64,000 nt of DNA from an uncultured delta proteobacterium (GTDB taxonomy: Bacteria; Desulfobacterota; Binatia; UBA9968): contig CAVYTU010000011.1 of NCBI GenBank assembly GCA_963771465.1, forward strand, positions 192,001-256,000, in the 5' to 3' direction. This document shows positions 1 through 64,000 of the stretch, piece after piece. The notes below the pieces were generated by a model. That model had not been told where the DNA came from and made no database searches. It was given only the letters and a program-made list of their open reading frames with translations. The position numbers and the translations under genes were made by a program. How positions within the stretch are numbered: the first letter of the stretch is position 1; each line of letters begins with the position of its first letter.

Positions 1-778
1 CGGCTAGCGCCTTCTGCGCTCGATTGGCCGCATCTCGTTTGGCCGCCGCGAGGTTAATCGCCGCCTTGCGCTGCGCTTCTTCCTGCGCCCGGCGAGCTTT
101 GCTTTCCGCTTCTTCCTTCTCTGCTTTTTCGCGAATGACTTTCGCTTGCGCGGCCTTTTCCTGCGCGATCCGTGCTTCCTCTGCTTGGCGTTGTCCGTCA
201 GCTTCCAATCGCAAATTTTCCGCTTGCCTGTCGTACCAATGCCAAACCCCAGCAGCGCCGAGAGCTAGGAACGTCATCAGTAGGCTGACGGCAACTTTCT
301 TAGTAAACCAGCTTTCCCGTTTGACGATCGGTTTCAACACTGCCGCCAAACGCCGGCAGTCATCAGCCCAGCGGACGTCGCTCAACTCATAGGTTTGACG
401 ACGGACGAGCGGCTTAATATCCTCCGGCAAGTCGTCGCCGTTCGGCAGCGCGGCGTTGCCCACCAGAGTGGGAATCACGCGAATGTTGCGTTTGAGGGCG
501 CCGACGATCTCTAGCCTGGTAAAATCCTTGGGGTCGTCCAACCGCCGTTGTCCGTCGCTGTTTGCCGCGGTAAGCCAGTGGGGACCGATGATGGCGATCA
601 AGACATCGCATGAGCTGACAGCGGTTTCTATGTAAGTATCGAACTCGACTCCCGGCGGAATGTCCTCTATGTCGCGAAAGATATTGACCCGGCCAAGTTC
701 GGCTTTGAGCGAATCGGATAAACGACCCGCCCAGCCTTCGGAGTCGGAGCGGCGATAGCTGATGAAAATACCGGACAT
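1..778 (-). CDS. TIR_2-domain protein with transmembrane helix and coiled-coil; runs off the window start (partial)
   Basis: Manual translation from ATG at 778: MSGIFISYRRSDSEGWAGRLSDSL...FRDIEDIPPGVEF...DVLIAIIGPHW...RLDDPKDFTRLEIVGALKRNIRVIP, then hydrophobic VAVSLLMTFLALGAAGVW and an E/A/K/R-rich coil. Absent from the ORF track because there is no stop in the window. Confidence 0.9.
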   Translation of the reverse strand, partial: MSGIFISYRRSDSEGWAGRLSDSLKAELGRVNIFRDIEDIPPGVEFDTYIETAVSSCDVLIAIIGPHWLTAANSDGQRRLDDPKDFTRLEIVGALKRNIRVIPTLVGNAALPNGDDLPEDIKPLVRRQTYELSDVRWADDCRRLAAVLKPIVKRESWFTKKVAVSLLMTFLALGAAGVWHWYDRQAENLRLEADGQRQAEEARIAQEKAAQAKVIREKAEKEEAESKARRAQEEAQRKAAINLAAAKRDAANRAQKALA

Positions 779-1061
779 GGGACTCAACCAGCAATGCGAA
801 GTTGCTGGCGAAACTCACGGCAAAAATTTGACTGCGATATTTGCAATTATCGCATACACACGGGCAGCTGAACAGGCAAAAATCATTTACACACGGGATG
901 GGATCGCGAAAGCTAGCGATGTTCGAACGGTATTCAGCGAACTTGCTTTGCTCCCGGCTGATTGCGCTCCTCGTTTCCATTGGTGTTGCCTTACGCTGCG
1001 CGGTTGACAGCCATTGCAGCGCGGTGATAGCCAAAGTCGTTATCATAGAGGAGAATCCGCC

Positions 1062-1826
1062 ATGGGCTTATTGGACGGCAAAGTGGTGATCGTCACCGGC
1101 GGCGGGCATGGTATCGGCAAAGCCTACTGTTTGGGCATCGCTCGCGAAGGTGGCACCGCAGTCGTCGCCGATATCGACGAGAAAGCGGCGGACGGTGTGG
1201 CGAAGGCGGTCAAAGACAGCGGCGGCAAGGCGCTAGCGACCCAAGTCGACGTGGCGAACTTCGCCAGCTGTCAGGAAATGGCAAAGAAAACGCTCGATGG
1301 TTTCGCCAAAGTCGACGGCTTGATCAACAACGCGGCGATCTTCATGAGCGTGCCGGCGGAAAAGGGCGGTTGGCAGGAGATCAGCGAAGAGGCGTGGGAT
1401 CGCATCATGGCGGTCAACGTCAAGGGACTGTGGCTGTGCAGCAAGGCCGTGGTGCCGGCGATGCAGCAACGCCAGCAGGGCAGCGTCGTCAATATTTCCT
1501 CCAACATGGCGTTCAACGGCGGTTTGACGATGATGCACTACGTGACGTCGAAAGCCGCGGTAGTTGGGTTTAGCCGCGTGCTCGCGCGCGAACTCGGTCC
1601 GGACAATATTCGCGTAAACACACTGGCGCCGGGCGCGACGATGAGCGAGGAAAAGGCGACCGACGATGCGCTCAAGAACTACCAGCGTTCGGCGTCGACG
1701 CGCATTCTCAAACGCATCGAGCAGCCGGAAGATTTAGTCGGCACGGCACTTTATCTGTTGTCGGATTTGAGTACGTTCGTGACCGGGCAAACCATTTTGG
1801 TGAATGGCGGAGCGGTGCTGCATTAG
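1062..1826 (+). CDS. SDR-family NAD(P)-dependent oxidoreductase (FabG-like)
   Basis: TGGGHGIG, NNAA and YVTSK motifs; GAGGAG RBS before ATG 1062. Confidence 0.93.
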   Translation: MGLLDGKVVIVTGGGHGIGKAYCLGIAREGGTAVVADIDEKAADGVAKAVKDSGGKALATQVDVANFASCQEMAKKTLDGFAKVDGLINNAAIFMSVPAEKGGWQEISEEAWDRIMAVNVKGLWLCSKAVVPAMQQRQQGSVVNISSNMAFNGGLTMMHYVTSKAAVVGFSRVLARELGPDNIRVNTLAPGATMSEEKATDDALKNYQRSASTRILKRIEQPEDLVGTALYLLSDLSTFVTGQTILVNGGAVLH

Positions 1827-1836
1827 CAATGCTTTA

Positions 1837-1892
1837 GAGTCGAGCGTCTCGGGTTTGGGGTTAACTTTAAACCCAAGACTCCAAACGCCAGA
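1837..1892. repeat. 7-bp-periodic imperfect palindromic intergenic repeat
   Basis: GAGTCGA GCGTCTC GGGTTTG GGGTT ... AACCC AAGACTC CAAACGC CAGA. Confidence 0.55.
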
Positions 1893-1915
1893 GGGCGAGT
1901 TTTAAGGAGGCAAAG

Positions 1916-2998
1916 ATGGGATGGGTCGACGCTGACGCGCATGTCGTGGAAAGTCCGCTGACCTGGGATTACCTGACGCCGGCGGAAAGAAAATTTCGGC
2001 CGCAGCTTTTCAAACCGGAAGATGACAACCAGAAAGCGCACTGGGTTATCGACGGGAAAATCCGCGGTTTGTTCCGCTTCACCTTCAGCAAGGAAGATCT
2101 CGACAAAAAGTCCGCCGAGATCGGCCGCGACGTGTCGACGACGATGGCGACGCGGGATCTCGCCGACGTGATGGCGCGGATCAAGCATATGGATGAACTG
2201 GGGATCGATATCCAGGTGCTCTATACAAGCATCTTTCTCGATCAGGTCACTGAGCGCGCCGATACGGAAGTGGCGTTGTGCGGCGCCTACAATCGCTGGA
2301 TGGCGCATGTATGGAAAGAAAGTAAAGGGCGGCTGCGCTGGATGACGACTTTGCCGTTGCTCAGTATGCCGGATGCCATCGATCAATTGAAATTTGCCAA
2401 GGAGAACGGCGGTTGCGGTGTGTTCATGCGCCCGCTCGAAGGGGCACGGCAGATCAGCGATCCCTACTTCTTTCCAATATACGAGGAAGCCGAGAAGCTA
2501 AATTTCTGCATCGGCTTGCACCAAGCCAACGGTAGCGCCGCGGCGGTGGATATGATGGTCAACCCCGACGGTAGTCGAGATTTTTTCAATCAATACCGGA
2601 TTTTCAATGTCGGTGCGATGTTCCGAATTTTGAATTGTGGCATTCCTAAAAGGTTCCCCAAGCTGCGCTTCGGCTTCATCGAGACTGCGGCATCGTGGGT
2701 GCCGTGGGTGATCTACGAGCTGCGCCGTCGCCTAGACACGGTCAACAGCAAGTTGCCGAACGATTTGCTCGAACGTAGCGGCATCTTCGTCACCTGCCAG
2801 ATCGGCGACGACGTCCCGTACCTGATCAAAAACTGCATGGGGGAAAATACCTTGATGATCGGCACCGACTACGGCCATGCCGACTCTTCGACGGAGCTGG
2901 ACGCGCTTACGACGCTGAAGGACGACGGCGGCATCTCGGCTGGACAGCATAGGAAAATCGTCGAGGACAACCCGCGGGTGTTTTACGGCTTAAATTAA
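1916..2998 (+). CDS. Amidohydrolase family 2 protein
   Basis: DADAH N-terminal metal motif, MDELGID, FIETAASW, GTDYGH; AAGGAGG RBS. Confidence 0.9.
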   Translation: MGWVDADAHVVESPLTWDYLTPAERKFRPQLFKPEDDNQKAHWVIDGKIRGLFRFTFSKEDLDKKSAEIGRDVSTTMATRDLADVMARIKHMDELGIDIQVLYTSIFLDQVTERADTEVALCGAYNRWMAHVWKESKGRLRWMTTLPLLSMPDAIDQLKFAKENGGCGVFMRPLEGARQISDPYFFPIYEEAEKLNFCIGLHQANGSAAAVDMMVNPDGSRDFFNQYRIFNVGAMFRILNCGIPKRFPKLRFGFIETAASWVPWVIYELRRRLDTVNSKLPNDLLERSGIFVTCQIGDDVPYLIKNCMGENTLMIGTDYGHADSSTELDALTTLKDDGGISAGQHRKIVEDNPRVFYGLN

Positions 2999-3018
2999 GA
3001 GTCGGATTCGGAGGGCGC

Positions 3019-3046
3019 AACTACAGAAGGTACAAAGATCACTGAG
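3019..3046. repeat. Degenerate 9-bp-periodic repeat resembling the left end of the GxxExxY element
   Basis: AACTACAGAAGGTACAAAGATCACTGAG versus CACCACGAAGGACACGAAGGTCACGAAG; bracketed by two TCGGATTCGGAG copies. Confidence 0.4.
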
Positions 3047-3123
3047 AAAGAGGGTTCGGATTCGGAGAATTAGCCGCAAAGAGCGCAAAAAAATTGAATT
3101 AGTAGCTGCGACCACCTGTCGTC

Positions 3124-4110
3124 TTATTTTTTGTAGAGCTGCTTGATGAACCCCGACGCTTCGAGTTCCTGCACTAGACTCATGTCGACAAAACTTTTCG
3201 CGTCGGCAGCCGCGGCTTTCTTGTCGCGCGGCGCCATGTCGTCGAGCAATGTTTTCACACCTTCGGTGTTCGGATAGGGCACTTCGGGAAACGCGCTGTT
3301 GTAGGCGCGGTAGGCGCGTTCCAGTCCTTCGGGATCTTTGGTTTTTAGATTTTTGCCGATGAGCGATTTGGTGTCTTCCTTGTTGGTCTTGATATAGTGC
3401 AGCGCTTCGGTGAAAGCGCGCACGACTTTCTGCACTAGCGGCCGGCGTTCCTTGACGGTCTTCTCGCGCGTGACCACGGCATTGACATGATACTGGATTT
3501 TCAACGTGCCGATATCGAAGAGGTCGCGAAAGCCAAGCTTCTCGGCTTCTCTGACGAGCGGTTCACCGAGTAACGTAAACTGCGTGATGTTGTTGGCGAG
3601 CGCGGCGAGGCGCTGTGGGTTCTCGCCCGTTGCGATAATCTTTGTTTCTTTTTCTGGATCGACACCGAGACGGCGGAGCGCCAGCCGGAGCGTCATGTCG
3701 GAGGTTGTGCCCAAACGATTGACGCCGCCGATCTTGCCGTTGAGCTGCTCGATGGTCGTAATGTTGCCCAACGACACAATGTGATCGATGAACAGCGGCA
3801 AGTTGGTCGACACCATGACCGTGTCCGCGCCTGCCAGCTTCGAAGTTACCAGCGTGGCCGACGGCGCGATGATGAAATCGACTTCGCCGGTGAGCAGCGC
3901 TTGGATGACGATGGTGCTGGCGCTGATGCTGATGACTTCGGCGTTGAGGCCATTCTTCTTGAAAAATCCTTTTTGGTCGGCGACCCAAATCGGCGTGTTC
4001 GACGGGGTGCTGCCCGCCCAGGCGATGCGCATGCGTTCTTGGGCGCCGAGCGGTTTGACGACCGAGAGCACTAGAACGACGAGAACGATCAGCAAGCTCG
4101 GCTTAGCCAT
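3124..4110 (-). CDS. NitT/TauT (SsuA/THI5-like) ABC substrate-binding protein
   Basis: Signal peptide MAKPSLLIVLVVLVL; WVADQKGFFKKNGL; ending FVDMSLVQELEASGFI; AGGAGA RBS. Confidence 0.9.
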   Translation of the reverse strand: MAKPSLLIVLVVLVLSVVKPLGAQERMRIAWAGSTPSNTPIWVADQKGFFKKNGLNAEVISISASTIVIQALLTGEVDFIIAPSATLVTSKLAGADTVMVSTNLPLFIDHIVSLGNITTIEQLNGKIGGVNRLGTTSDMTLRLALRRLGVDPEKETKIIATGENPQRLAALANNITQFTLLGEPLVREAEKLGFRDLFDIGTLKIQYHVNAVVTREKTVKERRPLVQKVVRAFTEALHYIKTNKEDTKSLIGKNLKTKDPEGLERAYRAYNSAFPEVPYPNTEGVKTLLDDMAPRDKKAAAADAKSFVDMSLVQELEASGFIKQLYKK

Positions 4111-4268
4111 TGTTTCTCCTAAGGCATAATAAGGGTTGCGCGGAATATATCGCCGGGTCGATTTTACTGTCAATCCGATTCGTGATTACAGTAAAATAGT
4201 TGCCATCCCGGCGGGATCGAGATTATGATCGGTAGAACATTTTTGAGGAAGCTGTAGTAGGGAACATG

Positions 4269-4315
4269 TTCACTGCGAAAACGAAAGTTCGTGCTCTTCG
4301 AGTCTTTCGTGATGA
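4269..4315. repeat. Gene-less miniature copy of the 9-bp-periodic inverted-repeat element
   Basis: TTCACTGCGAAAACGAAAG followed by TTCGTGCTC TTCGAGTCT TTCGTGATGA; resembles the ends at 45047-45075 and 45465-45493. Confidence 0.6.
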
Positions 4316-4348
4316 GTAATAATCTGCATTTAGTTTGAGAAACTTACG

Positions 4349-5131
4349 ATGATCATCCAAGAAGAAAACGATCTATTAACGCAAACCAGCGCAGGCACTC
4401 CGTGTGGTGAATTGATGCGGCGCTATTGGCAGCCGGCAGCTTTGTCGGAGGAATTGACGGCCGATAAGCCGCTGGCGGTACAATTATTCGGCGAGGAGTT
4501 GATTTTGTTCCGCGACGGCGCGGGCAAGCCGGCTTTGATCGGACGCTATTGCGCGCATCAGGGTGTCGATATGATATACGGCCGGGTCGAGGAGGACGGG
4601 CTGCGCTGCATGTATCACGGCTGGCTTTTTGACAACTGCGGTAAAGTTGTGTTGCGCGGCGACTGGCTGCCGGAAAAAGAGCGGCGCTGGAACGTCGGGC
4701 AAGCGGCGTATCCATGCGTCGAAAACGGCGGCGTCATTTTTACCTACATGGCGCCCGGCGATCCACCGCCGCTGGCGTCATACGAAGTCTTTTCGCTGCC
4801 GGCGGAAATTCGCGCGGTCACGAAAGTGTTCCATAACAATAACTATTGGCAGGCGATCGGATTGGCCGCCGATCCGACGGCACGGCTTAGTTATTTTATC
4901 CTGCCCAATCTCATCCTGTCCCAAGCGGTGTCACCGGGCGCAGAAACCGTCGTGCGCTGGTGTGTGCCCGTCGACGATCAGTCGTATCTTGAGTATACGT
5001 ATCGATTCGTCGGGAAGTTTCCATCCGCAAGTAAGTCGCCCACTGTGGCGCATGAGGTGCTGCTCAGAGCGATGCAAGAAATGCGCGCGGAACGTCAACC
5101 CCAAGCTGAATCAACCGAGAAGACTCCCTAA
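4349..5131 (+). CDS. Rieske [2Fe-2S] protein, phthalate 4,5-dioxygenase-like N-terminus, with shortened or degenerate catalytic domain
   Basis: GTPCGELMRRYWQP; Rieske ligands CAH...CMYH; only 260 aa. Confidence 0.85.
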   Translation: MIIQEENDLLTQTSAGTPCGELMRRYWQPAALSEELTADKPLAVQLFGEELILFRDGAGKPALIGRYCAHQGVDMIYGRVEEDGLRCMYHGWLFDNCGKVVLRGDWLPEKERRWNVGQAAYPCVENGGVIFTYMAPGDPPPLASYEVFSLPAEIRAVTKVFHNNNYWQAIGLAADPTARLSYFILPNLILSQAVSPGAETVVRWCVPVDDQSYLEYTYRFVGKFPSASKSPTVAHEVLLRAMQEMRAERQPQAESTEKTP

Positions 5132-5246
5132 CGTTGGCCAGCAGCCGAGGTTGACGATCGCTACCTGTACATCGAGACCCAAAGTTGAGCCTGCTAACCC
5201 TCGCGGAATGAGTTGACGCTGGAAGAATTCCGGCGCTTTCAGAATT

Positions 5247-5999
5247 TTACCGGTTCGCGATCGGACGGTCTTGTTCCTTGCGCACGAAAATACTCGATAA
5301 TCGTAGGCGCCAAACCAGAAAGATAGCCTCGAAGATCATTCCTTTGGAAATCTTCGATTTTCCTTGCTGGCGGCCGTAGAATATTATCGGGACTTCCGAG
5401 AGCCGTCCGCCGATTTTCCACAGCCTGTAAGCCATTTCGATTAGGAATCCATAACCGTTCGTTTTCACTTGAGTGAAGTCAAAGGAGCGCAAAACGCTCG
5501 CCCGATAGCAACGAAAGCCCGTGGTCACGTCGTGCAGTGGTAAACCGGTAATCGTTTGAGCGTAGCGGTTGGCAAAACAGCTTAAAAGAACGCGCAGAAC
5601 CTCCCAATCGATAACCCTCACTCCACCGATATAGCGTGATCCGAGAACCAAATCACTGTCTGCGGCCGCCTTGAGCATGTCAGGGATTGACGCAGGATCA
5701 TGAGAGAGGTCCGCATCCATTTGCAGAATCCAGGCATAGTCTTTCTTAATGGCACTACGAAAACCCTCGATCACGGCGCTGCCGTAGCCGAGCTTTCCGG
5801 CGCGATGTATCACTGAGACATGGGTGAATTGTGTCGCCAAATCATCGGCGAGCTCTCCCGTGCCGTCAGGTGAACCATCGTCGACAAACAATATGTCTAG
5901 ATCGAGCCCGAGGTTCAAAAGCCGCCGGGTCAATTCGGAAAGATTATCCCGTTCGTTGTACGTAGGAATAATCACAACCGCGGACTCGCTGCCATTCAT
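5247..5999 (-). CDS. Polyprenol-monophosphomannose synthase (GT2, Dpm1/Ppm1-like)
   Basis: IIPTYNE, VDDGSPDGT, QMDADLSH, GSRY, GFRCYR, EVPIIF motifs. Confidence 0.92.
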   Translation of the reverse strand: MNGSESAVVIIPTYNERDNLSELTRRLLNLGLDLDILFVDDGSPDGTGELADDLATQFTHVSVIHRAGKLGYGSAVIEGFRSAIKKDYAWILQMDADLSHDPASIPDMLKAAADSDLVLGSRYIGGVRVIDWEVLRVLLSCFANRYAQTITGLPLHDVTTGFRCYRASVLRSFDFTQVKTNGYGFLIEMAYRLWKIGGRLSEVPIIFYGRQQGKSKISKGMIFEAIFLVWRLRLSSIFVRKEQDRPIANR

Positions 6000-6152
6000 C
6001 TTATGCCACCGGGAGTTATTATAAATGCCTTTGCTCATCGGCACTAGCGTTAAAACGGTGGAGCGGGCTCATTCGAATGCTCTGGGGCCCCGCCTCAACA
6101 GTCGCGGTGGCGAGTGGGCGAGCGCGGCGTGTAGATTCGCAGTGCAAGATTT

Positions 6153-7247
6153 TCAGGACACCAACTTCTTCCCGAGATTAACAAGAACTTCTTCGATGTC
6201 GTCCAGCGAGTTCCAGCGCGGTGAGCCACCCAGGTGCGGCGTGACGATAACGTTGGGAAATTCGATCAACGGATCATCGGCGTTACCGGGCTCTTCATAA
6301 AAAGTATCCAAGCCGTAACCGCCAAGGCGGCCGGACTCCAGCGCGCGACGCAAAGCGTTGCGCTCGACCAGATTGGGTTGCGAGACGTTGATAAAAAATG
6401 CTCCCGGTTTGATAGCCGAGAGTTCACGTTCACGGATGAAGTTAACCGTTGCCGAATTGCGCGGCAGATGCAGGCTGATAAAGTCCGAGCTTCCGAGCAA
6501 TTCATCCAGTTTCACATAAGTTGCCTGATACTGCCGTTCAACTTCAGCCGGCAAGCGCGTGCGCTGCGTATAAACGATAGGCATATCCAGCGCGACTGCA
6601 CGCTGCGCCAACTCTCTGCCGATCTCACCCAAGCCGACAATTCCTAATTGTCTCTGATAAAGCGTGACCATGTTGGGGATCCGTGCCCAGTTGCCATTGG
6701 GCGTGTGCGCGCGGTTATAAGTTGTCGGCTTGTAACCTGCGGCTTTGAGCTGATCGAGGCTGATGAGATTGGCGTTTTGCGTCACTTGGCGAGCCAGCGC
6801 GAGCATGAGCATGAGGCCTTGTTCCGCCGTAGAGATATTCGCCCTGCGTCGAATGGTGAGAAGTTTTGCGCCAGCGCGTTCGCATGCATCGTGATCGATG
6901 TTGCGCGTGGTGAAACCATATTTCTGCACGAATTTCAGCGGGTTTCCCGCGGCGGCGATTTCTTTGGCGCCCAAGGTTAGTTCTTCAACCACGGCGACAG
7001 TTGCGCCGGGAAGGTCCGCCAGCAATTCAGCTTGATTGTCGACCAGGCGGACGTCGGCTGGAAACAGATTTTGCGCTTGGTTGCGCAGGCGTTCACACCA
7101 TCCGCGGAAGTCCGGCAGATCGTGCAGGCAAAAATGAGCAAAGGCTTCGATGCGCTCGTCCGGCGCCGACGGGTCGAGCACCACTTGGATCAAACGCAGA
7201 AAGGTGTCGTTTTCAACGACGAATTTACGCTTAGGTGTGGATGTCAT
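6153..7247 (-). CDS. D-isomer-specific 2-hydroxyacid dehydrogenase family protein
   Basis: GIVGLGEIG Rossmann motif, SDFISLHLP, GLDTFYEEP, TPHLGG; start moved to MTSTPK. Confidence 0.88.
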   Translation of the reverse strand: MTSTPKRKFVVENDTFLRLIQVVLDPSAPDERIEAFAHFCLHDLPDFRGWCERLRNQAQNLFPADVRLVDNQAELLADLPGATVAVVEELTLGAKEIAAAGNPLKFVQKYGFTTRNIDHDACERAGAKLLTIRRRANISTAEQGLMLMLALARQVTQNANLISLDQLKAAGYKPTTYNRAHTPNGNWARIPNMVTLYQRQLGIVGLGEIGRELAQRAVALDMPIVYTQRTRLPAEVERQYQATYVKLDELLGSSDFISLHLPRNSATVNFIRERELSAIKPGAFFINVSQPNLVERNALRRALESGRLGGYGLDTFYEEPGNADDPLIEFPNVIVTPHLGGSPRWNSLDDIEEVLVNLGKKLVS

Positions 7248-7261
7248 GATCGGGACGGACG

Positions 7262-7325
7262 CACCCTCGCCTTCTCCCGCAAATGGAACCGGGGATTGAT
7301 GGGGAGTAAGAGCTAGTGGGGGATT
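7262..7325. repeat. Degenerate CCCTCTCCC/GGGAGAGGG-type palindromic intergenic repeat
   Basis: CACCCTCGCCTTCTCCCGC...GGGGATTGATGGGGAGTAAGAG; it gives the spurious N-terminal extension PPLALTPHQSPVPFAGEGEG of ORF 6153..7328. Confidence 0.4.
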
Positions 7326-7347
7326 CATAAGGGTGGGCCGAAGAGAT

Positions 7348-7881
7348 CTAACCTGCCGCTGGTTCGGGGTCGACTTTCAACGCTTTCAAAAATCTCGTCA
7401 GCATATTGTAGGCTCCGACGAGCATGGATAGCTCGACGGTTTGGCGTTGGCTGAAATGTTTTCTTACTTCGTCAAAAACGGCGTCTGAGACGTCGATCTC
7501 GCGCGTCATGGCATCCGTGTAGGCAAGCAGAGCGCGCTGCGGCGCACTAAATAATTTCGCGGCTGCCAATCGCGATCGCTGAGACTTGTTCCGGTGTGAG
7601 CCCTTCCTTCAACGCATACGCTGGTCCGTGCGCTTGCTGGACATACTCCACGTTGTTAAGAATCGCTACACGGATAACCGCGATCTCGCGACTTTGGCCG
7701 TCGATCTCAGTGCCGTAGCGCACGGCTTGATTCAGATCGAACCAAGCATGGCCAGCGCCGGGCTGTGCAACATCAGCCGATAGATGTTAATCAGCCGACC
7801 GCCGCGCGCGCCTTTGATCTTGGCGATGGAGTCGGCGAGTTCGGGATGTTCGGTTTCCTCTAATAGCGGTACACGTGCCAT
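7348..7881 (-). CDS. Carboxymuconolactone decarboxylase/AhpD-like protein, broken by frameshifts
   Basis: MARVPLLEETEHPEL...IYRLMLHSPALA / WFDLNQAVRYGTEIDGQSREIAVIRVAILNNVEYVQQAH / FSAPQRALLAYTDAMT...VELSMLVGAYNMLTRFL; shifts near 7750 and 7560-7575. Confidence 0.8.
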
Positions 7882-8015
7882 AAGATGGCCTTCGGAAATT
7901 TGCCGCTTATTCTTAGCTCAATGGCGGGAAATATCTATTCGCTAACAAGATTGCTCTTTCCCCGCGACGCAGTGAACGGATTCGGATATACTACGCCCAA
8001 GACGAGCGATGAGCT

Positions 8016-9241
8016 ATGGAATCCGCGAGCATGGAGCGAGTACAGCGTTGGAACAATCGGTTAATGGCAGTCGCGATTGGCCTGGTTCTGGCAATGACGG
8101 CGCTGACGGTCAGACACTGGTACAGCACCTTTCAGTACGGCTACCCACCGTGTGACGATTGCAGATCCGACTTTCCTTGTTTTTATGCCGCCGCCAAATT
8201 AATTTGGCAGTCGCCTTCGGCGCTTTATGATGACGCGAGTCAGCTGGCGATCCAAAAAATAATCGACCCTCGAATAGGCGACTCGATCTTACCTTTTACC
8301 TATCCTCCCTTTACCGCCGTTGTGTATATGCCTCTCGGTTGGTTGCCGTTTCCAGCAGCGTTTCTAGGGATCACGGTTATTAACTTAATGCTGTTGGGTT
8401 TTTCCTTAAGATTACTCATCGCAAGGCTCCAACTAACGCGCCAACAATCAACCTGGTTAATATTGAGTGGGCTGTGCAATTTCGGCGTGCATAGCGTGCT
8501 CCTCCAAGGCCAGACCTCGTTGATCGTCTTAACGTTGCTTGCAAGCTTTTCGCGTCCAGTCAAAACCATCGCCAAATCGGTGCCGGGCTGTCGGCGGGCT
8601 TACTTTTTATTAAGCCCCAATTGCAACTTATTCCATTCATCATACTCATAAGTCGACGCTGGTGGCGCGCCCTGGTGATCGCTTCGATAACGGCGGCTGC
8701 GCTGGCGGTTTTTTCGGTCCTGCTCGTCGGCTTGCCGGCCATCCTGGAGTACATAAAGTTATTGAATACTTACATGACGAAGGAACATGGTTACGGCAGT
8801 TATCCGGAATCGATGCAAAATCTACGGGCATTGGCGCAGTATCTGGTACCGTATTCCTGGGCGGCTCCATTATGGATTGCTTTAACTGTGCCTGTGGTCG
8901 CGGGGTTATGTCTGCTCAACGCAAAACTTGGCGACGATTCGAAGATCGCCGACGTGCAGTGGATCGGAAATTTTGTCGCGGGCGTCCTGATCACGCCGCA
9001 TTTTAACCCGCATGATCTCGCGGTTCTGATCGTGCCGACAGCTTTTGCCTTTAAGACTTTGGTGACCATGTGCCAGCGCGGTTAATCTTGCTGTGATCGC
9101 ACGGGCATTTATCCACTTCTGGCGTTGGTGTCGGCACACCATTTGCCGCCACTAGTTCCGGTTGTCTTCTTGGTGATTCTTTGCCTCTGTGTTCGCTCGG
9201 TACGACGAGGTGCGCTGAAGATGATCGGCTGCGCGGTGTGA
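8016..9241 (+). CDS. Glycosyltransferase family 87 (DUF2029) membrane protein, frameshifted
   Basis: DFPCFYAAA, FTYPPF, LQGQTS, then IKPQL and TPHFNPHD in other frames; several apparent single-base deletions at about 8550 and 9060-9140. Confidence 0.8.
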
Positions 9242-9258
9242 TAGGCTCAAGCTGAAAT

Positions 9259-10722
9259 CTATTCCGCGCGCCGTCGCTCCAGCCGTAGCGAGAAGTTCGG
9301 CCGCTGAATGAACACACGGTTACGCTCGGTTTGCTTGCTCAGTTCGGCGACTAAGTTCAAAAGCGGATTACCATTGGTTTGAAAAGTACGCGCCGGCCCG
9401 GCGGCGTGCATTTTGTCGACCTCTTCTTTGCTGGAAAAAAAGCGCAGCAGTATTTCTTCGTCACTGGCGCCGTCGCCGCCGTATTTTTTGCGCAGCTCTG
9501 GGAGCGTATCGGTCGGGTGGGGCCGCTCGGCGATCTCTTTAGCGCGCGGGCGGTTGAGAATTGTCGCTTTCACGTTGGCGTCCATGTACTCGGCGCCTTC
9601 TTTGCCCCAGATGCCCATGGCGTATTCGATGGTCTGATCGGTGACCTGCTTATAGCGTTCGCCGACGATGACGTTGATCGCCGCCTGGCTGCCGACGAAT
9701 TGCGACAACGGCGTCACCATGATCGGGTAGCCAAAGTCGGCGCGCACCTGGGCCGCTTCTTCCAAAGTCTGATCGATTTTATGTTCCATACCGACCCGGC
9801 CGAGTTGATAGCGCAGGTTGGAAATCATGCCGCCGGGGATTTGATGCACGTATTGCGCGTAATCGTATTCCGGCGTCTTGCCGATGGGCAGGTTTTCTTG
9901 GATAGCACAGGCGGTGAGAAACTTTGCTGCTTGGCGCAGAGGCTCTTCATGGACTCTCGTCTGATAGCCCAAGGCGCGCGCGTTCATGGCGACATTGAAA
10001 ATAGACGGATTCGACGAACCGTCGGCGAGCGGCGGGATTGCCGTGTTGATATGCGTCATCCCGGCTTTGATCGCTTCCAGACAACAAAGCGTGCCGAGCC
10101 CGGTGGTGCAGTGCGTATGCAATTCCACCGTGGTGTTGCCCGCAGCTTTGAGTACTGCAGGCGCGAGCGTCTTGGTTCGTTCGGGAGTTAAGATGCCTCC
10201 CGGATCTTTTAAAATGACCCGGTAAACGCCGAGCGCGATCGCTCGCTTAGTTTTCTCGGCAAAGTGTTCGTCGGTGTGGCGCGGCGAAACGGTGTAGATC
10301 AGATTGATAATCGGCTTGAGGCCGGCGTTCTTGGCTTGTTGAACGCGCCAGGCCCAATCGTTTGGATCGTTCCAGGAGTCGGAAATGCGCACTTCGCTGA
10401 CCCCTGCTCGCGCCATGCAGGTATCGTAGAGTTGATGCAGCGCGTCGGGATAAATCGCGAAACCACTGCGCGTGCCGTGGATAAGTCGCAGCGGCGTTTT
10501 CTTAAACTTCGGCACAATCAGGCGGTAGCGCTCCCAGGGATCTTCACGCAATTCTTTAATGCACTTCGGCAACTCCACCGGGCCGCCGAGCTCGATCGCT
10601 TCGAAGCCGGCTTCGTCGAGTAATTCCGCTACGGGCGCGATCATGCCCGTGCGCATGTTGTAAGCCCACAGACTTTGCTGGCCATCGCGAATCGTCGTGT
10701 CGACAAAAGTAACTTCGGTCAT
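9259..10722 (-). CDS. Pyruvate carboxylase subunit B / oxaloacetate decarboxylase alpha-like carboxyltransferase lacking a biotinyl domain
   Basis: DTTIRDGQQSLWA, KDPGG, HTHCTTG, HQIPGGMISNL, YPIMVTPLSQFVGSQA; no AMKM motif. Confidence 0.88.
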   Translation of the reverse strand: MTEVTFVDTTIRDGQQSLWAYNMRTGMIAPVAELLDEAGFEAIELGGPVELPKCIKELREDPWERYRLIVPKFKKTPLRLIHGTRSGFAIYPDALHQLYDTCMARAGVSEVRISDSWNDPNDWAWRVQQAKNAGLKPIINLIYTVSPRHTDEHFAEKTKRAIALGVYRVILKDPGGILTPERTKTLAPAVLKAAGNTTVELHTHCTTGLGTLCCLEAIKAGMTHINTAIPPLADGSSNPSIFNVAMNARALGYQTRVHEEPLRQAAKFLTACAIQENLPIGKTPEYDYAQYVHQIPGGMISNLRYQLGRVGMEHKIDQTLEEAAQVRADFGYPIMVTPLSQFVGSQAAINVIVGERYKQVTDQTIEYAMGIWGKEGAEYMDANVKATILNRPRAKEIAERPHPTDTLPELRKKYGGDGASDEEILLRFFSSKEEVDKMHAAGPARTFQTNGNPLLNLVAELSKQTERNRVFIQRPNFSLRLERRRAE

Positions 10723-10776
10723 GGCGTGGTTTTCACTTCCAGCACTGGTTAGTCGTTTCGTCGGGCTTGGGCGCGG

Positions 10777-11265
10777 CTACTCTTCACGCAGCCAAACTTG
10801 GCTGCGGCCAAACAGCGAGAATCCGATGAAGCCACGGACCTCGAGCTTCTTGCCGCCGTCGATGAATTTCATCTTGGCCTGATATGTCTTGCCGTTTTCG
10901 GGATCGAGTATCTCGCCGCCTTGGTATTCGCTCCCTTGCTTTGTCAGATTCCACAGAATCGTCATGCCGAGCACCGGTTGATTGTGACGAGTGCCGTCGC
11001 ACTTGTCACACTTGGGCGCGGGATCATCGCCGGGTTTGGGGAAGATTTTTTCGATCTTGCCTTCGAACTGACCGTTTCGCTCGCTGATCCGTACCAAGCC
11101 TTTGGGCTGGCTAGTAGTATCGTCGATGGTTTTCCAAAGGCCGACCGGTGTCGGCTCGGCAGCGGCTGCCGTCATGTGTGGCAGACATAGATAAACGGCT
11201 GCCAGAAATAGATTGCCAAGGCTTTTTTTCAAAGCAGCCATGAGGTTTCGATTCGGTAAATTCAT
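10777..11265 (-). CDS. DUF2147 exported protein
   Basis: PVGLWKTIDD, GGEILDPENGKTY, LEVRGFIGFSLFGRSQVW; start uncertain. Confidence 0.9.
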   Translation of the reverse strand: MNLPNRNLMAALKKSLGNLFLAAVYLCLPHMTAAAAEPTPVGLWKTIDDTTSQPKGLVRISERNGQFEGKIEKIFPKPGDDPAPKCDKCDGTRHNQPVLGMTILWNLTKQGSEYQGGEILDPENGKTYQAKMKFIDGGKKLEVRGFIGFSLFGRSQVWLREE

Positions 11266-12264
11266 TTAGCGAAACTTGGGAAACACATCCTTCGACATCA
11301 GCTCCAGCGTTCGGCGCACGCCTGCCATCGGCACGCCGCCAAAATTGACTATGCCGATGACGTGGGTGACGCCGATCTTTTCGTAGGCCTTTAAAATCCC
11401 CACGGCGTCTTCTGGATGGGTGAACAGCGCGAGTCGCTCCTGCTTGATGTTATCGAGTTGGGGAATCTTCGAGCCGGGACGACGATGGGTTTTGTGAAAC
11501 GAGATGTTGCGTTCGAAATAGGGCCGCGCACTGTCGACGGCCGCTTGTTCGTTTTGATGTAAGTAGACGTGCATCGCGACCATGATTTCCGCCGCCGCTT
11601 TGTGGCCGGCCTTTCGATAGCTGTCGAGGTAAAGATCGTTTTTGGTTTTCACGTCGGCAAGGTTATTCGAGCGCGCAAACGGGATGCCCATCATGGATAA
11701 ACCCATCTGGCCGGCCTTGACTAATGTGTCGTCGCTCGACGCGGCGAGCCAAGTCGGCAGCGGTTTTTGTAACGGCTGCATGTAGAGCGAGATATTTTCG
11801 AATTGATAGTGCTTGCCGCGGTGCGAAAATTTGTCCTGCGACCAGGCTTTGAAGATGATGTCGGTGGCTTCCCAAAATTTTTCCTTGGCTTCGTCCATCG
11901 TCATGCCAAATTGCTCGAACTCCACCGGCGAGAAGCCGCTGCCGAGGGCGAACTCCAAGCGGCCGTTACACAGGTTGTCAGCCAGGGCATATTCCTCGGC
12001 GACAATGAGCGGATTGTGAAATGACGGCACGGCCACCGCGGGCCCTAAACGAATTCGCTTGGTCCGTTGACCGAGCGCGGCGATGATCATCGGCGGCGAC
12101 ACGCAGGTGCCATACCAGTAGAGATGATGCTCGCCAAGCCAGAAGGAATCGAAGCCCAGTTCTTCTGCCCACTCGGCCATAGTGAGTACTTCTTCGTAAT
12201 ATTTCTGGTTCGAGCGGCCCAGCTCGGGGTGATTGTCGCCGAAAACAAAAATGCCGAACTTCAT
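11266..12264 (-). CDS. LLM-class flavin-dependent oxidoreductase
   Basis: AEELGFDSFWLGEHH, TKRIRLG, AEEYALADNLCNGRLE. Confidence 0.92.
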   Translation of the reverse strand: MKFGIFVFGDNHPELGRSNQKYYEEVLTMAEWAEELGFDSFWLGEHHLYWYGTCVSPPMIIAALGQRTKRIRLGPAVAVPSFHNPLIVAEEYALADNLCNGRLEFALGSGFSPVEFEQFGMTMDEAKEKFWEATDIIFKAWSQDKFSHRGKHYQFENISLYMQPLQKPLPTWLAASSDDTLVKAGQMGLSMMGIPFARSNNLADVKTKNDLYLDSYRKAGHKAAAEIMVAMHVYLHQNEQAAVDSARPYFERNISFHKTHRRPGSKIPQLDNIKQERLALFTHPEDAVGILKAYEKIGVTHVIGIVNFGGVPMAGVRRTLELMSKDVFPKFR

Positions 12265-12368
12265 GAAGGTGCTGCTCCGCCATCTAAGCGATTGGACGGT
12301 CTAGATTCGACCTGTTCTTATCTTAAGGCGCAGGAAATATCCAACTTGGGAAGGGTTGTTCAAAAGGG

Positions 12369-13214
12369 TTACTTTTGCGCTGTGAGCAATCCGTAGCGCA
12401 TGGCTCCCGTTTCATAGGCCAACCGGATACGGAAAATAGTTTTGGCGAAGTCGCGGTTGGTGAAGCCGGGATCGAGCAGGCGTCGCCGCAGAGCGGAATC
12501 GGCGAAAAATCGCTTGACGAGACGAAGTGCGCAAATCGTCCAGGTTTTTTTTACCGACTGAGTTAAATCGATAAACCTTGTCTCGCAAAAGCCAGCGGTT
12601 TCGAGCATCGTTTGGAATTCCGCGACGGAGGCCAGGCTCGGTATACGGCCCTCGGCGCAGATCGGTTCAAGAAGGTGCGTCCATTCCCAGCTACCGGGAC
12701 GCTCCCGGGTGAGCCAGGCGGCGATGACGCAACGTCCGCCCGGCCGCAGGAGACGGTACGCTTCGCTGACCAATTTCGGCTTATCCATGAAATGTTCTGA
12801 GCTCTCGACCGCAATGACAGCATCGTAGGTGCCCGGCACGAGATCGTTTTGTAGGGCATCGCAAAGCAAAAAGTTCACGCTGTTATTTCCCGCGGCGGCG
12901 ATTTGAGCTTGGCGGAACTGTTTTGGCGAAATCGTCATCCCCGTGACCGCCACGCCATAGGCATGATTCAAAGTGAGCGCCGCGGCACCATAGCCAGAGC
13001 CGATGTCGCATACTTGATCGCCGGGGCGGATCGACGCCAAGCGGCCAACCAGGTGAGTCAGGTTGATGACAGCTTCCTCAACGGATTCTTTTCCGGTAAT
13101 CCAATATCCGTGATGAAGGTTCGAGCCCCAAATGCTGCGATAGAGATCGTCGAGGTCGTCATAATGTTCACTGACAGCGGCGACATCGGCAATGGCAGAG
13201 TGCGGGATTATCAT
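12369..13214 (-). CDS. Class I SAM-dependent methyltransferase (tocopherol/sterol methyltransferase-like)
   Basis: HYD...WGSNLHHGYW, DIGSGYG, ESSEHF, LRPGGR. Confidence 0.9.
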   Translation of the reverse strand: MIIPHSAIADVAAVSEHYDDLDDLYRSIWGSNLHHGYWITGKESVEEAVINLTHLVGRLASIRPGDQVCDIGSGYGAAALTLNHAYGVAVTGMTISPKQFRQAQIAAAGNNSVNFLLCDALQNDLVPGTYDAVIAVESSEHFMDKPKLVSEAYRLLRPGGRCVIAAWLTRERPGSWEWTHLLEPICAEGRIPSLASVAEFQTMLETAGFCETRFIDLTQSVKKTWTICALRLVKRFFADSALRRRLLDPGFTNRDFAKTIFRIRLAYETGAMRYGLLTAQK

Positions 13215-13275
13215 ACGCGACAGTTTAACGTGTTAGCGAAACGCGCGCGGCGAGTTGTGCGTCTCGCTCAACGTT

Positions 13276-14268
13276 TTACTTGCGGCCGTAAAGTTTATCG
13301 ACGAAGCCGCTTTTTTTCATGTCGTCGACGAAGCGCAGATCGACGAAATCCTCGGCTTTGAATTTCGTGGCACGCGGGTCGGTCAAGGCTTGCACGTCCA
13401 GCGTTTGCTTCAAGCCCTCCAAGGTCGGATAGGTGTCTTCGACGAGCAGCGCGGAGTTGGCCGTATGTGCGCCCTCCAGTATTTCGCGCGGTAAGCCGCG
13501 GGTATACTTTTGCATGATCTTGACCGATTCCTCTTTGCGGGTTTTAAAAAAATGAATCGACTCCGCCATGGTCCAGACCACACGGCGTACTTCGTCGGGA
13601 TTCTCGCGGATTTTTCTGCGCGTGGTGACGCTGCAGTTAAACTGAAACGGGACGTTCAGTCTCGCCATGTCGATGACCACTTTCAGACCCATTTTTTCGC
13701 CTTGGAGTTTTTCGCCGTCGGTGACCACGGTGAAATCCGCCTGACCCTGCGTGACGGCGGCGAGCCTGGCCGGCGCGCCGCCCACGGTAATCGCTTTGAT
13801 GTCTTTGTAGTTGATGCCGACTTTCGAGAGCGCCAGGCGCATGGCGAAATCCGCCGAGGTGCCCGGGATATGCACCGCCGCGGACTTTCCCTTGAGCGCA
13901 TCCGGTGACTTGATGTTCGCATTGCCGATGATGAAGTAGGGCAGGGTGTTCATCTGACTTTGAATAATCGCGATGTCGCCGCCGGCGAGATTGGCATTGA
14001 TGACCGCCGTTCCGACTGCGCCGCTGTAGCTGAGATCGCCGGCGATCAGGCTCTGAATACCGCGCACGCTGCCGTTGATATAGATCGTGTCGAGATCAAG
14101 TCCGTGCTTCTTGAAGATGCCCGCCTCCTTGGCGATCCAGTAGATCACCGAAGAATTGGTTGAGTCGGAGATGTACGCAATGTAACTTTTTGCCTGCGCC
14201 GGTAGTGCCGATGTGATCGCGGCAGCGAGCGAGATGAACAGTACAAGTCCAAATAAACGAGTCTTCAT
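13276..14268 (-). CDS. NitT/TauT ABC substrate-binding protein
   Basis: Signal peptide; WIAKEAGIFKKHGLD; FVDLRFVDDMKKSGF; AAGGAGG RBS. Confidence 0.9.
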   Translation of the reverse strand: MKTRLFGLVLFISLAAAITSALPAQAKSYIAYISDSTNSSVIYWIAKEAGIFKKHGLDLDTIYINGSVRGIQSLIAGDLSYSGAVGTAVINANLAGGDIAIIQSQMNTLPYFIIGNANIKSPDALKGKSAAVHIPGTSADFAMRLALSKVGINYKDIKAITVGGAPARLAAVTQGQADFTVVTDGEKLQGEKMGLKVVIDMARLNVPFQFNCSVTTRRKIRENPDEVRRVVWTMAESIHFFKTRKEESVKIMQKYTRGLPREILEGAHTANSALLVEDTYPTLEGLKQTLDVQALTDPRATKFKAEDFVDLRFVDDMKKSGFVDKLYGRK

Positions 14269-14357
14269 CGTCGAAGCCTCCTTTAGTTCCGATTCGATTG
14301 CTTGGGCAAGTTCATGCTTAGCGCATCTGCTATGACCTCAACAAGTCGGATCGAAAC

Positions 14358-15542
14358 TCATTGTAGCTTCGCCCAATAACACCGGGTCACGATTAGCCCC
14401 ATACTGCATAGCAAAGCTGCTGCGACGTACATCCAGGCGTATCCCGCTAGGTCGACGATGAGGCCGTTTATCAACGCGCCGATGCCGTTGCTGAGTGGAA
14501 ACGCGACTGAAAAACTGGCCATGGCGCGGCCGCGCCGTTCGACCGGCGCCTGCTCCATGGCCAACGCGAGAATGCGCGTGCCGCCAACTGCCGCGCCGAT
14601 AAACCACAGCGCGCCGCTCAGGATCAGGCCGAAAAGATTGCTGGCCAGAGGCATGATCAATAGGGCGAAGGTTTCTAAACTAAACGCGATGATCAACGAG
14701 CGGCGCGCGCCCAGTTTGTCTGAAAGGCGTCCCAGCAGCGGCCGTCCCAGCGCGCTGGTCGCGCCGACGGCGACGTAGTACCAGGCGAAGTGGCTGACGC
14801 CGAGCTCGCGGGCGTAGAGCACGACGAAACTGGAATAGCAGGGTAACGACAAATTGAGCGTGAACAATAGTAACGCGGCGGAAAAAATATTGCGATCCAC
14901 GACATTCATAATTTCGCGCCACCAGGGTTCCGAGGCATCAACGGCGGTGCTGCGATTTCGTTTGGGCGCGGCGCGCCGTAATGCGCCCGCCGCGACTGCG
15001 CCGCCCAGGACTAGCGCCATCGCCAGAAAAAATACGGCGTGAAATCCGCCCAACGGCGCATCGATAATCCATAATGCCACCGCCGGAAATAAAATAGTCG
15101 CGGTAGATTGCACGCCGCCGAAATAGCCGGAAGCTTCGCCGCGCCGGTCAGGCGGCGCCGCGGTAGCAAGCAGAGTGTAACCGCCGGCAGTCATGCCGGA
15201 CCAGCCGACGCCGCGCAAGGTATTGGAGATCAAGACCGCAATATTGAATGGAATGAAGCACAATAAAATAGTTGCGGCCTGCGTGATCATGCCCAAAATC
15301 ATCACACCGCTTTCACTCCAGCGATCGGCCCAATAGCCGATGATCGGCCGCGAGATGACGCTGGCGACACCGAAGCCCGCGATCACGAGGCCAACGATGA
15401 ACGGCGAACCGCCGAGATGTGTAATGTAGAGCGGCAGAGCCGGCTGCAAAGCGAAGTGCTGCGCGTAGCCGAGGAATTCAGCCAAACAGAGTAGCGCGAA
15501 AGCGCGAGTCCAGAGGGAGTCGGCGGCCGGTGCAGCGGACAT
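14358..15542 (-). CDS. MFS transporter (tandem paralog 3 of 3)
   Basis: Multi-TM profile; GYWADRWS and GRLSDKLG motif-A variants; RRGEASG. Confidence 0.92.
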   Translation of the reverse strand: MSAAPAADSLWTRAFALLCLAEFLGYAQHFALQPALPLYITHLGGSPFIVGLVIAGFGVASVISRPIIGYWADRWSESGVMILGMITQAATILLCFIPFNIAVLISNTLRGVGWSGMTAGGYTLLATAAPPDRRGEASGYFGGVQSTATILFPAVALWIIDAPLGGFHAVFFLAMALVLGGAVAAGALRRAAPKRNRSTAVDASEPWWREIMNVVDRNIFSAALLLFTLNLSLPCYSSFVVLYARELGVSHFAWYYVAVGATSALGRPLLGRLSDKLGARRSLIIAFSLETFALLIMPLASNLFGLILSGALWFIGAAVGGTRILALAMEQAPVERRGRAMASFSVAFPLSNGIGALINGLIVDLAGYAWMYVAAALLCSMGLIVTRCYWAKLQ

Positions 15543-15616
15543 CGTTGTTGTCTAGCACGCTGGCGCGAGAAACTCATGGGTTAGCCGCGGATGGGTTAGA
15601 CTGAGTATTGGAAAAG

Positions 15617-15641
15617 CGAGGATGGAAGATCGAGGATCGCG
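15617..15641. repeat. 7-bp-periodic GATCGAR repeat
   Basis: CGAG GATGGAA GATCGAG GATCGCG. Confidence 0.55.
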
Positions 15642-15697
15642 CGTGGAGCTTTTATATAGCCTTTCGCGAAATGACGCGATCGGTGATCGGGAAACTG

Positions 15698-16883
15698 TCA
15701 GTTCGTTGTCGATTGTACTTTTGGCGCGTTGGCTTGGGCGAAGACTAGGCCGGCGGCTTGGACGACGGCGAGGAGGAGAAACATGCCGGCGTAGCCGGCG
15801 ACATCGATGGCGGCACCGGTGAGGAGTGAGCCGAGGCCGTAGCTTAACGGGTAGGCTACGGAGAAAGTCGCCATTTGCTTGCCGCGCCGTTGGGGATCGG
15901 CGCGTTCGACGGCGAGCGCCAAGGTCGTCGAGCTGCCGATGGCGTTGCCGAGCATGTAGAGCGCGCCACAGAGTATAACGCTGAAGAGATTCGAGACTAA
16001 CGTGAGCAGGAGCAACGCGACGACTTGGAAAAAAAATCCAGCGACGATGGAGCGTGCGTGGCCGATTTTATCCGACAAGCGACCGAGTAGCGGGCGGCCA
16101 AGCATGCTGGTGGCGCCGATGACGACGAAGTAGGGCGCAAAATTGCCGATCCCCAACTCGCGCGCATAAAGAATGATGAAGTTGGTGAGCGCAGGTAACG
16201 AGACATTGAGCCAAAACAGCAAGATCGATGGCAGCAATATTTCCGGTTCGACGAAGCGAAAAATCTCGCGCCACCATTGAGTGTCATTGCCCGCTGGTTG
16301 TTGACGGGGTGCGCGTCAGCGAACCGGACATCATGAAGCCGGTGACCGCCGCGGTTACTGAGAAAAGCGCGGTGACAATAAAAACGATTCCGTAGCCGCC
16401 GAAAGAAGCGTAAAGCAGCCAAAGCGCGATCGGCGGAAAGAAAATCTGTGCTGAGCTCTGCACGCCGCTGTAGAGTCCAGAAGCTGCGCCGCGTTTGGAT
16501 TCCGGGGCGATTAACGCGAGCAACGAATAGCCGCCGGTATTCAAACCGGCCCAGCCGATGCCGCGCAGACCGTTGGCCAGCGCCGTGGCCGGGATGAACG
16601 GTATGAAGCAGAGAAAAATACTCGCCGCCTGAAAGAGCATGCCGACGATCATGACGCCGGCTTCGCTCCAGCGGTCGGCCCAGTGACCTACCACGGGTCG
16701 AACGATGACACTGGTGACGGCGAAGCAGGCGAGCACGATGCCGACGACCGATGGCGAGGCGCCGAGCTGAGTCAAATAAAGCGGCAGCACCGGCGCGAGC
16801 ATGAAATGCTGGGCGTAGCCGAGCAACTGCGCGGCGCAGAGCAATATGAAAGTTTTCGTCCAGATGGTGCCGGAATTTGTCAT
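15698..16883 (-). CDS. MFS transporter (tandem paralog 2 of 3), one frameshift near 16295
   Basis: ORFs 16284..16883 and 15698..16237 join through ...NDTQWWREIFRFVEPEILLPS, collinear with both neighbours. Confidence 0.88.
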
Positions 16884-16935
16884 CGTAATTTGTGTTCGTG
16901 CTCGTTGCCGATTCGATCGCGATCACGAACATGAT
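16882..16935. repeat. 6-bp-periodic imperfect palindromic repeat
   Basis: ATCGTAATTTGTGTTCGTGCTCG ... CGATCACGAACATGAT. Confidence 0.5.
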
Positions 16936-17006
16936 AATTCAACGTCTCGCGTTTCATTTTGGCCGCGCGCGATTGACGATGGACCATCATAGAAATCTAA
17001 GGCTCG

Positions 17007-18188
17007 TCACTTGAGGCTCGACCAGTTTTTGCACGTGACGATCAAACCGGGGATGTTGAGCGCCGCGGCGAAGAGAAACATCCAGAAATATCCGGCGAGC
17101 TGAATGGCACCGCCGGCGAGCAGCGAGCCGACGCCCGCGCTGAGCGGATAAGCCATCGAATAGGTCGCGATCACTTGGCCGCGTCGTTCGGGATTGGCGT
17201 GCTCCAGGGCGAGCGCTAACGTAGCTGCGGTACCGATGGCGGAGCCTGTCATGTAAAGCACACCGGAAACGATCATGCCCGCTAGCGTTGAGGCATTGAC
17301 CACGACGCAAAGCGCCAGCGCTTCAAGCAAAAATCCGACAGCGATCGCCGAGCCACGGCCGATTTTGTCTGACGCCCAACCGAGGACCGGACGCGTAATT
17401 AGACTGGTGGCGCCGCTGATGACGTAGTACCAGCCGAAGTTTTCAATGCCGATCTGGCGCGCGTAGAGGACGAGAAAACCGGCGACGGCAGGGAGCGAAA
17501 TATGAAGACCGAAGAGCAAACCCGACGCCAATAGAATGTCTTTTTCCGGTAGGGCGAAAATCTCGCGCCACCAAGGACCGGCTGCGGCACGGTGGCGTAT
17601 CCGTTCGCCACTGGTATTACGACCCTTGAGCAGCATGCCCATACCAGCGCCGATGATCGCGATCGTCATCGATGCTGCGAACACGACGTGAAAGCCGCCG
17701 AACGGCGCGTCGATCAACCAGAGCGCGAGCGCGGGCAGGATAATCGTCGCGCTGCCTTGCGCTCCGCTGTAGTAACCCGAAGCCTCGCCGCGGCGCGCCG
17801 CGGGGGCGGATTGCGCGAGTAACGCGTAGCCGCCGGAGTTGACGCTGGCCCAACCGACACCGCGGCAACTGTTGGCTAACATCATGGTGCCGACGACGGG
17901 CACGAAGCAGAGGAGTACGCTGGCGGCTTGAATTAACAGTCCGGAGATCATCACCCCGGCCTCGCTCCAGCGGTCGGACCAGTAGCCGACCAGCGGCCGA
18001 AGCAGCATGCTGGTGGCGGCAAAGGAAGCCATCACCAATCCGACGGCGAACGGCGACGCGCCCAGGTGGGTTACGTAGATCGGGATGGTCGGCTGTAAGA
18101 CGAAATGTTGCGCGTAACCGAGAAACTGCACGATGCAGAGCAACACGAAAGCGCGCGTCCAGAGAGGATCAGATTGAGTTGCGGTCAT
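17007..18188 (-). CDS. MFS transporter (tandem paralog 1 of 3)
   Basis: LWTRAFVLLC, GYWSDRWSE, RRGEASGYY, GWASDKIGR. Confidence 0.92.
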   Translation of the reverse strand: MTATQSDPLWTRAFVLLCIVQFLGYAQHFVLQPTIPIYVTHLGASPFAVGLVMASFAATSMLLRPLVGYWSDRWSEAGVMISGLLIQAASVLLCFVPVVGTMMLANSCRGVGWASVNSGGYALLAQSAPAARRGEASGYYSGAQGSATIILPALALWLIDAPFGGFHVVFAASMTIAIIGAGMGMLLKGRNTSGERIRHRAAAGPWWREIFALPEKDILLASGLLFGLHISLPAVAGFLVLYARQIGIENFGWYYVISGATSLITRPVLGWASDKIGRGSAIAVGFLLEALALCVVVNASTLAGMIVSGVLYMTGSAIGTAATLALALEHANPERRGQVIATYSMAYPLSAGVGSLLAGGAIQLAGYFWMFLFAAALNIPGLIVTCKNWSSLK

Positions 18189-18271
18189 CGAGGTTGTGAA
18201 GCTGAAAAAAAGTCCAAGTTTTCTTATACAAGCTTCGCGGCGAACTCGCCAGGTCGCGTCGCCGCGGATAA

Positions 18272-18306
18272 GATCAAGATCGAAGATCGCGGATCAAGAA
18301 TCGAAG
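18272..18306. repeat. 7-bp-periodic GATCGAR repeat
   Basis: GATCAA GATCGAA GATCGCG GATCAAG AATCGAAG. Confidence 0.6.
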
Positions 18307-18392
18307 AAGGAACTAGCGAATTTGGAATCTGCAGCAGCGCCGCGTTTTTCGCCGATCGTGAATAACCGTAATGAAACGCTCGGTTTCTATTC

Positions 18393-18420
18393 CGTCATTG
18401 CGACGCACGCTGGAATCCAG
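18393..18420. repeat. Degenerate REP-like GTCATT...GGAATCCAG palindrome
   Basis: CGTCATTGCGACGCACGCTGGAATCCAG; a partial complementary half, TGGATTCCCGC, lies at 19281. Confidence 0.4.
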
Positions 18421-18486
18421 GTTTCAGGGCGGCGGCGCGGATATTCACGATCCAAGGCGCGAATAGTACGACGTTAGTCTCCGTCG

Positions 18487-19218
18487 TCAGCGATTTCCTA
18501 TGGGCTCCAACCCACTATTGGCGATAGCGCGGGCCGCTTCCGGCGAGGCGAGGAATCTGATCAGCGCGTGAGCCGCGTTGGCATCTCTGGTACTTACGGC
18601 GACGCCGGCCGAGAACACGGAGACTTTCTGTACTTCAGGCGGTAGCGGGGTCACATGATCTATGCCCGCCACGGGCAGTAGCTCGCTCAATTGCTGGAAG
18701 CCGATTTCCGCCTCTCCGCGCGCGACTACGGCGCCAACTCGTTCGCCGCCGCCGATCAGCCGGCTTTTACTCATCACCTGGTCGGCTATTCCCAAGCGCT
18801 GATAAAGTTCCGTGGTGAGATAGTCGCCGCTTACGCTGGCGGAGTACGCGATGGATTGCGCTTGTAAAAGCGTGCGTTTCAGCGCGTCGACCGTGCTCAA
18901 GTCCGGCTTCGGAGCTCCTGCCCGCACCGCCATTCCGATGGCTGAGCGGGCGAGCGGAGTATAGCTTTCGGCGATGATCAGGCCGTCCTTGATGAATCCA
19001 ACAAGCACGCCGTCCGCGACAATGACAACGTCTACTACTTCACCGCGCCGCAGCCGGTTCGGTATGGAAGTTTTGCCCGTGCCGATGGAGGTGGCCGCAG
19101 TCACGAGTTTTTTATTCGTCAGTAGTTCGAGCCGGGGAATAAGTTCAAGATAAGCCGCGGTAAACGCGCCGGAGGTCATGACCCGGATGTCATCTATCAT
19201 CGTATCCATGTTCGTCAC
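18487..19218 (-). CDS. ModA-like (SBP_bac_11) substrate-binding-fold protein without signal peptide
   Basis: IRVMTSGAF, GMAVRAGAPKPDLS, AYSASVSG, GEAEIGFQQLSEL; GAGGAG RBS before GTG. Confidence 0.85.
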   Translation of the reverse strand: MTNMDTMIDDIRVMTSGAFTAAYLELIPRLELLTNKKLVTAATSIGTGKTSIPNRLRRGEVVDVVIVADGVLVGFIKDGLIIAESYTPLARSAIGMAVRAGAPKPDLSTVDALKRTLLQAQSIAYSASVSGDYLTTELYQRLGIADQVMSKSRLIGGGERVGAVVARGEAEIGFQQLSELLPVAGIDHVTPLPPEVQKVSVFSAGVAVSTRDANAAHALIRFLASPEAARAIANSGLEPIGNR

Positions 19219-19595
19219 TAGCTCCTCAGATGGGGTCTTGACGCGGTTGTCCCGATTATTTGTTTTACAGACTTTTATTATGGATTCCCGCGATCGATCA
19301 AGCGCTGCGGCAGAGATATTAACGGTTGCGCCGTAGCTCTATATCATCGCGACGACATGATCGCGATAGCTCGACGAAGAGGAATAGCGACGGTGAGTTA
19401 TATCTATCGGAAATTGGCTACCGGGAAGGCAGGAAATTGGTTTTTAGAAGTTTGAACCTGAACCGTTCCCAGGATCAATTGGGATTAGCTGTTGCAAGTG
19501 TCGTCCGGTCGAGCACGCGAACTCACTCCTCAGGTCAGTCCTCTCACTTAGCCTAATGTCAAAGTCCTGCGGACACGAAACTTGACTTCGATACC

Positions 19596-19967
19596 TCATG
19601 AGTCCATGGATGCCGGTGATGGCAGCATTTTATGTTTGCTTCCCACCATCCGAGAAAGAAAATTGTAATCGCAGCCTTCACAAAGAAGCGCTGAGAGCGG
19701 TAATTGCTCGGCGCAGTTCGGGCAGTTCTTTTGCGCCGCGATACGTTGGCTTGCAAATAACCGATTGGCAACGAAATTATTCGTAAGAGCGCTTTCCACT
19801 ATAGAAGATTTACAAAAACTATCATATTTCCTTTTTGCTATCCGGGCCATCAGAAAAACAATGATCAATGCGATAGCAGAAAATTGTAGAATATTTAAGT
19901 CTCCGGTCATCACGAGTGTGCTCCCATCCGTCATCACGAGTTTCACTAAGCTTAAAAATTTTTCCAT
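19596..19967 (-). CDS. Small membrane protein with C-terminal zinc ribbon
   Basis: TM segment ILQFSAIALIIVFLMA; CPNC...CEGC; AT-richer than flanks. Confidence 0.65.
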   Translation of the reverse strand: MEKFLSLVKLVMTDGSTLVMTGDLNILQFSAIALIIVFLMARIAKRKYDSFCKSSIVESALTNNFVANRLFASQRIAAQKNCPNCAEQLPLSALLCEGCDYNFLSRMVGSKHKMLPSPASMDS

Positions 19968-20295
19968 CGTCACTTCGTCGGTGTCACCGACCACTTGATG
20001 CAGAGCAACTGGGATGCCTAAAAATGGTTTTCGTGATTTTCGTAAGGATGGTATAAATTTCCTCTGATATTACATAGATATCCTCCACCAAACTGCCCCG
20101 ATTGATTCCTGGGATTGAACAACGGGTTATTTCGCCCGCGCAACTCTGCCGGATTAATGATCGAAGGTCCAATATCTGTCCGATTGCTGCCGGATACCGG
20201 CGCTATTAAGTTTTCAGCGCCAGTTGATTTGCGGCCGCTTGCTTTGCAGACTGAAGGAGCGTGACGAACGTTTATCTTGAATGCGAGGTGATGTG

Positions 20296-20871
20296 ATGAA
20301 GCTTTACTACAATCCTCGGAGTCGGGCAGTAATCGCCAGGTGGATGCTTGACGAGTGCGGTGCGGAATACGAGATCGTTCCCATCGACTTAGCAAAACGC
20401 GAGCACAAGACGTCCGAGTTCCTCAAGATCAATCCTGCGGGAAAGCTGCCCGTCCTTGTCGATGGCGACTCTAGAATTTTTGAAGGCGCGGCGATTTGCC
20501 TCTATCTTGGCGACAAGTTTCCCGAAGCCAACCTCGCTCCCAAATTTGGTGCGCCGGAACGGGGTCGCTATCTGTCGTTAATGGTCTACTCGACGTCTCA
20601 ACTCGAGCCGGCTATGGGCGACACGTTGTTGAAACTACAGTATTTGCCCCAACGCGGCTGGACCGATTTCGAGACCGCCAAGAATGTAGTCGAAGGCGAG
20701 CTCGGTGATGGTCCCTATTTGTTTGGTGATTGGTTCACCGCTGCCGACGTCATGATCGGCTCCATGTTCATCTGGAAGCGAATCTTCGGCGCTCCGCCGG
20801 ACCGGCCCAAGCTCGAAGCTTATGTGAATCGACTCCTGGCGCGCCCCAAGGCGATGAAGTTCGGCAATTGA
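20296..20871 (+). CDS. Glutathione S-transferase family protein
   Basis: MKLYYNPRSR, INPAGKLPVL, FEGAAICLYL, FTAADVMIG. Confidence 0.92.
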   Translation: MKLYYNPRSRAVIARWMLDECGAEYEIVPIDLAKREHKTSEFLKINPAGKLPVLVDGDSRIFEGAAICLYLGDKFPEANLAPKFGAPERGRYLSLMVYSTSQLEPAMGDTLLKLQYLPQRGWTDFETAKNVVEGELGDGPYLFGDWFTAADVMIGSMFIWKRIFGAPPDRPKLEAYVNRLLARPKAMKFGN

Positions 20872-21105
20872 GTAGGAGAATGTCATCGGGAATGCGCTAT
20901 TTTGGCCCCATCGTCGACGCCGGATGCAGCACACGATGCCGTCAAGAAATACTTGGCGTGCTCCTCAATTTCGCTGATTGATTTCATACAATATCGTGCG
21001 TGGATGATGACCAAATTCATCGCGGACGAGTTCCTGATGAAAACGGTCTCCGATGGCGGCTTTGCGGGACTTGCGGAGCAAGGGGTGGCGGCGGTAGATT
21101 CTGGC

Positions 21106-21942
21106 ATGGTTAATTACAATGAATACGAAGTCGACGAGCGCGATGTCGAGTATCAGCAGCAGGCAGGCAAGGCGTGGCTCGCTCGCATTTATCAACCCAA
21201 AGGAACCGGGCCGTTTCCGACCATCGTCGACGTCCACGGTGGCGCGTGGCACAACGGCGATCGGATGAACAATGCCGGTATCGATCGAGCGCTGGGGGCC
21301 AAGGGGGTCGTGGTGGCGGCTATCGATTTTCACCAGCCGCCGGAAGCGGGCTATCCCGCTTCTATTTGTGACGTGAACTTGGCGGTTCGCTGGCTCAAGG
21401 CGCACGCCGCCGAGTTCAACGGAACGACGAAGGTAGGTGCGTTCGGCAATTCCAGCGGCGGTCATCAAGTGGTGCTCAACGGGTTGCGACCGCGGCACGC
21501 GAGTTACTCTGTGTTGCCGATGCCCAACAAACCTGAAGTCGATGCCAGCCTCTCCTACGTGATCGCCGGCTGGCCGGTGATATGCCCGCTCTATCGCTTC
21601 CACTTCGCCAAAGAGTTCAACCGCGAAGAACACATCAAGGCGCACATTGAGTACTGGAAGACAGAAGAAGCGATGGCCGAAGGTAGCCCGCAGACGATCG
21701 TCGAGCACGACAAGCAGGTTGAATTGCCGCCAATCTTAATGTTGCTCAAGGCGAACGACCCAAACCATCCGTTGGAAATGCAGGAGCGCTTCATCGCGTC
21801 CTATCGCAAACGTGGCGGCAAGATCGAGGTGCATACGTTCGCCGGCTTGCCGGAACACCGCATGGTGCCGTCGCCGAGCCAGCCGGAAACGATGCGGGTG
21901 ATCGACACCATGACCGCATTCATTGGGCGGCAAACTAGCTAG
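21106..21942 (+). CDS. Alpha/beta hydrolase (Aes/HSL-like esterase)
   Basis: HGGAW oxyanion motif and GNSSGG nucleophile; start placed at MVNYNEY. Confidence 0.88.
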   Translation: MVNYNEYEVDERDVEYQQQAGKAWLARIYQPKGTGPFPTIVDVHGGAWHNGDRMNNAGIDRALGAKGVVVAAIDFHQPPEAGYPASICDVNLAVRWLKAHAAEFNGTTKVGAFGNSSGGHQVVLNGLRPRHASYSVLPMPNKPEVDASLSYVIAGWPVICPLYRFHFAKEFNREEHIKAHIEYWKTEEAMAEGSPQTIVEHDKQVELPPILMLLKANDPNHPLEMQERFIASYRKRGGKIEVHTFAGLPEHRMVPSPSQPETMRVIDTMTAFIGRQTS

Positions 21943-22112
21943 CGCTGAATCGTGGTGCTCTCAGATTGAACTTTAGAAATCAGCTGAAGCGCAGTGCCAA
22001 TCGCGGCGCGGTCTCGCCAGAGAAGTAGACTCGGTGAATTTTTTAAGCAGCCCGGGAGAATTACCGCGCTCCGCAATTCCACAAACGTGAAAGTTCGCGG
22101 TCGCCCCGACGA

Positions 22113-22718
22113 TTATTTTAGCGTCGCATAATAAACCGCGAGCTCGTCGAAGTCGGCGGGGTTGAGCGCTTTGAACATGGTTTTCTTGATCGTTTCCTGC
22201 GCGACGTCGTCGAGTTTGCGTTTGTCGCCGCCGAACAGCGCCATTTGCGTCTTGAGATAGAGCGCGGGCTGCCCCTGGAGCTTGGGAACGGCCTGAAACG
22301 CGTCGCCCTCGCCTTGAGCGCCGTGGCAAGCGGTGCATTGGGTAGCCAACGTAGTGCCGCGGCTCAGCGCTTTCGTATCGGCTTTGACCTTTGCCGGCGG
22401 TTGACGGCGTTGCACGGCGAAATAATCGGCGATCTCGTCCAGGCCAAATTGCAAAACATACTTTGCATAGGGTTCCATTTCCGGCGAGGGCCGTTTTCCC
22501 GACGCGTAGTCGTTGATCGCTTTCTTGAAATAGCTCGGCGCCATGCCCGCGAGGATCGGCACGGCGTTGCCTGGGCTGTTGCCGTTAAAACCGTGGCAGG
22601 CGCTGCACACTAGCGCCTTAGGCGCGCCGGGAGTATCGAGCGGGCCGGCGTCGCTATTGGCGGTAGCGCTAATAATCACCAATGAAATAAAGAGTGTCGT
22701 CAAATACGATTTGCCCAT
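22113..22718 (-). CDS. fccA: Diheme cytochrome c (c4/c553-like), flavocytochrome c heme subunit
   Basis: Signal peptide; CSACH and CTACH; directly downstream of the flavoprotein; GAGGAG RBS. Confidence 0.8.
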   Translation of the reverse strand: MGKSYLTTLFISLVIISATANSDAGPLDTPGAPKALVCSACHGFNGNSPGNAVPILAGMAPSYFKKAINDYASGKRPSPEMEPYAKYVLQFGLDEIADYFAVQRRQPPAKVKADTKALSRGTTLATQCTACHGAQGEGDAFQAVPKLQGQPALYLKTQMALFGGDKRKLDDVAQETIKKTMFKALNPADFDELAVYYATLK

Positions 22719-22731
22719 GGCCGTCTCCTCA

Positions 22732-23976
22732 TCAAGCCAAGATGTCGTTCCAAATACTGGCACGCCAGGATAGCGAGTTTTCCGCGACCGCGACGCTTTT
22801 GCCAGGCGTGAGTTTTTGTTCGATCTGCACGACCTTGCCATTTTCGATCTTATAAGAGTTGACCACGGCTATGGCTTCCTTGTCACTGACCCAGCTGTAG
22901 CAAGTGTTGCCCGGCGCAATGACCGGCGGTTCCTTGCCGTTGAGCCGACTGACGACCGCCGTGGCGCAAATTTTACCCATCGCGTTGGCGACGTTGCCCG
23001 ACTTGGGCACAGGCAAGCCGATGGTCGCGTCGCCGACGACGTGGATGTTTTTCTGCTTCGCCGACTCGTAGGTCACATGGTCGACTTCGCACCAACGTTT
23101 ATCGCCGCCGACCAGATCGGCGTCTACGGCGATGGCGCCGGCGCGTTGCGGCGGGATGACGTTGACGACGTCGTACTTCACTTTGTCGCCGCTGTCGGTG
23201 GTGACTTCCTTGGCGCCGACGTCGATCTTTTCGATCTTCTGCGCCGGGCGGTAGTCGAGATTCGCGCTGTAGTCTTTAAAGACCGCTTTGAACAAAGCGG
23301 TCTTGGAAACGATGTCTTTGTTGGCGTCGAGGACGATCAACTTTGATTTCGGTTTCCTGGTCTTCAAATACCAGCCGATCATCGAGGCGCGCTCATAGGG
23401 ACCGGGCGGGCAGCGGTAAGCAACTGGTGGCGCGGTCATGACAACCACGCCGCCGTCGGACATTGACTGGATTTGCTTGGCGAGTTGCACTGTTTGTGGC
23501 CCGGCTTTCCAGGCGTGCAGCACGGTATCTTTCGCCGCCGCCAAGCCTTCGATTTGCTCCCATTGGAAATCGATACCAGGGGAAACGATCAACCGGTCAT
23601 ATTCGAGCGAGTCTTTACCGACGCGCACGCGCTTCTTGTCGGGTTCGATTGCCATGGCGGCTTCGTGGCGAATTCTCACGCCATGTTTTCTCAGGCCGTC
23701 GTAGGTCATGGTCAAGTTCTTGAGCGACTCGACGCCGGCGAGAACCAGATTGCTGAACGGACAGGAAATGAATTCCTTGTTCGGTTCGAGCAAGGTCACT
23801 TCGATGGATGGATCGATCAAGCGCAGATACTTTGCCGCCGTTGCGCCGCCCCAGCCGCCGCCGATGACGATGACTCGGCGTCGCGCCTGGCCGAACAGCG
23901 GTGCTTGCATAGCGCCGAAAGCGGCGACTCCTAGCCCGGAAGTTTTGAGAAATTGTCTTCGACTGAGTTGTTTCAT
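22732..23976 (-). CDS. fccB: Flavocytochrome c sulfide dehydrogenase flavoprotein (FccB/SoxF)
   Basis: Tat signal SRRQFLK, GGGWGGATAA, CPFSN, YRCPPGPYERA, PKSG, NTCYS. Confidence 0.9.
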   Translation of the reverse strand: MKQLSRRQFLKTSGLGVAAFGAMQAPLFGQARRRVIVIGGGWGGATAAKYLRLIDPSIEVTLLEPNKEFISCPFSNLVLAGVESLKNLTMTYDGLRKHGVRIRHEAAMAIEPDKKRVRVGKDSLEYDRLIVSPGIDFQWEQIEGLAAAKDTVLHAWKAGPQTVQLAKQIQSMSDGGVVVMTAPPVAYRCPPGPYERASMIGWYLKTRKPKSKLIVLDANKDIVSKTALFKAVFKDYSANLDYRPAQKIEKIDVGAKEVTTDSGDKVKYDVVNVIPPQRAGAIAVDADLVGGDKRWCEVDHVTYESAKQKNIHVVGDATIGLPVPKSGNVANAMGKICATAVVSRLNGKEPPVIAPGNTCYSWVSDKEAIAVVNSYKIENGKVVQIEQKLTPGKSVAVAENSLSWRASIWNDILA

Positions 23977-24123
23977 AGGATCGCTCCCGTCACAGAAACT
24001 TACTGGTAAAACTGGCTTGAATGGATCGGTTCGTAGATACCTGCACTGGCATTCGCTGTCAACTTGAATCTTATTCGTTGTATTGAACCATGGGAGTGGA
24101 TTGTTTAGATTCATGGCAATCTT

Positions 24124-24643
24124 ATGGGAGAGAAACAGAGTTGTTCGTTGGGTAGACGAGATTTTCTGCGCGCCGCCGCGGCTGCCGGTATCGTTGTGAC
24201 GCTCAATGAGTTTGCGCCGAGCGCACACGGCGCAGACGAGCGGCGCTGGAATGCCGTTGCCCGATGAGTTGGTCGACGCCACGCTCAAGCGTCTCTTTGG
24301 CAACCGAACTTTTCAGCGCGCCGAAGATAAGCTCAAGCTGGAGTTGCCGTTGATCGCCGAGGACGGCGGCAACGTGGCGATTACCGTGGATTCGAATCTT
24401 GCAGTTAGCGGTGCGGTAGCGGTGAACAACATCTATATCATTTCCGACAAAAACCGCCGGCCGATGTTGGCGAAGTTCTCGTTCACGCCGGATTCCGGCA
24501 GGGCGTTCGTTTCGACCGCCATCCGTCTAGCGACGACGACAGACGTGCGTGCCATCGCTGAAATGAGCGACGGCACACTTTATTCAGCGAGCAAGCATGT
24601 GCGGGTGACGATTAGCGGCTGTGATTTGCCGGCACAAAGCTAA
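24124..24643 (+). CDS. soxY: SoxY-like sulfur carrier; frameshift near 24230; atypical C-terminus
   Basis: Tat signal MGEKQSCSLGRRDFLRAAAAAG in one frame, continuing as ...LELPLIAEDGGNV...DKNRRP...IRLATTTDVRAIAEMSDG...VRVTISGC. Confidence 0.8.
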
Positions 24644-24661
24644 AAATGGATTCGTGCAAAA

Positions 24662-24697
24662 CGTTCCAATCCTTCAAGCCGTTCAAAATGTTGAATG
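24662..24697. repeat. 9-bp-periodic CGTTCAA-type repeat
   Basis: CGTTCCAAT CCTTCAAGC CGTTCAAAA TGTTGAATG. Confidence 0.55.
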
Positions 24698-24714
24698 CCG
24701 ATGAAAGTTGAGTC

Positions 24715-25047
24715 ATGGCCGAAGTAGGGAGAGTGAGCATTCGCTTGCCGTCGTCGATCAAACAAGGCGATGTGATTCGCGTGCGCACGTTGGTGATTCA
24801 TCCGATGGAGATTGTGCAGCGCGACAAAACGAACAAGATCATTCCGAAAAACTATCACTTCATCCATACCATGACGGTGGCGTTCAACGGCAAGGAAGTG
24901 ATGCGTACGGAATTCACCCAGGGGGTCACGCAGAACCCGAGTATTACCTTTCCGCTGAAAGTCGAGCGGCCGGGGAAATTGACCGTGAGCTTCGCCGATA
25001 CGTTGGGGAAGAGTTACGAGGGCGCGGCCGAGGTGAAGTTTTCCTAG
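24715..25047 (+). CDS. soxZ: SoxZ-like sulfur carrier subunit
   Basis: VRTLVIHPME, HFIH, FNGKEV, GVTQNP, GKLTVSFAD; follows soxY. Confidence 0.85.
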   Translation: MAEVGRVSIRLPSSIKQGDVIRVRTLVIHPMEIVQRDKTNKIIPKNYHFIHTMTVAFNGKEVMRTEFTQGVTQNPSITFPLKVERPGKLTVSFADTLGKSYEGAAEVKFS

Positions 25048-25060
25048 GTCATCTTACAAT

Positions 25061-25122
25061 GGTCGAGAATGGACGGTTGAGGATCGACGATGGTTTTTTT
25101 GCTCGTCGATCTTCTCCACTCG
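25061..25122. repeat. 7-bp-periodic GATCGAR-type repeat with partial inverted half
   Basis: GGTCGAG AATGGAC GGTTGAG GATCGAC GATGG ... CGATCTT CTCCACT CG. Confidence 0.5.
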
Positions 25123-25157
25123 GCTGTCGGTCGCGAAGCGCGCTTCTGCCGTCTGTT

Positions 25158-26369
25158 ATGACTGCCGTTTCACCATCGCTGGAATCCTTTCTCCACGATC
25201 AATACGACAAAGTTTTTGGCCGCCCCTGGCCGGTGTTGCCTTCCGCGTTGGTGATCGCGGCGCTCAATGTTTTTCTCTTTGCCTTCGACCGGCCGTGGAC
25301 GGCTTCGGATGGGCTGCGCCATTGGGGCGATTCCTTATTCAAAATGATCGGCGTTATCGATCAGCCTGACCTTTTGCCACCGCTGCTGTTTTCCGCATCG
25401 GTGCTCAATATTGGTTTGCTGGTCGGTGGTCTCGGCGCTGCTTTGCTCAGCCGTGAATTCGCGATTCGCTCGGCGCCGCCGAAGGAGATCGTCAAAGGCG
25501 CCGTCGGCGGGCTGATGATGGGTTTGGGCGCGATGCTGTCGTTCGGCTGCAATATTGGCGGCTTTTTTAGCGCGCTGTCGGCGCTGTCGGCGAGCGGTTT
25601 GGCGATGATGGTCGGACTTATGGCCGGCAGTTTTGCCGCCACGAGATTTATCATTCGGGAAAGAGTGCGGCAGATTGAAAAGGGGCAGATAGCGTTTATC
25701 TCGCCTTGCGAAGCGCCGCCACGGGCGGCGCCGGGTTCCGCGGCGTTCAATGCTCAGCCGCGCGCCGGCGTGCTTGTGTTCGTGCTCGTGATTGGCTTCG
25801 GTCTTCTCTACCAGCTCTGGGGTTATGGCCGGTTGGCGATGTTTTTGTACTTCGGCGTCGCTTTCGGCATTGTCCTTCAACGCTCGCGCTTCTGCTTCGT
25901 CAATGCCTTTCGCGAACCGTTCTTGAGCGGCCAAAGCGAACACACGCGGGCGGCCGCTCTGGCACTGACGCTGAGCATGATCGGCTTCGCGATTTTAAAA
26001 GCCGGCGATCTCAAAGACGCCGGCGAGTGGATATTCCCCTCGTTTTGGTTCGGCAGTTTTGTCGGTGGCGCGATTTTCGGCGCCGGCATGGTGCTCGCCG
26101 AAGGCTGCGGCGCGGGATCGATTTGGCGCTTCGGCGAAGGCCATGTAAAACTTTGGCTGGCGGTTTTCTTTTTTGCCATCGGCGCGTCAGCCATGCGGCT
26201 CGTCTTGGTACACACCGATGGGTTGCGCCAGTTGGGTGACAGCATATTTTTACCGACTGTGTTTGGCTGGACGGGAGCGCTATGGGGCGTCATTGGGTTG
26301 ATGGTTGTTTGGTATTTCCTCTCGGCGTGGAACGAGCAACGCAAACAGGTTGGCGTTTTGAAGGTCTAA
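25158..26369 (+). CDS. YeeE/YedE-family sulfur-compound transporter (two domains)
   Basis: FGCNIGGFFS, LQRSRFCF, GMVLAEGCGAG Cys motifs; start at MTAVSP. Confidence 0.9.
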   Translation: MTAVSPSLESFLHDQYDKVFGRPWPVLPSALVIAALNVFLFAFDRPWTASDGLRHWGDSLFKMIGVIDQPDLLPPLLFSASVLNIGLLVGGLGAALLSREFAIRSAPPKEIVKGAVGGLMMGLGAMLSFGCNIGGFFSALSALSASGLAMMVGLMAGSFAATRFIIRERVRQIEKGQIAFISPCEAPPRAAPGSAAFNAQPRAGVLVFVLVIGFGLLYQLWGYGRLAMFLYFGVAFGIVLQRSRFCFVNAFREPFLSGQSEHTRAAALALTLSMIGFAILKAGDLKDAGEWIFPSFWFGSFVGGAIFGAGMVLAEGCGAGSIWRFGEGHVKLWLAVFFFAIGASAMRLVLVHTDGLRQLGDSIFLPTVFGWTGALWGVIGLMVVWYFLSAWNEQRKQVGVLKV

Positions 26370-26387
26370 CTGCTAGACGAATTGACT

Positions 26388-27071
26388 ATGAATCCTCTGT
26401 CGGCAAAAGATATTCAGATCCCGGTAAACGCCAAGGCTGGCGTGGTGTCGGGGTTATTGATCAAGCCGCAGGGCGCTGCGGCGTTGCTTGTGTTAGCCCA
26501 CGGCGCCGGCGCCGGCATGCGCCATCGTTTCATGGAAGACACCGCGGCGAAGCTCACTGACGCGGGCATCGCAACTTTGCGTTATCAGTTTCCCTACATG
26601 GAAAAGCGCACCAAGCGGCCCGATTCCGAGTCGACGCTGACGGATACCGTGCGCGCGGCGCTGGCTACGGCGAAAAAAGTTGCCGGCGACCTGCCGTTGT
26701 TTGCCGGTGGTAAATCCATGGGCGGACGGATGACATCGCTGGCCGCGGCGAAGGAACCGTTGGATTCGGTGCGCGGCTTGATTTACTTCGGCTTTCCGCT
26801 TCACGCCGTGGGCAAGCCTGGCTCTGAACGCGGCGCGCATCTGGCCGAGCTCAAGTTGCCGATGCTTTTTCTCCAAGGCTCGCGCGACGCGCTGGCGGAT
26901 TTGAAACTGCTCAAGCCGTTATGCCAACAGCTCGGAAAAACTGTCGAACTTTTCGTCATCGCCGGCGGCGATCATTCGTTTCATATGCTGAAGAGCGCCA
27001 AGCGATCGGACGACGAAGCGCTTGGCGCAGCGGTCAAGAAGGCCGCGGGCTGGATGGCGAAAAATCTTTGA
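26388..27071 (+). CDS. Alpha/beta hydrolase (KANL3/Tex30-like)
   Basis: AHGAGAGM, GGKSMGGR, GFPLH, QGSRD, GGDHSF. Confidence 0.9.
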   Translation: MNPLSAKDIQIPVNAKAGVVSGLLIKPQGAAALLVLAHGAGAGMRHRFMEDTAAKLTDAGIATLRYQFPYMEKRTKRPDSESTLTDTVRAALATAKKVAGDLPLFAGGKSMGGRMTSLAAAKEPLDSVRGLIYFGFPLHAVGKPGSERGAHLAELKLPMLFLQGSRDALADLKLLKPLCQQLGKTVELFVIAGGDHSFHMLKSAKRSDDEALGAAVKKAAGWMAKNL

Positions 27072-27162
27072 AGAAAAGATCGGATGGGAATTTGGCGGCC
27101 AGCGCGCAAAGCGCGAGCACACGTACCGGTGCGCCGCTTAGAATTAATCACTCGAGATCACG

Positions 27163-27651
27163 ATGTATCCAACCAATGAGTTAACGGCGCTCGAAGCGCT
27201 CAAAGGCGACGATCCGGAATTGGCGGCGACGGCGGAGGCGATGCTGTGGGCTGCGTGGTGCCGTTCCGGCAACTCTGAAGCGGATCGGCTGTTTCGCGCC
27301 GGTGTCGACGCAATGCAGAATCGCCAGCTGGAAGAAGCGGAAGAATTATTCGGCCGGGTAGTCGGGTTGCTGCCAGCGTTTGCCGAGGGTTGGAACAAAC
27401 GGGCGACGGTGCGTTATATGCGGAAAAATTTCAAAGGTGCCATCGCCGACTGCCAGGAGACTTTAGCGCGCAATGCCAATCACTTCGGCGCGGCGTCAGG
27501 TCAAGGGCTTTGCCATATGGCGGTGAGTCAGTTTCGCGAAGCGGCGATCTGCTTTCGCCGGGCACTGGATATTCATCCGCATCTTGATGCGGTGCGTCAT
27601 AACCTGGCGATGGCGGAAGCCGAAGGCGGCGGCAGCGGCTATCTTAATTAG
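27163..27651 (+). CDS. TPR-repeat protein
   Basis: FAEGWNKRATVRY, HFGAASGQGLCH, ALDIHPHL. Confidence 0.85.
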   Translation: MYPTNELTALEALKGDDPELAATAEAMLWAAWCRSGNSEADRLFRAGVDAMQNRQLEEAEELFGRVVGLLPAFAEGWNKRATVRYMRKNFKGAIADCQETLARNANHFGAASGQGLCHMAVSQFREAAICFRRALDIHPHLDAVRHNLAMAEAEGGGSGYLN

Positions 27652-27659
27652 AGTAACAG

Positions 27660-27727
27660 GTTTCAATCGTTCAAGTCGTTCCCAGCGCTCCGGCCGTTTT
27701 CAATTCGGCAAATTCAAGCGTTCAAGG
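27660..27727. repeat. 9-bp-periodic CGTTCAA-type repeat
   Basis: GTTTCAAT CGTTCAAGT CGTTCCCAG CGCTCCGGC CGTTTTCAA ... TTCAAGCGTTCAAG. Confidence 0.55.
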
Positions 27728-27800
27728 ATTAAGCCTGCTTGACCTCGCCTGATCATGCACTCTATATAAATTGTCGACTTAATTTCTCTGGGAGGTTCGA

Positions 27801-28358
27801 ATGGCTATTCGAGTGGCTGGGATTCCTGGCAGTTTGCGAGCGGCTTCGCTTAATAAAGGTTTATTGCGGGCCGCGGTCGAGTTGGCGCCGGCCGGGATGG
27901 AAATTTCGATCTACACTCGGCTCGGCGATATTCCGCCTTATAACGACGATGTGTTCGCCCAGGGTGATCCCGAGCCGGTGGCGGATTTGAAAACATTTAT
28001 CGGCGGTGCCGATGCCATGCTGATCGTCACGCCGGAATATAACTACGGCGTCCCCGGGGTTTTGAAAAACGCCATCGACTGGGCGTCGCGGCCGACCGGC
28101 AAGTCTGTGCTCAACCGGAAGCCCGCGGCGCTGATGGGCTGTTCGCCGGGACTCGGCGGCACGATCCGCGCGCAACACGCGCTGCGCCAGTCGTTTGTCT
28201 TCACTGAGACTCACGTCATGTCGCAACCGGAGATCAAGATCCCTTCGGCGGCGCCGCTGTTCGATGCCAACGGCAAACTCACCGACGAGAAGACGCGCGA
28301 ATACGTCGGCAAATTCCTCGCAGCATTTGCCGTATGGATCGGGCGCTTCAAAGATTAA
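27801..28358 (+). CDS. NADPH-dependent FMN reductase (ChrR/SsuE family)
   Basis: GSLRAASLN, TPEYNYGVPGVLKNAIDWASRP; GGAGG RBS. Confidence 0.93.
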   Translation: MAIRVAGIPGSLRAASLNKGLLRAAVELAPAGMEISIYTRLGDIPPYNDDVFAQGDPEPVADLKTFIGGADAMLIVTPEYNYGVPGVLKNAIDWASRPTGKSVLNRKPAALMGCSPGLGGTIRAQHALRQSFVFTETHVMSQPEIKIPSAAPLFDANGKLTDEKTREYVGKFLAAFAVWIGRFKD

Positions 28359-28497
28359 ACTTCCTGCGCCAATGGCATCGCGCGGCGGCCAAGTTGTTAT
28401 TAAGGCACATTGACACCGGGCAAGGTCATCGGGTAGTCTCGCCGGCAAATCAGCAGTTGATTTCTCTAATAAACTTAAGATTACGGGAGGCGACGGT

Positions 28498-29946
28498 ATG
28501 TTAAACAGGTTTGTTATTGCGTTCGCGCTGGTGCTGCTTGCTGGATCTCGAGCGGCCGCGGCTGATTCGCCACTCCAGCAAATTGCCGATGCGCTAGATG
28601 TGTCGACGACCAAAACGTTTCAGTTCACCGGCAATGGTAAGATGTGGCATGTCGGCCAATCGACAAGTCCGATGGCGGCGTGGCCGAGATATTACGTAAA
28701 AAGTTTGACGCGCGTGTACGATTTCACTGCGGGAGCGATGCGCGAACAAATGGTCCGGACGCAGGGTGAGACACCGCCCAGCGGTGGCGGCGGTCAGCCA
28801 CTTGAGGGCGATCAGCAATTCATCACATTGGTGAGCGGTGACCTGGCATGGAACGAGTCCGGCAAGAACACGCCGGCCCGGCCGCACGAGGCCAACGGTC
28901 GGGCCCACGAGCTGGCGATTTCACCGCATGGTGTGGTCCGCGCCGCGCTTGCGAACAATGCGACCGTAACTAAGAAGATGATGGATGGACGTGAGATGAC
29001 GGTGGTCTCATTCACTGATCGAGGCAAGCGCAAGATCGTCGCCTACGCCAACGACCAAAATGCCATCGAGCGCGTTGAGTCCAGCTACGGGCATCCCGTT
29101 GTCGGCGATATCAAGGTCGTGACCAACTACGGCCCGTACCGCGACTTCGCCGGCGTCAAGTTTCCAACCAGGATTGTTCAATACCAGGACGGCTTGCCGG
29201 CTCTGGACGTTATCGTCACGGCTGTGAGCGCCAATCCAACATTCAATGTCGAGGTGCCGAGCGACGTACGCAGCACACCAACGGTGGTGAAGTCTGAAAA
29301 AACCGCGGACGGCGTTTGGTTCATTGCCGGTGACTCACATAATTCCGTGTTGATCGAGATGAAAGACTATCTCATCGTCGTGGAAGCACCGTCAGGCGAT
29401 GATCGTTCGATGGCGGTGATGGCTGAGGTGAAGAAGCTGGTGTCCAATAAGCCGATCAAGTATTTGGTCAACACGCACCATCACTTCGATCATTCCGGCG
29501 GCGTGCGCGCTTACGCCGCCGAAGGCGTGACGATTGTAACCCATGAGCTCAACCGGCCCTACTTCGAACGTGCGGCGGCGAATAGCTGGAGTCTTGCTCC
29601 AGATCGCTTAGCCAAGTCGAAGAAGAAACCGGTTTTCCAAACCATGGGCGATAACATGGTGTTGACCGACGGGACGCGCTCTGTGGAGCTATACCAGATC
29701 GTCGGTAACGGGCATCATGACGGCATAGTTATGGCGTATTTGCGGAAAGAGAAACTGCTAATCGAAGCGGATGCCTTTACGCCGGGCAGTGTGCCGAAGA
29801 CCCCCGATCCGTTCTCAGTCAACCTGGAAGCGAACGTACGGCGCTTGAACATTGAGGTCGATCGGATATTGCCTCTCCACGGCGCAATCGCCCCCTATGG
29901 CGAGTTGCTGAATGCGATCGGCAAAAAGCCGGCGCCGGCGAAGTAG
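28498..29946 (+). CDS. Exported MBL-fold metallo-hydrolase (paralog 1)
   Basis: Signal peptide; NTHHHFDHSGG; LLIEAD; ILPLHG. Confidence 0.9.
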   Translation: MLNRFVIAFALVLLAGSRAAAADSPLQQIADALDVSTTKTFQFTGNGKMWHVGQSTSPMAAWPRYYVKSLTRVYDFTAGAMREQMVRTQGETPPSGGGGQPLEGDQQFITLVSGDLAWNESGKNTPARPHEANGRAHELAISPHGVVRAALANNATVTKKMMDGREMTVVSFTDRGKRKIVAYANDQNAIERVESSYGHPVVGDIKVVTNYGPYRDFAGVKFPTRIVQYQDGLPALDVIVTAVSANPTFNVEVPSDVRSTPTVVKSEKTADGVWFIAGDSHNSVLIEMKDYLIVVEAPSGDDRSMAVMAEVKKLVSNKPIKYLVNTHHHFDHSGGVRAYAAEGVTIVTHELNRPYFERAAANSWSLAPDRLAKSKKKPVFQTMGDNMVLTDGTRSVELYQIVGNGHHDGIVMAYLRKEKLLIEADAFTPGSVPKTPDPFSVNLEANVRRLNIEVDRILPLHGAIAPYGELLNAIGKKPAPAK

Positions 29947-29964
29947 TATAGGGATGTAATCCAC

Positions 29965-30007
29965 AAAAAGCGCGAGTACGGCTGAGGTCGTGCTCGCGCT
30001 TTTTTTT
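29965..30007 (+). terminator. Rho-independent terminator (possibly bidirectional)
   Basis: AAAAAGCGCGAGTACGGC-TGAG-GTCGTGCTCGCGC followed by T8. Confidence 0.85.
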
Positions 30008-30080
30008 GTCTTGTAACTTTCCTGGCGCTGGCATATGAAGTTCTCCATCCGTGATTCCATCTAGGTATTAGGAGGCGATT

Positions 30081-31523
30081 ATGTTGAATAAGTTCGTAGG
30101 CGTACTCGCGCTGTTCGCGCTTATGAGTTTGCCGGTGGAGGCGCAAGAATCCGATCTCCAACGGATTGCCGATGCGCTCGATGTATCGACGACGAAGACG
30201 TTCCAGTTCACTGCGAATGGGACGATGTATTCGCTCGGCCAGAGCACTAGCCCAGCGGCGGCATGGCCGAGACAGTTCGTCAAATCCATGACCCGGGTCT
30301 ACGACTTCACGGCGGGTGCTATGCAAGATCAATGGGTGCTCATGGACGGCGAGACCCAGACGGTTGGGCCTGAGCGGCAAGCCGTGAATATAGTTAATGG
30401 TGATCATGCCTGGAGGGTGGCGGGCAAAAATACACTGCCGAGATTATTTGAGGCGCCGGAATGGGCACACCAGATCGTGATCTCACCTCACGGAGTTCTG
30501 CGTGCCGCGTTTGCCAACAACGCGAGGGTCACAAAGAAAACGATCGAAGGCCGGGAGATGACTATCATTTCATTTACCGACCGGGGCCAACACAAGGTGG
30601 TTGCCTATGCCAACGACCAAAGCGCCATTGAGCGGGTCGAGTCTTGGTACGGCCACCCAGTCGTCGGCGATATGAAGGTTGTGACTCATTACGGATCCTA
30701 TCGCGATTTTGCTGGAATCAAGTTTCCAACCAAGATCCTTCAGTATCAAGATGACAAGCCGACTTTGGATTTGACAGTGACTGCCGTCAGAGCGAATCCG
30801 CCGGTGGACATCCAGGTTCCTGCGCACGTGCAGAATGATCCGGTGCCGGTGAAGTCTGAAAAAGTTGCGGATGGCGTTTGGTACATCACCGGCGTATCAG
30901 CCTACAGCGTGCTGATCGAGATGAAAGACTATTTGATCGTCGTCGAAGCGCCGCACGGCGAACGGCGCGCGGTGGCGGTAATGGCCGAAGTTAAAAAGTT
31001 GGTGCCCAACAAACCGATCAAGTATTTAGTCAACACGCACCATCACTTCGATCACTCTTCCGGCGTTCGCGCTTACGCGGCGGAAGGCATTACGATCGTC
31101 ACCCATGAAGTCAACCGGCCGTACTTTGAGCGCGCCGCGTTAAACTCTTGGAATCTATCGCCCGACCGTTTGGCAAAGTCGAAAAAGAAGCCGGTGTTTC
31201 AGACGATGGGTGACAACATGGTTTTGACCGACGGCACGCGCTCGGTGGAACTGTATCAGGTCGTCGGCAACGTTCATCATGACGGCATAGTCATGGCGTA
31301 CCTACGCAAAGAAAAACTGCTGATCGAAGCCGATGTCTTTAATCCAAGCCCAGCAGGTGCTGAGCCGCCTAAAGTTCCCAGTCCGGCTGCGGTCAACCTG
31401 GAGGCCAACGTGCGGCGCTTGAATATTGACGTGGATCGTATCGTGTCGATTCATGAGCGCATCGTGCCTTACAGCGAGTTGCTCGCGGCCATCGGCAAAA
31501 AACCAGCTGCCGCGATGAAGTAG
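30081..31523 (+). CDS. Exported MBL-fold metallo-hydrolase (paralog 2)
   Basis: Collinear with 28498..29946; NTHHHFDHSSG; AGGAGG RBS. Confidence 0.9.
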   Translation: MLNKFVGVLALFALMSLPVEAQESDLQRIADALDVSTTKTFQFTANGTMYSLGQSTSPAAAWPRQFVKSMTRVYDFTAGAMQDQWVLMDGETQTVGPERQAVNIVNGDHAWRVAGKNTLPRLFEAPEWAHQIVISPHGVLRAAFANNARVTKKTIEGREMTIISFTDRGQHKVVAYANDQSAIERVESWYGHPVVGDMKVVTHYGSYRDFAGIKFPTKILQYQDDKPTLDLTVTAVRANPPVDIQVPAHVQNDPVPVKSEKVADGVWYITGVSAYSVLIEMKDYLIVVEAPHGERRAVAVMAEVKKLVPNKPIKYLVNTHHHFDHSSGVRAYAAEGITIVTHEVNRPYFERAALNSWNLSPDRLAKSKKKPVFQTMGDNMVLTDGTRSVELYQVVGNVHHDGIVMAYLRKEKLLIEADVFNPSPAGAEPPKVPSPAAVNLEANVRRLNIDVDRIVSIHERIVPYSELLAAIGKKPAAAMK

Positions 31524-31529
31524 GTTGCA

Positions 31530-31568
31530 ATCAAGCCGGCGCGAGCTCGATACTTGCGCCGGCTTGAT
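31530..31568 (+). terminator. Stable hairpin after the MBL gene
   Basis: ATCAAGCCGGCGCGAG-N7-CTTGCGCCGGCTTGAT; no U-tract. Confidence 0.5.
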
Positions 31569-31703
31569 CCGTTGCGAACTGCAACTCCCAGCCCGAAGAA
31601 AATGAGCGCACCAAGTACGATTTGACCGTCAAAGAGCGACAAGCGATCTTGGCCGATAGTGCGCGGCGCTTTACAATCTCCAATGACGAATCGAAAGGAT
31701 TCT

Positions 31704-32732
31704 ATGAAAGCTTTGTTGCTCACCGGGTCGCTATTCTTTTTTGCGTACGTCGAGTCTCATGCCCAGACACCTTTTTATCAAGGCAAGACGATTACCATCG
31801 TCGTCGGTTATCTGGCCGGCGACGGCTATGACATCTGGGCGCGGCTGTTGGCGGCACATATGGGCAAACATATTCCGGGCAACCCGAGCATCATCGCGCA
31901 GAACATGCCTGGAGCCGGTTCGATGATCGCGGCGAATAACGTTTACAACGTGGCCAAGCCGGACGGTCTGACGATGGCCTCGATCGGTCCGTCGCTTTAT
32001 CTCGATCAGCTGATCGGCAAGAAGGAAGTGCAGTTCGATTGGGCGAAGTTCGGCTGGGTGGGCTCGACGGAAAATACCCCGTGGTTGTTCTATATGAATG
32101 CCAACACGCCGTTCAAATCGATCGATGATGTGCGCAAAGCCAAGGAGGCGCCCAAGTGTTCGGCGACCAGCAGCGGCACGAGCGGCCACTTTATTCCCAA
32201 GCTGCTCGAAGAGGCGGTGGGCGCAAAGTTTACCGTGGTCATGGGCTACCAAGGCGGCGCCGAGCAAGATTTAGCCTTCGAACGCGGCGAAGTCGTTTGC
32301 CGCGCGCTCAGCATTCCAACTTTTTTTGCGCGCGAGCCGTTTACCACTTGGCGCAAGAAAGGCATGGTGCGGATACTGCTTCAGACCGGGCGCAAGCGCG
32401 ATGCAAAAATGCCGGACGTGCCGACCATCCATGAGCTCATGAATGAGCACAAGACGCCGGCGTCGACGCGCGCATTGGTTAGCGCGATATTGGCGTCGGG
32501 CGATTTGGGCCGCCCGTTTATCACGCCGCCGGCGATTCCCGCCGAGCGGCTGAAGATCCTGCGCGATGCGTTTCGCAAGACCATGAGCGACCCGGCCTTT
32601 CTCGCCGATGTTAAGTTGCGCAAGTTTGAAATCGATCCGGACTACGGCGAAGATCTAGAAGCGTTGGCTAAGGAGATCATGTCGCAGCCGCGCGAGATCG
32701 TCGAACGGATGAAAAAACTCCTGAGCGAATGA
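31704..32732 (+). CDS. Bug/TctC tripartite tricarboxylate transporter substrate-binding protein
   Basis: FYQGKTITIVVGY, NMPGAGSMIAAN, KPDGLT, GYQGG, ERGEV. Confidence 0.9.
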   Translation: MKALLLTGSLFFFAYVESHAQTPFYQGKTITIVVGYLAGDGYDIWARLLAAHMGKHIPGNPSIIAQNMPGAGSMIAANNVYNVAKPDGLTMASIGPSLYLDQLIGKKEVQFDWAKFGWVGSTENTPWLFYMNANTPFKSIDDVRKAKEAPKCSATSSGTSGHFIPKLLEEAVGAKFTVVMGYQGGAEQDLAFERGEVVCRALSIPTFFAREPFTTWRKKGMVRILLQTGRKRDAKMPDVPTIHELMNEHKTPASTRALVSAILASGDLGRPFITPPAIPAERLKILRDAFRKTMSDPAFLADVKLRKFEIDPDYGEDLEALAKEIMSQPREIVERMKKLLSE

Positions 32733-32923
32733 TCGCACTATTTTTAAGAATGTTATTGCATATATCGGCCAGGCACGCTGATACTTTAACGGATTCCAAC
32801 AAAAAAGTTTTCTACTTCGCTGACGGCGGCGGTGCGTTAGAATTTTCTTGCCAGCGCAACTGGCGGAAATTAAAATGTCGCGATGGTGCACGGATCAATC
32901 GATGGGTGGGGGAAGATAACTGA

Positions 32924-33415
32924 ATGGCGCAACTGAAATGTCCGAACTGTTCCCGAGAGTTTGTCCGGCGCATATCGCGCAGTGGTTTGGTCGAACGGTT
33001 AATTAGCCTCGTCTATATTTATCCTTTCAAGTGCCAAATCTGCGGTTTCCGATTTCGCATGTCGCAGTGGGGTGTGCGCTATGTTCGAGTCGATGAAGAT
33101 CACCGTGAATATTCCCGCACGCAGGTGAAATTCCCATTAACTTTTCACGACAATGACTTGAATGGCAAAGGAACGGCGCTCAACATTTCCATGGGCGGTT
33201 GCAGTTTCACCACGCTTAGCCAAGTCACCATGGGTATGATTCTCCAACTTGGTTTGCAGATCGCTGACGACGTTCCACCGGTGGGAGTCGATGCCGCGAT
33301 GGTACGTTATGTAAGCGGTGAATCGGTCGGTGTTGAGTTTCTCCGGTGGCGCGAAGGCGAACGAGAACGCTTGCAGCTCTTTGTGCGCGGCTTACTGATT
33401 GGCCACCAATCCTAA
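32924..33415 (+). CDS. Zinc-ribbon plus PilZ-domain protein
   Basis: CPNC...CQIC; REYSR (RxxxR) and NISMGG (D/NxSxxG); GVEF. Confidence 0.8.
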   Translation: MAQLKCPNCSREFVRRISRSGLVERLISLVYIYPFKCQICGFRFRMSQWGVRYVRVDEDHREYSRTQVKFPLTFHDNDLNGKGTALNISMGGCSFTTLSQVTMGMILQLGLQIADDVPPVGVDAAMVRYVSGESVGVEFLRWREGERERLQLFVRGLLIGHQS

Positions 33416-33516
33416 CTACCAACACGCCGATCATCGGCGTGGGGCGAAGATTCAATTTCAATCACTGGGTACGGCGCAGCTGGAGCGCGGCCACAAGCGC
33501 GAACAAGCATTCTTCG

Positions 33517-34486
33517 TCAAACTTTTCGCATAGGAATAATGTAATAGGGCACGAAGCCGTCACCGGGGTCGACTTCCAAGCGTTCTTCAAAGCCGTCGGT
33601 CGTAGGCCGGAGAATTTTCCGGGCGCGCTTCCACTGGCTGGCGTGGCCAGGCGGCACGTCGGCGAATTCAACTTCGCGCTCATTGTGCGCAATGGCGTAT
33701 TCGCGCACCACGCCACCGTCCGTGTAGGCGTGTGCGGTGATTGCGCCCGCAGCTTCGGCGCCGACGATGACAAACGCTTTATGCACGTCTTTCCTGCCGT
33801 CGGCCAGCGGATAGGTCGCGTCCATGCGCAGCGCGATAAAGCGGCCGCCCGCTTCGAAGCTGCCGAGCAGTTCTTTTTGAAAAACGTAATCGGTCATGGC
33901 GTATTTGCCCTCGCCGCGAAAATGGCCGAGGAGAAACTCCAACGGCTGCATATGGGCACTCGCTTTCTCATGATGGTGCACTGGATCGAAACGAAACTTC
34001 TCGGCTTCGCCGGTATTGCCGAGGAGTGTGCCGGCTCGTACCGCCGCTTGGGCGTACTTGAGCACGGCGCGCCAGTTTTTATCGGTAACCACTTCGGCGA
34101 ACATTTCCTGTTTGTCGCCGATGCGCAAGGTTAGCAGCGGCGCCTGTTTACAGGGACCCTGGCAACCGGTTTTGGAGATCGGCGCGCCAATTTCGGCGCT
34201 GAGCCGAGTCAATTCGCCATCCGAAATGTCGAAGTTAGCTTTATCGCAGCAAGGCTGGGCGGTGCAGACAAAAAAACGGTTGGGACCCGAAGTGTACGCT
34301 TGTTTGGCTCGATGTAGTGCAGCCAAGCAGTTCGTCATCGGGTGGCGTGAGACGCCGAAGCTTCAGAAAATGGCGGAACTGCGCCAGCGCAGCTTCAGTC
34401 CAAGCGCCTGCCGTCTTAACCACAAATCCGGAAGCATGGAAGCCAAGTTCAGTTTCTACTTGTTGTCCCGGTGTCGAAGGTTGCAT
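33517..34486 (-). CDS. Thioredoxin-like [2Fe-2S] ferredoxin fused to a nitrobindin/DUF1794-like beta-barrel; frameshift near 34325
   Basis: CTAQPCC...TGCQGPCKQAP; LEFLLGHFRGEGKY; upstream frame MQPSTPGQ...LTPPDDELL has a GGGAG RBS. Confidence 0.65.
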
Positions 34487-34689
34487 CGTCACACTCCCGT
34501 TCACCGGGCTTAACTTACTGTGAAGGGTGTCAGCGCGTCAAGGAATGCGCGTCCGTGGTCGTCTTTACGCTTGTTGAGGTGCGTCGACAAGCACGATTCA
34601 CGAAGACCGTTTGATGCTCGGGGCTAAACGCACAACGCCCAAGCCGGGTGGCTTGGGCGTTGTGTGGGAGGCAACGACGTGAGCCTATC

Positions 34690-35064
34690 TCACGCCGCCG
34701 CGGGCAAACAGGTCCAGAGTTTTTGCCACCACTTGCCGTCGCCGGCATCGGCGGTGCGCAAATTCATCTGATTTCGGATATCCATGGACGTGACGAAAAC
34801 ATCGCGGGCGCCGCCCATCGGAGGCATGACGGGACGGCGTCCACGACCCGGGACGAATTCAGGAGACGTCTCTTTTGACGAAAAGACGCCCAGGCTACGA
34901 AGCTCTTCAAAGGAAAGCGGATCGGCGGCGCAGGGATCGCACCAATTCATATCCCAAGCAAACTCGGTGACTACCGCGCGCATATCGGCCTTCTTGACCT
35001 GTTGCTCAAACATATCCCGGTAGAAATCCTTGAAACGAGTTTTGACGCAAACGGGGAGATCCGT
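34690..35064 (-). pseudogene. C-terminal remnant of a DUF2330-like gene
   Basis: DLPVCVKTRFKDFYRDMF...VVTEFAWDMNWCDPCAADPLS...DVFVT, jumping to ...WWQKLW; no N-terminal half. Confidence 0.7.
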
Positions 35065-35561
35065 AAAAATCGCAAAAACTGTGGGCGGGACCGGTATTAG
35101 CCGACCGGCCGAGCTGCACTGCGAGGGATAAGCCGATTTTGGTCACGGAAAGCTCCACTTTGCTGTACCAACTTTATTAGACTGTCCCAACGATATTTTG
35201 TTCCAGGAAACTGGTAGTCGACGGCTGGCATTAAAATGGAAACATTCGCTAGCCAGCAGAGTAGACCGTTGGTCTGATAGAGCCCGACCTGCAATGGAGG
35301 CAGCGCCGGCGGCGTTTAAATGATAGGTCTGCCGGTAAAGCTTCGGCACCTACCATCGAGCGAAAGAATATTGTCAATCCGCTAGCCTGTTTGCGCGCTA
35401 TTCGCCAACATAAACACGGCGAAATTCTTGGCTTGACGAAGGTGACAAGGGTTCAGTAGATTGTGACTGGCTGCTCGAAGATCGGCATGACAAGAACCCG
35501 AGTAGACGCGAGCGGTCATGCAGTGGACGCCAAATCTTTCTCAAACTGAAAGGAGACAGTC

Positions 35562-36674
35562 ATGTTCGTATGTCTATCGCCTGGCGGTCAGTCGCTCACC
35601 AGCGGCGAGTCGCAAAAAGATAAATTGTTGGTCGGCACGGTCGGCGGAATATTCTCATTTCAAAAAAGTGGCGCTGCTTGGGCGCAGCAAGACACCATGG
35701 TGCCGGGGAAACATTTCAGCTCGATTATTTTCGAGCCGACGACCCAGACGCTTTTTGGTGGCACTTACAGCGGTGAAATTTACGCTAGCGCCGACTTGGG
35801 AAAAACTTGGGAACGGCGTGACAACGGCATCGGCGAAAAAGAGATCTATTCGCTCGCGACTCAAGTGGTCAACGGCAAGCCACGCGTTTACGCGGGCACC
35901 CAGCCGGCGCATTTATTTTACAGCGACGATCTCGGCAAGAGCTGGACGGAGTTGCCTGGACTGCGCCAAGTGCCAGGCGTGGAGAAGTGGACTTTTCCCG
36001 GCGAGCCGCATCTGGCGCACGCCAAGAGCATCACCTTTCATCCGAAGGACGCCAACATTATTTACGTCGCCGTGGAAGTCGGCGGCTTCTTACGCACTAC
36101 CGACGGCGGTAAAACTTGGACGACCGTCGACAGCATCAATCCGGACGCGCACCGAGTTTTGGTGCCGACCAACGATCCGAGCAAACTCTACGGCACGGCG
36201 CCGACAACCAATTGCGGTCCCGACACGGTGGCGGGCTTCTGCGTCAGCAGCGACGGCGGCGCGAATTGGCAGAGCATCACGCCGCGCGACTTCCGCATCG
36301 GCTATGTCGATCCGTTCTTCGTCCATCCCAAAGATCCGAATCTATTGTTCGTTGCCGGCGCCAAGACCGGTCCGGGCACTTGGCGTAAGCTGCACACCGC
36401 CGACGCGCGCGTCGCGCGCAGCCGCGACGGCGGCAAGACTTGGGATATGCTGAGCGGCGGGTTGCCTGACCATATCCGCGCCAATATCGAAGGCATGGCG
36501 ATGGACGTGTGGAACGGCGGTTACGCGATTTTCGCCGGCACCACCGACGGCGATATTTTCTACAGCCAAGACGAAGGCGAACATTGGCAGACCATCATCA
36601 AGGGCATCGGCGCGGTCTCCAAATCACACCACTACGTCAATCTGTCACTCGATGAACAGGCGGCGCATCATTAG
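35562..36674 (+). CDS. BNR/Asp-box beta-propeller protein (WD40/YVTN-like)
   Basis: Repeated SxDxGxxW: SADLGKTW, SDDLGKSW, TTDGGKTW, SSDGGANW, SRDGGKTW, SQDEGEHW; AAGGAG RBS. Confidence 0.9.
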   Translation: MFVCLSPGGQSLTSGESQKDKLLVGTVGGIFSFQKSGAAWAQQDTMVPGKHFSSIIFEPTTQTLFGGTYSGEIYASADLGKTWERRDNGIGEKEIYSLATQVVNGKPRVYAGTQPAHLFYSDDLGKSWTELPGLRQVPGVEKWTFPGEPHLAHAKSITFHPKDANIIYVAVEVGGFLRTTDGGKTWTTVDSINPDAHRVLVPTNDPSKLYGTAPTTNCGPDTVAGFCVSSDGGANWQSITPRDFRIGYVDPFFVHPKDPNLLFVAGAKTGPGTWRKLHTADARVARSRDGGKTWDMLSGGLPDHIRANIEGMAMDVWNGGYAIFAGTTDGDIFYSQDEGEHWQTIIKGIGAVSKSHHYVNLSLDEQAAHH

Positions 36675-36701
36675 TCGATCGAAGGCATGTAGTTGGAATA
36701 C

Positions 36702-36731
36702 AAAAGGGGCACGGCGTACCGTGCCCCTTTT
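36702..36731 (+). terminator. Rho-independent terminator with REP-like stem
   Basis: AAAAGGGGCACGG-CGTA-CCGTGCCCCTTTT. Confidence 0.8.
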
Positions 36732-36922
36732 TATTTGTTTTTACTTTAGCCCTTGGCGACGCGCGAGGGAGAATCTTTTTTCTAAACCTGCATTATCTCC
36801 GGCAAAGGCTCAGAGGCCCGAACCTGGGGCTTTATATCTCACGCACTTTGGGACCTGATATCATTCCTTGACGCTCGGCAACGACCTAGCGTACAAATCA
36901 CAAGTCTGATTTCGATCTGTCG

Positions 36923-39900
36923 ATGGCAACCACGACAAAAAAGGGTGCGAAGAAATCCACGGCGAAGCCGCGCCGGAAGGCGGCGAAAAAGTCGCGCCCG
37001 GAGAAGGCGCCAGAAGTTCCTGCGCTAAGGCGTGAGCTCGCCGAGGCTTTGGAGCAGCAGACGGCGACCAGGGAAATCCTGCGCATGATCGCGCGCGCGC
37101 CGGCGGATCTTCAGTTGGTGATGGATACGATTGCGGAGAGTGCTGCCCGCTTGTGTGATGCCAAGGATGCTTTGATATTTCGCGTTGAGGGTGATGTTCA
37201 GCAACGCGTGGCGGTATATGGAGCAATGCCAACGACAGCTATCGGAATTCGTGGCATTACTCGCGGGACTCCCGTGGGCCGAGCTATCATCGATCGGCAG
37301 ACCATTCACGTAGATGACATCGCGGCAGAGATTGAAACAGAGTTCTCAGAATACCGGGCTGTTCAAAAAGCCACCGGCATTAGAACCGCGCTCACCACAC
37401 CGCTTATGCGCGACGGTGTGCCGATCGGTGTGATTAACATCCGCCGTATGGAAGTGCGCCCGTTTACAGACAAGCAAATCAAGCTACTCGAGACCTTCGC
37501 CGATCAAGCAGTAATCGCGATCGAGAACGCCCGGCTCATTCACGAACAACAGGCGCGCAATCGGGATTTGGCCGAGGCTTTGGAGCAGCAGATAGCGACG
37601 GCGGAGATACTTGGTGTGATCGCCAGTTCACCGACCGACTTAAAACCGGTGCTGGCAACCATAACCGAGCGCGCCGCGCGGGTTTGCGGTGCGGAAGATG
37701 CCGTCATGCGGCTCGTCGAGGGGAACGTCATGCGCTTGGCGGCGCATTATGGACCGGTGTCCGATGTCGCGGTGGAGCGGCCGATCAATCGACAATCACC
37801 ACCTGGCCGGGCCGTGGTGGACCGGGAAATCATCCACGTCGAGAACATTCAGCTTGTAATAGCTACGGAATACCCCGAGGTTGCGGAGACTAACAGACGT
37901 GTCGGCGGCCGAACGGTGCTAGCTGTGCCATTGATGCGAGAAGGAGTCGCTCTCGGCGTCATTCATTTCCGCCGTCTCGAAGTTCGTCCGTTTTCGGAAA
38001 AACAGATCGCGCAACTCAAGAGTTTCGCCGACCAAGCCGTCATAGCCATCGAGAACGTTCGGCTGTTCCAAGAACTCCAAGTGCGCAACCGCGACCTGAC
38101 CGAAGCGTTGGAACAACAGACAGCGACGGGTAAAATTCTCGAGGTCATCGCCAGCTCGCCAACGGAAATTCAACCTGTTCTCGATGCGATTGCTGACAGT
38201 GCCGCGCGACTTTGCGAGTCGCCAAGCGCGGTCATTTTTCGAGTAGACGGGGCGATTTTGCGACGTAGTGCAGCAGTAGGCGATATGCCTTCGGGAACCG
38301 TGGGCGAGGACTTGGCGATAGATCGGAACAGAATCGCCGGTCGCGCCATCGTCGACGTGCGGACCGTCCAAGTCGTGGATATGGCTGTCGAGGCGGGAAC
38401 CGAATATCCGGCAAGCATTCAACGGCTGACAGGTACTCGAAGCGCATTGGCAACGCCGTTGATACGAGAAGGGGTCGCTATTGGAGCTATTCTAATTCGC
38501 AGGACAGAGGTCAAACCTTTTACCGATAAGCAGATCGCACTACTAAAAACCTTCGCCGACCAAGCCGTGATCGCTATCGAGAACGTGCGGCTGTTTCAAG
38601 AACTTACCGAATCCTTGGAACAACAGACGGCTACCAGCGAGATTCTCGGCGTGATCGCCAGCTCGCCGACGGATATTCAGCCGGTGTTGGATGCCGTTGC
38701 GGAGAATGCGGCGCGGCTCTGCGATGCGATGGATGCGGTGATCTTTCGCCGCGATGGTAACGTCACTCGGCCTGTGGCGCGATATGGATCAATTCCTTTG
38801 GCGAGGCCAATAGGAGAAGTTTTTCCTGACACGAGGGGGTCGCCTCCCGGAAGGGCGATGCTCGACCGGAAAACGATTCACGTCCATGACATCGCGGCAG
38901 AACTCGACTCGGAGTTTCCGGAAGCTAGAGTCCGCCATCAGGTTAGCGGTTCGCGCACGATACTCGCCACGCCGCTGGTTCGTGAAGATGTTTCCATCGG
39001 CGCGATCATGATTCGCCGAACCGAAGTTCGTCCCTTCTCGGAAAAGCAAATTAAACTTCTTGAGACCTTCGCCGACCAGGCGGTGATTGCCATCGAGAAC
39101 GTGCGGCTGTTCAAGGAGATCCAGGAGCGCAACGCAGAGTTGCGCGAGGCGCTGGAGCATCAGACGGCGACCGCCGAGGTGCTCGGCATCATCAGCCGCT
39201 CGCCGACGGACGTGCAGCCGGTGCTCGACGCCATCGTCGAGAGCGCCGCGCGGGTTTGTGGGATTGATGACGTGGTGCTGCGGCTTCACGAGGGGAACGT
39301 CATGATTCCGCGGGCCCATTTTGGTTCGATACCTATCGGCCGCGTCGAAATCAGTGTCGATGAGCCGCAAGTTCGCTGGATGCGCGAGCATGGCACGCTC
39401 CACGTTCCCGACGCCCAGGCGCAAAACGAGTTTCCAACGATGGGTTCAGTCAACAACGTCCGCACCTACTTAATCGTTCCCCTTCGTCAACAGGGAGAAC
39501 TCATTGGAATATTGATCGCACGTCGCACTGAGGTGCGGCCCTTCACCCCGGCGCAGATCAAGCTGCTCGAAACCTTCGCCGATCAAGCGGTGATCGCCAT
39601 CGAGAACGTCCGGCTGTTCCAAGAGCTCACCGAAGCGTTGGAGCAGCAGACCGCGACGAGTGAAATTCTTGGGCGTCATCGCGAGCTCACCGACCGAAAT
39701 TCAGCCGGTGTTAAATGTGGTGGCGGAGAATGCAGCGCGGCTGTGTGATGCAGATGATGCTCTAGATTCTACCGGGTGGAAGGCGAGCTTAAGCGCAATG
39801 TCGCCAACATGGGAACCTACCGAGCGAAATAACCGTCGGGGAGGCGCGAGCCATTAAGCCGTGGCTCGGTCAGTGGCCGCGCCATTCTCGATCGAAAAAT

Positions 39901-42900
39901 TATCCACGTTCAAAACATGATGGCAGAGAGTGAACAGGACTTTGCCGATGCCTGGCGCACTGACGAGCGCCTAGGAATTCGCACATCGCTCGCGGTACCG
40001 CTGTTGCGCGAAGGCGTCGCCGTCGGCGCGATAATGATCCGCCGTACGGAAGTCCGGCCGTTCAGCGAAAAGCAGATCGCACTGCTGCAAACCTTCGCCG
40101 ACCAAGCAGTCATCGCCATCGAGAACGTGCGCTTATTCAAGGAACTCGGCGAGCGCAACGCGGAATTGCGCGAGGCTCTGGAGCATCAGACGGCGACGGC
40201 CGAGGTGCTTGGCATCATCAGCCGCTCGCCGACGGACGTGCAGCCGATCCTCGACGCCATCGTCGAGAGCGCCGCGCGGGTTTGTGGGATAGACGACGCG
40301 GTGCTGCGGCTTCGCGAGGGCGACACGATGACGGTGCGGGCTCATTTCGGACCCATACCGACTGGCCGTCCCCAGGTCGGCGTTGATGAGGCACAGTATC
40401 GTTGGATCCAGCGAGCGGGGCGCGCTCCATATTCCGGATCTCCACGCGCAGAATGAATTCCCAGGGGTAGGTTCCGCTGGATATCGTACCTATTTGGCCG
40501 TTCCTCTTCTCCAGCAGCGGCAACTCATCGGCGTCCTGGCCGCGCGCCGCGTCGACGTGCACCCATTCACGCCGGCGCAGATCAAGCTGCTTGAAACCTT
40601 CGCCGATCAGGCCGTGATCGCCATCGAGAACGTGCGGCTGTTCCAAGAGCTTACAGAATCGTTGGAGCAGCAAACTGCGACGAGTCAAATCTTGGGCGTG
40701 ATCGCCAGCTCGCCGACGGACATCCAACCCGTACTGGACACGATCGCAGCAAGCGCCGCGCAAATATGCGGTGCGGACGATGCCGTCATCCGGCTTGTTG
40801 AAGGTAATGTCCTTTGCTTGAGAGCACACCAGGGTTCCATCCCATCTTTTTCACAAGCGCATGGAGCCGAGTCCGATTCCCTCGTTCGTGGTCGCGAGTG
40901 GATACCCGGCCGAGCGGTGCTCGATCGAGAGACGATTCATATTCATGACATTGCGGCAGTTGAAAATGAGTTTCCGGAGACGCCGCGAGAGCCAGGCGGG
41001 CAGGGGTTCGCACGGCCCTCGCTGCACCGCTACTTCGCGAAGGCGCTGCGATCGGTGTAATTTTCATTCGACGAACCGAAGTCAACCCATTTACCGATAA
41101 ACAGATATCACTGCTGAAAACCTTCGCCGACCAAGCCGTGATCGCGATCGAAAATGTGCGGCTGTTTCAAGGAACTCGGCGAGCGCAACGCGGAATTGCG
41201 CGAGGCGCTGGAGCATCAGACGGCGACGGCCGAGGTGCTCGGCATCATCAGCCGCTCGCCGACGGACGTGCAGCCGGTTCTCGACGCCATCGTCGAGAGC
41301 GCCGCCCGGGTTTGTGGGATTGATGACGTGGTGTTGCGACTCCGCGAGGGCAACGCTATGGTTTCGCGGGCTCATTTTGGTTCCATACCCATGGGCCGCA
41401 TCGAGATCAGTATGGATGAGCCACAGTTTCGCTGGATGCGCGAGCATGGCACGCTCCACATTCCCGACGTCCGCGCGCAGAACGATTTCCCAATGGTGGG
41501 TTCCGCCGGCAGCTCGCGCACTATGTTGATCGTTCCCCTTCGTCAGCAGGGGGAATTCATTGGAGCACTGACCGCGCGTCGCATCGAGGTGCGCCCCTTC
41601 ACCCCGGCGCAGATCAAGCTTCTTGAAACCTTCGCCGACCAAGCGGTTATCGCAATCGAGAACGTGCGGCTGTTTCAAGAACTCAAAGAGTCATTGGAGC
41701 AGCAGACAGCGACGAGTGAAATCTTGGGTGTCATCGCCAGCTCACCGACAGATATCCAGCCGGTGTTGGATGTGGTCGCAGAAAACGCAGCACGGCTATG
41801 CGATGCAACCGACGCGGTGATTCATCGCATCGATGGCGACCAGCTTCGAGTAGTGGCTAATTTCGGTCCGTTGCCGGGACGTGGAAATCTGCAATCGCTG
41901 CCAATAGACCGTGACTCTATACCCGGCAGAGCCATAATTGACCGGCAAACTTTTCACCTTGATGACCTGGCAGCATTGCCAAAGGATGACCTTCCAGCGG
42001 GCTTTGCCAGAAGTGTCGGTGTTCGGACGGTGCTGGCCACGCCGTTGCTGCGCGAGGGAATTCCCATCGGAGCGATTCATATCCGTCGTATGGAGGTCCG
42101 CCCGTTCACCGAGAAGCAGATCAAACTGCTCGAAACCTTTGCAGCCCAAGCCGTGATCGCCATTGAGAATGTCCGTCTGTTTAAAGAACTCGGCGAGCGC
42201 AACGCGGAATTGCGCGAGGCTCTGGAGCATCAGACGGCGACGGCCGAGGTGCTTGGCATTATCAGCCGCTCGCCGACGGACGTGCAGCCGGTCCTGGACG
42301 CCATCGTCGAGAGCGCCGCGCGGGTTTGCGGGATCGATGACGTGCTGTTGCGACTCAACGAGAACGACTCTATGGTTTCGCGGGCTCATTTTGGTTCCAT
42401 ACCGATTAGCCGCGTCGAGATCGGTATTGATGAGCCACAGATTCACTGGATGCGCGAGCATGGCACGCTGCACATTCCCGACTCTCGCGCGCAGAACGAT
42501 TTTCCAATGTTGGGTGTCGTCGGCGGCTTTCGCACTTTGTTGGCCGTTCCCCTTCGTCAGCAGGGGAAACTCGTTGGATTACTGAACGCGCGTCGCACCG
42601 AGGTGCGCCCCTTCACCCCGGCGCAGATCAAGCTGCTTGAAACCTTCGCCGACCAAGCGGTGATCGCCATCGAGAACGTCCGGCTGTTCCAAGAACTCAC
42701 CGAAGCTTTGGAACAGCAGACTGCGACGAGTGAGAATATTGGGCGTCATCGCCAGCTCACCGACGGATATTCAGCCGGTGCTGGATGTGGTGGCCGAGAA
42801 TGCGGCGCGGCTGTGCGACGCGACTGATGCTCATCATCATTCGCGTCGAGGGCGACATCCTACGAGTCGTCGCACCAATACGGCTCAATGCCGGTGTCGC

Positions 42901-45010
42901 CGAACGTATCTACCACTGAGTCGGGGCATTGCCCGGTGGCCGGGCTATGATCGACCGGCAGACCATTCACATCCATGACATCGCCGCGGAAGTCGAGACC
43001 GAGTTTCCGGAAGGCTAGAGTTGCTCAGCAACGTTCCGGTACTCGCACCGTACTTAACACGCCGTTGCTACGCGAAGGCGTAGCGATTGGTCGATCCTGA
43101 TTCGCCGAACCGAAGTTCGCCCTTTTCAGAGAAACAGATCGCTCTGCTCGAAACATTTGCTGACCAGGCTGTCATCGCCATCGAGAACGTCCGGCTGTTC
43201 AACGAGCTCGATACCCGCAACCGTCAGCTCACCGAAGCGTTGGAGCAGCAGACGGCGACGAGCGAGATCCTGCGCGTGATCGCCAGCTCGCCGACGGATA
43301 TTCAGCCGGTGCTGGATGTGGTGGCGGAAAACGCGGCGAGACTGTGCGACGCACCGATGCTGATATTTACCGTCGTGAAGGCAGCGACTATCGGATCGTG
43401 GCCGCGCGTGGAAATATGCCGATACCTCGGCCGACAGAGGCTCGTACCGCTCATCCGTGGCTTGCCTCCTGGACGAGCGATCGATCGACCGGCAGCCCAT
43501 CCATATTCATGACTGTCGAGTGCGGAAGCTCAGCAGAATTCCCCGAAGCCAAGGCAATGGTCAAAAACCACTCGGTCTCCGGACTGTTCTTGGCCGTGCC
43601 CTTACTTCGTGAAGGCATTGCGATCGGGGCGATCCTAATTCGTCGCAATGAGGTTCGACCTTTCAGCGATAAGCAGATCGCGCTACTCGAAACATTCGCT
43701 GATCAAGCCGTCATCGCCATCGAGAACGTGCGGCTGTTCCAAGAATTGCAAGAGCGAACGCAGCGAACTGATGGAGTCGGTCGAAGAAATGAAAGCGCTG
43801 GGCGAAGTCGGCCAGGCGGTGAGCTCGACGCTCGATCTCGAAACCGTGCTCGAAACCATCGTCGCACGCGCGGTCGATCTGTCGGGAACCGATTGCGGTG
43901 TCATTTACGAGTACGACGAAGCACGCAAGAGTTTTATTTGCGCGCAAGCCACGACATGGAAGCTGAGGCTGTCGAGAGGCTGCGAGCAGGCGCGAATTCG
44001 ATTGAGTGAGAGGCGACTGCGGGTCAAGCGGCGCTCACTCGCGCGCCGGTGCAGAACGCGGATACTTGGATCAGCGTGAGACGTCCGGCTTCGCGCGATC
44101 CGGCCGACTGCTGACGCGGCTCGGTTATCGTTCTCTTCTACCGTGCCGCTCTTGCGCGAGCAGCAGATTGTGGGCGCGTTGACGGTCTGGCGGCGGCAAG
44201 TCGGGGAATTCGATCCCGAAGTCGATGAATCTGCTGCAAACCTTCGCGACCCAATCGGCTCTGGCGATCCATAACGCGCGGCTGTTCCGCGAGATCGGCG
44301 ACAAAAACCGCGAGATCGAAGCGGCCAATCGGCACAAGTCGGAGTTTCTCGCCAACGTGTCACACGAGCTGCGCACGCCGCTGAACGCGATCATCGGCTT
44401 TTCGGAAGTGCTATTGGAAAAATTCTTCGGCGAGCTAAACGACAAGCAGAACGAATATGTCGATGACATTCTTTCTTCCGGGCGCCATTTGCTGTCGCTG
44501 ATCAACGACATCCTCGATCTGTCCAAGGTCGAAGCCGGGCGGATGGAGTTGGAAGTGACGCCCTTTTTCTTGCCGGATGCGATCGAGAACGCGCTACTGC
44601 TCGTGCGCGAGCGCGCCAGCCGGCATGGGATCAAACTTGATCGCGTCGTCGACGACCGCCTCGGCGACTTCACCGGCGACGAGCGCAAGGTGAAACAGAT
44701 TCTCGTCAACCTGCTGACCAACGCGGTAAAGTTCACGCCGGAGGGCGGACAAATTCGGGTGGAAGCTAGATTGGGCGACCGCGCGATAATCGTTTCTGTT
44801 ATCGACACGGGAATTGGCATCGCCAAGGAAGATCAGGAGGCGATCTTCGAAGAGTTCCGCCAAGCCGGCGGCAACTACGCACACAAGCGCGAAGGCACGG
44901 GACTGGGTTTAACTTTGACGAAACGCTTCATCGAAATGCACGGCGGCAAAATCTGGGTCGAGAGCGAGGTGGGGAAAGGAAGTACTTTTACATTCACGTT
45001 ACCGACATAG
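36923..45010 (+). CDS. Giant soluble sensor histidine kinase with 14 tandem GAF domains plus HisKA/HATPase (about 2,700 aa), interrupted by multiple frameshifts after 39670
   Basis: 13 [11 protein letters not shown] GAF ends plus [11 protein letters not shown]; H-box [10 protein letters not shown]-box [21 protein letters not shown]; ORF fragments are collinear across frames. Confidence 0.88.
39125..42345 (+). repeat. Four near-identical ~150-nt intragenic direct repeats at ~1.02-kb spacing
   Basis: GAGCGCAACGC...CTGGAGCATCAGACGGCGAC...AGCCGCTCGCCGACGGACGTGCAGCCG...GACGCCATCGTCGAGAGCGCCGC starting at 39125, 40151, 41181 and 42195. Confidence 0.9.
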
Positions 45011-45046
45011 TGAGTGTGGCAGGTCTGTATGCTGGAAGGACTTATT

Positions 45047-45493
45047 CACCACGAAGGACACGAAGGTCACGAAGGGAAGACAAAGACGATAGTGAAATTT
45101 GATGACTTATCAAACAAGTTCATCGGTTGTGCCATCGAGGTCCACCGCGAGCTTGGGCCTGGTTTGCTTGAATCAACTTACGAACAGTGCCTCGCTTATG
45201 AACTCAACCGAGCCAAGATTCCATTCAAACTTCAAGTGGAGTTGCCCGTTGAGTACAAAGAAATCCGGCTTGACTGTGGATACAGAATTGATCTGCTGGT
45301 CGACGATCGTTTGATCGTTGAATTGAAAAGCGTCGATCAGTTGCTCAAAATTCATGAAGCACAGGTGTTAACCTACATGAAACTCGCTGCGATTGGAGTC
45401 GGCTTACTGATCAACTTTAACGTTGATGTATTGAGAAGAGGTATTAGAAGATTTGTTTTCTGAACCTTCGTGTCCTTCGTGACCTTCGTGGTG
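45047..45493 (+). mobile_element. Putative mobile unit: GxxExxY nuclease gene bounded by 29-bp inverted repeats made of three 9-mers
   Basis: Left CACCACGAAGGACACGAAGGTCACGAAGG (45047-45075); right CCTTCGTGTCCTTCGTGACCTTCGTGGTG (45465-45493); 27/29 complementary; mobility is inferred. Confidence 0.65.
45092..45463 (+). CDS. GxxExxY protein (PD-(D/E)xK nuclease fold, PDDEXK_3)
   Basis: IGCAIEVHRELGPGLLESTYEQCL, RIDLLVDDRLIVELKS, HEAQVLTYMK, GLLINFN; start GTG 45092 or ATG 45029. Confidence 0.93.
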   Translation: MKFDDLSNKFIGCAIEVHRELGPGLLESTYEQCLAYELNRAKIPFKLQVELPVEYKEIRLDCGYRIDLLVDDRLIVELKSVDQLLKIHEAQVLTYMKLAAIGVGLLINFNVDVLRRGIRRFVF

Positions 45494-45558
45494 GACAAAA
45501 TCAAAACACCCGGAGCGATTCTGCTTCACAGTAGACAACCGTGGTCAAGGAGAAGTCC

Positions 45559-45942
45559 GTGGCGAATGAACTGATTTTGATCATCGAGGATAACGAGAAG
45601 AACCGTAAGCTCTGCCGCGATGTGTTGCAGGTGAAAGGTTATCGGACCATCGAGTCTGAGACCGCGGAAATAGGGCTTGATCTCGCGCGCGGTCAAACGC
45701 CGGATTTGATTCTCATGGACATCCAGCTGCCCGGCATGGACGGCATCACGGCGATGAAGCAGCTCAAGGCTGATGCGCAGACGAAAACCATCCCCATCAT
45801 CGCGATCACCGCGTCGGCGATGACCAACAATCGGACAAGTATGCTTGCCGAAGGATTCGACGGCTACCAGACCAAGCCGATCGCGTTGAAAGACTTTCTC
45901 GGCGAAGTGGAACGTGCGCTGGCGGCGCGGGGGAACTCGTAA
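45559..45942 (+). CDS. Single-domain response regulator (DivK/CheY-like)
   Basis: IIEDN, DLILMDIQLPGMDG, ITA, TKP; AAGGAG RBS before GTG. Confidence 0.92.
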   Translation: MANELILIIEDNEKNRKLCRDVLQVKGYRTIESETAEIGLDLARGQTPDLILMDIQLPGMDGITAMKQLKADAQTKTIPIIAITASAMTNNRTSMLAEGFDGYQTKPIALKDFLGEVERALAARGNS

Positions 45943-46016
45943 GTCGTCAGGGTAAGGGGTGAGCATCCTCGCTTTCGCCAAAACCCGAACCGTTTACTCA
46001 TAATCGAATCACAATC

Positions 46017-47132
46017 GTGAACACTCCAGCCAAAATACTCGTCGTCGACGACACGCTGCGCAACGTCAAGCTGCTCGCCGATCTGTTGAGTGTCAAAGGC
46101 TATGCCGCGATGACGGCTTCTTCCGGACAAGAAGCGTTGGCTAAGATCGCCGCGGAGGCGCCGGACTTGGTGCTTCTCGACGTGGTGATGCCGGAGATGA
46201 GCGGCTACGAGGTTTGTCAGAAGATTCGCGAGAATTCAGCGACGGCGATGCTGCCGGTTATTATGGTCACGGCGCTCGATCCCGCGGAAGAACGGGTAAA
46301 GGGAATTGAAGCAGGCGCGGATGATTTTCTCACCAAGCCGATCAATCAAGGCGAGTTGCTTGCGCGGGTGAAGTCGCTGCTGCGCATTAAGGAATTGCAC
46401 GACACAGTTCAATCGCAAGCCGCCGAGCTCTCCGACTGGAACAAAAACTTGGAATTGCGGGTTCAGGAGCAGGTTCAACAGCTCGAACGCTTGGGACGGT
46501 TAAAACGATTCTTTTCACCTCAACTGGCCGAGCTGATCGTCAGCGGCGGCGCCGATGATCCGTTGAAGACGCACCGCTGCGAGCTGACCGTGGTGTTTCT
46601 CGACCTGCGCGGTTTCACGGCTTTCGCCGAAACCGCCGAGCCGGAAGAAGTGATGGGCGTGCTGCACGAGTATCATGCGGCGATGGGACGATTGATTCTC
46701 GATTACGAAGCGACGCTGGAACATTTTGCCGGCGACGGCATGATGATTTTCTTCAATGACCCGGTGCCGGTGGCCAATCCCGCGGAGCGGGCAATCCGCA
46801 TGACGCTGGCGATGCGTGCGCGCGTGACCGAGCTTGGCGCCAAGTGGCAGAAGCTCGGTTACGATCTCGGCTTCGGCGTCGGTATCGCGCAGGGCTATGC
46901 GACCATCGGCGCCATCGGCTTCGAAGGACGCTGGGAATACGGCGCCATCGGCAGCGTGCCCAATCTAGCAGCGCGTCTGTGCGGCGAAGCGAAGCCGGGA
47001 GAGATTTTGATCGCTCAACGGCTATTGGCCAGCAGTGAAGAGTGGGTCGAGTACGAAGCGGTGGGCGAGTTAACGCTCAAAGGTTTTCATCGTCCGGTGC
47101 CGGCTTACCGCGTCCTGCGGCTGAAGGATTAG
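46017..47132 (+). CDS. Receiver domain fused to class III nucleotide cyclase
   Basis: VVDD, LLDVVMP, TKP; FLDLRGFT, AGDG, NLAARL, LKG. Confidence 0.92.
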   Translation: MNTPAKILVVDDTLRNVKLLADLLSVKGYAAMTASSGQEALAKIAAEAPDLVLLDVVMPEMSGYEVCQKIRENSATAMLPVIMVTALDPAEERVKGIEAGADDFLTKPINQGELLARVKSLLRIKELHDTVQSQAAELSDWNKNLELRVQEQVQQLERLGRLKRFFSPQLAELIVSGGADDPLKTHRCELTVVFLDLRGFTAFAETAEPEEVMGVLHEYHAAMGRLILDYEATLEHFAGDGMMIFFNDPVPVANPAERAIRMTLAMRARVTELGAKWQKLGYDLGFGVGIAQGYATIGAIGFEGRWEYGAIGSVPNLAARLCGEAKPGEILIAQRLLASSEEWVEYEAVGELTLKGFHRPVPAYRVLRLKD

Positions 47133-47203
47133 AGCTGTCAGAGGTTACGGGCGAGGCGGAAAATTTGAAATTGTTATTTTGCTTGAACGGTGGAGCGCGA
47201 AAG

Positions 47204-48250
47204 ATGAACTTATTGGTTTTTATTATGCTGGCGTCGCTGGGTTGGACGCCAATTGGGTTGGCGCAGACGCGCAGGCCCATGTCAGTGGCCGAGTTGGCTG
47301 CTTATAACAAACCGGACCGTGAAAAGATTCTCTACGATGGCGCGAAAAAGGAAGGCAAGCTGACGTGGTACACGTCACTCACCGGCGGGCCGAATACCGA
47401 CATGCCGCGAGTATTTCTGCAAAAGTATCCCGGCGTAGCCGTCGAGGTCTATCGCGGCGATAGCGACGCGCTAATGTCGCGCATCATGCAAGAGGCGCAG
47501 GCGAAACGGTACATCGTCGATACCTTGGAGACTACATTCCCGGTTCTCAAGGTCATGCAAGAGCTGAAATTGCTTCAGCCCTATTTCTCGCCCCATCTCG
47601 CGATTTACCCAGACGAAGTGAAAGAGAAAGCCGATAGAGGTATGGTTTACTGGTCAACCGATCGTGAGTCCTACATCGGTTTGGCCTACAACACCAATGC
47701 GGTGCAGGGCAATGCGATCCCAAAGAGTTTCGACGATCTGCTGAAACCGGAATCGAGAGGCAAAATCGGCTTTACCACCACCGACACCGGCGCCCGCGTG
47801 ATCGGCGCGATGTTGGCGGCAAAGGGCGCCGAGTTCGTGCAGAAACTCAAGGCGCAGCAGATCACTATTTATCCGGTGTCGGGCCGGGCGATCCTCGACA
47901 TGGTTATTTCCGGCGAGATCGGTGTTTCGCCGACGACTTTCCTGAGTCATTCGCGCGTGTCGATATCCAAGGGCGCGCCGATCAAGTGGGCGCCGATGGA
48001 TCTCGTGCCGACCAATGCCGGCGGGATCGCGTTGCCTGCCAACGCGCCGCATCCCCACGCGGCGCTGCTGTTCGGCGACTTCATGTTGAGTCCCCACGGG
48101 CAAAAGTTCTTGAGCAATTACGGTCTCGATAGCGCGCTCAACAAACCGGCTTTCAAACGCTACTATGCCGAAGCTGGGATGAACGCGGAGAAGTACGAGA
48201 TGGAGAGTGAGAAATGGGAAAAACTGCTCAAGGAGATTGGTAGGAAGTAG
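47204..48250 (+). CDS. ABC extracellular solute-binding protein (Fe3+/AfuA-like)
   Basis: Signal peptide; AKKEGKLTWYTS, AYNT, APHPHAALLF. Confidence 0.88.
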   Translation: MNLLVFIMLASLGWTPIGLAQTRRPMSVAELAAYNKPDREKILYDGAKKEGKLTWYTSLTGGPNTDMPRVFLQKYPGVAVEVYRGDSDALMSRIMQEAQAKRYIVDTLETTFPVLKVMQELKLLQPYFSPHLAIYPDEVKEKADRGMVYWSTDRESYIGLAYNTNAVQGNAIPKSFDDLLKPESRGKIGFTTTDTGARVIGAMLAAKGAEFVQKLKAQQITIYPVSGRAILDMVISGEIGVSPTTFLSHSRVSISKGAPIKWAPMDLVPTNAGGIALPANAPHPHAALLFGDFMLSPHGQKFLSNYGLDSALNKPAFKRYYAEAGMNAEKYEMESEKWEKLLKEIGRK

Positions 48251-48259
48251 TCGAAAACG

Positions 48260-48315
48260 GGTAAGGGATGAAGGGTAGAGGGTGCGGAACGATAGAGCCC
48301 CTTACGCCTTCACCG
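48260..48315. repeat. 7-bp-periodic imperfect palindromic repeat
   Basis: GGTAAGG GATGAAG GGTAGAG GGTG ... CCCCTTAC GCCTTCAC. Confidence 0.45.
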
Positions 48316-48331
48316 CGTATGCGCGCAAGCT

Positions 48332-49042
48332 ATGGTTCAGCCTCGTAACGCCTCCACCGTCGTCCTGCTCCGTCCCGACGATCGCGGTAGTTTTGAAATT
48401 CTCCTGACTCGGCGGCCGATGGAGATGCGTTTTCTTGGCGGCTTCTATGTGTTTCCCGGTGGGACGGTTCATCGCGATGACTACGCACCGAAGACCTTGG
48501 AACGCTGTCGTGCCCTTAGCGGCACTGACGCGCGGAAAATTCTTGGCAGCAATCACGAACCGGACGAAACGCTCGGACATTGGGTCGCCGTGGTGCGCGA
48601 GCTGTTCGAGGAAGTCGGTGTTCTCCTGTGCGTGAACGAGTCCGGCGAGGATGTCGACCTCGCTGCTGAAGAAACCAAGCAGCGCATGGAGCTCAAACGC
48701 CAAGCGATCGTTAAGCAGCAATTGGACTTCGGCGCGTTTTTGCAAGCGGAAAATCTCTACTGCGATTTATCGCGAGTGGTTTACTTCGATCACTGGGTGA
48801 CACCGGAGATTTATTCCATGCGCTTTGACACGCGCTTCTATGTCGCCGTCCTGCCATCTAATCAGATTCCGCTCTCCCGCTCGGAAGAGGTCACGCATAG
48901 TCTGTGGATCAAGCCCGCCGCCGCGCTATCACGTTTGGACCGGCGCGACTTTCCGATCCTGCCGCCGACGACCACGGTGCTGCATGAACTCGGGGGGATC
49001 GCTTCTTGGGATGATTTGCGGCGGCGATTCGGTCTCCCATAA
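48332..49042 (+). CDS. NUDIX hydrolase (NUDT19-like)
   Basis: ASTVVLLR, VFPGG, RELFEEVGV, HWVTP, RFDTRFY, PPT. Confidence 0.9.
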   Translation: MVQPRNASTVVLLRPDDRGSFEILLTRRPMEMRFLGGFYVFPGGTVHRDDYAPKTLERCRALSGTDARKILGSNHEPDETLGHWVAVVRELFEEVGVLLCVNESGEDVDLAAEETKQRMELKRQAIVKQQLDFGAFLQAENLYCDLSRVVYFDHWVTPEIYSMRFDTRFYVAVLPSNQIPLSRSEEVTHSLWIKPAAALSRLDRRDFPILPPTTTVLHELGGIASWDDLRRRFGLP

Positions 49043-49197
49043 TCCGGCGGACGTTCAATTCAAGCCGAATTAAGCGCATCTGCACGCAGCACTTCGCGGC
49101 CCGGTGCATTCGTCCCGAGAGTATTGACGGTTGCTCTCGAAGTGTTAAAACGGCTTTGGGCTGTAGCGAATTCCAATCTAATACGGGAGGTAGAATT

Positions 49198-49701
49198 ATG
49201 GCGACGGTCAAGTTCAAGGATGCGACATTGACGCTGGTTGGGAGCGACGTGAAGGTTGGCCAGACAGCGCCGGATTTCAAAGTACAGAAAAGCGCGGACA
49301 TGAGTGACTACACGTTGGCGAGCGGCGCGGGGAAGACCCGCATCATCGCGACCGTGCCGTCCCTCGATACGCCGGTGTGCGACCTGGAAGCTAAGCGTTT
49401 CAATGAAGAGGCGAGCAAGCTCGGCAACGTCGAGATCGTTGTCGTCAGCATGGATCTGCCCTTCGCCCAAAAGCGCTGGTGCGGCGCGGCCAACGCCGAC
49501 AAGGTCATCACGGCGAGCGATCACCGCGAGGCGTCGTTCGGCAAAAATTACGGCCTATTGATTTCCGGCGGCCCGCTCGATCGCGTGCTGGCGCGCGCAG
49601 TGTTTGTCATCGCGCCGGACAATAAGCTCAAACACGTGGAATATGTCGGCAGCATCGGCGAGCATCCCAACTACGACGCCGCCCTGGCCGCCGCCAAATA
49701 A
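49198..49701 (+). CDS. tpx: Thiol peroxidase (atypical 2-Cys peroxiredoxin)
   Basis: VPSLDTPVC, SMDLPFAQKRWC, LARAVFV; GGGAGG RBS. Confidence 0.95.
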   Translation: MATVKFKDATLTLVGSDVKVGQTAPDFKVQKSADMSDYTLASGAGKTRIIATVPSLDTPVCDLEAKRFNEEASKLGNVEIVVVSMDLPFAQKRWCGAANADKVITASDHREASFGKNYGLLISGGPLDRVLARAVFVIAPDNKLKHVEYVGSIGEHPNYDAALAAAK

Positions 49702-49749
49702 CCGGCGCGCCCCTTTTACCAGAGTTCGAGCTTTTCATAGCGAGTTCGC

Positions 49750-49788
49750 AAGCCCGGCGGGATGATTTCCCGTCGGGCTTATTTTTTT
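49750..49788 (+). terminator. Rho-independent terminator
   Basis: AAGCCCGGCGGGA-TGATT-TCCCGTCGGGCTT followed by A and T7. Confidence 0.85.
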
Positions 49789-49940
49789 CAATCTTGACCT
49801 TTTTCAAGGAGCCGGCAAACGGGATCTGCACGATCAATCGTCCGCATCTCGCTCGCCACATTGAATTTTGCCCGCCAGTGTTTATATTAAATCTTGAGCG
49901 TTCGTTGGAACGCTTAATTTTTTTTGGAGGACAAATCATC

Positions 49941-50411
49941 ATGATCGGAGTTGGACAACAAGCTCCCGACTTCGAACTGGCGAGCCACTTGGCTGGAACC
50001 AAGTTCACCCTGAATCAGTTCAAAGGTCAGAAAAACGTCATGTTGGTGTTCTATCCGCTGGATTGGACGCCAACTTGAAGCAAGGAAGTGCCGGGACTCG
50101 AAGCGTTGAAGAGCGAGTTTCAGGCCTGTGACACCCAAGTGTTGGGTGTGAGTATCGACAGCAGATTTTCCCATGATAACTGGGCAAAGTCTTTGGGCGG
50201 AATATCTTTTCCGCTCTTGCAGGATTTTCATCCGAAGGGCGACATGGCGGCGAAGTACGGCGCGTATCTCGCGGATAAAGGAATCACTGACCGTGCGACG
50301 GTCATCGTCGACAAACAAGGCCTTGTGCGCTATGCGGTTTCTGTGACCACCGCGGGCGAGCGTAACCCCAAAGAACTCTTGGCGGAATGCCAAAAGGTCA
50401 ATAAAGGATAA
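49941..50411 (+). CDS. Selenocysteine-containing peroxiredoxin (AhpC/TSA, AhpE-like)
   Basis: ORFs 49794..50078 and 50088..50411 are in one frame; TGA 50076-50078 sits at the peroxidatic position FYPLDWTPT-U-SKE; GGAGG RBS; DRATVIVDK follows. Confidence 0.85.
50090..50125 (+). promoter_or_regulatory. Candidate bacterial SECIS hairpin
   Basis: GCCGGGACTCG pairs with CGAGTTTC(A)GGC; the stem starts 11 nt after the TGA; folded by eye only. Confidence 0.45.
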
Positions 50412-50421
50412 CGGTCTGACG

Positions 50422-50661
50422 ATGGCGATGGAACTTTACTTCTACGACGAATGCGGTTTCTCGCAGAGCGTGCTCAACTGCCTGACCAATCTGCACTGTG
50501 AGGATAAGATCACAAAAAAGAATATTCGGGAAAACCCCGACTATGAAGCGGAACTGATCGCGCTCACCGGCGCGATGACGGTGCCGGTATTGGTTGTCGA
50601 CGGCAAGACGCTCAAAGGCTCTGAGGAGATTAATCAATTTCTTGTCGGGAAATTCAAGTAG
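50422..50661 (+). CDS. Glutaredoxin-like protein (CGFS)
   Basis: ECGFS, TVPVLVVDG, SEEINQFL. Confidence 0.85.
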   Translation: MAMELYFYDECGFSQSVLNCLTNLHCEDKITKKNIRENPDYEAELIALTGAMTVPVLVVDGKTLKGSEEINQFLVGKFK

Positions 50662-50687
50662 CCGAATTTGTTTTCGCCATGGGTGAT

Positions 50688-50720
50688 AGGGGACGGAGAC
50701 AATCTCCGTCCCCTTTTTTT
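50688..50720 (+). terminator. Rho-independent terminator
   Basis: AGGGGACGGAGA-CAA-TCTCCGTCCCC followed by T7. Confidence 0.88.
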
Positions 50721-50752
50721 GCACCTCAAAAAACGGAAAACCAATTCCGCAA

Positions 50753-50781
50753 CCTTCGTGTTCTTCGGATCTTGCGTGATG
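50753..50781. repeat. Degenerate copy of the right inverted repeat of the GxxExxY element
   Basis: CCTTCGTGTTCTTCGGATCTTGCGTGATG; 22/29 identical to 45465-45493 by manual alignment. Confidence 0.6.
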
Positions 50782-50858
50782 CGTGCCTTTGACTCCTGGA
50801 CGGGATCTAGCTGCACGACGACTTGCGCCGAGCGGCGAGGTGGAATAACCAAGCTTTC

Positions 50859-51649
50859 ATGCCGTTCACGGTGGCAACATATAACGTTCTGGCCAGCGCT
50901 TACATCCAGCGCGCCTGGTATCGGCGCACGCCGGCGCTGGCGCTAACGCCAGCGTGGCGGGTGCCGGCGTTGGTCCAGCATATTTCCAAGCTCGGCGCGG
51001 ACATCATTTGCCTGCAGGAGGTCGAGCCGGAAATTTTCGTTGCCTTGCGGACGACGCTCGGCGAGCGCGGCTACGGCGGCCAATACGCGCGCAAACTTGC
51101 CAGGCGACCCGACGGCGTCGCGCTGTTTTATCGGCGCGAGATTCTTGAATTGCTCAGCGCCCGCGTGCTCGCTTACACGGATGGCGCTGGCGCGCCGGAT
51201 TCCGGTTACGTTGCGTCAATTGCGCTATTGCGCAGCGCCGACGGCATACTCGGCATTATCAATACGCATCTCATATGGGACGCGCCTGGAACAGCGCCAG
51301 CGGCGCAAATCGGTTTACGTCAAGCGCGGCAACTCTTGACCGAGTACGAGGGCTGCGCGGCCGATGCGCGCGGCTGGATCGTCAGCGGCGATCTCAACGT
51401 GACGCCGCAGAGCGAAATTGTCGCCCTGATGGAACAATCCGGTTTTCGATATGCGCACTGCGATCTCCCAGATGTTTATACTTGCAACGTCGGCGCAAAA
51501 GCGCGCCTGATCGACTATCTATTCCATTCGGCGAAATTTTACGCAACCCATTGGCGCCGACTCGGATCGATGACAAAACTATTTTGCCATCGGCGAGTGA
51601 GCCGTCGGATCACGTGGCGCTTATGGCGACGTTCACCTGGAAAGATTAG
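50859..51649 (+). CDS. Endonuclease/exonuclease/phosphatase (CCR4/nocturnin-like), frameshift near 51545
   Basis: ATYNVLA, DIICLQEV, NTHL, GDLN, IDYLF; PSDH in the next frame. Confidence 0.88.
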
Positions 51650-53061
51650 GCGAGTCGATCGAGTTGCCAGGCGGTGACCAAAGCGTATTGAATTCGCTTG
51701 ATCATGACGAAGGCTTCCCTTAGGTGGCGACGTTCTAAGATTGACAAGTCGGCAAGGACCACGCTGTGATCGATCGCGCGCATGGCCGTCAGGGACTTTA
51801 GTTGTGCCTGAAGCCTGAGCTTAAAAAAGAATGGATAGATTTCGCTCAGAGCGGTGGCATCTTCTTGGCTGAGTAGTGCGCTGGATGTTTTCGCGACTGC
51901 GAGCCGCTCCAGCGTTGACCGTTCAAGTGATCCGGCGGCGAGTGCGGCGACGCGCGCTAGGCCAACGATGGGAGCGATGCCGCTTCGCTTCAAATCCACC
52001 TTGCCGTGGGTTCCGCGCAGGCGATTGAAAAATCCCAAAGGTGGGTAGAAGTCCATCGCGCCGCGCACCATGTGCGAAAGAAATAGTTTTTGCGATTTCG
52101 CCGAGTCGATAATTTCGTCAAGCGATTCGAGCGAAAGATTTCCCGCGACGGCGCGAAAGTCGAAAAAAATCGCGGCGTCGAGCAACGCTTCCGGTTTCGG
52201 CAGCCGGATCCATTGACTGAAAAGTTCACGCCACTGTGCTAGCGGCTTACACCAGTTGGTCGCCATAAATCCGCCGGCGCAGGGCGGAAAGCCGGCTTGA
52301 ATTAAGCCGTTTACTACTTCGTGCCCCAACGCAGTGAAGTAAACGCGCGCGGCATCAGATTCCACCCCGTAGATTAGCGCGTTGTCTTGATCGGTGAGCA
52401 GCGCCTGCTCTAGCCTTCCTTCGGAGCCAAAGGCGATCCAGGCAAACTGCGTCGGCGCGCTGCCAAGTTTGGCAATGGCCAGCGCGACGAGGCGTCTGAC
52501 CAGAGCGTCGTTGAGACTCGAAACGATCTCGCTGATGTGAATGGCAGCGAGGCCGCTATTGAAAAGTGAGCTTACCAATTGGCCGATTTCTCCGGCGTAG
52601 TTGGCAGCTTTAGCGGAATCGTCCAGCGATTCGATGAAGCCGCGCAGATAAACCGGACTTTTCCCCTGTTGAAATAGCAAATCAGTGGCGCTCACCACGC
52701 CGACGATTTTTCCTGCTTCAGTCACCGGTAGATGATGAATGTTTTCTTCGAGCATCAGGCGCAGCGCGGCGTAGGTTGGCGCGTTGGCATCGATGGTCTT
52801 CACCGGTCGAGTCATGACTTGGCTGACCGAAGTTTCGGCTCCTAGACTCGCGGCCAGAACTCGGCCGCGCAGATCGCGGTCGGTGACGATACCCGGGGGC
52901 GCCGTAGAGACTAAAATGGATCCGACGCGCTCTGCTTGCATCGCCTGCGCCGCCTCGGCGACGGTGGCGCTGGCTTCAACGTAGAGCGGCGCGCGCTTGA
53001 CGAGATGCCTTACCGGCAGCGCGAGAGTCGAATTGTCTAGAGTGGAGTTAGAGTTTGCCAT
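51646..53061 (-). CDS. CBS-pair plus DUF294 putative nucleotidyltransferase
   Basis: GIVTDRDLR, GSEGRLEQALLTDQDN, IFFDFR, VDLK; typical neighbour of solute symporter loci. Confidence 0.92.
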   Translation of the reverse strand: MANSNSTLDNSTLALPVRHLVKRAPLYVEASATVAEAAQAMQAERVGSILVSTAPPGIVTDRDLRGRVLAASLGAETSVSQVMTRPVKTIDANAPTYAALRLMLEENIHHLPVTEAGKIVGVVSATDLLFQQGKSPVYLRGFIESLDDSAKAANYAGEIGQLVSSLFNSGLAAIHISEIVSSLNDALVRRLVALAIAKLGSAPTQFAWIAFGSEGRLEQALLTDQDNALIYGVESDAARVYFTALGHEVVNGLIQAGFPPCAGGFMATNWCKPLAQWRELFSQWIRLPKPEALLDAAIFFDFRAVAGNLSLESLDEIIDSAKSQKLFLSHMVRGAMDFYPPLGFFNRLRGTHGKVDLKRSGIAPIVGLARVAALAAGSLERSTLERLAVAKTSSALLSQEDATALSEIYPFFFKLRLQAQLKSLTAMRAIDHSVVLADLSILERRHLREAFVMIKRIQYALVTAWQLDRLA

Positions 53062-53165
53062 GAGAGCAGCGGTTGCCGGTGCATAGCGCCTCGGAAGAGT
53101 CGCGCTATCAGTCTAAGGCGCAAGGTTGCGGTTAGGCAAATCGACGCTTTGCGGGGTCGGCAGGA

Positions 53166-53444
53166 TCATCTTGGCCAGAATCGGCCGGCAAAAATCAGCA
53201 GCAGCCAAAGCAGCCCGTAGAAAAAAAGTGCGGCGGAAATGATGCGGTCGTCGGGAGTGTCTGGGTTTAACCATTTTTTCACCGGTAGAGTCAGCGGCGC
53301 CGTGACGACGGAAAAAAACCAACGAAGCTTGCTGTCTGGCTTGCGGCTCAAGTGCGCGACGAGCTTGTGCAGGGCAAGATAGAAAACCGCCATGAAGCAA
53401 AAGAAACGCAGCAGAAAAATGATTTGCCCGATGGGATCTATCAA
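53166..53444 (-). CDS. Small membrane protein
   Basis: Two hydrophobic segments; lies in the symporter operon; start uncertain. Confidence 0.6.
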   Translation of the reverse strand: MIDPIGQIIFLLRFFCFMAVFYLALHKLVAHLSRKPDSKLRWFFSVVTAPLTLPVKKWLNPDTPDDRIISAALFFYGLLWLLLIFAGRFWPR

Positions 53445-53504
53445 ATTAGCGACGGTGTGCCGGGGCGAGATGAGCTCATCTCGCCCCGGTGGGTAGAAGT
53501 TATG

Positions 53505-55433
53505 TTAATGCGCCCGCGCTGGCAAATCGCGTCCCAGCGGATCGCCGGTGGTGGCTTGACCGCTCTTTGGATAGCGCACACTGGCGACCAGATCTTGGAC
53601 TTGCTTCGAAGGTTCCTCTGTCATCAGCGAAACAATCCATATGGTGATGAATCCGACCGGTAGCCCGAACGCAGCTGAAGCGATAGTCTGGGTGCCAAAC
53701 CAAGAGACGCCGTAGAACCGGCTGCCGATCATGTAGTAAGCAGTCACGGCCAAACCGGCGATCATGCCTACGCATGCTCCTGTCTTGTTTGCCCGCTTCC
53801 ACCAGATACCCATAACCAGCGCCGGAAAAAATGATGCGCCGGCCAAACTGAACGCCCACGCTACAAGCTCGACGATGATGGCGACCCGGAACGTCGCAAC
53901 CCAGGCAGCGATCAGGGCGGTTACGACGAGCAATACTTTTGTGATGGTCAGTCGCTTGGTCAGCGACGCCTTGGGGTCGATGACGTTGTAGTACAGGTCA
54001 TGGGAGAAAGCATTGGCGATGGTCAATAAGAGCCCGTCCGCCGTGGACAGCGCCGCCGCTAAACCGCCGGCCATCACCAGGCCCGTGATCACGAATGGCA
54101 GGCCCGCAACCTCGGGCATCGACAGAACCACGAAGTCGGTGGACTTGACCACGAAGTCCGCCCACTGCACGATGCCGTCGCCGTTCTTATCGATCACGTC
54201 GAAGAGGCCGGCGGGCTGCCACAACGTGATCCAGCGCGGCAGGTCCGCGATCTGCGTGCCGACCAATTTTGCATAGATCACGAAACGGGCGAAGGCGGCA
54301 TACGCCGGCGCGGTGAAATAAAGCAGGAAAATAAAAAACAATGACCAGGCCACCGATGTGCGCGCCTCTCGCACCGAAGGGGTCGTATAGTAACGCGTGA
54401 GGATATGCGGCAGGCCCGCGGTGCCGACCATCAAGCAGAAAGTCAACGCCAGGAAGTTCCACATGCCGACGCCGCTTGGCACCGTCAGGTACCGGCCAAT
54501 TTTAGCATCGTCGCTTGCCGCGGGTGCGGTCGCCTGCTGGGTCGCTGTCTTTGCCGCCGCCTTGAGTTTGTCAACCTCGGCGTCGCTCAGATTACCCATT
54601 TTAATCTTCGCATTGGCCTCATCGGCATCCTTTTTCCACAGCGCGCGCGTCTCTTTCTCCTTGGCATCACGGGTGATCTCGATCGCTTTGGTATTGTTGG
54701 TCTGCAAGAGCCTGCCGTAAGTGAGCTCGGGGATAGGAATCGCGAACAGCTGATAGGAAAGATAGACGACCGGAACCAGATACGAAACGATCAAGATGAT
54801 GTACTGCGCCACCTGCGTCCAAGTGACCGACTTCATGCCGCCGAGCACCGAGCAGAAGAGCACGCCGATCAGGCCGACGAAGACGCCGATGTTGAAATCC
54901 AAGCCGATGAAGCGCGAGACGATGAGGCCAACGCCGGTTACTTGCGCGATCAGATAGGTGAAGGAGCAGGCGATCGCGGCGACAACGCCAATGACGCGGG
55001 CGAAATGGCCGCCATACCGGGCGCCGAGAAAATCCGGAATCGTGTAAGCGCCAAATTGCCGAAGATAGGGTCCCAAAAACACCGCGAGCAAGAGATAGCC
55101 GCCGGTCCAACCCATCACATAGGCAAGCCCGGCGAATCCCTGCGCAGACAACGCGCCAGCCATGGAGATGAACGACGCCGCTGACATCCAATCCGAGCCC
55201 GTGGCCATGCCGTTGAACACGGCCGGAACACCGCGACCGGCGACATAGTACTGATCGGGATTCGACGTCCGCGTGATAATCCCGATCACGATGTAGATTC
55301 CGAGCGAGAGGCCCATGAAGATCCAACCGATCCACTGCGGTGACAGGCCGAAGAGCTGCTCGGCAATGCCGATGAGAATGGTGACACCAAGAAAACAAAC
55401 CGTGTAGAGGCCGAATATTTTAGCTAAACTCAT
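53505..55433 (-). CDS. Sodium:solute symporter (ActP-like, VC_2705 type)
   Basis: GMATGSDWMSAASFISMAG, WTQVAQY, GTAGLPHILTRYYT, AALSTADGLLL. Confidence 0.93.
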   Translation of the reverse strand: MSLAKIFGLYTVCFLGVTILIGIAEQLFGLSPQWIGWIFMGLSLGIYIVIGIITRTSNPDQYYVAGRGVPAVFNGMATGSDWMSAASFISMAGALSAQGFAGLAYVMGWTGGYLLLAVFLGPYLRQFGAYTIPDFLGARYGGHFARVIGVVAAIACSFTYLIAQVTGVGLIVSRFIGLDFNIGVFVGLIGVLFCSVLGGMKSVTWTQVAQYIILIVSYLVPVVYLSYQLFAIPIPELTYGRLLQTNNTKAIEITRDAKEKETRALWKKDADEANAKIKMGNLSDAEVDKLKAAAKTATQQATAPAASDDAKIGRYLTVPSGVGMWNFLALTFCLMVGTAGLPHILTRYYTTPSVREARTSVAWSLFFIFLLYFTAPAYAAFARFVIYAKLVGTQIADLPRWITLWQPAGLFDVIDKNGDGIVQWADFVVKSTDFVVLSMPEVAGLPFVITGLVMAGGLAAALSTADGLLLTIANAFSHDLYYNVIDPKASLTKRLTITKVLLVVTALIAAWVATFRVAIIVELVAWAFSLAGASFFPALVMGIWWKRANKTGACVGMIAGLAVTAYYMIGSRFYGVSWFGTQTIASAAFGLPVGFITIWIVSLMTEEPSKQVQDLVASVRYPKSGQATTGDPLGRDLPARAH

Positions 55434-55436
55434 GGC

Positions 55437-55706
55437 TCATCCCTCCTCATTGATGCCGTATTTGAGATCGTGCGCATTCATCAGCTTGGCGTACACGGCG
55501 ATCTCGATAACGAAGATCGCCAGCGAGCCCTGCGCCGCCATGTAGTAACCGAGAGGAAAACCCAGGAACGAGAATTGATTGAGCCAACCCGCCCAAAGGC
55601 CCGAGATAAGATAGGTGACAACGAACCAGATGATGAGCAGGACGGTGGTGAGAGTAACGTTATATTGCCAATACGACTTCTTTTGTTCCTCTGTGAGATC
55701 AGCCAT
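55437..55706 (-). CDS. DUF4212 symporter small subunit
   Basis: YW...LLIIWFVV...GFPLGYYMAAQGS; GAGGAGG RBS. Confidence 0.9.
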   Translation of the reverse strand: MADLTEEQKKSYWQYNVTLTTVLLIIWFVVTYLISGLWAGWLNQFSFLGFPLGYYMAAQGSLAIFVIEIAVYAKLMNAHDLKYGINEEG

Positions 55707-56026
55707 AAGCACCTCCTCGATGCGGTTTGGACCCAGCCACTACAAGAGAACATTGTCGTTATGAACGTTATGTCATTCGAGTAGCCCCAGTGTTCCATGA
55801 TTGGAGTGCCACTCGTGGTGAGACATCAGTATCGACTCCCCAGGGCGATAACGGCGAGTTAGCGCCAGAGGCAGAGGAGCAATTGATATGCGCGGGCTTA
55901 ACAAAGGCAGCGACAAGCTGTCAAGCGGTATTTTTGAAACGGTGGTTGACGGTCAAACCGTACCTGACGTAATTTAGGTTTCCCTAGAAACACATTTATG
56001 CTGACAGAAGGGAGCAAATTTGCCTC

Positions 56027-56908
56027 ATGGAAAACCGCCGCTATGACTATTCCCCGATCATTCGCCGGCCGAAAATCGAATGGCCCGATCACGGCCGTAT
56101 CGCGCTGTGGGTGGCGCCGAATATTGAATATTTCCACTACGACATGCCGATCCGCGGTTCGGGCAGCAATCACACGCCCGACGTGCCCGGCTACACGCTA
56201 CGCGACTATGGCTCGCGCGTCGGCGTCTTCCGCATCATGGACGTGCTCGACAAATATGCCATTCGCGCCAGCGTGCTTTTGAATGCCGAAGTGTGCGAGC
56301 ACCATCCGGCGATCATCGAAGAAGGCAATAAGCGCAAATGGGAATGGCTCGGTCATGGCATGACCAATAGTATTTCGATGCTCGACTACGCGCCCGAGGA
56401 AGAGCACGGCATCATTCGCAAGGTCAAAGAGATTATCACCAAGTCGACCGGCAAAGCGCCGAAAGGTTGGCTCGGTCCGGGCCTGGGTGAGACTTACGAT
56501 ACGCCGGATCATCTGGCGGCGGAAGGTTTCGAATACGTTTGCGACTGGGGCAACGACGAGCAGCCGACGCCCATGCGGGTGAAAAGCGGACGGATGATCG
56601 TCATTCCTTACGAGCTGGGCGTCAATGATATCCGAGTATTTCAACGCGAGAATCATACGCCGGAGCAGTACTATCGAATGGTTTGCGATCACTTCGATAC
56701 ACTCTACAAAGACAGCGCGACGGGCGGTCGCGTGTTGTGTCTGCCGCTCCATCCGTTTGTGATCGGCATGCCGTTCCGCATCAACTATCTCGACAAGGCG
56801 CTCGACTACATGTGCGCGCACGAAGGCGTGTGGCGCACCACCGGATGGGAGATCGCCGAGTGGTACTACAAGCACTACTATAAAGATCCCGGAAAGTTTG
56901 CGGGTTAG
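56027..56908 (+). CDS. Polysaccharide deacetylase family protein (PuuE-like)
   Basis: RYDYSPI, RDYGSRVG, WLGHG, GWLGPG, LPLHP. Confidence 0.9.
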   Translation: MENRRYDYSPIIRRPKIEWPDHGRIALWVAPNIEYFHYDMPIRGSGSNHTPDVPGYTLRDYGSRVGVFRIMDVLDKYAIRASVLLNAEVCEHHPAIIEEGNKRKWEWLGHGMTNSISMLDYAPEEEHGIIRKVKEIITKSTGKAPKGWLGPGLGETYDTPDHLAAEGFEYVCDWGNDEQPTPMRVKSGRMIVIPYELGVNDIRVFQRENHTPEQYYRMVCDHFDTLYKDSATGGRVLCLPLHPFVIGMPFRINYLDKALDYMCAHEGVWRTTGWEIAEWYYKHYYKDPGKFAG

Positions 56909-56909
56909 G

Positions 56910-57089
56910 GTGAACAGTACGAATGCCAAGGCGAAAGAGACTTTCAAAGAAGAGATCGGCGACACCGAGTACAAACCGTTATTGCCACCGGATCAGAAGC
57001 CGCCGTTGGAGCTGAATAGAGATTTGATTGAACGTTACCGGCCGGCGATGCGCGAGCATTATCTAAAATTGAAACCCGTGTTCAGCTAG
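56910..57089 (+). pseudogene. C-terminal fragment resembling AbgB-type M20 amidohydrolases
   Basis: AKETFKEEIGDTEYKPLLPPDQKPPLELNRDLIERYRPAMREHY; recognised from memory of the family C-terminus; no catalytic domain. Confidence 0.5.
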
Positions 57090-57195
57090 CAAAACTCGTT
57101 TCGCAGGACTCGCCCTCAGCCGGCGAGCTATGATATTGTTTCACTTCACCCCGGCTGCGAATTCAGATGAATTCCATCGGGTGCGCAGCGACCGG

Positions 57196-57915
57196 TTACC
57201 GTTCGCTCACCTCCGCCGTGAGCGTTACCGTCGAGCGCACGTCGACTGTTCCCGGTTCGACCGGTGTCGGCGCCTGAGCGGCGAGAGCTTCGCCGCGCGC
57301 CATTGGCGCTTGGCGATAGATGGGTTGAAAGGATCGTTCGCCTTCGATCACGGCTGTGATTCGCAGCACTTTCAATCCCAGCGATGCGGCGATCGCTTCG
57401 GCTTTGGTTTTTGCTTTTGCCGAAGCTTGACGCAGCGCGTCGAGGCGCGCGGCTTCTTCGTCTTTTAGCGTGAACAGCAAACGGTTGATGTTATTGGCGC
57501 CGGCCTGCATGGCGGCGTCGATCAACTTGCCGACTTCGTCGAGCTTGGCCGTCTTGATGCGCACGATGTTATTCGCCGTGTAGCCGACGATCTCCGGCTT
57601 GCCGCCCTGGGGATAGCGATACTGCGGGTTGAGCCCGTAGCCGCTGGTTTTAACTTCGTCGCCTTTGCCTAGCAGCTTTTTCACTTCGGCGAGCACGCGC
57701 GCCAGCCGTTCGGCGTTTTCTCTCGACGCGTCCGGCGCACTGCGCGCTTGGGTTGTCACGCCGATATCGATCTGGGCTTGGTCCGGTTCGGCGGCGATGG
57801 TGGCTTCGCCGTTCACGGTGATCGATGGCGGCCGTGGCCGCTCGGCAGCCGGTTGGGCATCGACGGTTGCAACCGACAACAGCATAGCGATGACGATAGC
57901 TGGAATTATTTTCAT
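57196..57915 (-). CDS. SIMPL (DUF541/YggE) domain protein
   Basis: Signal peptide; ITVNGEA...EPDQA, GYTANN, AGANNIN, PVEPG. Confidence 0.92.
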   Translation of the reverse strand: MKIIPAIVIAMLLSVATVDAQPAAERPRPPSITVNGEATIAAEPDQAQIDIGVTTQARSAPDASRENAERLARVLAEVKKLLGKGDEVKTSGYGLNPQYRYPQGGKPEIVGYTANNIVRIKTAKLDEVGKLIDAAMQAGANNINRLLFTLKDEEAARLDALRQASAKAKTKAEAIAASLGLKVLRITAVIEGERSFQPIYRQAPMARGEALAAQAPTPVEPGTVDVRSTVTLTAEVSER

Positions 57916-58017
57916 TGGTATTCCTTTCGCTGCGCGCCGGCGGTTCCACGCTACCGGAAATCTCCTGGAGCCGCCAGGCTTGTAATTTTGCCGCAAATTA
58001 ATAAACAGTTAGACGCG

Positions 58018-58806
58018 ATGCACAAGCAAATGTTCATGTCACAGCTATTGTTCTGGCTGGCGTTACTGACGATGGGCTGTTCGTTGGGGCGGGACAAACT
58101 TGGCTGGCGGGTCAGAGACATGGTGCTGAGGCAAACGTCGGTGGTGAATCTTCGCGACTTTAACGAGAATATCGTTGTTACGCTGCCGACTAAGGCGCTG
58201 CAACAAATGATGCTCGCCCATTTCCGCATTGCCCGATCGGCAAATATCCAAGCTGAGCTTTTTATCGTCGACGGCGCGGAGCCCAACGCTTTTGCCGGCC
58301 TCCATGCCGGTCAAAGAATCATCGGCATCAACGTCGGCATGATGAAATTGATCGGCGACGAGGCCGACGAATATGCAGCGTTGATCGGCCATGAAGCGGC
58401 GCATTGGGCCAAGGGTCATGTCGACTCGGGCCAGGTGCGGGCCAATACGCTGAACGCCGTCGGCACGCTGGTCGGCGCCGGCTTGGGATTGGCGGGCGTA
58501 CCGGCCGGCGGCTTGATTGCCGGCCTCGGCGTCGATCTGATCGATGCGTCCTACAGCCGCGAGCACGAGCGCGAGGCCGACGCGCAAGGCTTTGAGTACA
58601 TGTGGGCCAATGGTTACGACCCGCGCGCGGCGATCAAATTACACGAAAAGGTGCACAGCGCCGGCCGCGGTTTTCGCCTGCCGTTTCTGTCCAGTCATCC
58701 GAGCGGTGACGAGCGCATTGAGAATCTCAGAGCGCTGATCGATGCCAAATCAGCGCCAAGCCGCGCCGCTCCAGCGCTAGCGAGTGAGACTGAATCGTCA
58801 AATTAG
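58018..58806 (+). CDS. M48-family zinc metallopeptidase
   Basis: PNAFA, GHEAAH, YSREHEREAD, GYDP, SSHP...ERI; start uncertain. Confidence 0.9.
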   Translation: MHKQMFMSQLLFWLALLTMGCSLGRDKLGWRVRDMVLRQTSVVNLRDFNENIVVTLPTKALQQMMLAHFRIARSANIQAELFIVDGAEPNAFAGLHAGQRIIGINVGMMKLIGDEADEYAALIGHEAAHWAKGHVDSGQVRANTLNAVGTLVGAGLGLAGVPAGGLIAGLGVDLIDASYSREHEREADAQGFEYMWANGYDPRAAIKLHEKVHSAGRGFRLPFLSSHPSGDERIENLRALIDAKSAPSRAAPALASETESSN

Positions 58807-58864
58807 CATTAGCAAAATTGCGCTTTGATTGCGCCGCTTGTCGGCTTCCTGCTAAATCAATCAT

Positions 58865-60187
58865 GTGAAGACGACAGCGGCCGCGGTGCGAACCTCTAAA
58901 CACCAGGGAATTTTCTACGGCTGGTACATCGTCGGCGTCGGCTTTCTCGCCAACGTCGCTTCATCCTTCGCTCTTGCCAGCACGATGAGCATCTTCCTAA
59001 AGCCGCTCACCGCCGATCTCGGCGTGTCGCGCGGCGTGTTTTCGTTGCTGCGTTCCGGCGAAGGCATCATCGCCGCGTGCATCGCGCCGCTGGTTGGAAC
59101 GCTGGTTGACCGTTACGGCGGCCGCTGGTTGATGGTGATCGGTACCGGCATCGTCGCGGTCGGTTATTTTCTGCTTAGCCACGTCGATAGTTTCGCGCAG
59201 TTTGTCGGCATTCGCCTGACGCTGGTGACTCTCGGTGATTCGATGATGGGATACATGGTCGTGAACGTCATCATCGCCCAGTGGTTTACGCGCTACCGTG
59301 GCCGCGCGCTGGCGATCTCCAGCATGGGTGTCGGTTTCGCCAAGGTGTGCATGCCCGTGGTGGCGGCGTCGCTGATTCTCTGGCTCGGCTGGCGTCAGAC
59401 TTGGCTGGCGTTCGGCTTGATGACCCTCGGTTTATTAGTCGTGCCGGCGCTGTTGATCATTCGTCTGTCACCTGAGGCGATGGGTTTGTTGCCGGACGGC
59501 GCATCGGCGCCGCTTGCTGATGATATCGCCAAGCCGAAGAAATCCACCGCCGGTGCGGCGCAGGCCGGTGCGCAGAATCTGACGTGGACGCGCGGCGAGG
59601 CGGCGCGGACGACGGCATTTTGGTTGCTGGTGATTACCTTCGGCATCTCCAGCATCGGTGTCACCGGGCTCAATCTGCATGTGTATTCTTACGTTACCGA
59701 TCTCGGCCACTCCGCCGTGATCGCCGCGACCGTGATGAGCATCATCGCATCGATGCAATTGGCCTCGCCGCTCGCTTGGGGAATCCTCGCGGAAAAAATC
59801 GGCGCACGCTACGCCGCGACGCTGCGCTTCGTTATCCAAGGCGTCGGCTTGGCGATGGCGATTTTGACGGGCAATCTACTCTGTCTCTACGCCGGCTTCT
59901 TTCTCTACGGCATCGGGCTTGGCGGCAACATGGTGCTGCCCGACATTCTTTGGGCCGACTATTTTGGCCGCCAGTCGCTCGGCAAGATTCGCGGCATGGG
60001 CTTGTTCATCTCGCATTTTCTCGCCGCCATCGGGCCGCCGTTCTTCGGCTTTCTTTTCGACATCACCGGCGGCTATGGACTGTCGTTCGCGATCTTCGGC
60101 GCCGTGTTGGTGATATCGGCGTTTCTCAGCCTTATGCTCAAGCCGCCGCGGCGAAGGTCAGGTTGGAGTGATGGCGTGTTGGAATAA
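58865..60187 (+). CDS. MFS transporter (OFA-like)
   Basis: IFYGWYIV, GTLVDRYG, WFTRYRGRA, DYFGRQSLGKIRG. Confidence 0.92.
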   Translation: MKTTAAAVRTSKHQGIFYGWYIVGVGFLANVASSFALASTMSIFLKPLTADLGVSRGVFSLLRSGEGIIAACIAPLVGTLVDRYGGRWLMVIGTGIVAVGYFLLSHVDSFAQFVGIRLTLVTLGDSMMGYMVVNVIIAQWFTRYRGRALAISSMGVGFAKVCMPVVAASLILWLGWRQTWLAFGLMTLGLLVVPALLIIRLSPEAMGLLPDGASAPLADDIAKPKKSTAGAAQAGAQNLTWTRGEAARTTAFWLLVITFGISSIGVTGLNLHVYSYVTDLGHSAVIAATVMSIIASMQLASPLAWGILAEKIGARYAATLRFVIQGVGLAMAILTGNLLCLYAGFFLYGIGLGGNMVLPDILWADYFGRQSLGKIRGMGLFISHFLAAIGPPFFGFLFDITGGYGLSFAIFGAVLVISAFLSLMLKPPRRRSGWSDGVLE

Positions 60188-60237
60188 TGGAGTGTTGGGT
60201 TTTGGCGAACCCATCACTGCGCCACTTCATGACGCCA
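60164..60237. repeat. 8-bp-periodic TGGAGTNN palindromic element overlapping the MFS stop codon
   Basis: TGGAGTGA TGGCGTGT TGGAATAA TGGAGTGT TGGGTT-N6-AACCCA TCACTGCG CCACTTCA TGACGCCA. Confidence 0.75.
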
Positions 60238-60256
60238 ATTTGCGCTGCTTCTCGGC

Positions 60257-60285
60257 TTGACACCGGCATCGGCCTCTCCTATAGC
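60257..60285 (+). promoter_or_regulatory. Sigma70-type promoter for the amidohydrolase
   Basis: TTGACA-17 nt-TATAGC, about 30 nt upstream of ATG 60317. Confidence 0.55.
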
Positions 60286-60316
60286 TTCGAGTTAAATTTC
60301 ACTGAAAGGATTTTCC

Positions 60317-61312
60317 ATGATTATTGATATTCATAATCACATTGTCGCCGGCGAACAGCTGCAGACTTTTCAAGCCGGTTTGATCAACAGCGCGGGATTT
60401 CACAAACCGCGCGGCGTGGTCGTTACTGAAAAACATATCGAACAGGCCAAATGGCAAGGGCACAAGCATTCCGAGGTGCTCAATGAAGTCGGCACCGATT
60501 TCGCCTTCATCTCACCACGGCCGTACACGATGATGCATTCAGCCAAGCCGGAGAAGATCGTCCACTGGTATTGCCAGGCGGTCAACGACGCGCTGGCGCT
60601 GCAAGTGAAGATGGAGCCGAATAAGTTCCGCGCCATCGGCGGCTTGCCGCAAAACGCCGGCGTGCCGGTGACCAATACGTTCGACGAGATCGACCGCTGC
60701 ATCAACGATCTCGGTTTTGTCGGCATCATGATCAACCCCGATCCCGGCGAAGGCGATGGACAAACTCCTGCCATGGGACAGGAATATTGGTACCCGCTCT
60801 ACGAAAAGATGGTCAAGATGGATATTCCCGGCTTGCTGCACGGCGCGAGCTGCAAAAATCCGCGCGAGTCGTTTCACGGCCACTTCATCACCGAAGAGAG
60901 CATCGCGATTCTCTCCATCGTCGATTCCAACGTGTTCAAAGATTTTCCAAAATTAAAGCTGATCATCTCCCACGGCGGCGGCTCGGTGCCCTATCAAGTC
61001 GGGCGCTGGCGCTCGCAGTTGCGCGGCCCCAACGACACCGAAACTTTCGATCAGCGCCTCAAACAGCTCTACTTCGATAGCGCGCTGTACAACGTCGAGT
61101 CTTTGAAGCTGCTTTTCCGAATCTGCGGGCCCGAGCGTTGTCTGTTCGGCACCGAACGGCCCGGCGCCGGTTCGAAAACCGATCCACGCACCGGCAAATG
61201 GTACGACGACGTGCGGCCGAATATCGAAAGCATCCCGTGGCTCACCGCCGAGGACAAGGCGAAGATCTTTCAGAAAAACGCGCTGCAAGTGTTCTCGCGG
61301 TTCAAGCAATAG
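60317..61312 (+). CDS. Amidohydrolase-fold protein, 4-oxalomesaconate hydratase (LigJ)-like
   Basis: MIIDIHNH, FISPRP, LPQ, INPDP, YWYPLYEKMV, HGGGSVPYQVGR, LFGTE. Confidence 0.8.
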   Translation: MIIDIHNHIVAGEQLQTFQAGLINSAGFHKPRGVVVTEKHIEQAKWQGHKHSEVLNEVGTDFAFISPRPYTMMHSAKPEKIVHWYCQAVNDALALQVKMEPNKFRAIGGLPQNAGVPVTNTFDEIDRCINDLGFVGIMINPDPGEGDGQTPAMGQEYWYPLYEKMVKMDIPGLLHGASCKNPRESFHGHFITEESIAILSIVDSNVFKDFPKLKLIISHGGGSVPYQVGRWRSQLRGPNDTETFDQRLKQLYFDSALYNVESLKLLFRICGPERCLFGTERPGAGSKTDPRTGKWYDDVRPNIESIPWLTAEDKAKIFQKNALQVFSRFKQ

Positions 61313-61324
61313 GTGTTAACGAAT

Positions 61325-61391
61325 TGGAGTAGTGGAGTGCTGGAGTACTGGGTTTTCGAATAACTCATCACTCCAACACTCCATTACTCCA
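61325..61391. repeat. 8-bp-periodic TGGAGTNN palindromic element (well preserved)
   Basis: TGGAGTAG TGGAGTGC TGGAGTAC TGGGTT-N7-AACTCA TCACTCCA ACACTCCA TTACTCCA. Confidence 0.85.
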
Positions 61392-61538
61392 GTGTGTTTA
61401 TACTCATGGTGAATCAGTTAACCTCGATCTTCATGCGTTGAGTCCAGCATGCCACGTGATTCGTGGCGATGATCCAATATAAAATTGGTCGGCGACTGTC
61501 ACCAAAAGGTATCTTTATTGCGCTGGGCTTTTGGATTA

Positions 61539-62334
61539 ATGGTGACACTAATTCCTGCAATCGGACTTCGTGGCGTAGCGCATCTCGCCGGCGGCAAGAA
61601 AATTCTAGATTCCATCAATTGGACCGTGCAGCCGAGCGAGCACTGGGCGATTCTTGGCCCCAACGGTCCGGGGAAGTCGACATTGCTCAAAATCGCTTGC
61701 GGATTTCTCTGGCCCAACGCCGGCAGAGAAGTGCGGCGCAAAGGTAAAACGCTGCTCGATTTGCGCGCGCTGCGAAATAGCATCGGTTGGGTGACCTCGT
61801 CGTTGGTGTCGGAAATACCGGAGAGCGAAAAAGTGATTCGCCGTGGTCTCGGGAAAATTTGCTCAGATCGGGTTGCTCGAACAGTTCGGCGGCGAGGCGA
61901 CAGCGAGCGATTATCGCTTGGCGTTGCGCTATCTGATCGAGATGGGTTGCGGTTATTTGCGCAATCAAGAGTTTGGCACCCTATCCCAGGGCGAGCAACA
62001 GAAAATTCTCATTGCGCGTGCGCGCATGACCAGACCTTATCGGATCATGCTCGACGAGCCGTGCGCCGGCATGGACCCGGGAGCGCGGGAGAATTTTCTG
62101 GCAAGCCTCGCTGTGTTGGGCAGGCAAAAAAAAGTTCCCGCGTTGATCTATGTGACACACCACGTTGAAGAGATCCTGCCTCTTTTCATCAAGACGTTGG
62201 TGCTGCGTAACGGTAAAGTCCTGCATTCCGGCAAGACGCGCGATGTCTTGCAAGCGGGTGTGCTGAAGGAACTGTACGGCGCACCGCTTTCGCTGATACG
62301 CCGTAAGGGGCGTTATTGGCCGGTGATGGCTTAG
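61539..62334 (+). CDS. ABC ATP-binding protein (ModF/YlmA-like), frameshift near 61840
   Basis: HWAILGPNGPGKST Walker A; LSQGEQQK, LDEP and VTHH in the next frame. Confidence 0.85.
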
Positions 62335-62375
62335 TTACAATTCGTTTCAGCAGCATATTTTCACTCTCCTCATCG

Positions 62376-63848
62376 ATGGCAAGCACAATCGACATCGTCC
62401 AAACCAAGACTCGCAACCGCTGGTGGTCGCTTTCGGTGGCGTCGATCGCCACCTTGATTGTCACCGCCGACACCGGTCAGCTCAGCATCGCGTTGCCGCT
62501 GATCATCACTGAGTTCAACGCGGATTTGACCTTAGCGAGCTGGATCGCACTCGCCTACGCGCTGATCACCGCGTCACTTTATCTGCCGTGCGGCAGGCTA
62601 TCGGATTTAGTCGGCGTGGGGCGATTGTTTCTCGCGGGCTTCGTGCTTTACGGCGTCAGCTCCGTCGCCGCCGGGTCGGCGCAGAATACCGCACAGCTGT
62701 TGATCTTTCGCGCCCTGCAAGCCGCCGGAAGCGCGCTTATCATGGCGAATAATTTTGCTTTGGTGACGGCGCTGTTTCCGCCCGAGGAGCGCGGCCGCGC
62801 GATGGGTATCGCCGGCGGCTCGATCTCGGCGATCGGCTACACGCTCGGTCCGGTCATCGGCGGTTTACTGACCCATAGTTTGGGTTGGCGCTCGAATTTT
62901 TTCGTTTCTGCCGTGCTTGCCTTCGTCGGTTGCGGTGTCGCAAAGCTGTTGTTGCCGCCGGAAAGTTTCCACGGTTCTACGGCGAAGCGGGAGCCTTTCG
63001 ATTTGACCGGCGCGTTGTCGTTCGCGTGCAGCATCTCGCTTCTGTTATTCGGACTCGCCACGGCGCAGAAAGCCGGTTGGCAGAGTTTGCTGGTAAGCAT
63101 TCCTTTGATTGCCGGTCTTGCCATGCTCGCCTTCTTTATCAACTGGGAAAGGCGTGTAAGTTTTCCTTTGCTCGATCTAGCGTTATTTCGCATCCCGGCG
63201 TTCACTTTAGGTAACATTGCGCGCTGGATTAGCTTTGTCGCCATGAGCGTGAGTATTTTGCTCATGCCGTTTTTTCTTCAGCTTGCCTTGGGTTTGGACC
63301 CACTCCACGCCGGTTTCCTGGTCGCACCGACGCCCTTCGCGATGGCATTGCTGGCGCCGCTGACCGGCTGGATGTCGGAGCGATTTATTCCCGAACGCCT
63401 TTGCGCCGTCGGATTGAGTGTTACCGGAGCGGCTTTCATCCTGTTGAGTTTTCTTTCACCGACTTCCACCTCATTGGAAATTATTCTCTACCTGGCCTTG
63501 GTGGGCGTCGGCATGGGACTGTTCCAGACGCCGAATAATAATTTGCTCATGACCGCCGTGCCGCGCCATCGCCTCGGCGTCGGCTCCGCTTTTCTCTCGA
63601 TCGTGCGCAGCGTGGGATATGCCTCCGGCACGACCTTGGCGGTGACGATTGTAGGCTATTATCTACTGCAAGCGTCGGACGACACGTCATTGCAAAGCTT
63701 TGGTGGTGGGGCGGGAATGAATTTCGACATGCGTACTCTTGCCGCATTTTTGCGCGGCTTTCGCAGCGCTTGTTTGATCGTTGCAATTGTATCGTTTTGT
63801 GGTGCCATTGTGAGCCTGTGGCCGGTGTCCGGAAAAGTTAATGCATGA
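62376..63848 (+). CDS. MFS transporter, DHA2/EmrB-QacA family
   Basis: GRLSDLVG, FRALQAAG, FPPEERGRAMG, GPVIGGLLT, FQTPNN. Confidence 0.92.
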   Translation: MASTIDIVQTKTRNRWWSLSVASIATLIVTADTGQLSIALPLIITEFNADLTLASWIALAYALITASLYLPCGRLSDLVGVGRLFLAGFVLYGVSSVAAGSAQNTAQLLIFRALQAAGSALIMANNFALVTALFPPEERGRAMGIAGGSISAIGYTLGPVIGGLLTHSLGWRSNFFVSAVLAFVGCGVAKLLLPPESFHGSTAKREPFDLTGALSFACSISLLLFGLATAQKAGWQSLLVSIPLIAGLAMLAFFINWERRVSFPLLDLALFRIPAFTLGNIARWISFVAMSVSILLMPFFLQLALGLDPLHAGFLVAPTPFAMALLAPLTGWMSERFIPERLCAVGLSVTGAAFILLSFLSPTSTSLEIILYLALVGVGMGLFQTPNNNLLMTAVPRHRLGVGSAFLSIVRSVGYASGTTLAVTIVGYYLLQASDDTSLQSFGGGAGMNFDMRTLAAFLRGFRSACLIVAIVSFCGAIVSLWPVSGKVNA

Positions 63849-64000
63849 GATCTCTAAGACGGTGAGGTCATGGTATTGTAGTGCGACACCACTGATAAGC
63901 CGCGATCGGCGCGAATAAATCGTACCAGACCCATGTTACTTCGATTCGTCAACATTCTACGGCCGTTTCGATATGCACTTCCTTGTATTACGATTTGGAC

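What the first reader, a model, noticed from the sequence alone, without database searches (positions are those of the whole stretch)
45047..45493. Candidate new mobile element: GxxExxY nuclease enclosed by 3x9-bp inverted arrays
Seen: a ~450-bp unit, visibly AT-richer than its flanks, sits between the kinase stop (45010) and its response regulator (45559). The left arm has three CACGAAGG units at 9-bp period. The right arm is its reverse complement (27/29) and starts at 45465, just after the stop codon. The enclosed ORF has GLLESTY and D...ELK motifs. The predicted 'HHEGHEGHE' N-terminus is just the translated repeat. No target-site duplication, transposase or recombinase is visible. Degenerate gene-less arms occur at 3019, 4269 and 50753. 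Known: GxxExxY proteins have a PD-(D/E)xK fold and, to my knowledge, no established function. Inference: an autonomous selfish element whose nuclease recognises the iterated 9-mers or their hairpin and spreads itself and MITE-like derivatives. This is the best candidate here for an undescribed system.
Basis: partly seen in the sequence, partly recalled or inferred. Interest (0 to 1): 0.85.

Follow-up and report, generated by a model that had tools for sequence, protein, structure and literature searches.

The report
Nuclease gene nested in palindromic repeats
A small nuclease gene of unknown function sits inside one copy of a hairpin-forming repeat that is scattered about fifty times through this soil bacterium's genome, and the same gene-plus-repeat pairing recurs across many bacterial phyla, which gives this large orphan protein family its first testable role.

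Summary
Two inverted arms, each with three CACGAAGG units at a 9-bp period, enclose a 123-aa GxxExxY / PDDEXK_3 gene between a histidine kinase and its response regulator. The true start is GTG 45092, so the 'HHEGHEGHE' stretch is not protein.

This is the only GxxExxY gene in the genome. About 48 gene-less palindromes of roughly 75 bp carry the same units and the same ends (TTCACCAC…GTGGTGAA).

The pairing is general. In 57 of 80 homologous loci from many phyla, arrays of CRYNRAG units stand upstream in sense and downstream in antisense. Distal control flanks gave 0 of 71. Unit type follows the protein tree. In five distant genomes the commonest repeat type was always the one flanking that genome's own gene.

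I read it as working like a REPIN–RAYT system, with a PD-(D/E)xK nuclease in place of the tyrosine transposase. Its build is that of the ORF-bearing intervening sequences of 23S rRNA. Binding, cleavage and mobility are inferred, not shown. No target duplication or empty site was found, and the gene is syntenic in some relatives.

My literature, Rfam and PDB searches found no prior description. Novelty: new variant of a known kind. Interest is high.

The parts
45045..45075 (+). Left arm: terminus TTCAC followed by three CACGAAGG units separated by single bases (A, T)
   Evidence: The same terminus and units occur in 23 full-length gene-less copies.
45092..45463 (+). GxxExxY / PDDEXK_3 gene: 123 aa, GTG start, TGA stop. 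GLLESTY motif; conserved E27, D67, E77-x-K79.
   Evidence: AlphaFold2 model with pLDDT 96.3. Only copy in the genome.
45465..45495 (-). Right arm: three CCTTCGTG units (reverse complement of the left units) followed by terminus GTGGA
   Evidence: It pairs with the left arm in the RNA minimum-free-energy and centroid folds.
44225..45010 (+). Flanking gene (context): HisKA + HATPase_c histidine kinase C-terminus
45559..45942 (+). Flanking gene (context): receiver-domain response regulator
4269..4316 (.). Degenerate short palindrome with CGAAAG/CTTTCG-like units (weak)
   Evidence: Three mismatches to the two-unit pattern; not found by nhmmer.
50745..50785 (-). Degenerate solo right-arm-like stretch (CCTTCGTGTTCTTCGGATCTTGCGTGATG) (weak)
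3019..3098 (+). Degenerate arm-like stretch (TACAGAAG, TACAAAG, CACTGAG, then GGTTCGGA, then CGCAAAG-like units) (weak, read by eye)

Best explanation
The 447-bp unit is the single gene-bearing copy of a palindromic repeat family. It belongs to a widespread composite element that I could not find described. A ~123-aa GxxExxY PD-(D/E)xK nuclease gene is bracketed by inverted arrays, usually three units each. The units are 8-10 bp long with core C-R-Y-N-R-A-G, and the outer ends read (TT)CACC… / …GGTG(AA).

I think it works like a REPIN-RAYT system. The low-copy nuclease recognises the iterated units of its own arms and of the gene-less palindromes, probably when they fold back as hairpins or cruciforms. 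It cuts there, and host replication or repair then maintains and multiplies the short palindromes. The gene-bearing copy is mostly inherited vertically inside an operon and is expressed by read-through transcription.

On the transcript, the arms should pair into a ~29-bp stem broken by single mismatches. As shown for 23S rRNA intervening sequences, such a stem is a likely RNase III substrate that limits expression.

Shown here: the anatomy; the gene-arm association across phyla; co-inheritance of unit type with protein clade; enrichment of the cognate repeat type in each host genome; conserved catalytic residues.

Inferred: binding, cleavage, any copying mechanism, and RNase III processing.
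For: 1. Anatomy and non-chance occurrence.

2. One gene, many palindromes. PF13366 is found once in the genome. nhmmer finds 49 palindrome loci, 23 of them full-length. These share copy-specific arm asymmetries (GAAGGA / GAAGAG / GAAGT on the left, CCCTTCGTGT…GATCTTCGTG on the right), so they descend from one master sequence.

3. Generality.
- An inverted repeat scoring at least 14 flanks the gene in 21 of 26 loci from relatives.
- The same score is reached in 42 of 79 far loci.
- CRYNRAG arrays lie in sense upstream and antisense downstream within 200 nt in 57 of 80 far loci. Distal flanks of the same loci gave 0 of 71.
- The same build is present in a cultured Bacteroides finegoldii record, between radA and an FAD-dependent gene.

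4. Co-inheritance. Unit type needs 31 changes on the protein tree, against 51.05 ± 2.06 for shuffled labels (minimum 44 of 300 shuffles; 87 labelled rows of 99). Clades that mix phyla share one unit type, for example CATGAAG in Methylococcaceae, Verrucomicrobiales and Caldilineaceae.

5. Unit cores matter more than pairing alone. Arm-to-arm agreement is 0.86-1.00 at core positions and 0.71-0.76 at spacer positions. All units of both arms share one type (56 loci).

6. Cognate amplification within the genus (exact three-unit CACGAAG arms per genome).
- Eight genomes with an intact type-1 gene: 8, 42, 43, 113, 120, 152, 206, 257.
- Twenty genomes without one: 0-58, median 6.5.
- Three genomes with broken copies: 32, 99, 123.

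7. Cognate amplification in five distant genomes. The commonest of four unit types was always the type flanking that genome's own gene: 5, 25, 29, 77 and 3 on the diagonal, with off-diagonal counts of 2 or fewer.

8. Palindromes are 88-98% identical between species whose flanking genes are 72-89% identical.

9. The protein has a confident PD-(D/E)xK-type model, with E27 and D67 invariant and E77 and K79 nearly invariant in 85 sequences.

10. The gene is co-oriented with its neighbours: 39 versus 7 upstream and 33 versus 9 downstream (crude ORF heuristic).
Against: - No target-site duplication in 0 of 23 full copies. The true ends are uncertain, because weak A-rich / T-rich symmetry extends beyond the model.
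- No paralogous empty site among 49 loci.
- No recombinase or transposase lies in or beside the unit.
- A lone PD-(D/E)xK enzyme has no known cut-and-join chemistry (recalled).
- Counter-examples to cognate amplification: G006 has two intact type-1 genes but only 8 arms. G047 has the gene but only 5 unit dimers. G020, G044, G024 and G022 hold 39-123 arms without an intact type-1 gene.
- Genomes of one genus are kin, so the gene-versus-arm-count contrast may reflect shared ancestry.
- The gene lies at the same site in G000, G003 and G008. A gene-less palindrome is also orthologous between G000 and G045. Most inheritance is therefore vertical.
- All 5 four-helix-bundle (PF05635) genes of this genome have iterated inverted arms as well, and one arm type hits 37 dispersed places. 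A nuclease is thus not required for this architecture.
- Residue-to-unit covariation had no power: only 1-2 independent pairs on supported branches.
Confidence: 0.5

Rival explanations
1. An IVS-like RNA element. The arms matter only on the transcript. They form a long stem that is cut by RNase III, or that stabilises or silences the enclosed mRNA, as in ORF-bearing 23S rRNA intervening sequences. The nuclease is a passenger with some other cellular target, for example foreign DNA. The gene-less palindromes are decayed copies or independent REP-like repeats.
For: - The build matches the Coxiella IVS: 428-444 nt, a 28-bp terminal stem, tandem heptamers before a ~120-aa ORF, and excision by RNase III (PMC4990558, passages read).
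- The arms pair in the RNA minimum-free-energy and centroid folds, at -160.2 kcal/mol with z = -5.7.
- The gene is co-oriented with neighbouring genes.
- A contig from an RNA library covers 45067-45743: gene, right arm and regulator start. This is weak evidence, because DNA can be present in such libraries.
- Four-helix-bundle genes share the architecture.
Against: - Mismatches that would be G·U on the sense RNA (32) equal those that would be G·U on the antisense strand (33) across 56 loci. There is thus no sign of strand-specific RNA selection.
- A stem alone does not explain why all units within an arm are alike, why the core C-R-Y-N-R-A-G and the CACC end are kept across phyla, or why each genome's dispersed repeats match its own gene.
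- None of 80 far loci lies in or beside an rRNA or any other Rfam family.
Confidence: 0.25
2. A homing gene. The dispersed palindromes are the primary element. The nuclease cuts gene-less palindromes in their loop and is copied into them by recombinational repair, so the gene invades palindromes rather than producing them.
For: - The gene sits exactly in the loop position of an otherwise standard palindrome.
- Different GxxExxY types, a decayed chimeric copy carrying both arm types (G020), and four-helix-bundle genes all occupy the same or paralogous kinase-regulator spacers in relatives.
- Type-1 genes lie at different sites in different species: the kinase-regulator spacer, a CoA-transferase pair, and others.
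Against: - There is one gene against about 48 unoccupied palindromes in this genome, and one or two genes against up to 257 arms in relatives.
- The arms offer only about 30 bp of homology on each side.
- Each occupied site forms its own protein clade, which points to a few old insertions followed by vertical descent.
Confidence: 0.12
3. An ordinary regulatory feature. The iterated units are operator or attenuator sites of the two-component operon, and the small gene is an unrelated insertion.
For: The position between a kinase and its regulator. The units contain Shine-Dalgarno-like AAGG / GAGG.
Against: The same arms flank the same gene family next to unrelated genes in many phyla, for example between radA and an FAD-dependent gene in Bacteroides. 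About 48 copies lie elsewhere in this genome. Paralogous kinase-regulator pairs have 21-90-nt spacers without any such arms.
Confidence: 0.03

Closest known systems
REPIN-RAYT systems (REP-associated tyrosine transposase flanked by REP sequences)
   Same: A low-copy gene is bracketed by inverted copies of a repeat. That repeat is also dispersed, as hairpin-forming doublets, tens to hundreds of times in extragenic DNA. Each gene type has its own repeat type. Inheritance is largely vertical, at a fixed site. Repeat populations are small where the gene is missing. The REPIN-RAYT properties come from the titles and abstract starts listed and from recall.
   Different: The enclosed gene is a PD-(D/E)xK nuclease (PF13366), not an HUH/Y1 transposase. 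The two Y1_Tnp genes of this genome lie elsewhere and have no such arms. The arms are tandem 8-10-bp units ending in CACC, not a single REP stem with a GTAG or CGTC tag (tag: title and abstract start of PMC3733652 only). The proteins are up to 74% identical between phyla, so horizontal transfer is frequent.
ORF-bearing intervening sequences (IVS) of 23S rRNA, e.g. Coxiella and Leptospira, encoding S23p / four-helix-bundle proteins (PF05635)
   Same: An element of about 430-450 nt. [quoted passage not shown] Tandem short repeats precede a ~120-aa ORF. Origin and mobility are unexplained (PMC4990558, passages read). PF05635 genes of this genome and its relatives have the same iterated arms outside rRNA.
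   Different: It is not in rRNA: it lies between protein genes, and 0 of 80 far loci lie near an rRNA. The protein family is different. Units are 8-10 bp with a conserved core, rather than varied heptamers. RNase III excision has not been tested here.
MITEs with an autonomous parent, and orphan palindromic repeats such as Correia or ERIC elements (recalled)
   Same: One longer gene-bearing copy coexists with many short inverted-repeat copies that share its ends. The copies are intergenic and often lie inside operons.
   Different: No DDE or serine/tyrosine recombinase is present. No target-site duplication was seen in 0 of 23 copies. The arms are internally iterated.
Free-standing homing endonuclease genes
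   Same: A small nuclease gene sits inside a repeated sequence that could be its own target. The same spacers are occupied by different elements in relatives.
   Different: There is no intron or intein. There is one gene against dozens of unoccupied palindromes. No empty-versus-filled polymorphism was found.

Membership tests
GxxExxY / PDDEXK_3 protein family (TIGR04256, PF13366) | Match to the family models above their curated cut-offs | tested here: met
   PF13366 148 bits (cut-off 22); TIGR04256 150.4 bits (cut-off 35)
GxxExxY / PDDEXK_3 protein family (TIGR04256, PF13366) | GxxExxY motif and the PD-(D/E)xK catalytic residues | tested here: met
   G24, E27, Y30 and D67 are invariant; E77 and K79 are nearly invariant in 85 sequences
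GxxExxY / PDDEXK_3 protein family (TIGR04256, PF13366) | Restriction-endonuclease-like fold | tested here: inconclusive
   The model has pLDDT 96.3. Best structural matches are PD-(D/E)xK proteins: 3ijm Z 7.7, BpuSI Z 7.6, Cas4 SSO0001 Z 7.4, Hjc Z 6.1. All are below Z 8, which the tool calls middling. Foldseek gave nothing at E ≤ 0.001.
REPIN-RAYT system | The enclosed gene is an HUH/Y1 tyrosine transposase (PF01797) | tested here: not met
   The enclosed gene is PF13366. The two PF01797 genes of the genome lie elsewhere, with best flanking inverted-repeat scores of 7-8.
REPIN-RAYT system | The gene is flanked by inverted copies of a repeat that is dispersed as hairpin doublets | tested here: met
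REPIN-RAYT system | Each gene type has its own repeat type, and the repeat population depends on the gene | tested here: inconclusive
   The cognate type was commonest in 5 of 5 distant genomes. Arm counts are higher with an intact type-1 gene. There are exceptions (G006, G020, G044), and kin genomes are not independent.
REPIN-RAYT system | REP stem carrying a GTAG or CGTC tag at one end | tested here: not met
   The ends read TTCAC|CACGAAGG … CCTTCGTG|GTGAA in 23 full copies. The tag criterion is known to me only from the title and abstract start of PMC3733652.
23S rRNA intervening sequence (ORF-bearing type) | Inserted in a 23S rRNA helix | tested here: not met
   The element lies between a kinase gene and a regulator gene. 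There is no rRNA match in the window stretch or in the 80 far loci.
23S rRNA intervening sequence (ORF-bearing type) | Terminal inverted repeats form a long stem around a ~120-aa ORF, with tandem short repeats at the 5' side | tested here: met
   compared with PMC4990558
23S rRNA intervening sequence (ORF-bearing type) | ORF of the S23p / PF05635 family | tested here: not met
   The ORF is PF13366 only
23S rRNA intervening sequence (ORF-bearing type) | Excision from the transcript by RNase III | not testable with these tools
   Only assembled contigs of an RNA library were available
MITE with autonomous transposon | Transposase in the long copy, and a target-site duplication | tested here: not met
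   No transposase family was found in the ORF. Direct repeats of 2-5 nt at the model ends occur in 0 of 23 copies, although the true ends are uncertain.

The most novel reading that the evidence does not exclude
GxxExxY elements and four-helix-bundle (S23p) elements are two branches of one unrecognised class of bacterial replicators. In this class a small nucleic-acid-binding protein gene is enclosed by inverted arrays of its own short iterated binding units, and it seeds populations of gene-less hairpin repeats. The classical ORF-bearing 23S rRNA intervening sequences would then be members of this class that happened to land in rRNA. The GxxExxY nuclease would be a new, non-HUH enzyme that maintains or multiplies palindromic repeats.
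Probability: 0.3. Interest if true: 0.9.

Novelty: new variant of a known kind. Interest (0 to 1): 0.8.

Why it matters
GxxExxY / PDDEXK_3 is a large family. The only survey I found that lists it gives its function as 'Unknown' (PMC3424549, passage read).

Tying the family to a defined DNA partner turns an orphan family into a direct bench question. That partner is a set of iterated CRYNRAG units in inverted arrays, sequence-matched to each protein clade. The element also occurs in cultured, tractable bacteria such as Bacteroides finegoldii.

The finding also bears on two older puzzles. One is what makes and maintains abundant palindromic repeats in genomes whose repeats lack a RAYT partner. 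The other is where ORF-bearing rRNA intervening sequences come from.

If the protein does read its units sequence-specifically, the natural diversity of unit types would be a ready-made specificity series.

Tried and rejected
- A TRF-based screen for iterated inverted arrays was too insensitive. It found 16 pairs, whereas the motif search found 30 for this family alone (versus 14).
- Rfam gave nothing for the element at E ≤ 10 except a chance MS2 hairpin hit at 11.6 bits. It gave nothing at gathering score in the 80 far loci.
- A PDB search by sequence profile returned 0 hits at E ≤ 1. Foldseek returned 0 at E ≤ 0.001.
- Phage records held no homolog. Plasmid records held 8 of 72,556, mostly megaplasmids and all typed non-mobilizable.
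- Laying metagenome and metatranscriptome contigs produced 'joints' that skip 377-394 nt between the arms. They carry other loop letters and have only 18-33 nt on a side. These are other gene-less palindromes of the community, not excision at this site.
- No promoter-like or terminator-like signal stood above shuffles: 2 promoter-like sites against 0.8 ± 1.1 expected, and 0 terminators.
- No paralogous empty site was found among 49 loci.
- Amino-acid-to-unit-base covariation had raw Fisher p values down to 5e-8, but only 1-2 independent pairs lay on supported branches, so it is no evidence.
- The mismatched-pair null for the four-helix-bundle loci was unusable, because some loci overlap or are orthologous (null maximum 114).
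- The mismatched-pair null for GxxExxY loci is inflated, because unrelated loci share units. I used distal flanks as the control instead.
- Not in print as far as these searches reach: 'GxxExxY' occurs in 3 papers and 'PDDEXK_3' in 1, and the six family identifiers searched occur in 10 papers. Of these I opened PMC3424549, PMC8934634 and PMC11270868 (passages). None of those passages describes flanking repeats. The rest I saw only as search listings. Subscription journals and the NCBIfam/TIGRFAM curators' notes were not searchable.
Full report
**1. What is in the window.**

Between the stop of a HisKA/HATPase_c kinase gene (45010) and the start of its receiver-domain regulator (45559) lies a unit with lower G+C than its surroundings (0.42-0.48 against 0.52-0.65).

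- Left arm: TTCAC followed by CACGAAGG-A-CACGAAGG-T-CACGAAGG, at 45045-45075.
- Right arm: the reverse complement, at 45465-45495, starting one base after the stop codon.
- The repeat finder reports 34-nt arms that are 88% complementary and 389 nt apart.
- The two-unit pattern occurs 4 times in the window against 0.07 expected.
- The enclosed ORF matches PF13366 PDDEXK_3 (1.9e-43) and TIGR04256 GxxExxY (2.4e-44).

Relatives start at a conserved (G/A)TG AAR TTT GA. The gene therefore runs 45092-45463 and encodes 123 aa. The 'HHEGHEGHE' stretch is untranslated arm sequence.

They show three mismatches to a two-unit pattern for which chance gives 0.73 hits per window, and the nhmmer model did not find them.

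**2. The arms belong to a genome-wide palindrome family.**

The window is C11:192001-256000 of a 6.9-Mb assembly in 19 contigs.

- A motif search found 81 arm-like arrays: 30 inverted pairs and 21 singles.
- A profile built from the short pairs found 49 loci, 23 of them full-length.
- All but the window copy are about 75-bp hairpins with a ~22-nt loop (TTCGGA…AT-rich…TCCGAAC) and the same ends, TTCAC|CAC…GTG|GTGAA.
- They share the same arm asymmetries, so they are copies of one master sequence.
- Only the window copy has a gene in the loop, and it is the only PF13366 gene in the genome.
- No 2-5-nt target duplication was seen in 0 of 23 copies. Weak A-rich / T-rich symmetry beyond the model leaves the true ends open.

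**3. The gene-arm pairing is general.**

*Relatives.* PF13366 was found in 20 of 24 same-genus genomes, at 1-5 matches each. In 21 of 26 loci from relatives the gene is flanked by an inverted repeat scoring at least 14 and built from iterated units. The unit differs between paralogs: CACGAAG, CGCAAAG, CACAGAG, CGCAGAG, CACAAAG.

*Other phyla.* A scan of one genome per species returned at least 600 loci, of which the 80 best were kept. They come from Desulfobacterales, Planctomycetota, Omnitrophota, Verrucomicrobiota, Bacteroidota, Acidobacteriota, Chloroflexota, cyanobacteria and others, with up to 74% protein identity.

- 42 of 79 had a flanking inverted repeat scoring at least 14.
- 57 of 80 had arrays of C-R-Y-N-R-A-G units in sense upstream and antisense downstream within 200 nt.
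- 0 of 71 distal flanks of the same loci had such arrays.
- The outermost unit is typically preceded by AC, giving (TT)CACC.

An annotated Bacteroides finegoldii record shows the same build between radA and an FAD-dependent gene: TTCACCACAGAGG-A-CGCAGAGG-A-CACGGAGG … CTCTGTGACCTCTGTGTCCTCTGTGGTGAA.

**4. Arms and gene travel together, and each genome's repeats match its gene.**

*Protein tree.* The tree has 99 rows. Dropped before building were the two loci of the unpublished genome G005, four far loci with in-frame stops, and one near locus with a stop. On this tree, unit type needs 31 changes against 51.05 ± 2.06 for shuffled labels (minimum 44 of 300). Kin share labels, so this shows co-inheritance, not co-evolution. 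Even so, clades that mix phyla share one unit type.

*Within arms.* Core positions agree between the two arms at 0.86-1.00 and spacer positions at 0.71-0.76.

*Within the genus.* Exact three-unit CACGAAG arms number 8-257 in eight genomes with an intact type-1 gene (at least 76% identity): 8, 42, 43, 113, 120, 152, 206, 257. They number 0-58 (median 6.5) in twenty genomes without one, and 32, 99 and 123 in three genomes with broken copies. G005 is one of the eight, and no conclusion depends on it.

*In five distant genomes.* Counts of four unit dimers gave a clean diagonal: 5 for CACGAAG in G047, 25 for CGCAGAG in G048 (backwards-pattern control 9), 29 for CACGGAG in G049, 77 for CACAGAG in G050, and 3 for CGCAGAG in G051. 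Every off-diagonal count was 2 or fewer. The arm types had been assigned beforehand.

*Conservation.* Palindromes are 88-98% identical between species whose flanking genes are 72-89% identical.

**5. History at this and other sites.**

*The kinase-regulator spacer*:
- It holds the type-1 gene in G000, G003 and G008.
- It holds a 41-47% identical type-2 gene with CGCAAAG/CGCCAAG arms in nine other genomes. The G041 copy carries an in-frame stop and the G012 copy is split into two pieces.
- G020 has a decayed chimeric copy with both arm types.
- G004, G011 and G045 have gene-less remnants.

*Paralogous kinase-regulator pairs.* They carry PF05635 four-helix-bundle genes enclosed by other iterated arms in G043 and G016, or nothing at all, with 21-90-nt spacers.

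*A second site.* Type-1 genes of seven other genomes lie between two CoA-transferase-like genes. At that site G000 has a 92-nt spacer without the gene, and its paralog has no spacer.

*Protein clades.* Each site forms its own clade. This fits a few old insertions followed by vertical descent.

*An orthologous palindrome.* A gene-less palindrome is orthologous between G000 and G045. There its units read CACAAAG/CACAGAG in both arms, which is a concerted change.

**6. The protein.**

AlphaFold2 with 85 sequences gives pLDDT 96.3. The best structural neighbours are PD-(D/E)xK nucleases:
- a restriction-endonuclease-like protein, 3ijm (Z 7.7);
- the BpuSI nuclease domain (Z 7.6);
- Cas4 SSO0001 (Z 7.4);
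- Hjc (Z 6.1).

All are below Z 8, so only the general fold is supported. G22, G24, E27, Y30 and D67 are invariant, and E77 and K79 are nearly invariant. Four of the 80 far copies and several in-genus copies carry stops or frameshifts.

**7. RNA versus DNA.**

The arms pair in the RNA minimum-free-energy and centroid folds (-160.2 kcal/mol, z = -5.7). The gene is mostly co-oriented with its neighbours. A contig from a soil RNA library covers 45067-45743 (weak, and it shows no ends).

However, mismatches that would be G·U on the sense RNA (32) equal those that would be G·U on the antisense strand (33). Pairing alone also does not explain the iterated, conserved unit core. No Rfam family matches.

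**8. Comparison with what is known.**

*REPIN-RAYT.* Functionally the pattern is that of REPIN-RAYT systems (titles and abstract starts; otherwise recalled). The enzyme is not an HUH/Y1 transposase, and the two Y1_Tnp genes of this genome have no such arms.

*23S rRNA intervening sequences.* Anatomically it matches ORF-bearing 23S rRNA intervening sequences. The Coxiella IVS is 428-444 nt, has a 28-bp terminal stem and tandem GACAGAT heptamers before a ~120-aa S23p ORF, and is cut out by RNase III. Its origin is called unclear (PMC4990558, passages read).

*Four-helix-bundle genes.* All five PF05635 genes of this genome, and 19 of 26 in relatives (no valid null), have iterated inverted arms, mostly heptamers. 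One arm type hits 37 dispersed places in the genome, against 55 for CACGAAG. Each protein family thus has its own arm 'grammar'.

*Co-occurrence.* Both families were found in families f1 and f2 of the order and in 0 of 11 genomes of f3.

**9. Verdict.**

The unit is a real composite element, conserved across phyla. I rate that at about 0.95.

That the nuclease acts on its cognate units and sustains the gene-less palindromes is my best reading (0.5). It rests on association only. Against it stand:
- the lack of a target duplication and of empty sites;
- the lack of any known joining chemistry;
- the counter-examples;
- the non-nuclease four-helix-bundle parallel.

Rivals are an RNA-only, IVS-like stem (0.25), homing into palindromes (0.12), and operon regulation (0.03).

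My searches found no description of this pairing (Rfam and PDB as above). Supplements, subscription journals and curators' notes were not seen.

Noticed in passing
G000:C9:290171-290485, C18:5490-5804, C17:495712-496023, C17:1040062-1040265, C5:66925-67149: All five PF05635 (four-helix-bundle, '23S rRNA IVS protein') genes of this genome are enclosed by inverted arms made of short iterated units, each with its own unit: GTTCAA-type, CGTGATCGTG, AGTGCTG, AATGGAG and an A/T-rich one. The AATGGAG arm hits 37 dispersed places. In relatives, 19 of 26 such loci have arms scoring at least 14, mostly heptamers.
   Followed up: partly
window 45010-45559 and loci L031-L060: The kinase-regulator spacer and its paralogs are a hot spot. 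Across the genus they hold type-1 or type-2 GxxExxY genes, PF05635 genes, gene-less remnants, or nothing. PF05635 matches also lie just downstream of the regulator gene in G019, G020, G004 and G015.
   Followed up: partly
L033 (G020:C27): A decayed chimeric GxxExxY copy. It has a CGCAAAG-type left arm and start codon, then a type-1-like N-terminus. At the right end it has both a CTTCGTG…GTGGTGAA arm and a CGCAAAG-type arm. The frame is broken (2 TGA).
   Followed up: partly
L179 (G000:C13:23037-24310) against L186 (G045:C50): An orthologous gene-less palindrome between the same two genes has CACGAAG units in G000 but CACAGAG/CACAAAG units in both arms in G045, a genome where no GxxExxY gene was found with this query.
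   Followed up: partly
relatives G026-G040 (family f3): Neither PF13366 nor PF05635 was found in any of 11 genomes of family f3 of the same order. Both families are common in f1 and f2, so the two element types co-occur at family level.
   Followed up: no
G049:C1 (a complete 8.1-Mb Saprospiraceae chromosome, reached through L130): CACGGAG unit dimers are strongly strand-biased there, 26 forward against 3 reverse, unlike the balanced counts elsewhere. They are possibly direct arrays or clustered repeats. Unexplained.
   Followed up: no
G000:C11:124035-126368 (outside the window): Arrays of TTGAACG-type 9-mers in inverted orientation bracket two tandem ~350-aa paralogous genes (not identified here). 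This looks like another abundant iterated-palindrome family of this genome.
   Followed up: no
window 41154-45010: The sensor kinase upstream appears as several consecutive ORFs (41154-42827, 43087-43512, 43344-44009, 44225-45010). They contain repeated near-identical modules (…[24 protein letters not shown]…). This suggests a long multi-module sensor with frame breaks, or assembly trouble in internal repeats.
   Followed up: no
window 45028-45109 and 45438-45519, in runs X1, X2, X3, X8: Summed contig depth over the arms is 20-890, against 2-17 over the gene, in soil and rhizosphere metagenomes and in one metatranscriptome. The arm repeats are therefore abundant in these communities and are present in RNA-library contigs.
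   Followed up: no
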